A DNA stretch of 64,000 nucleotides, from NCBI RefSeq assembly GCF_902459465.1, contig NC_047067.1, forward strand, positions 12,028,001-12,092,000. The letters are read 5' to 3'. Source of the DNA: Asterias rubens (lineage: Eukaryota). The notes under the pieces were generated by a model. It was not told where the DNA came from and ran no database searches. It worked only from the letters and a program-made list of their open reading frames with translations. The position numbers were made by a program, and so were the translations under genes. Shown here piece by piece: positions 1 to 64,000 of this stretch. How positions within the stretch are numbered: the first letter of the stretch is position 1; each line of letters opens with the position of its first letter.

Positions 1-452
1 TTTGAAGAAATCCTAGCCTACAGTATGTAAATAAACTGAAAGTTATAATCCAGGACCCAACTCACCCACTTCACTCATTCATTCACATTCTCCCATCAGG
101 AAGGTACCGTTCTCTCTCTACTCGCACAAACCGGTTCAGACTATCTTTTTTACCCAGTGCTGTTCATCCCTAACTCACTTTTTATAAGGTAACTTAGTAG
201 TAGTTGTTGTTTTTCCATTTTAATCAGTGATGGTGAGATTTTGATACCGTTTCTCTCTTTGTAAAACTCGAACTAGCCTATTTATTGCTTATACTAAATT
301 TGTGTAATTAATTTCTGTGTTTTTGAAATGTAATGTTTTTTGTTTTTCTATAAGTATCAACTTTGAATCTTTTTAGTGCACACAGGGAAAACAGTTTTCA
401 ATTGTTGTCTTGTAATCTGTGATGAAATAAATAAATTGCATTGAATTGAATT
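1..452 (+). mobile_element. 3' end of a Rex1/Babar-like non-LTR retrotransposon
   Basis: Translates KLKVIIQDPTHPLHSFIHILPSGRYRSLSTRTNRFRLSFLPSAV*, matching the DPSHPLH..LPSGRRYR C-terminus typical of Rex/Babar ORF2. A 3' UTR follows, ending AATAAA + (TGAAT)n at ~426-452. Confidence 0.75.
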
Positions 453-454
453 TG

Positions 455-552
455 TGGTGAGCAAAGACAAACTTGACCAGCGGGACTTGAACCTGCGACC
501 TCGCGGATTCACGTGCCGGCGCTATAGCAACTGGGCTATCTAGCCCCTATGG
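455..552 (-). mobile_element. tRNA-derived SINE head
   Basis: Minus strand has A-box TAGCCCAGTTGC and B-box GGTTCAAGTCCC, but the anticodon stem does not pair. A related copy lies at ~50950-51060. Confidence 0.65.
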
Positions 553-1100
553 TTGGCTCGAAATTACTTGATTTTGAAAATTTACCCAATAAGTTTCCCT
601 AGTGCTTTATTCTTTAATTTGTTTGTATATCTCTTTTTATTTAATTAAAAGGATAACTCCAGGCATACCAACTGATTTATCCAGCAAAATTATTGTTAAA
701 AGAAATGTTCTATAAACTTTTTTCACTCAGTTTCCATTGTGGTTTAATACCTACATTTTTGGTATTTAATTATTTTCCAATACAAATGTGAAAGTTCGTA
801 CCCCAGGTGGTCAATGCACGGGAAACTAATAAAAGCTTAGCCTTGGTGCAATAACGCAAGCGTGTGATTTGTTCAATGTATGCCCTAAACGCTTTCCGCT
901 TAGTCGATCCACTCCGCGAATACATGAGATTGAACAGATTTAATTGCTAAAAAAAATCATTTTGAATACCCTTTTCCGGGGCTTTCTAGAAATATTCGCG
1001 AAAAAAACACGTAGCACATCATTTATTGGAGCTCCGTTGTGTGTAGCTGCTTTGTTGCAGCATCGAGGCATAACCAAACGAAATTTCGCTGCTGAACACT

Positions 1101-3325
1101 TCTTACAAAATTGCCTCGGTATGTATTGCAGAGAGAGTGAAATCCTGTCTTGCCTTTATCATTCATGAAAGTCAGAAAGGATTCATGGCAGACCGTTTTA
1201 TTGGAGAAAATCTTAGGTTGATGTATGATTTACTGAACCTCACTGAATCTAATAGTATTCCGGGTTTACTTCTTTCTATTGACTTTGAAAAAGCATTCGA
1301 TTCCATTTCTCACGATTTTATTTTTAAAGTGCTCGATAAATTTAATTTCGGCCCCTCAGTTACAAAATGGATCCGGGTACTTTACAACCAAGCCTCGTCT
1401 TCAGTTTTAGTTAATGGGTTCCTTTCAGAATCATTCCAGATCGGGAGAGGTTGTAGGCAAGGAGACGGATTAAGCCCTTACTAGTTCCTTTTGTGTGCAG
1501 AAGTTTTATCCATGTTGGTATGCAATGACAAAATTCTTGAAGGTATTAAGGTTGAGGGTACAGAATTTCGAATATCCCAGTATGCGGATGATACGGTATT
1601 GTTTTTGAATGGCACCGAGAAGTCTTTGCAAGCAGCGTTTAAAATTCTTGACCTATTTGCAAGTATGTCTGGATTGAAAGTTAACATTGAGAAAACGAAC
1701 GCCATTTGGGTTGGTTCTAAGAAGGGTTGTGGTGAAAAGCTTTGTGAAGAGATTAAGGTGAACTGGGTTGAGGATGAACACATTTTTAAAATTCTTGGTA
1801 CTGAGTTTTCTACTGACCTAAATTCCATGGTTTTGTTAAATTACAATAGAGTTATTTGTTCCATTCGTGGACAAATCTTCAACTGGTCTAAGAGACACTT
1901 AACCGTTCTAGGGAGAATTGCCGTTGTCAAATCTTTACTTTTGTCTTAACTTACTTACCTTGTGTTAACCACCCCCGACCCACCCTGTAATATGATCAAA
2001 GAATTAAACACTATGTTCTTTAACTTCATTTGGAAAGGACACGACCGTGTTGCTAGAAACCAAATGCATGGTTGATGTCCGTGCGTATATAGACGCTTTA
2101 AAAATCACCTGGTTACGTAGACTTTACAAGGCTAACCAGTCGTCAGACTGTTCCACTTTATGTAATCATATTTTTGGCATTACTCGTTGGTTATTATTGG
2201 AAGGTGGCTCAGCAAAATTTGTGGGTACGCAAAGAATTTATAATAATTTTTGGCTCGATGTGTTCAAATCGTGGTCTAATTTTACTCGGGTCCACGAGGT
2301 ATTGAAGAGCACGCTTTGGTTAATGATACAATTATAAACATTGGGAAAGCAAAGGAGTTAAGTTTATTTGTGATCTTATTGACGAGAATGGGGATTTTCT
2401 CCCTCTTGAAGATTTCAAGAACACATTTAGTGTCCACACTAACTTCCTGGAGTATAGTGGGGTGTTAAGAGCTATTAAGTCGTCCTTTTAGGACATCTTG
2501 ATAGAACACTCGCATCTTAATTTTCCTTTTTTACCTTTCAACCTTGAAGTCCTTTTAAAGGACAAAAAGGGGTCACAAAGAATCTATCATGTTTTAGTCC
2601 AATCTAAACAGGTCAAAAGGAAATTTATTGACAAGTGGAACGTCAAACTTAATACCAACCTCGATTCTTCGAAGTGGTCTTTGATTTTTAACATTCCCTA
2701 CTCATGTACTGTGGACACTAAACTAAGATGGTTTCAATTTAGATTAATCCATCGGATCCTGGGCACTAATTCATTTTTGTTTAAAATCAATAAGACTGAC
2801 ACTAATCTATGTACATTCTGCAAAAAAGAAGAAGAGACCATTTTCCATCTTTTCTGTTCCTGCACCCATACTATTTCTTTTTGGTCCTCAGTGTTTTCAT
2901 GGATAAAAGAACAGACTAATTTCTCCCTTGCAATGGATAACGAAGTCTTTCTTTTTGGTAATACCAATAATAGCAATGTGGTTAACTTGATCCTGTTGAT
3001 ATGTAGATTTCATGTGTATACAATGAAAATGATCGGGAAACGCCCATCACTTTTAGTTTTAAAACGAGAGGTGAAAAAGTACTATTCAATGGAAAAATTT
3101 ATGTTTTTTACTAATGGGGTAAACTTCAAGTTTTATCAGAAATGGGACTCATTTTTTATCTTAGGCCAAGGTTAACTTGCTTTTATTGTTAATGGTATTG
3201 TATATTGTATTTGTCATGTAAGAACTGTTTGTACGAATATTGAGACAAGAGACAGTGGAAAATAAATGAGAATCCCTGGGATTATAAAACAAAATTAAAA
3301 AATAAAATAAAATAAAAATAAAAAT
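1101..3325 (+). mobile_element. 5'-truncated, inactivated L1/Tx1-clade LINE (ORF2: RT + C-terminal zinc finger)
   Basis: YKIAS..IIHESQKGF..RFIGEN, DFEKAFDSISH, RQGDGLSP, QYADD and CTFCKKEEETIFHLFCSC. In-frame stops at 1482 and 1947 plus frameshifts. A-rich tail at ~3285-3325. Confidence 0.93.
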
Positions 3326-3825
3326 AACCAAACAAACTACCACACATGACGTCAACGTATTTTCGTTTTGAAGCAACGACAGTTAACGATAAATCGTTAA
3401 GTCCTATACATTTATCGACTTGGTGTTTTGGTGGAAATATTGCTGTCAAGGTTTGGAACCTTTTTTTTCATCATTAGAGAAAAGACCTTGTTCCTTTCTC
3501 TATAAATAAATGCAAAAAAAATAAAAAAATTTAAATCAGTCTATTGTCCACCAGAAAAGGGGTCGGGCAGTTGATTAAATTCTACCCTTAAAATTAAATC
3601 TCGTCACCACCTGAGATTTCTACTTCGGTTCTTTTTATAAATTACCTTACCTTGAGAGGTTTGAGAGACGGGAAGGTCCCGGTGATTTGCTTTAACCAAC
3701 CGGGAGGTAATAGTCTTCTTGACCGTTGGACATCCTTGCTTTTATAAAAGCTCCGAGTGCCAATATTTCATTGTCAATAATAATTATGTGGGTTATTGTT
3801 GCGTGTTGTGGCCAATAATTTGTTA

Positions 3826-4330
3826 AAGAGTACCGGGCTCAAGCTCTGGTGTTTCTGATCAGCAGAGTGTAGTGGGTTCGGGTCCCAGTTGAAAACACAT
3901 GTTTCCTGAAGCAAGACACTTATTCCTTTGAGTGGGACGCAAAGCTGTCGGTCCCGTGTGTTGTGGTACGCAAGTGGTCCCGTGTGTTGTGTTACCCAAT
4001 TAAAAGAAACCAGTGCACGTATCGAAAAGAAAAAGGGGTTCGCCCCGGTGTTCCTGGGGTCGATAGAGTTAGGACTAGTCCTAACTTAGGTCTAGTCCTA
4101 GGAGATATCAAAAACGTATAGCTAGTCCTAAGTTAGGATGAGTAACTCATCCTTACTCGAGATAAGACTAGTTTTAACGATTTGTGTAATCGACCCCTGG
4201 TTTGATTGGCTGCATATTGCGCCACAGTACCTTGTAAACAATAACACGTTTCTAAAGGAACAGGTTTCATAATTAATCATACCTTGCAGGAAAATACTGA
4301 GCGTTGAATCGCCTTAATCGTCACTGAGCG
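3826..4330 (+). mobile_element. tRNA-derived SINE (CORE-like central motif) interrupted by a MITE
   Basis: B-box GGGTTCGGGTCCC and CORE-like TTTCCTGAAGCAAGACACTT. The SINE body resumes after the 4057-4196 insertion. Confidence 0.55.
4057..4196. mobile_element. MITE family E (AGGACTAGTCCT-rich), 3-bp TSD CTG
   Basis: TIR GGGTCGAT...ATCGACCC flanked by CTG on both sides. Related copies at 23035-23430, 26571-26712 and 57586-57752. Confidence 0.8.
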
Positions 4331-4408
4331 GCGGATGTGAGCGCTATATATAAGAAGCCACTATTAATATCTTTGTTCGGGTGCCAATCATACTCCATTC
4401 AATCTGAA

Positions 4409-4773
4409 AGTCATTGGACACTTTCGGTAAATAGTATTGTCCAAAAGCCAACACTTCGTGTATCACAACTGATATAAAACATAACAAACCTGTGAAAATT
4501 GAGGCTCAATATCGGAGTCGGGAGAAAATAACAGGAAAACCCACCCTTGTTTCCGCACGTTTCGCCCGTGTCATGACACGTGTTTAAAATAAATCCGTAA
4601 TTCTGGACGACGAGAATTGATAATTGTTTTAATGTTTTCTCGAAAAGTAGAGCATTTCATGGAATAATATTTCAAGAGAAGTCTTTCACCATTACCTTCT
4701 GTAAACCCTGTAAGTTATTTGTAAATCTATGAACTTTTATTTAATTTTTCTGTTCCGAAAGTGTATAATGGCC
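4409..4773. mobile_element. MITE family B (TTAA-flanked, TIR AGCCATTGGACACTTTCGG; Kolobok/T2-like)
   Basis: Near-identical copies at 26725-27059, 36460-36782 and 58559-58917. Confidence 0.8.
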
Positions 4774-4943
4774 TTGAGTCTATATTCCTCAGTTCGTACG
4801 GCTGGCACTTAAAGATTATCTGTCGAGCTAAAGTAAGCAGACTACCAGTTATAGATTATGTACGTGACATGATGTTTTTTGTTGGAAAACTTTTTTTCCA
4901 GTAAGCAATATTTTTGTCGCGCTTAGGTACTGTTTATGCTTAA

Positions 4944-5292
4944 AGGCACTGGGCACCTTTGGTTAATGCCAGAGAACAGTATGCTCACTTGTTGTATCCC
5001 CAACATGTACATACATTATTAACAAATCTGTACGAATTGGGACTCAATTTTTTATCGAAGTTGAAAGAAAATAACGACAGAAAAACACCTTCGTTGCATA
5101 CATTTGTGTGTTTAAAGATGCCTGATGAAGTCTTTTATTGTGTTTTTGTTAAAAAATTACATCTGTCTGAATAGGGATCCGTTTCTCACAATGTGTTATA
5201 CTAATAACAGCTCTCCAATTGCTCATTAATACCAAGTAAGTTGTTATGCTAACAATTATATTGAGTAATTGCCAAAAACGTCCAATGCGTTT
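4944..5292. mobile_element. MITE family A (Kolobok/T2-like), degenerate copy
   Basis: TTAA+AGGCACTGG terminus; internal sequence shared with the family A copies listed below. Confidence 0.7.
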
Positions 5293-5539
5293 AAGAAGCG
5301 AAATTGGGCTCATATCAATGTGTCAAGATGACAAAAGATCTTTGGGTTAGTTTCATATAAAGTTTTACTTAGAAAACACGTTCCATATCTTAACCACGAT
5401 TCTAGATCTGTTTTGACGGTTAAAGTGCCAGGCTCATTTGGACTCGTGTCCGGGTAAAATAGTAAGGACTTGTAACGCGCAAATATACACCCAACCAATC
5501 GTGACCCGGAAGTAATTATAAAGAAGTTAGTCTTGAAAA

Positions 5540-5665
5540 ACCTAACACGATATTTAAAACACTTAACGCGAGATCCAAAAACCCAACACGAGATTTTAAC
5601 CTATAACGCGAGATTGAAAAACGTAACGCGAGATTTATAATTCAACGTGAGGTTCGTTAACGCGA
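5540..5665. repeat. Short degenerate tandem repeat (~20-bp unit containing AACGCGAGAT)
   Basis: About six AAC(G/A)CGAGAT cores at ~20-bp spacing. Confidence 0.6.
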
Positions 5666-7229
5666 AAAGGCTTAAAATAGAGCACCACACCATACGAAAC
5701 AAATAATCACAAAGTGTTACAAAACAAAACATGGGCATACCTTGTGCAAGATATAATTGCTGCTAACATAATAATGGTGTTTGCCACATTACTGTTCATT
5801 AAATGTTTAAGGTGAACATTAATATAGATTATTAGCAAGACTGGTTAAAATACAGAACTTCACTCATTCAGAGTCGTTACTTTGTGTGTGTTATAGCCTA
5901 CTTCACCAACAAAGGTAAACATTGTTTTATTGTCGACCCTAAACACAAACACAAACAAGTTACTTATGTGTAAACACATAAAGCTACTTTTAATTAAATT
6001 ACATGTATTGTTCCAGTGCAATTCAACCTATCGGTTGCCATACTGTACATATCAAATTATCCAATAAAATTATTATAATATAAAACATTAAAAATTAAAT
6101 CATATTTCAGAAATATTTAGCGAACGTACCTTAATAGTACTTTAGTAGGAGCAGATAGTTCCGTCCACGGCCGACGACATCATCAGGAAAAATGCCTGAA
6201 TAAGAGTGATATAATTTCTATATAAAAAATATATTATACGCTCGATTACACTCCCATTGGTCTGCTGTAGACAAGCACTTCATGCATTGGCACGTCAGAC
6301 TTCGGGAGGGAGAGAGACACACCGATTGGAGAAAATGAATGATGGTCGGTGACAAGGGATGAAGAACTTCTTCCTGCGATGTTTGGGCCGCTACACTCGC
6401 CTCAACCTGAACAGTTTGCAGTCGTACTTTCAATACTTGACATGGGCAATAATTTAATGAATCGTGTATGCAAACTTTCCCGTGCGTAAGTAACAAGTCA
6501 ACGGATATCAATACAAATGAATTTCACGGGTTATTATGTAATCGCAAATCTAAAAGATTTCTATAAGGTGATGTTTATAAAAAAAATATATATATATTAT
6601 TTTCAAGGTCTGTTAAACTGTTCACTGTCATAACGATTATCCTGCAAACAGCTCAGTACATTTTCCAATAACTGTCGATCTGAAAAAGAAATTTAAGATA
6701 TCAAAATTATTCGTGGATGCAATTACTCAAAGAAGACTGAAGTATTCTCCGCAGCAACAATAAAACTCAACAAGGCCACACTGATGAAAGAAAGAACAAA
6801 GAAGCAGTGTCAGATGAAGAGGGTATACTTACCACTTCAAATGTCAATAGGATTAAACAAGCGTGCAATGATTAGGTTCAAGTGGACATTAAGATAACAT
6901 CATAGACCCTTGATATAAGAAGATCTGACGGGACTCAGAATTTTTGATCAAGCTCCAACGAATGATGACTCGAGCGAAGGGCGAAAACAGTCCTCGTGAC
7001 GAGGGGAAGAAGAGCTGAAACGCGGGGGTGGATTTACCTCCAACAAACGGTCGAAAGTATAGACAAAACCACTGGGGACGCAAGCTGACGCAAGGCGTAA
7101 GGCCACTGTTAAAGTTATTGTCTTATCAAAACAAATGCATAATTTTTGGAGACAAGTTGTCATCGACAACACATGTGCCTCAACAACACAGCAGCTGACT
7201 AATGACCCTCTTGCCTGTCTCTCCATCGG

Positions 7230-7487
7230 CCTGGCCGCCCAAGTCTACGCTCAGCATCCGACACTTCTCGCCTCATGGAACCTAACTCAATCAAACTTCT
7301 TTAAGTCGGCTTCAAGACGCACATTCTCTCTATTTGCTCCACACATCTGGAATGCACTCTCCACCTCAATCATGAAATCTGACTCTCTTCAAACATTTAA
7401 GAAGTGTATCAAACATTCTCTGTACCCTATCTAATGCGCTGCGTTCTCGACGTAGTGGCGCTATACAAATGCCCATGTATGTATGTT
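7230..7487 (+). mobile_element. 3' fragment of an L2-like LINE
   Basis: SASRRTFSLFAPHIWNALSTSIMKSDSLQTFKKCIKHSL resembles the L2/CR1 ORF2 C-terminus. The end reads GCGCTATACAAAT + (TGTA)n. Confidence 0.7.
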
Positions 7488-8216
7488 TGAAGTTGCAAGA
7501 GAATATTGTGAGATAAATACCCTTGTTGCACAAGTTTGTTGGCTTTCAAATGCCTAAAAAGGGCTTTAGGCTTGAAGTACTTTAATACTTGAGAGAGAAA
7601 TTACCTCTTTCTTAAATACTACGTTACTTCAGAGGGAGCTGTTTCTCACAATGTTTCATACTAGCTCTCTACAAAGTAAGTTTTATTCTAAAATATTTTT
7701 TTGAAATAGTGTCCCAGTGCTAAAGGGTGCCAGACACGTACAAACCAATGTAAAAACAGTAATCATGTCAGTTAACAGATTCACTGACAAACAAAAGAAC
7801 AAAAATATGTCCCTTTTTTATATAAAGACCCCTTACGTGTTTTCCTATGCATTTTAACTGTCATAAATTATAATATATCTTTGTAGCCATCTTAGGTCAC
7901 AGGGATTTTTGTCTTTCTCAAATTTGTTTTCGAACCTTTCACACTGTACTTGCTAACGCAAGTCCATTATTTTGTAATTGTTTGTCCGGGCGTAAAAGAG
8001 CTTTGGCTTTCCATAGCCGTGCCCCCATTTCCAATCCTCTATGCAACAATTTCCAATTATTCTGGTATATGCCCTCATTTTCAACTATCCACTCCCTGTT
8101 CTTTATATATTGTTGTCATGATGTCTTAAAATGAAAAACAAAAATTAATGAACATTTTCCATAAATTTTGTTTTTGTATACGTTGCCGTTTCCACTCTGT
8201 GCAGTACGTGCTGCGG

Positions 8217-8405
8217 GCTCAATTTCATAAAGCGTTTAGCAGAAAATCTGCTTTGCAAATTTGTTTGCTAAGCAAGAAATGAGCTGGACACCAGTCATAG
8301 CATTGGTAAATATATGGTATTTAGGCTGGTAACACTTTTTTTCAAGCAATGGTTTTCTGTGCTTAGCAAGTTTTTTGTGCTTACAGGCTTTATAAAATTG
8401 TGCCC
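8217..8405. mobile_element. MITE family D (TIR GGSCCAATTTCATA, 3-bp TSD, usually CWG)
   Basis: GGCTCAATTTCATAAAGC...GCTTTATAAAATTGTGCC. Other copies at 18821-19060, 23540-23732, 23871-24062, 24076-24206, 25765-25990, 42010-42235, 50637-50807 and 54358-54768. Confidence 0.75.
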
Positions 8406-8499
8406 AGGTATCAAGAAATTGCTATTTGACAAAAATGATTGTTATACCGTCGAGCCGAACTAACTATAGCCGATCATAATTATGAGCAATTAAATCTTC

Positions 8500-9052
8500 A
8501 AGGGCACTGGACACTATTGATAATTGCCTACAATAACTGTTAGCATAAAACCTACTTGGTAACAAGCAATGGTGAACTGTTGATAGTAAAACTCCTTCTG
8601 AAGTAACGTGGTTTTTGAGAAAAAGTAATTTCTCAGTAAAATATTTGTATTGATTTTGAGACCTCCTTTTTAAACACAGTGAACACTATTTGTAAATGTC
8701 ACAGACCAGTCTTCTCACTTGGTGTATCTCAACATATGCACCAAATGATAAATTTGTGAACATTTGAACTCAATTGGTCGTCGAAGTTTCGAGATAATAA
8801 TGAAAGAAGAAAAGAAAAAACCCTGGTCACACGAGTGCTTTCAGATGCTTGATTTCATGACCTCAAAATTCTAAATCTGATGTCTCGAAATCAAATTCGC
8901 GAAAACTACTTCTTTCTGGAAAACTACGTCACTTCAGAGGGAGCCGTTTCTCACAATGTTTTATACTACCAACCTCTCCCATTTACTCGTTACCAAATAA
9001 GGTTTTACGCTAATGACTATTTTGAGTAATTACCAATAGTTTCCACTGCCTT
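8500..9052. mobile_element. MITE family A, composite copy
   Basis: A left-end fragment followed by an oppositely oriented near-full copy ending CCACTGCCTTTA. Confidence 0.7.
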
Positions 9053-9761
9053 TAGAACTCACAATCTTTCACTGGATGTGAGGCCTCATTTTTTTGTGGA
9101 ATGGAGGAAAGGCTCGAAACACAATTACGGCATTGTTGAAGTTTGTTCATTTTGTCCGGACAAATAAGAATCTCCGGATTTTTAGAATTGTGCGTGTCCT
9201 CGGGGAAACAAGGAACTCCGAACGTATTATCGTAAACCTATAAACCCTTCCCCCCTTTGGTCATCATGCAAAGCTTCAATTCAAATTTGTAGGATTTCAA
9301 AATTCCTTCCCAATCAAGCACTTTTACAAAGAAGGCCACCAGTGAATCAAGTCATTCACAGGAAAGATTTTTTATACAGGATTCGTCCAATTGAGTGTTT
9401 TTGTGTTAGCTCTGTCATAAAAGTGCTTAATGAGAAAATATTTGAAAGGTTTTTTGTCCTTCTCGGATGTGTGACATAAAACTGATTCGAAACTGTTTTC
9501 TGGGGCGCAGTTGTTAAGGCAAAAAAAAAAAACTGTTTAGCGTCCTGCCTTTTTGAAAAAAAAGGAATGAGGAAATATTTTATTTATTGTTTTTACTTTA
9601 ATAAAAATGGCTGCCCGACACACTTTTCAAGACAACCGGCTGTTTTTTTTTCTCTCTAAATTTATGTATGTATCCTTTTTCGTTATTTCGTATCCTATTT
9701 CGAAAAGCAAATGAGAAAGACGCCTGCAGACTCTAAAAATGAAGAGGGCGGGACGTATACA

Positions 9762-10133
9762 GGGAAGGTTACACGTTTGGTAATTGTCAAAGACCAGTGT
9801 TCTTACTTGGTGTATCCCATTATAACCATAAAATAACAAGCCGGTGAAAATTTGGGCTCAATTGGTCATCAAAAATGCGAGAATAAGATGAAAGAAAAAA
9901 AAACCCTTGTGGGGCGAATTTGTGTGCTTTCAGATAGGAATAAAAGACTTCTAGCTAAAAGTCTTTTATTATTTTAGTGAGAAATTACCTCTTTCTCAAA
10001 AACTACGTTATTTCAGAGGGAATCTTTTCCCACAATGTTGTATACTATCAACAGCTCTCCAATGCTCGTTACTTAGTCAGTTTATAAGTTAATATTTGTT
10101 TTGAGTAATTACCAAACTTGTACCTTCCCTTTA
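9762..10133. mobile_element. MITE family A variant (TIR AGGGAAGGT)
   Basis: AGGGAAGGTTACAC...GTACCTTCCCTTTAA with family A interior. Confidence 0.75.
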
Positions 10134-10581
10134 ACACGTCCTTCTTATTCGGTCTTAGAATAGAGTATATTGCATAACCCGTCCGTTCCCAATTTACAGA
10201 CTTATCAAAGCCGTCCTTGACGTAAAAGGGAGGTCGTCATACAAACCCGAATCACAATACTTCTAATACAAATCTTAATAATTATAAAACCATGTTCGTA
10301 TCTATAGAGAATTTCACCGTGAGGTCCCTTTGCGCTGTCACGAATGTAACCAATTATACAAATTGGATGTTTTGAGTTGTGCTGTTTGGAATCCGGTTAT
10401 TTGATCCATAAACTGAACAGCAGTTTGGGAAAGAGCGGAAATCATAAGAACCGAGTTTCGATAAAGGGGGTGGGGGGGGGGGGGGGTTGGGGAGTCAAAT
10501 ACACTTATTGCGCAGTTTTCTTTTTGTTCCCGAGCTAAATTTTTAAGGGCAGGGAATCTTTACCATGCGAGAGTCAAAATC

Positions 10582-10978
10582 TTAAAGGCACTGGACACTA
10601 TTGGTAATTGTCAAAGTCTCTTCTCACTTGGTGTATTTCAATATATGCATAAAGTAACAAACCTGTGAACATTTGAGCTCAATCGGTCATTGAAATTGCA
10701 AATTAATAATGGAAGAAGAAAAAACAACCTTGTCACACGAAGTTGTGTGCTTTCAAATGCTTGATTTCGAGACCTCAAATTCATAACTTGAGGTCTCGAA
10801 ATCAAGCTCAAATATTGTAGTGAGAAATAAATTCTTTCTCGAAAACGACGTTACTTCAGAGGGAGCCGTTTCTCCGAATGTGTAATACTATGAACATCTC
10901 TCCATTGATCGCTAACAATTAAGTTTTTATGCTAACAATTATTTTGAGCAATGACCAATAGTGTACAGTGCCTTTTAA
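10582..10978. mobile_element. MITE family A
   Basis: TTAAAGGCACTGGACACTATTGG...CCAATAGTGTACAGTGCCTTTTAA. Confidence 0.85.
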
Positions 10979-11318
10979 ATCTGTTCGTATTGTGTTGGCA
11001 ACCAGTGCAAATCATGACAAATGTGTGCACTGAATGCACGTGTGCGTCTACAGCAGCGGGCTTTTGTAAGCGTTGCAATTAACTTATATAAATGTCAGAA
11101 AGATCATACAGTAAGCGGTTTCATGTATTATAGGACACACAACCAAATAAGAAGCCAATTCTACGGTGGATTTCGTATTTAAAAAGATGAATCAAAATAA
11201 ACTGAATGAACGTAACCTAATAAATTTAATAAACTGAAACAAACCAAACATAAATAACATAACTAACATTTAAAACAATTAATACATATTTATTAATAAA
11301 TAAATAGATTAATTGATT

Positions 11319-12113
11319 AACTATACGATCTGGCAGAAAACGAAGAAGACCTCCAGTTTCTAGTTTCAGAGTTTGATACCTTCAGCAAGAAAATTGGTCT
11401 GACAATAAACAAAAGCAAAACTGTCATCCAAGTCCTCAACAGAGTTAAGATCCAGCTTAACATCCAGATAGATGGTAAATCCTTGGACCAAGTCAAAAAC
11501 TTCATCTACTTGGGGGTATGATTTCAGAAATCCCCGTTAGTGAAAATGAAATCAAGCGTAGAGTTGGAGCCATGCAAAAGCTGAACTCTATGGACATCCA
11601 AAGACATCAAGAATTCAACCAAGCTTAATCTTTACAGAGTCTTGGTTCAACCAATAGCCACCTACAGCTCCGAAACATGGACACAAAAGAAAAACAGATG
11701 AACAGAGATTAAGGGTTTTCGAGATGGCATGCTTGAGGAAAATACTGGGGGTCACAAGAAGGGACAGACTTCGCAACACATGAGTACGTGAACTGCTTCA
11801 CTACTATAAAGATCTTCCAACTTCAATTAGGAAAACTAAACTCGAGTATGTTGGGCATGTGAACAGAATGGGCAATGGCCGATACCCCAAAATACTTCTA
11901 GAAAGCCACATTGCAGGAAACAGACCCAGGGGAAGACCAGGGAAACGATGGCTGGAAGACATCAAGCACTTCTGTGAAGAGGCTGACATACCATCTGTGG
12001 CAGCAGCAGGACACCTAGCAAGGAACAGAGACCTATGGAGACTCTTAGTTGGGAAGCCATCTTCGGGATCTACATCGGGAGGACGGCTATGATGATGATG
12101 ATGATGATGATGA
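11319..12113 (+). mobile_element. 5'-truncated RTE-clade LINE
   Basis: EEDLQFLVSEFDTFSKKIGLTINKSKT, IDGKSLDQVKNFIYLG and RYPKILLESHIAGNRPRGRPGKRWLEDIK...RNRDLWR. (GAT)n tail at 12089-12113. Confidence 0.88.
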
Positions 12114-13099
12114 CGAAACAAAAACTGACTAAATATTCTTAACGTCCTTCACGACGGGAATGAATAAAGTTTTTTTTTTATTTTTTTTTTTTACAATTGA
12201 CAAAAAGATCTTTTTTTCTATGTGCATTATTATAAGCATACGTAATTTTATTTAAAATATGTTATTCATTCATTTTAAAGCCGAGGTCATTCGTATATTG
12301 TATTAAGCAAAGCAGGGAATAATTTTCAGATTATACTTATTTTTCTCAATAGAATTCTTTATTTATTTCTCCTTTTTGATGCCCAAGGTCGACGGATTAA
12401 TTCCAAACAAGAGGTGTCCATTGAGACCCTCTAAGACTTGGTAAAAAAAAAAAAAAAAAAAACGCTGAGGAATGATTTTTCTTTCTCTCTCAAGCGATCA
12501 TTGACTCTCATCAAAATAATTCAACACGAAATCCTTATGTTTGCTGCGAACAGTGTGGTCCCGTTTGCCTACAATCGATGACGTGGCCACATGAGGGAAG
12601 GGGTCACGACAGGGTGCTAAACCCCGAACACTAAGAGCCCTTGCAAAAAAAAACCTGCTTTATGAAGAAGAAAAAAATGTGTCTTTCCCTCCGCTTGTCG
12701 TGTCCCTTTTCAAAAGTTTCATTTCATTTCATTTTATTCAGTAATTTTGTCTGTTTAAACCCAAGGACCCCAATCACTATGAACCATTTCCCCTTCCCAA
12801 GCTAAGATAAAATATTAAAAAGTGTTCTATTAGCCCTCCCCAGAAAAAAAACTACATAATAGCCTTTGCTTTTCCGTCCTCTTGTTCCCCAAAATTTAAT
12901 TTCATAAAATTTCAATCCAATTTATGTCATTTATTAGTGTTCGTTGTAAACCAAAGGACTCACTGAAAAGCGGACTTATACATTTTTACTGAGCCAATAA
13001 CCTAATGGAGAGAAGACCGGGATAGGAAATTAAGTTTCAGTTCGAGATGCAGGAGAAAAACCCATGGAGAAATATTCCATGGAAAACCCACGCAGTCAG

Positions 13100-13210
13100 G
13101 TAGGGAAGGGACAAAACCCAATTCACACAATGCCCCCACTGGGATTCGAAACGCAGTCCTAGAGGTGGGAGGCGAGGAAATAATTATACCACTGCTCCAA
13201 CTGGACTGCC
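13100..13210 (-). mobile_element. tRNA-derived SINE fragment
   Basis: Minus-strand B-box (complement of GGGATTCGAAAC) with a tRNA-like head. Confidence 0.45.
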
Positions 13211-13280
13211 CAAAATGAAAATTTTACGGTGTTGTATGATAGCGCCCTCTGTGAATCATCCTCCTGTAATAGACCTTTCG

Positions 13281-13535
13281 TAGGGTTTTAAGGTATAGGG
13301 TTTGGTTTGTAGGGTTAGGGTTGGGTTTGTAGGGTTAGGGGTAGGTTTGTAGGGTTAGGGTTTGGTTTTTGGGATTAGGATTGGATTTTAAGGTTAGGGT
13401 TTGATTTTTAGGGTTAGGGTTCGATTTCAGGGTTAGGGTTGGTGTTACTAGGGTTAGGGTTACATTTAGGGTTGGGTTTTAGAGTTATAGGTTAGATTTA
13501 AGGGTTAGGATTTTAGGGTAAGGGTTGGTTTTAGG
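13281..13535 (+). repeat. Interstitial telomere-like minisatellite (~18-19-bp unit built on TTAGGG)
   Basis: About 13 units of the form AGGGTTAGGGTT(T)GG(T)TTT. Confidence 0.85.
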
Positions 13536-15228
13536 CGGGCTTATATATCATCAAAAATCGGATCTACACCTTAAACTGCGCAATGGCACTCATGGTAAAG
13601 TTGACAACCAATACATTTTATTTAATAACTTTACAGTAAATTTTCATATCAACGCAAACAACAACTGAAGAAATTCCTGTTCAACTTATTCAATGCTTGA
13701 CCTTATTGCGTTTATTTACAACATCCGGGGCATACTGTAGAGAACCTGAGATGGAAAGACAAAATCCCAATGATTATTAGATTTAGAAATATGTTCATTG
13801 CAAACAGAGATTCATATCGTGAGAGAGATTCGCAGCGATTTGTTGGTAACAGCGCCCTCTCATTGTAAGCAATTGTGTCAAAGTCCTACATACTAACATT
13901 ACATGCAATGTACATGTACATAAACGACACGTGGACACAACATGCAGACGACTAAAAGCTCACGTCCATATCTGTGTTTTGATTGGTGCGAGTGTCGGCT
14001 GCGCCAATGGTCACCTCCGACCAATCAAAGCACAGCTACGGAAAGCTTACGTCACTACACGTTTATCCAATGAAATCATTGTACCCAATGGAATCGCTGG
14101 TTCTAAAAAGCAAGCACATGTTTAAAGACAGGGGACCAGTCTAGGCTTCCACAAAAGAATAATGTTTTTGTACTGTTCCTTCAGTCAGTCTCGCCCCTAC
14201 CAAAAGGAGGGAAAAACATACTCCTTGTGAATAAGAATCGAAGCTTTAGCATTTTAGAGCGGTATTTTCTGAAACTACACGAGTTTAAAGAAATACAAGG
14301 CAAAAAAACTCTAAAAGAAATATAATTATTAATCCTTGATCGTGAATTGCACTGGTATAATTTTATATTCCCCAAGTGACTGATGGAACCGCCCGACCCA
14401 CAGGCTAGGTGGGTCTATTATAACATTGAGTTGAGACTTCTTCACGTTCAAGAAATTCCTTACATTGTTATTGGACAAGCTTGTTACCAAGTAAATTCCG
14501 GTGTATGCAAATCATATTCTTATGCAAATTTATCGTCTCTGTGCTTTTGGATAGGAAAAAAGGCAAGAACAGCAAAGCTGTATAGTTTTACACGGGACGG
14601 CGAACGGACAACATGGCGACTCGTCGTGGTGGATTTGGACCTCGCGTATCGGACGAACTTGATCAGAGTTTCACTGTATATAAGTGACTCAAACTGTATT
14701 TCTATCTTTGAGTAGTTACTAGTCACATAGAGAACATTAGCTATGACATTCTGGAGGCAAAATGTACTTAAAACTTCAGACGAAAGTGACAAACATGGGC
14801 ACTTTTGCTATGGTGGATTATTTTCACCAAAGCTAGAGCACACCTCTCTCCAAAAAGTCTAATTTTGTAGTCGAGTTTACAACCTGCTTGAGAACTCTTT
14901 TTTGAGTTTTCGTGGGTTTGAGAATTCCTCGAAGTTTGACAGAACATTGTCGCCGGTGTACTCAACCAAACTACCGGTGTCATGGACTGACTTTGATGTT
15001 GAGCTTGCGAGTAGAGCTGGAAAGTTCCAGGAGTTTGTACATTCTTCAAAGAGACGACCACTTCACAACTGTCGGAAATGAACACCTTTCGAATGGACTC
15101 GCATTCTCCTGCTGAGCTTTCGCTTTTTGCTTGCGAGCTCCGTCGAGTTAGATGCTCTTCCCCATGTATGGACCGAACTGAGTTATCTGGATAATTGAAC
15201 TTGAATTTGAAATATTAACACATTTAAG

Positions 15229-15715
15229 TGACTGGTGTCAGAACTTTGAAACTTTAATGCCCACTTGGTGAAGAAAGAAGATATATGGATTGTGTGGTAT
15301 GGTAATTGGTGAAGAAAGAAGATCCATGGATTGTGTGGTATGGTAATTGGCTACAAGTCGTCCAAGTGACAAAAGGCAAGAACTTTAAAAAAAAGTGACA
15401 TTTGAGTTTTGAGTTTCAGAGCTCATCACTTTTTGCTGACTGTTGTCAGAACTTTGAAACTTTCATGCCCACTGGTGACTGGGTGAAGTCAGAAGATCTA
15501 TGGATTGTGTGGTATGGGTTTGGCTTCAAGTCGACCAAGTGGTAAGAAAAGAACTTTAAAAGTGACTTTTGAGTTTTGAGTTTCAAAGCTCAGCACTTTT
15601 TGCTGACTGTTGTCAGAACTTTGAAACTTTTATGCCCACTGGGTGAAGAAAGAAGATCTATGGATTGTGTGGTATGCGTTTGGCTTCCAGTCGACCAAGT
15701 GGTAAGCAAAGATCA
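15229..15715 (+). repeat. Tandem repeat, ~167-bp unit, ~2.6 copies
   Basis: TGACTG(G/T)TGTCAGAACTTTGAAACTTT starts at ~15229, ~15437 and ~15604. Confidence 0.85.
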
Positions 15716-18514
15716 TTAAGATGACGCTAAGTGGAAATCTAACCCCATTTCTTCCCAGTAACTGGCAGGTATCTGTTCATCTCGGTACTTGTTGATGTTG
15801 TCTACTACTATTGTCAATGGTTGAAGTCATCTACAATTTTTCTGAGAGGATTTCCTTGGTGTCGGGGCATTTTGGTCGTGGCCAGAGTGATGCATTGAAG
15901 TTAAAAAGTTTCTCTTGGAACATTTCCTATGGTTTGGAAGAAGCTCATGATGACTTGTTGTCATTTTGTTGTTAGACATTGGCATGATTAATTCTTTAAT
16001 ATTTTAGTATCAACTGTTCAGTTATAGATGACCCAGCAACTAGGGCACTGAATTTGGTGACATTTGGTTTCCTCTTTCAAACTAAGGAGAACTAGTAAAA
16101 ATCACAGACGTTTCTAGAAGCATCAAACCTCTTTGAGATTAAGCATTTATTCAACACTAGTGAATCTCTTAATTAAATTAATGGAGATTATTAAATACAA
16201 TGAAAATGATTGTTAGCAAATGTAAAATGCGTGCATCAAAATAAAACATAATCTGATTGAAATAAGTGTTTTATTTCTTCAGGAATAAACTTGTAAAAAA
16301 AAATGAAATTCCCCATCCCCCTCTTAACTGCTCCCAAATAGTGTAAATCAATGTTAAGGCAATTTGTGTACAATATATACTTGATAGATGATGATTTTCT
16401 TATCAAGGGGTATTTAATGGTTAATTTATAAATCTTTTGATATTTCTGATGAATAAATAAGATCCATTGTTTGTTAGCGGATGGACATTATGGCCCGCTT
16501 CAAAAAAAATAAAATTAAAAATTCTCAAACTTAGGTTTCAAGGCGCTGCGCAATCATTTTTCCTAGGTTATATTTTAATTACTAAAAAACAAAATAGAAA
16601 AACTATTTTCTTCATGAAGCTTATTCCGAACAGTGTAAAACATTTTAAGTGAAAAATTTTTCAGTGTTTACCTAGGCCTATTAGATGTTGATTTATTTCA
16701 GTTAGGAATATTAAAATGGTTAATTTAAAATTAATCATTTAATACTTCTGAGTAATCAATTACATCATTTGGTTGCTGCAAGCGATTAAGGTGCCTAAAA
16801 CAATTACAAAAAACAATAATTGTCCAAAACAATAATTGCTTTGTCAGCGCTGCGCGACATGCACTGCATCGAGGAGTCAGCAAAAAAAAAAAAAAAAAGG
16901 AGGAGGAGGAGGAGGAGGAGGCAGACAGAAAACAGACCTGCAGAGAAAAAGACATAAGAAGACATCCCTCTACATGGTGTGTTGTGGTAAGTATAATAAT
17001 GGGTTACAGAAATGGGACATAGAGTCGGCTCAAAACTTAAAGTGTTGTCTTTCCAAAGGTTCATCTCACTTGTTGATGTTGTCTACTAATATTGTCATTG
17101 GTGATGTCATCCACTCTTTTCTGATCCGGTTTTCTTGATTTGAGGGCATTTTGGTCGTGGCCAGAGTGATGCCTTAAGTAAAATAGTTTCTCATCGACCA
17201 TTTCTAGGTGTATGAAAGAAGCTGATTTTGTTGTCATTTTAAAGTTATACCTCTGTATTCATTCGCTAATACTTGAGACTGTAATGCACTTTGCAATCAG
17301 TTTGTTGTTCTCTAAATAGTTAGCTAAATAATATTATTTTGTAAGTCTATATAAACTGTAATTTTTGGGTGGCTATTTAAATAGCTTCCCAAAGTAAAAG
17401 TTTACATAGACTTACAAAAGTATACAACACATACCACATAAAAACTTAAAATAAAATCCCTGTTTCATGTCAAGAATCCCACAACACTTTCTCTAGAGCT
17501 AGTAAACGTTTGCCCCTTTTAAATCATCAAACCATTTTTAGAGAAAATGTTGTATTATATTAACATTTTGTAATGATTTTGTTAAATGAAGTAAATCATT
17601 TTTGTAGGATATCCCTAAAAAAAAATTGCTTACTTCACGAAAGTAATTAAAACCTACCCAATGAACACTAGAACAACTTATTAATGATAAATCAGTGTGT
17701 GCCCTGTGCACAAACTGACTAAAATTATAATTTTACCACATTTTTTTTTGTTTAAGATGAACTTGGCATAAAGACCCAACCCTTAACAATAGTGTTAAAC
17801 CATGTGAACTTGGTTAACATCAGGTAAACACAACAAAAAGCATTTGCAGTCAGTTTTTACACTGATAAGTTGATGACCTCTTTCAGTTAGAGATTAAGTT
17901 AATCGTTTAGTATTTCTGACAATTCACAAAACTTAGTTTCTTAGAGCGCTCCGCGGCAGGCAGGCAGGCAGGCAATGTGTTGCAAAGCGAGCCAAAAAAA
18001 AAAAAAAAAAAAAAAACACAGGAGAAGAAACAAGAAAGAGAGAGGTGTAACAAGAAACAGCTGAAACAAAGAAAAAGACACAAGAAGAAAATCTTGGTGT
18101 TAATGGTGATATTGGTATGTATAATGGTAAGTTGGTTAGCAGGGCATAGATTTGGCTTAGAACTTAAGTGTTGTCTTTCAACAGCTCCATGGCGATGCTA
18201 CTTGCTGTCATCGAGTGCTAAAGATGAAGACAGCTCCCTGGGTTGGTAATGTCAGGTCTTTAGCCCGGTTCATACTTCCTGCAAATGCTTCGTGCGAAAT
18301 GAATTTCTCTCCGCACAAAATTCTCTTCCAAAATTTGATTCGCATTCGCAGGAAGTATAAACCAGGCTTAAGAGGTACCAGACAGACAAGTTTGGAACTA
18401 CCAGAAGTACACAGATAGCCAATAGGTTAAGTACCAGCTGGACATGGGTAAGATCATGGTAAAGTCAGTGTTAACCACAGATTTCTCTCGTACATTATTA
18501 ACCCTAAAATTTTT

Positions 18515-18740
18515 CTTTGACAGCAACTAATCACAATTTACTTTAACAGTCAATAATCTTTTTCTTTTTTTCGACAGCAAATAATCACAATTTTCTTTCA
18601 CAGCGAATAACCATGTTTTTTTCCTTTGACAGAAAATAATCACAGTTTCCTTTCACAGCGAATAACCATATTTTTTTCTTTCGACAGCAAATAATCACAA
18701 TTTCCTTTCACAGCCAATAACCATATTTGTTTTCTTCCAA
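18515..18740. repeat. Tandem repeat, ~66-bp unit
   Basis: GACAGCAAATAATCACAATTTTCCTTTCACAGCGAATAACCAT recurs about 3.5 times. Confidence 0.8.
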
Positions 18741-20015
18741 CCAATGAACTACTTATACTCCATTCATAACCAACACTTTTTTTTTTTTTTGACAGATTAC
18801 AACCTGTTTCCATCAAGCAGGGCCCAATATGACAGAGCTGCTAAGCACACAAATTTGCTAAGCATGACATTTTTGCCTGGATAAAAACTGGATTACCAAC
18901 CACATTTCCACATAGTTTTCAGGATAAGCAAACAACAGCTGATTACAAGTAACAAGCAATATGCCACAAATGGAAATTTGGTTAGTAATCCTGTTTTTAA
19001 CGAGGAAGAAATTTCATGCTAAGCAAATTTGTGTGCTTAGCAACTCTATGAAGTTGGTCCCTGGCAATTTCCATCCTGACTGCTTAAGTACAAGGTAAGA
19101 AAAAAGATTATATGAAATTAAGATACCTAACTAACCCTTCTGTACTTTTTGTTTGGCCCACAGTTCAGACATCTTTTCATCCTAGGACACATCTCTTCAT
19201 CCTAGGCATCTCTTAAAGGGACATGGCGCCTTGGATTGGGCAAGTTCGCCTATGCAAAGCATTTGAAACTGTTTGTAAATATGCTTTGAAATTCCGTGGT
19301 TTTCCTTACACTCATGAACTAGCACGGCACCCCAATTAAATGGCAGACCGTATTAGTTCACAGAGTAAAAGGAAAAAAAACACATGCAAATTCGAGGCAT
19401 ATTCTGTTTGGAACACTATATTTTACTTGTAAAACATCTTTGTAGTCCAACTCGCCTGATTCAAGACAACGTGCCCCTTGAGGTTTGGTAAGTTATTGGT
19501 AAGCTCAGCTAAACATGATGTAGTGATGCTAATTTTTCTTTAGAACTTTTTCTTTTCAGATACCAGATCTGATGAGGCATACTCTTCCTGGAAGCAGTCT
19601 GGCAGTTTTCACTTCAAGCATGGCAAGTGTTTTGGTAATGTATATCAGTTATAAATTCAAAGGTCCCTTGTTGCATTTTGTTGTAACTGGCATGGTTCAC
19701 AATTCAATTGTGTTGCATTCGGATGTATTTAGCAGGGTGTAGAGGGACCTCAATTGGAAGAAATTATGCAATACATCCAATCTCCCACTCACTGGGCTTG
19801 ACATCTTAAAAGAAGAAACCTTACTTCTGTAAATTCTTAAAATTGTTTGTCGTTAGAAGACTTTGGAATGGATTATCTATAAATTATTCTGTACACTAGT
19901 CTCTCATTTCTCTCTTTCTTTAGATATAAATTGATGTACAGCAGTTGGAAACAATAATTTTCAAAAATTGTTCCTCTCACTGAACACCTTTACAGTAGTA
20001 ACTTATTTGGATTTA

Positions 20016-20394
20016 AAGACACGGGACCTAATTGGTAATTGTCAAAGACTAGTCTTCACACTTGGTGTATCTCAACATGCATAAAATAACAAACCTGTGA
20101 AAATTTGAGCTCAATCGGTCGTCAAAGTTGCGAGATATTAATGAAAGAGAAAGGAAAAAAACACCCTTTGTCGCATCATGGTCACACCAGACGATTGATT
20201 TCGAGACCTCAAATTCAAAATTTGAGGTCTCGAAATTGTGGAAAATTACTTCTTTCTCGAAAACTACGTCACTTCAGAGGGCGCTGTTTCTCACAATGTT
20301 TTATACTATCAACCTCTCCCCATTACTTGTATTGAAGAAAGATTTTATGATAATAATTATTTTGAGTAATTACCAATAGTGTCCACTGCCTTTA
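20016..20394. mobile_element. MITE family A
   Basis: Family A interior with right TIR AGTGTCCACTGCCTTTAA. Confidence 0.85.
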
Positions 20395-20749
20395 ATGTAG
20401 TTGATAGGCATTTATTGTACATACCAAATTTTCTCCTAACATCTCCATTACCTCTTCATTTGCACAGATACTGAGAGATACTGGAAGTGATGAACTCTCC
20501 ATGGATGGAGTCTCTGGCAGTTTGAACTTCAGCCATGGCAAGGAATTTGGAAATGTACCAATGACAGTTGCAAGGTAAAATTTGACTTCTGGAAAAGAAT
20601 TCAACAGATGCTAAATTTGCATCAGGAGATAAAGAATATTAATTTTGATTTTTCACGTACCGGTGCACCGACATGTATGCAGTGATAACACACATCGTGT
20701 AAGGGTAAAACCAATTTAGCATCCATATCATTGTGGTTCCAACTATAGC

Positions 20750-20870
20750 AACGGGTTTGAATTGTCTCTAGCTACCAGGCAATCTTGGTGGTCTAGTGCG
20801 GTGAGACACTGCTCTAGAATCGCAAAGGTCGTGGGTTCGAATCCCATCCAAGCAATTTGCCTGTGATTTT
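20750..20870 (+). mobile_element. tRNA-derived SINE (double B-box type)
   Basis: A-box TGGTCTAGTGCGG and B-box GGTTCGAATCCC. An inverted relative lies at 37985-38200. Confidence 0.6.
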
Positions 20871-21541
20871 GTGAGAACGCAGGGAAGTATTTAGTGTGTG
20901 GTGCTAACACACAGGCATTATACTTCATGGAGAAGCCTCCATGCCCCCTGGTCATTGCCTTTGTGCCCTTGAAATGCTCAAGATGAAATTTACAATCCTC
21001 ATAGGGTTCCCTTTAACAAGAGGAAAATGCATTGGTGCCCTTGCCCTTTAAAAAAAAAAAAAAAAGCATACTGGCCTCAACACACACTGGTGTCAAAGTA
21101 ATACCAACACTAATAATATGGATTGGAAGGGATTCACCAAACAAGAGCTTTTAGGAACTGTTTCGCACCCCCAGCTGCTTAGTACAAACAAATAAAAGCA
21201 ACCAATTATTCAAAAGTAATTCTCCTACATATTGCATCTTCAAAAGAGCAACCTACTTGATTTCAACTCTTAAAGAGGTGTTTTGTTGTCACAGACCAAT
21301 TTGGATTAAAGTTGATCAGTCCTAAAATGCCTGCTTTCAAACTTCTCAAACCGACAACAAATAAAAAACATTATACCATATCTACATAAAAAGGGGGGAA
21401 AAGTAGAATGTAAAATCTTATATAGTTGTACATCTTTTCTTTAAACCCTCTTAGGTCTGATACCGGAGTTGATGAACTACTGATGCAGTCTGGCAGTTTT
21501 CACTTCAGGTATGGCAAGGAATTGGGTAATGTATCAGTTTA

Positions 21542-21910
21542 AAGGAACGCATTACCTTGGATCGGAGGAGTTGGTCGTTGAAAGCGTTTGCAACCGTTGG
21601 TTATGAAATGCATATGATTAAATAGATATTTTAAAAGTAGAATGTAATTGATGCACACAAACACGACTCGAAATTGGATGGTTTTACTTTTACATCTCGA
21701 AGAAACATGGTCGGCCATTTTGTGGAGTCAAAATTTTGACACGCCAACCGGTTAGTTCGCGATGTAAAATGTAAACCGTGCAACTTTTAGTGATACTTGT
21801 GTGCATCATAATCTGCTTTTAAAATAAATTTATACCATCTACATTTCATAACAGTTTTCAAACGCTTTTCAAAGACCAACTCATCTGATCCAAGGTAACG
21901 TGTATCTTTA
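21542..21910. mobile_element. MITE family C (TTAA, TIR AGGAACACGTTGCCTTGGATCGG)
   Basis: Palindromic ~370-bp element. The cleanest copy is 51984-52365; degenerate copies at 19212-19480 and 38720-39492. Confidence 0.8.
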
Positions 21911-21995
21911 AGTTACAAGGTTAAAGTTTGACTATTAGACCAAGCTTCTTGGATATCTCATTTGAAGAAACAGATGGAAGAGATCCTTAAAACCA

Positions 21996-22438
21996 TAGAC
22001 CTATCCATTAAGCTCCGCCCCATTGCATATTGACCAATCAAAACACAACGAAGGTCCTACAAATAAGGTCCGACATGCGTGCGCGTATGCTTGGCGTATA
22101 CTCGGCATATGCTTGGTGTATGCTTGGCGTAGGCGTATGCTTGGCGCGTGCGAAAAGGAATCCCATGAATTATGTAAATTGCACACAGCGCGTGCGCACT
22201 AACATTTTGGTTGGCAAAATGAGAGAAAATCGCGCTGTTTTGTACACGGCTAATGGCTGCGTGACGCAGACGCGATTGCGCATCTGCTTAGTGCACAACT
22301 CTATGGTGTTTGCCAACCAATAGGGTATGTACGTATGTGTAAATGTAATTAGCATATTTCATGGGAAGGGTCCATTGGAGAGGCTCACGTGTTCTTGCTG
22401 TCACGTGCATCGTGGGCGGAGCCTAATGGATCGGTCTA
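21996..22438. mobile_element. MITE with TIR TAGACC.ATCCATTA.GCTCCGCCC
   Basis: TAGACCTATCCATTAAGCTCCGCCC at the left end and GGGCGGAGCCTAATGGATCGGTCTA at the right end; TSD not clear. Confidence 0.65.
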
Positions 22439-23034
22439 TTAAATCTACCACAGCATTGGACTTAAAATATTTAAAGGAGCAGCCTAGCTGATTTCACCTC
22501 TTAATGATGATTGTTGTTATAATAGTTTGGAATTGAATTTTATGAGTCATATTTGTAGAATTTTTTTAAATTTAAGAAATTTGAATGCAAGCATTTTAGT
22601 AAAATATTTGCATTCAAATTTCTTACATTTTAAAATAATTCAATGAACTATCTCTCTTCTAAAGTTTTTGGGATATAACTGAATACAACTCATTCATACA
22701 GTCTTGTACTTTTAGCTTATAGTCCCAAAGAATTCACAATTCAAGGTTCCCCGGGGAAGGGGGGTGGGGGTGCTGCATATCCCACACTTGAAACCTTTTC
22801 ACTGCTGGGCTCTCGGACTAGATGGCAAGGATTGTGGTGATCACTCTAATGTAAGGTTTAACTGTAATTGAATGAACAAAAGAGAGTTTTCCAAACTTCC
22901 TCTTACCCCAAGTTTTCAAACTATTTTTTTCTTGTCTTATATAGCCCGGTAGGATTCTGGTACATGGTACATAAGTGAACCCGACTGTGATGTGCCCAAG
23001 TCCTCCACCAGGTCGCACAGGTAAGTGCAAGGCT

Positions 23035-23430
23035 ATAAATTCTACCTGGATGGATATCACAAAGAGGACTAGTCTTATCTGAAGTAACTTGTCCTAACTT
23101 TGAACCCGCCTTAAGTTTTATTAATTCCTACAGAGTCATGGGTGTGAAACTGACCCTGGTACTAGTCCTAAAGTACTAGTCCTAAAGTCCTAAAATAGGA
23201 CTATCTTTGTGACATTAACCCTGGTTTTAGTAGTAAAGTCCTAAGTTAGGACTATCTTTGTGAAATTGACCCTGGTACTGGTCCTAAAGTACTAGTCCTA
23301 AAGTCCTAAAATAGGACTATCTTTGTGACATTAACCCTGGTTTTAGTAGTAAAGTCCTAAGTTAGGACTATCTTTGTGAAATTGACCCTGGTACTGGTCC
23401 TAAAGTCCAAAGTTAGGACTAGCTAGCGAT
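23035..23430. repeat. Family E MITE with internally amplified ~115-bp tandem unit
   Basis: Alternating CTATCTTTGTGACATTAACCCTGG / CTATCTTTGTGAAATTGACCCTGG blocks. Confidence 0.75.
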
Positions 23431-26206
23431 TAACTTGATTGCTAGCTAGACCAGCATGCAATGCATTCCACGCCTACGCGCCCATACCGATAAGGTCTAT
23501 GAGGGCGCACTATCTATATAAATCCTGCAGTGACAACGTGGGCAAAATTTCATAGAGCTGCTCAAGCAGAAAAAATGCTCAGCGCAACAAAATGTTGCTT
23601 ACCAGAGTGAGGTTACCAACCAAACTACCATAATATGTGTACAATTTGTAACTGGTATCCTGCTAGTTTCTGGTAAGCAGGAAGTTGTAAAGCAATAGTG
23701 TCTGCTTAAAGCAGCTCTATGAAATTGGTCCATTGGCCTAGTAAGGTTTCCGAGTTGGTGGCTACATCTCCCGGTTATGACTCGTTGCAGGTGTTGCTAA
23801 GGAGGTGCTGTACTTAAACGCATGATGCAGAAATCTAGCCAGAGCTGTAGCCACTTATTCTGACATGGCCTGGGCCCAATTTCATCAAGCTCTTCAGCAG
23901 ATATTTCTCTAAGCAAAGTTCTTGGTTAAGCATGAAATGTTCAAGGTATCAGTCACAGAAATGGCAACTGGGTATTCTGGCTGGTAACATATCTTGCTCA
24001 GCAAAAACTAGGTTTTTTGCTTATACTATGTTGTGCTTATAGGCTTTATGAAAATGAGCCCACCATTGCCCATTCTAATTTCATAAAGCCTGTAAGCACA
24101 AAAAACTTGCTTAACACAGAACAATATCGTGTAACAGAAACAAGTTACCAGCCAAATTTACATATAGTTTTCAATGTGGCAACTGGTGGCCATAAAATTG
24201 GGCCCATGTAGATGGTTGAATAGACTTTATCAAGTAAGAACCATTTTGTTGTTCCCCTGATAAACTCATATAACTAGCCAAACCGAGGCTTGGATGAAAT
24301 TAGTCTGGTCCCTCCATAAGCAATGAGAACTAGACATTATTTTGATCATTATATTAGTACTAGTATGTAGGGAACTATGTCCAAACCATTAATGTGTGTA
24401 TGCGTTCATATTACATGATTATGTTGTTTCAATGTAGTTTGTAGTAATTCAGGCAAACTTTTCCTCCTAGCCGATACTCCGCAAGGCTCAGATAAAGCTG
24501 GGACCAGACAGCGCTATTTTATTAAATGAGTCCAATCAAGAATAAGTGCCAGTAATCACTTTGTGCGCAAAATTGCATGAACAATACTTTGTGATTATTG
24601 GTTCAATAGCAATCAAAGAATTTGTTAAATTAATGCAATCTGTGCAATTCATATAACATGTACCTGTCATAAATTCATTCACAGATGCTTTGGAAACAAA
24701 TGTTTGTATGAAGAAAGATCTTGGATGATACACGCTTGCATTGGCTGAAAGTGGAAAAAACAGTGTTCGTTTGGTTTCACTCTTGCAATTAATGGCAATG
24801 CAAATAAATTGTTGGAAGTGCAGCAGTTTTCGATAGTCTAAAACATCTTGAGAAACATCACTTCGAAGAAATATGGTTAAGTAAAAAGATATAAGTTTAT
24901 CCCCAAAATTTGAATAAAATTTGAAGCATTTCTGTCACTATGTTTGAAACATGTTTCTCAGAATGTGTACTCCTATTATCTTCTTGCGTGTATTATTTAC
25001 TCCTGATTTTCGGCTATAGGTACAAAACGCGACCACCATTCGCATGGGAATATGTGACATGTTAATTTTGTTGTATACACAACATATTTGTATAGGATTA
25101 GAACAATTGAAAACAAGGATAGAGCCCTATAGTGAGGGGGGGGGGGGGTGGGTGTAGAAAAATGCTATATATTTGTATAATAGTCTTTGTGGAAGGCACG
25201 GCAGTGTTCCTTTTATTACTTGACTATGCGGGTGCATCAAAACGATAGTGGGCGCTGTTTATGAAAACGTGATTTCTTCATCGACTGGTTCATGGCTTCG
25301 AGCAAATGTTTAAAAATGTCAGCATTGAGTCGCTGAAAATTAAACGTGTGAATATTTGTTTGCACTTATATATAAGGACTCGGGAAAGTACTGAGTATAC
25401 AGTACTGAGTATACAGTGCTAACACACATCGGTGTATGGGTAAAAAAAAAAAAAAAAATTAATATTCTTGATCCCCGATGCAAATTTAACATCTATTACA
25501 CTTATATATACCTACACCTTTGATGTACTATGGCCTATGTGATATTTATGCGTAAATAATAACCTAATGATTTGAAGTCAAATGAGGTGTAACTTTGAAA
25601 TTTATTTGAATGTGTTTTGATCCTTAATTTTCCCTGAAATGCAACGATGCTCATAACAAAGAGACTACCTCAGTGAGATGTTGAACAGTTTGCTTAATAC
25701 ATTTACTTATCTTTAATAAGGGACGGTAAGGAATCGTATAATTTACCTGAAGTTGCACTAAGGATCAGGGCAAAATTTCAAAAAGCTAAGCAGTATTTTC
25801 GTTTTTGCAAATGTCTTCGGCTCAGCAGATGGCTCGGGTATCGGTTGCAGCTTAGTATTCGTCGAAGTGTTAATCTGGGAACCTATTTTTGCTGAGCAAA
25901 AGTTGTTTGCTGTGCTAACCTAGTTTTTGTGCTTCGTTTTCTGTGCTAAGCTAGTTTTTGTGCTTCGAAGGCTTTATGAATTTGAGCCCAGATCGAACGC
26001 TGTAGATCATCGTCTACTGTTTTAGTAAGACTTGTCTAGAATAGATAATTTACTCTCGAACTCTAGGCAGGTTGTACTGTTTGGAATTGTGAAAGTCTTG
26101 ACTTTACAATTTTAGGAGCGAAATGGGTTTCTATTATAAGCTATACTATAGTTGGTTGGCGGTCTGGTTCGTTCCGATCCACCACACAGCGCTTGGGCCT
26201 TAGTTA

Positions 26207-27416
26207 AAGGCACTATACACTTTTGGATATTACTCAAAATAATAACACCTATTGTTAGCATCAAAACTTACTTGGTAATGAGAAACGGAGAGCTGTTGAT
26301 AAAATAAAACATTGTTAGAAATTGCTCCATCTGAAGTAATTTCACATTCAATTATTAAAAGACGTCAGGTCTGAAGCCTTTTTGAGCTAGCTAAAAGCAC
26401 GAACATTTTGTGCAACAATTGTGTTTTTATCTCTCATTATTCTCTTGCAACCTCGATGACCCATTGAGCCCAAATTCTCATAGATTTGTCATCTTGTGTG
26501 TATTATGTTGGGATACACCAAGTGAGGGTATACCTATAATGTATTTGATATGTTTACCAAAAGGTGTCCTGGGTTGGATTTCACATTAGGACTAGTCTTA
26601 TCTCAAGTTAGGACCAGTTACTCGTCCTAACTTAGGACTAGCCATACAATTTGTATATCTCCTAGGACTAGTCCTAAGTTAGGGCTAGTCCTAACTCTTT
26701 GTGAAATCTACCCCAGTGCCTTTAAAGCCATTATACACTTTCGGAACAGAAACATTAAATAAAAGAAGGTAATGGTGAAAGACTTCTCTTGAAATATTAT
26801 TCCATGAAATGCTTTACTTTTTAAAAACATTAATACAATTATCAATTCTCGTTATCGAGAATTACGGATTTATTTAAAACACATGTAATGACACGGCGAA
26901 ACGTGCGGAAACAGGAGTGGGTTTTCCCGTTATTTTCTCCCGACTCCGATGACCGATTGAGCCTAAATTTTCATAGGTTTGTTATGTTTTATATCCAAGT
27001 TGTGATACACGAAGTGTGGGCCTTTGGACAATACTGTGTACCGAAAATGTCCAGTTCCTTTAAAGGATTTGGATACCTTTTCAAAATGTCCACAGATTTA
27101 CATTAAACTTACAGTGTTTGAAGATAATGATAGTGGAAAGCTTCCCTTCAAATAATACTTACTGAGGTGCTGTAGTTTTTGAGAAATGAGTAAAACAATG
27201 TCATGAAAGTTTGTAAATGATTAAAATAATTTTCGTCTCGTGAGACGAATATTATCTTCATGACATTGTTTTACTCATTTCCCAAAAACTACAGCACCTC
27301 AGCACGTAATATTTTCAGGGAAGCTTTCTACTATCATTATCTTCAAACTGTGTAAGTTTAGTGTACATCTGTGGACATTGTGTTTTTTATCCTACAAAAG
27401 TTACATAGACCCTTTA
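26207..27416. mobile_element. Chain of TTAA MITEs (family A with nested family E, then family B, then a further palindromic MITE)
   Basis: Junctions CAGTGCCTTTAAAGCCATT (~26721) and CAGTTCCTTTAAAGGATTTGG (~27060) share a single TTAA. Confidence 0.8.
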
Positions 27417-28260
27417 AGCTGAGTCGACTAGTCCCAATGGAATCGAGACCATAATATCTTTCGTGTTAAGTCTTCTTGGGAGAACAATAATGCTAATCTA
27501 TGGTGAATTTCGTTTTTGGAAGGAATGAACAGAATAGTTTTGGGAATCAAATTGCTGATTAACTGCAAGTCATTGTCATCATCATGATCACAGGCGTCAA
27601 TTTGTCTCAGGGGAGGAGCGGGGTCCAGGGTGCCGCCTTTTTTTGGTTTTAGCTTGTCTCAATGGCGTAGTAGAAAAAACTTAATTGGTAAAACATATTT
27701 ACGTAACATTTTTATAAAACTGAGATTGGTTCAAACAAAGAAATTAACACGAAAGACAAGAACAAAAGCCCGACATACATGCACTCCTCTTTCTTCAAGG
27801 AATTCTTGAATTATTTGACATTTTATTCTTTGTTATCGATACTATTAAACAATTTAATTTGGCCATGCCAACCGGCGCACTTTGTTTTTCAACAACGAAA
27901 AGGTCTATTGACTCCAACCACTGGGTACCTACTTATATTGCTTACTCCACCATGGGCTCAATTTTATAAAGCTGTACATTTCTGTGTCAAGCAAAAATTG
28001 AGTGGAACACCAGTCATAAAATATGCTTTCATGCTACTTCGCTACGCTCATACGCATGAAAAACAGTTCAGTGTTAATGGACACGCCATAATAAAAGAAA
28101 TGGAGGCAATAGGATTTGATTCAAATTATTTATTTACAGCATGGGATAATGGTGGGATCACAAACACCGAGTCTTAAATTCCCTTTTTGAACTTCCAAAT
28201 TTAAGAAATACAGCACTGGATCATCTGATCCTCGTGTATCACTTCTGGTCATCTGACCAA

Positions 28261-28302
<42 letters not shown>

Positions 28303-28901
28303 CATTTAACTGGTCATCTGACCATGTCGGATCATTTGATCATCTAGCTCGTTCGTGCACAATTTCAATTAATCTTATTCAACTTAGTCGTTTCTGATCA
28401 TTCCTTGCAGAATCATTCCTTGCAGATGCAGAATCTCAATAAATTCGAATTAAGTACATCAACTCTCTTATAATTAGAACAAAAATTTCGTATAGATTCA
28501 AATTAAGTACATGTCAAACTCTCCTTAAGAACAAAATTCTCATATCTCAAATCTCTGGACGAGCCACCTGGCTGTTTCGTAATGTTAAATATAGTAATAG
28601 GAAAATTCTGATGCAAATCATTATACACAGCCAAATTACGTATATGCACAATTTCAACGAGTCAGACAATTTTCTTAACATAACAATATTTAAAACTCAA
28701 ATCTACAAGCCACTTAGTCGTTTCGGATCGTCTGCTCCTTAAATTATTAATGCAGAATTCCAATAAATTCAAATAATAAGTACACGTTTCAACTCTCTTA
28801 TAATAGAAAAAACTCGTCTGCTCCTTAAAACGTATCAACTCTCTTATAATAGAAAAACTCTCTTATTATACTGGACGGATCACCCGACCGTTATACAGTA
28901 A

Positions 28902-29933
28902 GCCTACTCTTTGAAGAGTTTCCCTGACATGTCTAGTCTTTGTTTGATATCCCATTTGACGTATCTGTTTTTAGCCTCAGTGGTCTTCCAGCGACCTTGT
29001 TGCATTATCAAAGCTTCAGGAACATGTTGGTTGGCTAGGTGGGAAGCCCCGCCTGCAGGCGGGGGATCTTAGGCTATGAAGGCCGTATACCTTTGGATCG
29101 GTTACGCCTATGCGCCTAAGGGCCTCAAAAAACAACTCTCTGCACCTAGTGTAACTTAAGGGTCTATCAGCGCCAATTTTGTACGTTTTTGTACTGGACA
29201 AAAATATAACAGGGGTGAACAGATATTTGTCTTGACCCAGATTGATCCCGGCAGCCTCTAAAAACCGGCGTAAAATCGCAACTGGTGAGTAGGTGTCCAG
29301 TGTGTCGCAAAGAAAAGCAGTACTACCATCCCTGAAAATGTCGGTTTTTGATTTTGGGATAAAGATTGAAATACCCTTATTGTTTGGCAATTCAGATAAG
29401 TGGGTAGCCTTCATACCTGCCATCTCATTGTGAGGAAAAAGGAGAGCATATTTGAGGGAGACATAGCAGGCAGATCTAAGATCTAAAAGCGAGGCATCAG
29501 GACCCGCGAAAAGGTCGACAATGGCTTTGACCTGGCTAAGGGAAATTGGCTGTTTTTGTGCGGGCGGATGATGTATAGTTCCCGCCTACCGCTGACTATC
29601 ACATGTTGAATGATGGGTGCATCAAGCGGGTTACTTTTGACATTAACCAATGAATGTAACCATCTCAATGAAGCAGCAGTAGAAATCAAAGCACTATCAG
29701 AGTTTGAATGTGATTTTATATGTGACAGGTAAATTGCTAACACTTGTTCAGAAAAGGGGAGCACCAGAGGAATACCTTGCAATTCTAACAAGGACAAAAA
29801 TTTACGACATTTATAGAAATAAGCCATAACCGTACCCTCGGATTTAGCAAAGATTACATCTAGCAGCATTATTTCTTTCTGGGCTTGGAAATTGAGGGGG
29901 AAATCGAGCCAAAATGGGTGGTTTCGGACTATC
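28902..29933 (-). pseudogene. Tyrosine recombinase of the retrotransposon (frameshifted)
   Basis: N-terminal SAM-like part (ORF 29483-29944), IFIPKSKTDIFRDG, YGLHSLRS and QQGRWKTTEAKNRYVKW. The first catalytic Arg position appears to read P (LLFPHNEM). Confidence 0.88.
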
Positions 29934-31181
29934 TGTATGCACAAAAAAAAAAAGAGAGAGGAAGAATTAAGAATGAAAATATGTGATACTCACACTGTAC
30001 AAGAGTGAGAAGGGATTAAACTGGAACAAAGTCTAGATATGCGGCTGCAACGCAGCCTATAGGGAGTTGTGATTTCTGCCATGTTTAAGTGCGAGATAAC
30101 CACCTTCAGTAATGAGGTCCTTGACCCAGGTATATGGTATTGGGACCATAGTAAGGGCCAGAAGGGTTGCGAAGGCCACCAGGGGAAAATTATTACGCCT
30201 TTACATTTGCAAAGATGCATGTGTTTAAGGGTGGATGCCACTAAGGCTACAGGGGGAACCAACAATGCATTTTCACCGTGCCAGTTCTGGGCAAAGGCGT
30301 CTACACCCGAAGAACCTGGGTTCCAAAAACGAGAATAAAATCGGGGCAGTTTAGCATTGTAAAAAGTAGCAAAGCAGTCAATTGTGAATGGACAGAAAGA
30401 CAGAAATCTGTAAGAACGACTGGAACGTTTTCATCAAAGGCGGCTGCGATTGTCATTTGACAGTGACGAGTCATTAATCTAGAAATACTACCACCAACGG
30501 GGGACAACGAAATAATTTGGCCTACGAATGAATGCAAATCTCTTATTGTGAGAGATGTATGTTGCTGTAGAAGAAAATCAATGGGGGCATGGATTTATTA
30601 ATCTTAACAATCCTACGATCAAGAATCTTAAGTGTGCCCTGTGCAGTGTCCCATCTCATACCTAACCAATCGATAGTATTTACAGGGCTCCAAATACTCT
30701 TAGAAATATTGTATACAAAACCTGCTTCTAAAAGATCAGAACGAATGTGGTTAGAGATGTTTAAGGCAATCTGGTTGTGTTTTGAAGATTCCTTTGGTCT
30801 AGGGATGACAATGAAACCATCATCCAAGTAGAGAGCTATTAAAACTCCACATGACCTCCAGTGGGTGACCAAAGGTTTCAGAGCTTTGGTAAATATGTAA
30901 GGAGCGGATTTGAGCCTGAAAGGCAAAACTGTAAATTCGAAATGTCTGACTACCCCGTTAATAGACCAAGAAAATCCCAGATAACATTGGGAGGCAGGGG
31001 CAATGTCAAAATGATGGTAGCCCGATTTTAAATCGAATGTAACCGTGAGAGCATTTTGTGACAGAAATTGAATACCCGATTTCCAGTCGTCCAAGTTAAA
31101 GCGCGTTTTTGGTATGAATTTGTTGAGAACGCTGAGATCAAGAATAAGTCTATTTTTCTTGGAAGCTGAGCATGAGACAGA

Positions 31182-31764
31182 TGTGGTGAAACGAATTTTG
31201 GTATACATCACACTTTTGTTGAATGATGTAACCAACTGAGGGCGCTCTTTCACTTTAACGGTGAGCGTGAGGATACATGTTGTAAGGTTGTGAAAAGGCC
31301 AGACTTTGGGGATTATTTTATTGTCAGAGGAATTTAGTCTCATTCTCATCGATACCGGTAGTATGTAAATTATTTGCAAATAATTATCTAAATATTTAGA
31401 ATGTGATAACCAACTTCCAGGTCTTTATGAGTAAGTTGAGTAACTTAATTAGGCTGGGGCGTATGAACATTAGCCGGGTTAAGGAACAGGGTTTACTTTT
31501 GGTCCCTTTTCTGTTTTGGTCGCCAAGTTGCCAGGAGTGTGGTCGGAGAGAAGCTCTTAAAAGTTGTTTTTAACAGAGAAATAAGATGACCAGATGACCA
31601 AATAATTGTTCTATAGAAGACAGATCGGTTGGTTTTTCTTTGGAATTGAATGGAGATGTAAATATATCATGATATGCTGAGGAGGGTGTGAGTTGAGCCT
31701 TCGCAACCCAAACAAGGTGTCAAGCCTGATTTATTTGTCTTCGGACTAAATTAAAAACACTACA
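31182..31764. mobile_element. Solo LTR (583 bp) inserted in the RT
   Basis: Starts TGTGGTG and ends CACTACA; 4-bp TSD CAGA at 31178-81 and 31765-68. Removing it restores in-frame SPLSVSC. Confidence 0.85.
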
Positions 31765-32094
31765 CAGATAAAGGACTGTTCACGATAAGGATGAGATTTT
31801 TCTGAAATACGGGAAGAAGCCAGTAAATCTAAAATGGAATCTGTTACAAATTTGGCCTCGCGTAAGGCCGACTTATTATTCCTGAAAAACATAGGAGGGG
31901 GTTCCTCTTCAAAAGGGATTACATAACCTTGCTCGATTATTGATAAAATCATGTCAGGGGAACCTATATCACGCCAGAATTGAACATGTTGTTTTAGTCT
32001 CCCTTTAACTGGTAAATTATCAGACTGTAAGGATGCCTTTTCAGGAAAACAATGTACCTTCAGAACGTCATCGAACTTATTGCGAATATTGTCT

Positions 32095-32381
32095 TTACTG
32101 TGCCTTTGGCAATGTTGAGGCGGTGCTGGTACTGGCGGTATCAAAAGACCCTGTCGGGGCATATCGCTGGTTGCCTGCTTGGGACAATGCTCTCTGGAAC
32201 TGGTAGGATGGGGCGTGCCATGATGGGAATGGAGGTCTCTGCCCGGTGAAAGGGACGGCTGGTGTGGGTCTTGCCTGATTTCGGTAACGTGAGTAGGTGT
32301 TGGAACCAAAGGAGTAGGGGCAATTTCTGGACCAATGGCCAGACATTCCACAGGAGAAGCACGACTCAAAAGACGGCATGC
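32095..32381 (-). pseudogene. gag: gag exon 2 with CCHC zinc knuckle, overlapping the pol frame
   Basis: Acceptor TTTTTTCAG|GC is phase-compatible with exon 1; CFSCGMSGHWSRNC. Confidence 0.75.
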
Positions 32382-32910
32382 CTGAAAAAACACAATTTTG
32401 AAAAAAGAGAGAAAGAAAAACGGCGACTGGAAATACAAAATAAAATATTTTATCAAATTAAACCCTTTGCCCGGGAGGGTGGGAGGGCACTAAGTCAGGT
32501 TTAAAGTATTATTGGCAAAGATAGATGATACTCGGTGTGTTTGTGAAATCACCTGAATGGGGAAGCTGAGAAAGCGCTTCATTTATATAGGGGTACGCTT
32601 GAATGAGTTAGACTATCAAACACAATGGTATGGGTGCATCTCTAACGCAAGGAAAGCATAAAATGCAAATTAGAGAGAAGGCCTATGGCGCGCCAAACAG
32701 ACAAAACTAAATTTTCATGCTACTTCGCTACGCTCATACGCATGAAAAACAGTTCAGTGTTAATGGACACGCCATAATAAAAGAAATGGAGGCAATAGGA
32801 TTTGATTCAAATTATTTATTTACAGCATGGGATAATGGTGGGATCACAAACGGCTTTTGAAAATTGACAAAGTATAATAGGTAGGGGTTTAACAAATCGC
32901 TTTACAATAC

Positions 32911-33439
32911 CTCGAAAAAGATGGCGATCAGGATGACCAAATGTGGGCCTGGAACCACTCTGCTGGTGTTGCGGAGCCTCATTCCGTCGCCGCTTGCGCG
33001 ACTCTATATCTTTCAAAGCAGCTTCCTCTGCGACGAGAACCTGTTCTGCTGTTCAGCAGTCAATTTGTCGACGTTGGTTTTGTCTAGATGTGACACGGTA
33101 CCCCAGCCGGCCTTGCTGGAATCGGCTATTCGAACTTTCTGCTTTCTTTCGGCAATCAGGGTCGTCCCTTCTTGTACGGCTTGTAGGGCTGCTTCGATGT
33201 TGATATCGACGGTCAAGGCAGATTGGATTTTGCAAAGCACAATCTCGAGTTGTCCGCAGAATTCGTACTGGGCGATATTGCCTGGTCTTGACAGATCTTT
33301 GGCTTCAAGTTTGAGTTTGAGTTCTTTCAGCGCCGTAGAGTCATTAGGTGTTTTGTTGATAGCGCTAAACTTAGCGTCGAAAGTCTTTAAACTTGTCAAA
33401 AATTTCGGCGGTTTGTACGTGGTCGCTTGAAGTAGACAT
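32911..33439 (-). pseudogene. gag: gag exon 1 of the YR retrotransposon (frameshifted)
   Basis: ATG at 33439 directly follows repeat A1. RPGNIAQYEFC...ERKQKVRIADSSKAGWGTV. Ends CGAG|GTATTG (phase 1). Confidence 0.75.
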
Positions 33440-34457
33440 GTCAGGTTTAAAGTATTATTGGCAAAGATAGATGATACTCGGTGTGTTTGTGAAATCACCT
33501 GAATGGGGAAGCTGAGAAAGCGCTTCATTTATATAGGGGTACGCTTGAATGAGTTAGACTATCAAACACAATGGTATGGGTTCATCTCTAACGCAAGGAA
33601 AGCATAAAATGCAAATTAGAGAGAAGGCCTATGGCGCGCCAAACAGACAAAACTAAATACACTTAATATAACTTTGGCTGGTGACCCGTTTTTTAAGCAG
33701 TTACTTTTCTACGCTTAGCAAACTTTTTTTGTGTGCTTACAGACTGTATGAAATTGGGTCATGGTCCGAATACGTGCGTGGTCATGATTTTTTTCCCCCA
33801 TCCCTCTCGCTCGAGTTAACTGAAATGATGTTGAGTTTTTCAAGACTCATGCAGTAGTTTATAGGAATCTTGGTTCATGATGCAAAATATATCCATAGTT
33901 TGTTATATTTGTACGTTATACAAAAAGTCCTTTTCGTTAATGTTGTCATTGAATAACAGATTATTCCAGGTTCAGGCGTGATAAGTCCATAGGGAGCAAT
34001 GAACGCCTCTCGTTAACGACTATCGGTAAATTGATGGTAATTTTTTTTATAGGACAAACAAAATATTTGTAAAGGCTTTTGAAAGATCATTAGGCTAATT
34101 ATTTTTCCCTATTCACAGTAGACTTGTATATTTGTTAATAGCAAAGAAATTAATCAGCTTGATTGAAATTATTGTTTCATTGTCATGATAATGTAACAGA
34201 CTAATTAGCAATTAATCAGTGTGAGCACTTGATGCACTTTCAGAACAATAGTGTGTTGTTGGTTGGGTTATTTCAGAGGCTGCATTTCTGCAATAATCGT
34301 TTATTTCTGAGTTTTTTTTTTTTTTTTTAAATATGTTTGACTTGTCATGTGGGTTCCTCGCTTATGGTGGGTTCGCAGTAAAATATTTATGGTAAACATC
34401 ACATCATATTAAAACTATATGAATTTCAGCAATCAACTAAAAGCCTGTGTTATCCCT

Positions 34458-34846
34458 TTAAAGGCAGTGGACACTGTTGGTAATTACTCAAAATAATTAT
34501 TAGCATAAAACCTTACTTGGTAACGAGTAATGGGGAGAGGTTGAAAGTATAAAACATTGTGAGAAACGGCTCCCTCTGAAGTGACATAGTTTTCGAGAAA
34601 GCAAAGAAGTAATTCTCCACGAATATGATTTCGAGACCTCAGATTAAGAATTTGAGGTATCGAAATCAACCATTTAAACGCACACAACTTCGAGTGTGAC
34701 AAGGTTTTTTTTCTTGCATTGTTATCTCGCAACTTCGACGACCAATTGAGCTCAAAATTTCACAGGTTTTTTGTGTGCATATGTTGAGATACCCCAAGTG
34801 AGAACACTGGTCTTTGACAATTACCAATAGTGTCAATTGTCTTTAA
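34458..34846. mobile_element. MITE family A
   Basis: TTAAAGGCAGTGGACAC...GTGTCAATTGTCTTTAA. Confidence 0.85.
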
Positions 34847-35374
34847 AACTCACGTCAATAGACCAGTAATGCTTTGACCTTGACCAAGGCAATGGATTTT
34901 TGTTTTTCATTAATTAATTTTTTTTGTTAAGTGTTAAGTTTTTTTCCGTTTTGCGCTAACCACACGTTTGGTTGCCCGACTTTCGTGCAGTCTTTGTATG
35001 CGTGCACAAGTGTCTGTTTACCCAGTGCGTGCGTGGTAAGAGATTTAACACTGCACTCTCTGTATGCGGACAGCACGAGTGCGGATGACCCGTGCGCAGT
35101 GTGGACAGTGCTAGTTAGTACTTCGTTAGAACTGCGACTGCCTTCAGCAATGCTAGTATATAAGGCTCGTAACACTGGATCATATAGATAGTTATATTCT
35201 GTTGAGAGTGCTGACACAGACATGTGAACTTTTGGAAAGTCTTCTTGCGCTGCATTCTTAGGTAGTATACATGCACATATAGGCCTACTGTATACATTGC
35301 TGAGACTGAATATTAGTCCTCAATTATAAAAGTCAAAACGAACATTTTCTTGTTTCAAACAAATAGAACCAGCC

Positions 35375-36127
35375 ATGAACTTCGTACGTCTTTTGGTGGC
35401 TGGGTGTCTGTCTGGGATGTTTGGCCAAGCGGTGGTCAGAGCGATTCGCGCCCTTGGCTGTCCCTATGGTTGGAACCAGCTTGGTCAGTCGTGCTACAAG
35501 ATGGTTTCTGCCGAACCACTCAACTGGCATGAAGCCCATCAGGCATGCCTTGATGCTGGAAGTGACCTGGCAGTACCACATTCAAAAACCAACAACGATT
35601 TAATTTGGAACTTACAGAAACACATTCTGAAGACCTTATATAAGAATAAAGGGGCGACCTCCCTTTGGTTGGGCTGCACTTATGGCAAAGAGGTCCCCGG
35701 ACAGTTGAAATGCTACAGCGATGGTCGGGACGGGTACCAGAACTGGGAAACGAACGAAGAACCCCAGAACGGCACATGCATATCCATCAAGAAGTCCAGT
35801 GGATATTGGGGGAACGCAAACTGTAATGAGGGAAAGCGTTTCCTGTGTGAGATAAAAAACATGCCGTGTCGTCTTCGCTGCTTCTCAGTCAACATGAAGA
35901 ACTCACCAGATCATCAAGAAGCCACACCCTACTGTCTGCGCGACCACACCTTCAAGGAAACCGAGATCCAAAACCCCATACAGTGCTGCCTGGCCTGCTC
36001 CAAGGATCCCAACTGCCACTCCTTCAACCTGTCTGGGAAGATGTGCCAACTCAACAATGTCACCATCTCCCAGGTTGATGCTGACAAGTACTTGAAGGAG
36101 AACTGCGTCTACTATGAATACGAGTGA
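35375..36127 (+). CDS. Secreted C-type lectin domain + PAN/apple domain protein, single coding exon, 250 aa
   Basis: Hydrophobic N-terminus; CPYGW..CY, WHEAHQAC, LWLG, YQNW, WGNANC..FLCE; then CLRDH...CCLACSKDPNCHSFN...CQLN. TATAAAA ~50 nt upstream. Confidence 0.93.
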   Translation: MNFVRLLVAGCLSGMFGQAVVRAIRALGCPYGWNQLGQSCYKMVSAEPLNWHEAHQACLDAGSDLAVPHSKTNNDLIWNLQKHILKTLYKNKGATSLWLGCTYGKEVPGQLKCYSDGRDGYQNWETNEEPQNGTCISIKKSSGYWGNANCNEGKRFLCEIKNMPCRLRCFSVNMKNSPDHQEATPYCLRDHTFKETEIQNPIQCCLACSKDPNCHSFNLSGKMCQLNNVTISQVDADKYLKENCVYYEYE

Positions 36128-37984
36128 GTAATGATTAGCTGATCGGAGTATATGAATACCAGCAACAAAAAACTAGTGTTGTCAGACACATTGAAACGCA
36201 TATAATGAACCCCGAGAATAACAGACATGAAGTAACAATAATGTGTTCACATTAAATCAAGAAAGCAGTTCAGATTAGCGGTTGATCTCTCGTAGGGACA
36301 TAGAACATTTAGAAACAAAAAATTGTAAAACTACTTGCCCGAGATCAATATCATTAACCACATTTTTTAAAACGATTTTTTTTAAAGCAACTGCAGAACA
36401 CGGATGAGGCGCTGCCGTTTCTTGTGGATTTTTTAAATCTTTTTAAAATTTAACTTTAAAGCCATTGGACACTTTCGGTGAACAGTATTGTCCAAAAGCC
36501 CACACTTCGTGTATCACAACTTATACATATAAAATCGGTCATCGGAGTCGGGAGAAAATAACGGGAAAACCCACCCTTGTTTCCGCACGTTTCGCCGTGT
36601 CATGACATGTGTTTAAAATAAATCCGTAATTCTCGATATCTAGAATTGATAATTTTTTAAAAATTTTTTCTCAAAAAGTAAAGCATTTCATGGGATAATA
36701 TTTCAAGAGAATTCTTTCACCATTACCTTCTGTAAATCTGTGAATTTGTTTTGTTTTTCTGTTCTGAAAGTGTCCAATGGCTTTAACGGTTTAGTGTACC
36801 ATTCATTGTACCACTCGTTTAAATGACATTGAGTCTTTATTAAAAAAAAGAAAATCAAATCTTTTCAATTTGGGGATTTAGAATCTTCTAAAAATACTCT
36901 GAAATTGTTTGCCAACATTTCTGTAACATTAATTTTTAAAACAAACAAAAACAATTGTAAATATTGACATGCAAAATTACCTTGAAAAAAAAAACAACAC
37001 AATATTTTCTATTTTGTGATTTTGATCTCTCAAAATAATTTTTTACTGAATTATTATTATCTGCAATAAAAAATCAAACACCTCAAATTTTAAATAATTA
37101 CATATAGCTGCTGTTTTAAGGCATTTTATATTTAGTACACTGATTAAATTTAAATTTGAAGTTATTTTGATGAGTCTTGATGATGGGAATCGATGCTTTA
37201 TTATTATTATTATTATTTATTAGTATTATTATGATGGTCTTTGTGGCTCTATAAAAGGAAGAACAAAAAGTCTGTGGTTCAAAATCACGATCTGCACGTG
37301 CTAATTAATATTGTATTAAGTCACTGTCTACAACCATGGGTCTGAAGAAGAACTTTTATCTGTTTATAGTCATTATAGAACAATACGAGTTAATACAGTA
37401 CCGTGGCTGAAGAGCCAGTATTTTTTTTCAGTATTCAGCTCCATAAATATAGCATATCATTCATATCAGCATATATAGCATATCATTTTTATTTTTTTTT
37501 TTTTTGGGGGGGGGGTAATATATCGCACTTTTTCATAGTGCAGGTTTGTGGCTCTAACGGAAAAACAAGTCTGCGGTTCAAAATCACCATCTGCATGTTC
37601 TAATTTGTGTATGTCTACACCATCGAAGAAGAATCTTTCCCTGTATTCTGGGCCTATAGAACAAGAATAGTTAACACAGTTTACTACTGTATTGCACTAG
37701 GGCCAGTTATAGTTGCCTAGCATTCAACTCCATGTCATACATTGAACAGGTTCATTTTGACCAAGTTCGGTAATACGATATAACACATTTTCTTCAAAAT
37801 AATTAAAAATCAAAATGTTTAAGCTTAGAAGAAAAAAAAAATGTTCGTAAAATTTTGAGCATGTTTTTCCACAACTTGGAGAATAAAATGGTAAAAGACC
37901 GTTTTTTTTTGCTTTAAAATTCTGTTTCGAAAGCAGTTTTTTGGACTAAAAAAGAAAATATGTGCAAGTACTGAACACTAAGTA

Positions 37985-38200
37985 CTTTCCCGAGTTCTGT
38001 GACAAAATAACCGGCATATTACTCGGGTGGGACTCGAACCCACGACCTTTGCCAATCTAGAGCAAATGTCCCATCAACTAGACTACCGAGATTGCCCGGT
38101 AGATAGTGGCAGTTCGAACCCATGTTTAGCAGCGGGTATTGCAACGACTTTCGAATCCCATTGCTAGCGAGTAATATGATTTTGTTAACAGGACTCGAGA
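37985..38200 (-). mobile_element. tRNA-derived SINE (double B-box type)
   Basis: Minus strand has GGTTCGAACTGCC, then A-box TAGTCTAGTTGATGG, then GGTTCGAGTCCC. Confidence 0.6.
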
Positions 38201-38719
38201 AAGTACTGACGGAGTTCTTTACAAAAAAGGACAAAAAACAAGTATAGATGTTAGTTTGTAAAAATTATCATACTTCATGATTTAAAATTTTTAATGCTAG
38301 AAATATTTTTAACTTTTCAAAAATTACGCCATAGCTGTTAGCTCAGAAGTAGTAATAATTATACAATTTATTCGATTTTTGGTTTCATTATTGGAGACAA
38401 GATATTGAGACGTACGTAAGAAATATAATAAATCTTCTTAATGTCTGTTTTCTTATTCTGCTCCTGTATTTTCACTTTACTTTGAAACATAAATTACATT
38501 GAGGTAGTCGAAGACTAATTCTTAGAAAACCTGCGTGAATCCGTATGATGTTTTTGACCCAAATTTGATAAAAATGCAGGACGGAATTTATTTTTCACTT
38601 TTGCCCAAACTTGACAAAGTGTGGAGAGGGGGGGGGGGTATAGTTTTGGGCCTCAATTTCATAACAGTTTTTGAACCGTACCTATTTTCCCTTTATTATT
38701 AAAAGATTGGTTGGCAGTT

Positions 38720-39492
38720 TAAAGTGACACATTGCCTTGAATCAGGCGAGTTGGTCTATGAAAAGCGTTTCAAACCGTTTGTTGTAAAATGCACACGGTT
38801 AGAAAGACGTTTAAAAGTAGAATATAACGATCCACACAATTAATATGACTCTAAATGGGCCATATTTTTGACCGCGTGAGGGCGCTCTCAATCACTTCCG
38901 GGGGTATATTCATTCATACCCAAAACAATTTTTAAAGATTGGAACACATTATAACCACAGACATCTAATCCATCACAGACAATAAGACTTTTAAAGGAGC
39001 CGTTATAATCCACCTCTAAAGCAAATTGAAACTACGGCGCAACAAAAGTGACTAAACGCCTATTAATTTGTGCAGGGCGAATCGCGTGTACCCCCGGAAG
39101 TGATCAAAATACTATTTATAGCGCCCTCGCGCGGTCAAAAATAAGGGGCATTGCATGGTTTTCATTATACGTCTTGTACTAAACGCAGTCGGACATTTTG
39201 TGGAGTCAAGTTTTTGACTCCATAAAATGGCCGACCGTGTTTAGTCCGCAAATTAAAAGGGGAAACACGCAATTTCGAGGCATGTTTGTTCGGATTATTA
39301 TATTCTACTTTTAAAACATCTTTCTAAAAATATCGAATTCACAAAAAGGTCGTTGGTTCGAATTCCACTCTAGTCCATTCTTTGTTCAACCCCAAAAATC
39401 ATTTAAAAGTTTACCCAGTCAGTTTCCCTTATGAAAAAAAGTACGCTTTTCATTGACCAACTCGACTGATTAAAGGCAACGTGTCCCTTTAA
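38720..39492. mobile_element. Family C MITE with nested insertions (TIR element at ~38860-39148; SINE fragment at ~39350-39440)
   Basis: Inner TIR ATTTTTGACCGCG.GAGGGCGCT...AGCGCCCTCGCGCGGTCAAAAAT. Confidence 0.7.
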
Positions 39493-40288
39493 CGGCTACG
39501 TTATAATGTTCTAGTGCCCTTTTTGTGGACATATAGTTTATATAGCTCTATGAGTTTATCTCAACTAACGTTGCTTCGGTTGGTCAAACTAGCATTGTTT
39601 TGATTGGCGACGTTCATTAATTTTGTTGCCTATATGTCAACTCGAATTACTTGATAGGAAAAATCTGAATCACACAGACATCGGTTTGTTTCGACCATAG
39701 AATTTTATTTCTATGGTTTCGATCCAGATTTGTGGACTTGCCCAGTGCTTTCGAGTCGGCCTCCAAAAAAGTCAATGTAGCGCCCTCTACCAGTGACATA
39801 TAATAAAAACACAGGTTCGCAAATAAAGACCAACTAGAACAAGGTTAAATTTCAATTCCAATGTATTTTATTCCACACAGTGATCCACGTAATACTTTGC
39901 TTAAACATCTCAATCGTCATTGTTAAGCATGAGCAGATTTGTATTCCTTAGGATTGAAACTTCCCATACATTAAGACTTGACCCCTACTGACCAACCAGT
40001 CCACTTGTAAGCGTTGCAACGGAATGGTAAACTGCAATAGTGTAATGTTATTATCCTTTCTTCATCTCAACATTCCCGTCGTTGTGCCGTCGGGGCTCAT
40101 TTGTAGTACTTCCTCATAATGGTTTACCCGGTGTATATCAAAGTTCATTATTACTGACACCACACACTCTGCCACCATATCGGCCATGGTATACTCTTTG
40201 TCTTGATTGTCTTGCAAGTGTCTGTGAAACGCAGATTTCAACGGCTCCGATTGCACTGGGACGACGGTAGCGTCTGACCCCACACATA

Positions 40289-41449
40289 AGCCCTTTTCAC
40301 ACTACAGAGCCATTTCCCGGGAAATAAACTTCCGGGAAAATCCCGGGAGTTTTTAACCCCACCGCCACCCCAGCAACCGTTCTCACTATCCCAATTTAGT
40401 AACTCCCGGGAGTACTATTTCCCAGGAATATGCACGGGTCGTTTCACTGAATAGGCTTTAGCCCTATATTGGCTAGCATTTTTTCATGGCTTCATAAAGA
40501 CTTTTAAATGTATGTTTCTTTAAAAAAAAAATTGCAGGAGAACACTTATGCAATAGAAAATATTTAGGGCTTGAAAAACAAAACTATTATACTACCTACC
40601 TATAGTCTTTTTTTCCCAAGGTTTTCAGTTTTTGTCTGCAATGGGCAGGGGTCCGTTCATATCCAGCTTCACGCAGGCAGAAAACTTTCCCGTTTCTTGT
40701 AGGCCTTTTAAGGCCTACAAGAAACGGGAAAGTTTTCATCTAGCTGTTTTTGGACTGCATCGTCGGCCAAAAATGCAACTAGTTTCAAAATTTCATCATC
40801 ACTCCATCGGTCACTTCTACCCATCGTAAGAAATTGAGCAACAGATTGAACTAAAATATTTACTGTCAGGTGGTAGACAGCAATGTCGATCGAAGAACTC
40901 AAATCTGACTCTGGACAACAAAAGTCCATCAACGGCCAAGTATACATGCATTAAGAAATACCATACACACATGGCGCGTGTGGACGAGAAGGAAGCTTGT
41001 TCACGCCAACTATTTATTCTATTCCTATTCCATTCACGGGGTCTTTTTTTAAAATTCATATAATTTATTTGTAAATTACAGATGTAATTCACTTTTATTT
41101 TCGTACCTAAACGTAAACACTTTCAGAAGGAGAAAACAAAAAAGGGCTATTGTTACCACGCGAATTATTTGGCGCGCTATTTTGACGTCTGTGACCTTTC
41201 GAGATTAATGACGTCTCAACACAGTAGAAGCAAAAGGTGGGGTAAGTTAAACCCGCTTCCGTTCTCACTAGCTGCTTTTCCCGGGAAAAACGTTTTTTCC
41301 CCAAGGTTAACTCCTTTAACCCTACCCCTTAACTGGGTAAATTATTTCCCGGGAAAATGTTATTTCCCAGGAAATGTTTTGTAGTGTGAACAGATCGACT
41401 AACATTTCCCGGGAATTTCCCGGGAAATACTTGTAGTGTGAAAAGGGCT
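40289..41449 (-). mobile_element. Internally deleted PIF/Harbinger element with a Myb/SANT (trihelix) gene remnant
   Basis: Perfect 18-bp TIR AGCCCTTTTCACACTACA, 3-bp TSD ATA and many subterminal TTCCCGGGAA motifs. Minus strand 40824-40600 reads MGRSDRWSDDEILKLVAFLADDAVQKQLD / TRNGKVF.LREAGYERTPAHCRQKLKTL. Confidence 0.85.
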
Positions 41450-41806
41450 ATACTCTTCTAAAAAACTCTCGGTCAGAGATAACCGGATTACGGGTCCGAG
41501 GGGGGACCTGGCCCATCTCTAGGCCAGGCTGACCCGAAAACTGGTCATAACTTGGACTTTGACGGATTTTGCGTCAGTTTGATACATTCCTGAGTCTTTT
41601 TGACTCATATTCCGGGTAGAACACGGACGCATAAATGGATAAGGACCCCATCATGTTTAGAGTGTACGGCAAAAGTATAAGACTCTGCAAGAAAGTTTCA
41701 CGGCATGATCATTCTGAATATTTATAGCCTAAATAAACATCTAACGTCACACTTCGAGGCTCGTGAATTACGTCAGAGGTTCTGCCGCAGTTGAGCCCAC
41801 GTACAT

Positions 41807-42292
41807 TTGGTGCGTTCGTTTAGCTTCCCTGGGTCGACCCGGTCTGCCCCCGGTGCGTTCAAATAGCTTTGACGTCATTCCTGGGGCTCACCCGGGCCAG
41901 CTCACATCAGTGCCCTGCTTGCGGAGTGGGTCACTCGGGGTGACCCAAGGTGCATGACGTTACCACGAGAGGGCGAGTGTGATCGTTCGATGAGCTCTTG
42001 TCAGATCAGGGGCCAATTTCATAGAGCTGCTTTTAAGCAAAAAAATTGCTTAACCACGAAAATAGCTCGCTTGTTTTACACATGTTACTGGCCAAAATGT
42101 CATGCCATATACATTGCATGTGATTGGTATTTAGCTGTTGTTTACTTAGCATAACAATTGAGTTGAGCCTTGGCCGGTAATCTGATTTTACAAAGGAAGG
42201 ATTTTGTTGCTTAAGCAGCTCTATGAAATTGGGCCCAGGGGCTCACCCAAGTGAGCACCCCGAGGTCGACAAGGAAGCTAATCGAACGCAAT
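41807..42292. mobile_element. MITE (TIR GTGCGTTCGTTTAGCTTCC) containing a nested family D MITE at 42010-42235
   Basis: Ends GGAAGCTAATCGAACGCA; nested copy has TSD CAG. An inverted relative lies at ~63415-63785. Confidence 0.75.
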
Positions 42293-42549
42293 TACAGTTG
42301 ACCGTGTATCATTTCACAAGGCCTCCATGAGATTCCTGATCCAATACCTGTCCTTATCCTTGTGGATAATGACAGGGGACTTGTCTATCTGAGTAACTCT
42401 CTAGCACACAGTGGCGTCATTCCACATGGTCTGCTGTTACATGCGCGTTTGAACCACCATAGTTTTGACTCGTGGTGATCCCAGCTGCGTCGCGTTCTTT
42501 TAAAGCACATGATGCGTCTCTTTGAGGTGAGACCGAATCCGGGCTGGGC

Positions 42550-42584
42550 CTAGATGAACACTGGACATGACATGCTGAACACAT
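42550..42584 (-). CDS. LURAP/FAM89-like gene, putative terminal coding exon 3
   Basis: Acceptor TCTTGTTTTCTCAACAG|AT; phase 1 gives DVFSMSCPVFI*. Confidence 0.55.
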
Positions 42585-43119
42585 CTGTTGAGAAAACAAG
42601 ATCGTTTTATCACAATGCTGCGACTTTAAGTTAAGAGAAAACAAATATATTTGCCGGAACTCACTTTGGCCCATACATAACGTTGTTAGGGGCGTTCTGT
42701 TCTGTATCATATTTGAAACCATAAAATCACCCTAAAACATGACTAAAAATCTTGACTCAAAAGAGGGCGCTATCAGAAGAAATGTGCACGCAGTTCATCA
42801 TACGTGGGGGGGGGGGGGGGGGGGCAGGGGGGCAGATTCTCCGGCCACATCGGCCATTAAAATAACAATTGTTACATTTGGAAAAGTTAGTCCCCCCCCA
42901 CACAGATCTGAAAGAGGGAAAATAACCAAGTGGTACCGTCGTTTTTGAATTGTCCAATAATTTTAAATTAGGGCCCTTTAGCGTCATTTTAATTAAGTCA
43001 GATGCTAAATGGACTTTGGGGGGGGGGGGGGGGCGCAAACACGCATGCATTTACAAGTCCCCCATCTCTTGACCGTGTTATTAACAAACATAGATGAATC
43101 AGTAGAGGGCGCTACTCAC

Positions 43120-43408
43120 CTTCCACCTCAGTTTCATCAAAATCGAGGCTGCCGAGGCTGACGTCACCGAATAGAGCCTCCGGGTCACTGCCCCTACGTC
43201 GCCTTATCGGCGACAACCGACTGACAACGTCCCGGATGTCCAAGTGCCCGGATTGAACTAGGAGGTCGGGAACCTCGTCCGGCATTATGGATGCCTTGTG
43301 TTGGTTGCTAGGCGACCGGTCCTGAGCGTTGCCGTAGAGATCGCTGATCATGCCGTAGATGCGTAGAAGCTGCCGTAGCAAAGACTGGTCCTGCATCCGC
43401 ATCGCTTT
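43120..43408 (-). CDS. LURAP/FAM89-like gene, exon 2
   Basis: TTCAG|AAA GCG ATG ... GAA G|GTGAGT; KAMRMQDQSLLRQLLRIYGMISDL; GC-rich relative to the flanks. Confidence 0.85.
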
Positions 43409-43517
43409 CTGAATATGGAGAGGAAGAAAAAATATTCACAAAATTATCACAATTGTCACGATCTTGTTCCCGTTTGTGGATGATAAAGTGAATAATCATC
43501 AGCGAGTCCTCTGATGT

Positions 43518-46500
43518 TTAAAGGCATGTACACTATCTGTAACTACTCAAAAATATTGTTAGCATACAAACTTACTTGGTAATGAGCAATGGAGAGCTGT
43601 TGAGAGTATAAAACACTGTGAGAAACGGCTCACTCTGAAGTAATTCAGTTTTTTTTTTCAAAAGATGTAATTTCCCACTCAAATATTTAAATAAATCAGC
43701 CCTTAAGCCTTCCATTCGGCGTCTGAAAGCACACAAATTAGGTTGCTTTTCCTTTCAATATTATGCAACTTGTTTATGAGATTGACAATTACAAAACGTC
43801 CTCAGTGCCTTTAAAGCCATGTGAGAATCACGGTTCTACGAGGAGCTGGCGAGGGTTGGATGTTAGGAAACCTCTTGACGGTGCTCCACGTCGCAGCCCG
43901 GAGTGCAACTGAGCTTTAGGTCTACATCTTGGTTTTATGATGAGTGTTATATTACCTCAGTAGTTTAGTCGCCACCGTCAAGAGGGAAGGGAAATTCTCA
44001 CATGGCGACTACAGTCTAGTTATTGACCCACAAACTTGTGTTGTTATGAATCCACAGTGGATCAGTGATTGCAAACTGTGATCGATGCACAACCGCTCAT
44101 TCTATTCACTTAGGACCACGGTTATAAAGCATTTTTTATTTTAAACAATACAAACAATTGTTGTTGTTAATTACTTCAACTAATATTTAAATACAAGTTA
44201 ATAAATAAAATAATATTACACATCAGAGCATGTTTATCTGATGTTTTTTGTCTTATGGGGGGGGGGGGCTCCGCATTTATTGTTTAAAGGCAGTGGACAC
44301 TATTGGTAATTACTCAAAATAATTATTGGCATAAAACCTTACTTGGTGACGAGTAATGGGTGGAGGTTGATGGTATAAAACATTGTGAGAAACGGCTCCC
44401 TCTGAAGTGCCATAGTTTTCTAGAAAGAAGTAATTTCCACGAATTTGATTTCGAGACCTCAAATTTAGAACTTGAGGTCTCGAAATCAACCATCTAAACG
44501 CACACAACTTCGTGTGACAAGGGTGTTTTTTCTTTCATTATTATCTCGCAAGTTCGATGACCGATTGAGCTCAAATTTTCACAGGTTTGTTATTTTATGC
44601 ATATGTTGAGATACACAAACTGTAAAGGCTAGTCTTTGACAATTACCAATAGTGTCCACTGCCTTTAAACACGCACCCAAGATCGAGCACACTGTTCAAG
44701 ATTTAATGAGGTCGTGGGTTCATATCCCATCAGGAGTAGTCTCACATGCGTTTAATCTGAACACACGCTACCCCACCGACAATCACATTTATTATAGCCG
44801 CTATGTATACTTTCGTAATTTTAATTTATTTCTTGGGAGTTTGTGGGGATTTTATGTTATTATATTTATGTTCAAATTCCTGTTTGACTGACTAATGGGC
44901 AAATAAACACTTCAAGTTTATTATCTTCAAGTCCAAAACAAACACACAGCAAGAAGAAGGGTTAAGGGTCAATTGCGAACATTTAACAACTCTTTATCTT
45001 TTGACATGTACTAGCTGTATGTCGTAAACCTTTAAAAGGGATTCTAAAACAAGGATGTATGTACACACACTGTAAAGAAATACATTGAGAACTTAGTAGA
45101 CGATATTGAATACAAATAAATAATACATAAAACAGTAGAATAAACAAAAATAAGCATTCCTAACTACACAAGCAATACAAATGATACGTTTATTAATAGT
45201 ATTTTGATATTATTTTGTTTCATTATGATGTGAACAGGTGATCTCTTTGAAAACCAGCACAACAATGATTTGCTCTTTTAATCTAAACCTACCCCTCTCT
45301 CATCACGTGTATTTCCGTCATTTACTTTTACTCATTAAACAAACGGGTGACCATTACTTTAATTGATAAGTGTATAATGTATCTCAATACGTCAATCGGG
45401 AGTACGTTCACAACGCATTCCTTACGGCCTTGTAAATACAGCACCATTCATGTATAATTACAATGGACTTCCTGTACGCATTTCCTTTGCTCGCTAACAC
45501 ATACAGACATATATCCATTTAAATTATTCATAAAACAAAAAGTGATTACATATTATGAAAGCAAAACTGTTTACATAAATGAGAGTGGATGTTCTTGAGT
45601 AAGTATCTGTTCTCACGCTCAAAACTGGATCGGGCAAACCAGGAAACCATTAAGTAACATTCAAATGTATTGCACAAGATTGCTAAATGATGAAAAACAT
45701 CATCATTAGGTTTTTAGGATGAAAGCTAACTAATTATACAGTTCACACCAGTACAAATTTTCTTGTGAAAACAAGTTCCTTTTGAAACGAAGTAATTAAG
45801 AAATCTGCAGCTGAGATCCTTAAAGGCAGTGGACACTATTTGTAACTGTCAAAGACTAGCCTTCATAGTTGGTGTATCTCAACATATACATAAAATAACA
45901 AACTTGTGAAAATTTTAGCTCAATCGGTCATCGAACTTGCGAGATATGAATGAAAGAAAAAACACCCTTGTCACACGAAGGTGTGTGCGTTTAGACGGTT
46001 GATTTCGAGACCTCAAGTTCTAAAACTGAGGTCTCGAAATCAAATTCGTGGAAAATTACTTCTTTCTCGAAAACTATGGCATTTCAAAGGGAGCCGTTTC
46101 TCACAATGTTTTATATCATATCAACCTCTCCCCATTACTCGTCACCAAGTAAGGTTTTATGCTAATAATTATTTTGAGTAATTACCAATAGTGTCCACTG
46201 CCTTTAATAAAAAATAACGGCAACAGCTGATTTCGCTTGGAATGGTACAACCAACAACAAGGACAGTACAAGATTAAAGGCACTGGATACCTTTGGTAAT
46301 TGTCAAAGATCAGTATTCTCACTTGGTGTATCTCAACATATGCGTAAAATAACAAATCTGCGAAACTTTCGCCTCATTTCTCTTCGAAGTTGCCAAAGAA
46401 TAAATGAAAGGAAAAACACCGTTATTGCACATAATTATTCGAGTGTGCTTTCAGAATCCTAAAAATCGAAAGAGAAAAAACTTCTTTCTCAAAAACTACG

Positions 46501-48110
46501 TTACTTCAGAGGGAGCGGTTTCTCGCAATGTGTTGTACTATCAGCACCTCTCCACTGCTCGTTACCAAGTATTTTTTTATGCTAACAATTATTTTGAGTG
46601 ATTACCAATAGTGTCCAATGTCCAAAGCATGCGGATGCAATACGTTCAAACTCAAAATCACTGTGACGTTTTTAGTTACAAGGCTGGAATGACTCATTGT
46701 CTAACTATCCGACTAAACTATCGGGTTTAAGTTACGGGTATATAAAATAATCCAACATGTGCAGTATTTACAGTAGGTGCATTTTAAAGGCACTGGACAC
46801 ATTTGGTAATTGCCAAAGACCAACCTTCTCAGTTGGGGCATCTCAACATGTACATGTACATAACGAAACCTGTAAATTTTTTAACTCAATCGGTGCCAGT
46901 TGCAAGAGATTAGTTTAAAAAAAAAACACCTTTGTCGCACAAGTTGTGAATTGCTTTCAGATGCTTGAATTTGAGACCTCGGCTGAGGTCTCGAATTCAA
47001 TTCAAATATTTTAGTGAGAAATACATTCTTTCTCAAAAACTACGTTTCTTACGATGTCACCATCAACAGCTCTATATTGCTTGTTACCAAGTGAGTTTTT
47101 ATGCAAACAATTATTGTTCTGAGTAATTACCAATATAGTCCAGTGCCTTTAAAGGCAGTGGACACTATTGGTAATTACTCAAAACAATTATTAGCATAAA
47201 ACCATACTTAGTAATGAGTAATGGGGAGAGGTTTAAAACATTGTGAGAAACGGTTCCCTCTGAAGTGACGTAGTTTTCGAGAAAGAAGTAATTTTCCACG
47301 AATTTGATTTCGAGACCTCAAGTTTAGAATTTGAGGGAGGTCTCGAATTTGAGGTCTCGAAATCAAGCATCTGAAAGCACACAACTTCGTGTGACAAGGG
47401 TGTTTTTTCTTTCATTATTATCTCGCAACTTCGATGACCAATTGAGCCCAAATTTTCACAGGTTCGTTATTTTATGCATATGTTAAGATTTACACCAAGT
47501 GAGAAGACTTGTCTTTGACAATTACCAAACGTGTACCTTCCCTTTAACACTATACCAGCATGTATGGAGCATCTGCTTTACTATAGACGAGTTGTACTAC
47601 GGTGACCCCGAAAAACCTTGGAGATTGTCATTGTCTCTCATCTTGCTAATTAAACAATGCAAATATGCAGAGGCATTGTTGCGGAATGAGTAATGCTAAA
47701 TAACCATGCCATAAAGTGGTTGTAAATATCATAAATAAAGCAGGAATTCTTAATGACGATTAAAGGCACATATTTAGTAATTACTAAAAAATAATTGTTA
47801 GCATAAAAACTTACATGTTTACGAGCAATGGAGAGTTGTTCTACTTCCTACTACATTCTACTACCTCCATGCTCTATCTAAAGTAACAACGTTTTAGGGA
47901 CGGAGTTAATCTCCTCTCAGATATGGACAAACCTTTTATTAGGCATATGAAAGCACAAACATTTGTGCAGCAAGTGTGTTTTTTCTTTCGTTGTTGTCTT
48001 AGCAACTGCAATGGCCAATAAGTCCAAATTTTCACAGGTTTGTTCTTTATGCATGAAATACACCAAGTTAGAATACTGGTCTTTGGCAAATACCAAGTGT
48101 TCAGTGCCTT
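43518..48110. mobile_element. Cluster of seven family A MITEs in intron 1 (43518-43814, 44288-44664, 45824-46203, 46278-46620, 46788-47148, 47153-47543, 47762-48110)
   Basis: TTAA|AGGCAGTGGACAC...GTGTCCACTGCCT|TTAA termini and shared interior; both orientations present. Confidence 0.85.
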
Positions 48111-48165
48111 TAATTCAAAATAGACAAGATAATTTCAAAGAAGATTAAAAATTAAGTGTATTTAC

Positions 48166-48408
48166 CAATTCCCTCCTTAGCATCCTCAGTTGACAGTTCA
48201 CCCTCTCCTCTGAGTTTTGGCACCTCTCAGCCAAGGTGTCACTCTCATGTCTTAGGTCCTCCCCAGTGGTGATCGATGGGTTGGGGCTGATCCTACTTGT
48301 TGCAGCACCCCACACCCCTTTACGTGGATGAGGCAAGGTCGCGGAATACCTGATGGGTGGTATGGCATCCATCCTCGAGCCGTGTTGTTCCTTCTCGATG
48401 TGGTTCAT
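48166..48408 (-). CDS. LURAP/FAM89-like gene, exon 1
   Basis: ORF ends ERVNCQLRMLRREL|GTAAAT (phase 0) and joins exon 2 to give LRMLRRELKAMRMQDQSLLRQLLRI, the LURAP-domain pattern. Confidence 0.8.
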
Positions 48409-61216: not shown

Positions 61217-61780
61217 CTGCATATTTAGACACTCAGAATGAAATTAACATAATCAACGTTTTATAATATTAATTTTCCTTTATGCTATTATATTACGTCC
61301 GAAGAAAAAGTTCAAAATGGTTGTGTTCTCACACGGCACTCTGAAGAGTTTGTGATTCTTAATAAAAAATAGACAGTATGCATACAGTTTCTTGGCTTAC
61401 GATATACGATGGGTCGTTCTATAAGGGTGTTGGGCTATTTGTTCGAGTTCCCTAAAAGGTCCATTCCAATCTTACAGCAACATTGAATAGAATATCATCC
61501 ACAATTAATTTTTTGAAGCATAATTGTCTGTGTGCTGATGATAATAAATTATGACGCAAAATGCATAGGTATTTCTAATCACTTTGAATCCGGAGTCACA
61601 TTTTTCCATATTGTGTACTGAATTAAACTGGCTTACTTTCAGAACTAGTCGTTTGACCAATACAATTTTAAGGTATTTTTAGTCATACTTTTAAAGAAAT
61701 TATAGTTAATAATTTTGCAGACTTTATGAAATCGCAAACAAAAAGAGATCAGAAATTGACAATAAAACGTCGCGTCCTAC

Positions 61781-61972
61781 CGCAATTGAAGTGGCGTTTA
61801 ATGACATCAGGTTCAGCGTCAAAGAACGGCTGTTTAGAGTGCACATGCCGATACACATGCTGTACAGGTTTAATGTTAACTCCTCCAAGCATAATCATGG
61901 AACAGTCGCAGGGTTCAGCAGGAGAAACTGTGACCCATTTCATCGTCATGTCTTGACTTTGCTCATGGCCGA
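61781..61972 (-). CDS. F-type-lectin-domain gene exon 2
   Basis: CTGCTCAG|TC...TGCG|GTAGGA; open, phase 1-1, 64 codons. Confidence 0.65.
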
Positions 61973-62899
61973 CTGAGCAGGTATGAGCATTTATGGTTAC
62001 CAGACAGAGAGCTGTTGATAAATTAACATTTTTGAAGGAAATGTTTATAAGAATATAGATTTGTATAATTATAATAGATTGATCAATGTTGCAATTTTTA
62101 TGGATTTTGCATAGTAACTGCTTTTGCATAATTTGGAGCTTCTGGTAATGAGGTTTATTGATCAAGAATGGTCTTCAAAGTGCTTGATTGGCAGAAGTAT
62201 TATTATTTTCATAAATATTCGTTGTTTTTTTTGGGAGGTCAAATTTATACGACTTTTTCATGTTTTGACCTTTTGATCATTACGTAGGCCTATGAAATTG
62301 CTATTAAGGACATTACAAATCTGAGCAATCGATTGTGTGCATTGTCACAAAATATATAAACGAGGTGAAAATCTGAACGAGAGGTTAAAGCCACTAAATG
62401 TTTAAACTCTGCGACAATACACGAAGGAAATGCATCCAATAATTGTCTTATAAATTATAGCTCGCACATATTTATTCCTGTCCATTGAATAATGCAAAAA
62501 CAGAAACGAAAACTTTTCCAACCTACACCGATTTTTGTTTCAAAAACACCATCTAAACAACGTGGATGGTTACACGTTTTTTAGGCGGGAAAAGAGTTGT
62601 TGTTGACAACGATGCTGCGAAGTGTCCAATAGTTATCAATGTTGGACTCCTAATAGTGAAGTCTGTTAGCGTCACATCATAGTTTCAAAATAAAGTATGA
62701 CAAATGGGCGGGGACATTTTTTTGGACAACGATGCTACGAGGTGTCCAATATAGTCCAATCAGTGTTGGACTCAAATGTTGAATTTTGGAGGGTCGCGGC
62801 AAAATGACAAAATTAAGATTACCTGTGATGCGCGTTCCGCCAATCAAACGTCAAAGGATCTGTGTATCTAGTTTATAATGCCTGCTAAAGACGTCTTTT

Positions 62900-63110
62900 T
62901 TCACACTACCGGTGTCTCATGGAAATCTGTGAATCTTGTTTTATTTAATATATAGGCTAAACCTTCGTGTTTTACATTTTGATTGTTTTTCTTGTATTGT
63001 TTACTCCTTGTATTGTTTATTTGATCTCTTGTTAATTTAAATGCAATTCAGCCCTTGGCTGCGATGGTCTTTGTTTTTAATAAACCATTTTGAATCAAAT
63101 CAAATCAAAA
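62900..63110 (+). mobile_element. 3' tail of a LINE-like retroelement
   Basis: AT-rich UTR, GCCCTTGGCTGCGA, AATAAA and an (AATCA)n tail. Confidence 0.45.
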
Positions 63111-63251
63111 TGGGAAATTAGCACGGGCCGAAAGAGGATTATTCAATAGAGGGCGCTATCAGAAGAAGATTGTACACACATTTCGCCGTATTGAGGTCGG
63201 GGATATCCTGCCACACCGGCACTGAATATTCAAATTTTAAATTAGACTCAC

Positions 63252-63285
63252 CAACTATCAGCAAGCTCATTATCACAACAGCCAT
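63252..63285 (-). CDS. F-type-lectin-domain gene, putative first coding exon (signal peptide)
   Basis: ATC ATG GCT Kozak-like context; MAVVIMSLLIV then G|GTGAGT (phase 1). Confidence 0.5.
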
Positions 63286-63414
63286 GATTCCTCTATCTAT
63301 GAATAAACCAAACAGTATCTTCAGAGCGTTGAGTAATAAACCTAAAGATACCATACAAAGTGGGGAATCCTTGAGAACCCATCGACCAAAATCGAAGATG
63401 CTGGTGCATTTACA

Positions 63415-63785
63415 CTCGGGTTCGTTCGATTAGCTTCCCAAGGGCTAAACGAACGATCACTCACCCTCTCGTAGTGACGTCATGCTGCACGTCGAGCCAG
63501 CCCCAAGTGAACCACTCCACAAGCGGGAGCACTAGGGGCTGACCCGGGCGCTAATTTTTTTCCCAAACGATATTGCAATGATTTGGTAAAAAAGTTTGCC
63601 AATTTCATTATGACGTAATTTTGACGGAAAGAGCCAGTTTTGACGGAAAGGGGAAACAAATACTGCAATGTCGTTTGGGAAAACAAAAATTCGCGACCCG
63701 GGTGAGCCCCTGGAATGGCGTCAAAGCTGTTCGAACCTACCGGGGCAGACCGGGGTCGACCCAGGGAAGCTAAACGAACGCGGCC
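63415..63785. mobile_element. MITE related to 41807-42292, opposite orientation, with an internal insertion
   Basis: GTTCGTTCGATTAGCTTCC...GGGAAGCTAAACGAACGC. Confidence 0.65.
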
Positions 63786-64000
63786 TATAAAAACTCAAGG
63801 AGGGCCTGGTGCCTTTCTGGGTCAAGGTGACCCGAAATATGCGTGGAAATGAACCAACAATGGTCAAACCGACGTAGAATCCCGGAGCAAAAATTCAATA
63901 TTTAAACAAGTTTTTGACTACCGTAGATGCATCAGGTTTCACTGGAACCCGAATTCTATAGGTCAATTTTCAGTGGGGGTTGCTTTAGTGCATCTTACAA

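Follow-up and report, generated by a model that had tools for sequence, protein, structure and literature searches.

The 64,000-nucleotide stretch of the Asterias rubens genome analysed here, hereafter the window, carries on its minus strand a 5.6-kb retrotransposon (28027-33658) whose gag gene is split by a 529-nt segment enclosing an internal junction of the element's two terminal repeats. The best explanation, and in our judgement a probable one, is that this is a dead copy of a Pat1-like element, that a conserved phase-1 intron of gag holds the repeat junction B1-A2, and that splicing would in this way sort the RNA into messenger and replication template.

Read in its own direction, the element consists of A1, gag exon 1, the segment with 59 nt, B1, A2 and 112 nt, then the CCHC exon and pol, a tyrosine recombinase (YR) and B2. 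A1, the 5' terminal split direct repeat (219 nt, 33440-33658), carries the TATA motif TATATAAAT at 33535-33527 and 5' untranslated sequence, and the flanks upstream of its initial ATTTAG differ from copy to copy. It is followed by gag exon 1 (32911-33438, ATG at 33438-33436), which encodes the N-terminal Gag domain, shares 76% identity with the corresponding part of the Patiria protein P0001, and has a frame that is broken twice here and open in the copies L033 and L034. Next comes the putative phase-1 spliceosomal intron of 529 nt (32382-32910), running from GTATTG through a T-rich tract to CAG, with the boundaries used in RefSeq models of sister families. Its 5' part, from the donor to B1, measures 59 nt (32852-32910) as judged from copy alignments; B1, the internal copy of the 3' terminal repeat (139 nt, 32713-32851), contains AATAAA at 32820-32815 and ends in about 40 nt that are kept across families; A2, the internal copy of the 5' terminal repeat (219 nt, 32494-32712), has the same TATA as A1, at 32589-32581; and the 3' part (112 nt, 32382-32493) contains the pyrimidine tract and the acceptor CAG and is free of ATG.

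Beyond the acceptor, gag exon 2 (32095-32381) encodes the CCHC zinc knuckle, which gives a zf-CCHC match, and a C-terminal tail ending at the stop TAA 32097-32095; the knuckle ORF comprises 94 codons (32379-32095), and the pol frame overlaps the exon throughout in +1. The pol region (29990-32456), broken here and traced from ORF fragments and from domain matches of the open copy L033, encodes reverse transcriptase (RT), RNase H and a putative Dam-like methyltransferase, and alignment with other copies delimits within it a nested solo LTR (31182-31764, TG...CA, with a 4-5 bp duplication). The YR gene (28904-29944), recognised by the Phage_integrase match in L033, is split into several ORFs; the 3' untranslated region (28166-28903) shows short internal repeats and an A run in its sequence; and B2, the 3' terminal split direct repeat (139 nt, 28027-28165, AATAAA at 28134-28129), is the same as B1 and closes the element with GCATGAAA.

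The 529-nt segment starts at CGAG|GTATTG and finishes at TTTTTTCAG|GC, and its excision produces the in-frame fusion ...HLFR-G-MPSFESCFSCGMSGHWSRNC. The coordinates and motifs given in the original prediction all hold on the minus strand, and its central observation, that B1-A2 lies wholly within a GT-AG segment splitting gag ahead of the CCHC knuckle, was borne out at 32382-32910. Recomputation also confirmed what it had said of the repeats. A1 (33658-33440) and A2 (32712-32494) are both 219 nt long and differ at one base, A position 77 (33582 versus 32636), while B1 (32851-32713) and B2 (28165-28027), both 139 nt, show zero differences. B1 abuts A2, giving the junction GCATGAAA|ATTTAG, and the shared TATATAAAT lies at A position 124 in A1 and A2, as AATAAA lies at B position 32 in B1 and B2.

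The final 40 nt or so of B (32712-32754 and 28027-28068) are kept in all families. This conserved end contains a 9-nt inverted repeat, TTTTCATGC ... GCATGAAAA, which straddles the B|A boundary with a 19-nt spacer, and in sequencing runs the piece is 5-10 times deeper than the rest of the element, with many different flanks. The inverted repeat is a candidate recombinase site or priming structure. In two families the unspliced exon 1 frame stops at a TAA inside or beside the B1 poly(A) signal (window 32814-32822; L044 about 2533-2541), so that an RNA ending at B1 would be nearly devoid of a 3' UTR or would have no stop codon.

As part of the overall explanation, we assign the element to the echinoderm form of the Pat1-like elements, that is to the PAT-like tyrosine-recombinase retrotransposons of the DIRS order. 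Its best-preserved copy, L033, has four ORFs: a 177-codon open exon 1, the CCHC ORF, a 764-aa pol and a 342-aa YR. Pfam matches in this copy include RVT_1 (3e-15), RVT_3/RNase H and Phage_integrase (2e-7), and RT, RNase H and YR were likewise recognised in a further family, L052; no rve or protease match was obtained with Pfam in L033 or L052. A methyltransferase-like domain after RNase H separates DIRS and PAT from Ngaro, and the Dam matches obtained here (19.3 bits in L033, 24.7 bits in L052) are below the Pfam cut-off of 28.1. Split direct repeats, as opposed to inverted repeats with an internal complementary region (ICR), separate PAT-like from DIRS1-like elements, and a Gag zinc finger marks Pat1-like elements as opposed to Toc or kangaroo. 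The zf-CCHC match in exon 2 reaches 24.3 bits against a cut-off of 20.8 and becomes linked to the Gag N-terminal domain only after removal of the intron. By eye, no target-site duplication was seen in the flanks of at least eight copies at ATTTAG... and ...GCATGAAA. Taken with the split direct repeats and the absence of target duplications, the domains of L033 indicate a PAT-like element of the DIRS order, in agreement with the original prediction, which had called it a PAT-like YR retrotransposon with an A1...B1A2...B2 layout; RT, RNase H and YR domains were found alongside the split direct repeats. The echinoderm and nematode forms of Pat1-like elements differ in the position of the internal repeats, and the Gag zinc finger is present in the echinoderm form (PMC4157794).

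The pol frame is open, in +1, over the whole of gag exon 2 in diverged families (window 32095-32456; L033 1801-2102; L044 2939-3226). In L044 a pol-frame ATG lies 7 nt into exon 2, and none lies nearby in the window family. Inspection by eye around the acceptor revealed no alternative donors or acceptors that would put exon 1 into the pol frame.

The layout is not peculiar to this locus. In the genome searched (417.6 Mb, 150 contigs) exon 1 occurs at nine sites, eight of which belong to the window family (including L037, 76-79% identical) and the ninth to the distant L044 family, and at all nine exon 1 is followed by B1-A2 and then by the CCHC exon. The upstream flanks of the eight window-family copies are unrelated to one another, and since the layout recurs in seven other places with unrelated flanks, it is neither chance nor an assembly artefact. 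The genome search recovered no copy of the family with a contiguous gag; such a copy would have spoken against the original prediction. Further families that possess A1, exon 1, the donor, B1A2, the acceptor and the CCHC exon are L052, L053/L044 and L054; they show about 45-52% identity in Gag exon 1, and their repeat pairs are identical or near-identical. L052 is young, as it has many identical copies. The survey of copies and relatives that the original prediction had called for therefore found the junction in gag with the same sites in eight copies, four families and Patiria miniata. In this second species, locus L046 has A1, exon 1, the donor, B1, A2, the acceptor, CCHC/pol, YR and B2, with the same splice sites. 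The order of genes in the contig of P0008 (ORF1, an 880-nt gap, RT/Dam, YR) also fits the layout. At L046 a Pao-type LTR retrotransposon with identical 843-bp LTRs is nested in the 5' part of the intron (10569-18557), and the RefSeq model at this locus splices over 8.5 kb despite the nested element.

Related YR elements of the same genome carry the junction elsewhere. In L057 (contig 23) B1-A2 lies between pol and the last ORF, in L058 (contig 12) it lies after YR, and both have one uninterrupted gag ORF with CCHC that aligns through the junction. There are thus three placements of the B1-A2 junction within one genome and, judging from these sequences, gag is interrupted only where the junction is placed inside it.

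About half of the copies are of a different kind. Seven (L038-L043 and L045, on contigs 6, 22, 11, 4, 22, 18 and 7) start exactly at A (ATTTAG) beside unique flanks, continue directly with the 3' part of the intron and the CCHC exon, and have no A1, exon 1 or B1. A tree of the shared region scatters them among the full copies, which indicates that they arose repeatedly, most likely by recombination between A1 and A2. No reciprocal A-exon1-B unit was found in the genome. A circle with two junctions that resolves into two circles was also considered as their source and is unlikely, as there is no A-exon1-B mini-element.

That the 529-nt segment is a real intron of gag is very probable from the comparison of copies and from gene models. 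In every lineage the donor is CTTTTTCGAG|GTA and the acceptor AG|GC, in the same phase 1 (LFR|G...CCHC), with GT and AG also kept in L037 and in Patiria, and intron lengths range from 431 to 529 nt. Pyrimidines make up 67-73% of the 30 nt before AG in the four families counted. Among these four families the ungapped identity is 0.68 before the donor and 0.34 after it, then 0.46 before the acceptor and 0.61 after it, and the read-through tails that follow LFRG are unrelated between families, with lengths of 4 to about 45 codons. Moreover, in a search of 1.84 billion representative proteins many homologues aligned as a single stretch over the exon junction into CCHC. The L053/L044 family is especially informative: its exon 2 begins with TTG and not with ATG, the five codons up to the next ATG are in frame and similar (LPHAD versus MPNAD), and an in-frame stop lies in the intron, 6 codons upstream of AG. 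A family that has no exon 2 start ATG, keeps the frame and has an intronic stop upstream points to translation entering from exon 1.

Some features count against an intron. In most families exon 2 opens with its own ATG, so that the CCHC ORF could be translated without splicing, and the donor deviates from the consensus at +4 to +6. The conservation of phase is also partly automatic, since the exonic bases beside both splice sites are conserved anyway. A genome search with the spliced junction, allowing up to 2 mismatches, yielded three acceptor regions and two matches without similarity to the element, with no intron-less DNA copy among them. This absence fits our model, and it fits the complete absence of splicing equally well.

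Gene models place the introns at the same positions. The RefSeq models P0001, P0005 and P0006 (Patiria) and P0157 (Asterias rubens), which may rest on RNA-seq or on homology, are exact spliced products, and such models use these sites in four families and two species. Aligned with L052, P0157 gives two blocks of 100% identity, one ending at GT and the other starting after AG; this match marks the genome searched as that of A. rubens or of a very close relative. In a collection of 5.8 billion proteins the spliced forms consisted of RefSeq models only, with no transcript-derived spliced protein among them, and the spliced junction had no match in metagenome contigs.

For RNA, contigs of the runs X1 (a metatranscriptome), X2, X3 and X13 were placed on 31765-33700. 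None of them contains the exon 1-exon 2 joint; X1, with a depth of 3-4, is the only run on record as RNA, and since contigs drop rare variants the four-run check is a weak negative. The donor is crossed unspliced by contigs of X13, X2 and X3, and by X1 by only 7 nt, and the acceptor by contigs of X1, X3 and X13. Their many genomic flanks suggest that X2, X3 and X13 are probably DNA, and unspliced RNA is expected anyway for a replication template. The original prediction of a spliceosomal gag intron is upheld as regards the conservation of GT-AG, phase and position, and spliced RNA is absent from the contigs of these four runs. The sole joint found in the runs (33374 to 32494) was rejected as a splice, since it represents the boundary between A and exon 1 in a deletion copy resembling L036, mapped on A2. 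The X1 contigs cover A positions 85-219 with exon 1, and A2 positions 85-219 with the 3' part of the intron and exon 2; B1, the 5' part of the intron and A positions 1-84 are absent from them, at a depth of 3-4 that is too low to interpret.

The proposed mechanism follows from how such elements are thought to repair their ends. According to the current view of PAT-like and Ngaro elements, the terminal repeats are restored in reverse transcription on a template provided by the internal repeats, and in DIRS-1 the internal region is essential (PMC6681497, PMC7192593). In the present element the distance from the TATA to the 3' end of A is 96 nt, and the poly(A) signal is found 32 nt into B; a transcript would accordingly be short of about two thirds of A1 and of most of B2. 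The complete junction would be carried by B1-A2 alone, and under the published PAT/Ngaro model B1-A2 would be the sole template for restoring the outer A1 and B2. The unspliced full-length A1-to-B2 RNA would then serve as the replication template, and the spliced RNA would give complete Gag (about 271-277 aa) and may also open the way to pol, whose frame overlaps exon 2 in +1 (L033 and L044). Spliced RNA, having no junction, could not give rise to a complete copy; its inability to regenerate the ends would explain why the intron is not lost. It is plausible that splicing sorts the gag messenger from the replication template, a reading that can be soundly derived from the published model of end repair. 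In addition, the donor, which precedes the B1 AATAAA by 94 nt, may help transcription to read through the internal poly(A) site, and A2 may act as the promoter of a subgenomic RNA in which the first ATG is that of the CCHC ORF.

A bolder version, which we regard as possible and put forward tentatively, is that an ancient echinoderm PAT-like lineage obligately retains the intron as a replication checkpoint, with four RNA classes and a donor that doubles as a U1-dependent suppressor of polyadenylation. Each locus would produce a short A1-to-B1 RNA, a subgenomic A2-to-B2 RNA, the full-length unspliced template and the spliced messenger for Gag and Gag-Pol, and the intron would be immune to loss since it holds the end-repair template.

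The same arrangement can be read as two transcription units with no productive splicing, A acting as promoter and B as terminator, an alternative that we consider unlikely. The A1-to-B1 RNA would then encode an N-terminal Gag with a variable tail and the A2-to-B2 RNA the 94-aa CCHC ORF, pol and YR; a rare A1-to-B2 read-through would be the template, and GT and AG would be kept for other reasons, such as the start-codon context GGCATGCC. Several observations suit such units: A2 equals A1 save for one base and has the same TATA, the B1 AATAAA is as in B2, no ATG occurs between A2 and the start ATG of exon 2, and exon 1 read-through stops in the region of the B1 poly(A) signal. Relatives of the L057 type, with B1A2 between pol and YR, would need A2 to express YR, a contig of the RNA library X1 runs unspliced from A2 via the acceptor into exon 2, and copies exist that start at A without exon 1. 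What two units leave unexplained is why conservation is lost exactly at GT and comes back exactly at AG in four families, with a T-rich tract before every AG. They also fail to account for L053/L044, in which TTG replaces ATG, LPHAD stays in frame and resembles the MPNAD of other families, and a stop lies 6 codons upstream of AG, for homologues that hold both parts in one protein with similar spacing, and for the RefSeq models that splice here in four families and two species.

U1 bound at a 5' splice site is known to suppress nearby poly(A) sites in HIV-1 and in cellular genes, and the donor might be nothing but a U1-binding site that suppresses the B1 poly(A) signal 94 nt downstream, with splicing absent or incidental. 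Its position agrees with this, as the donor precedes B1 by 59 nt in the window family and by a similar distance in other families, and no donor lies upstream of B2. We nevertheless judge this reading quite improbable, since the conserved acceptor, the pyrimidine tract, the phase and the one-protein homology would be left without explanation; suppression by U1 is in any case compatible with the intron as an additional role of the donor. Virtually no credence can be given to a one-off rearrangement, tandem insertion or assembly artefact at this locus. At a single locus a tandem of A-gag-B and A-pol-B would look alike, and we found nothing in its support; the idea is refuted because the layout recurs in eight copies whose flanks differ, in four families and in a second species, and exon 1 was never seen as a separate A-exon1-B unit. 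The conserved intron that holds the repeat junction remains the reading that we prefer.

The window copy itself is no longer functional. Copy alignment and the ORF list place two frame breaks in its gag exon 1, near 33375 and near 33028, so that of the codons ahead of the donor no more than the final 66 share the frame of the CCHC exon. Its pol has been interrupted by the 583-bp solo LTR (31182-31764) and has lost about 490 bp of RNase H near 30393, and its YR is fragmented into several ORFs. The description of the element in the original prediction stands as to the layout and overlooks that the copy is dead, with broken gag exon 1, pol and YR. The inserted 583 bp are a solo LTR, and two LTRs of the same family lie about 9.9 kb apart on contig 16; this pair, in direct orientation, occupies about 9992241-10002949.

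On another contig, between other flanks, there is a defective copy, L031, that is nearly identical to the window copy (about 100% in gag and pol), and two further copies contain the same solo LTR, so that four element copies at different loci share it. The LTR was evidently carried along in retrotransposition, and a near-identical defective copy together with copies bearing the same solo LTR at other loci indicates that dead copies were mobilised in trans. The window copy must have been such a dead passenger, moved in trans.

The surroundings of the element contain other features. Just outside it, an intronless ORF of 250 codons on the plus strand (35375-36127) combines a C-type lectin domain (3e-14) with a signal-like N-terminus and a weak PAN/apple match. 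ARAGORN reported a tRNA-Ser(AGA) gene or tRNA-derived sequence on the minus strand at 38019-38092. On the other side there are a MITE-like pair of inverted repeats at 27082-27382 (126 nt, 90% complementary, 49-nt spacer) and a tandem repeat of 116-nt units at 23143-23425.

The closest known system is SpPat1 of Strongylocentrotus purpuratus (Goodwin and Poulter 2004, via PMC4157794), which resembles the present element in having RT, RNase H and YR and, if the weak Dam matches are genuine, a methyltransferase-like domain. SpPat1-type elements also share with it the order A1-B1-A2-B2, a Gag zinc finger, internal repeats placed unlike those of the nematode form, and an echinoderm host (PMC4157794). 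An intron or splicing in PAT-like elements is mentioned nowhere in PMC4157794, PMC3266345 or PMC6681497, although this literature includes a paper devoted specifically to the echinoderm form and its Gag zinc finger. The element type is thus known, and our search of the accessible PAT-like literature found no description of the intron, which may nevertheless have been described before.

The nematode form of Pat1 and those PAT and DIRS elements whose junction is close to the 3' end, L057 and L058 among them, obey the same repeat logic and have a homologous Gag N-terminal domain with CCHC, RT, YR and a putative Dam-like domain. They differ in that the junction lies between pol and YR (L057) or after YR (L058), so that gag is uninterrupted and a splice unneeded. 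In DIRS-1 the ICR is likewise an internal copy of terminal sequences that is needed for restoring complete ends, but the terminal repeats are inverted and the ICR is found close to the 3' end, outside gag and outside any intron.

Retroviruses offer a parallel of another kind: the major 5' splice site precedes a cis element required for replication, with the result that only unspliced RNA is propagated, and the HIV-1 donor has the further effect of suppressing a poly(A) site close by. The retroviral element is a packaging signal, however, whereas the intronic piece described here would be an end-repair template, and the unspliced RNA of retroviruses is also the messenger of gag-pol, whereas here complete Gag would need spliced RNA. 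Splicing or retained introns are known from other retroelements, namely the gag mRNA of Drosophila copia, the legume Ogre elements and Penelope-like elements, and as in the present case a spliceosomal intron in the transcript survives retrotransposition. To our knowledge none of these introns holds a sequence that regenerates the ends.

These results have practical consequences for annotation, since such echinoderm gag genes are at present listed as 'uncharacterized CCHC-type' host genes, and any search for Pat1-like Gag that takes no account of splicing will overlook half of the protein. The three junction placements within one genome also make the evolution of the split direct repeat layout testable. 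Copying from RNA normally strips introns, and an intron that holds the sequence from which the ends are rebuilt would explain its own persistence. If the proposed mechanism is true, the retroviral division of labour would be reversed, unspliced RNA being unable to make complete Gag, and a poorly understood class of retrotransposons would have a simple physical separation of messenger from template.
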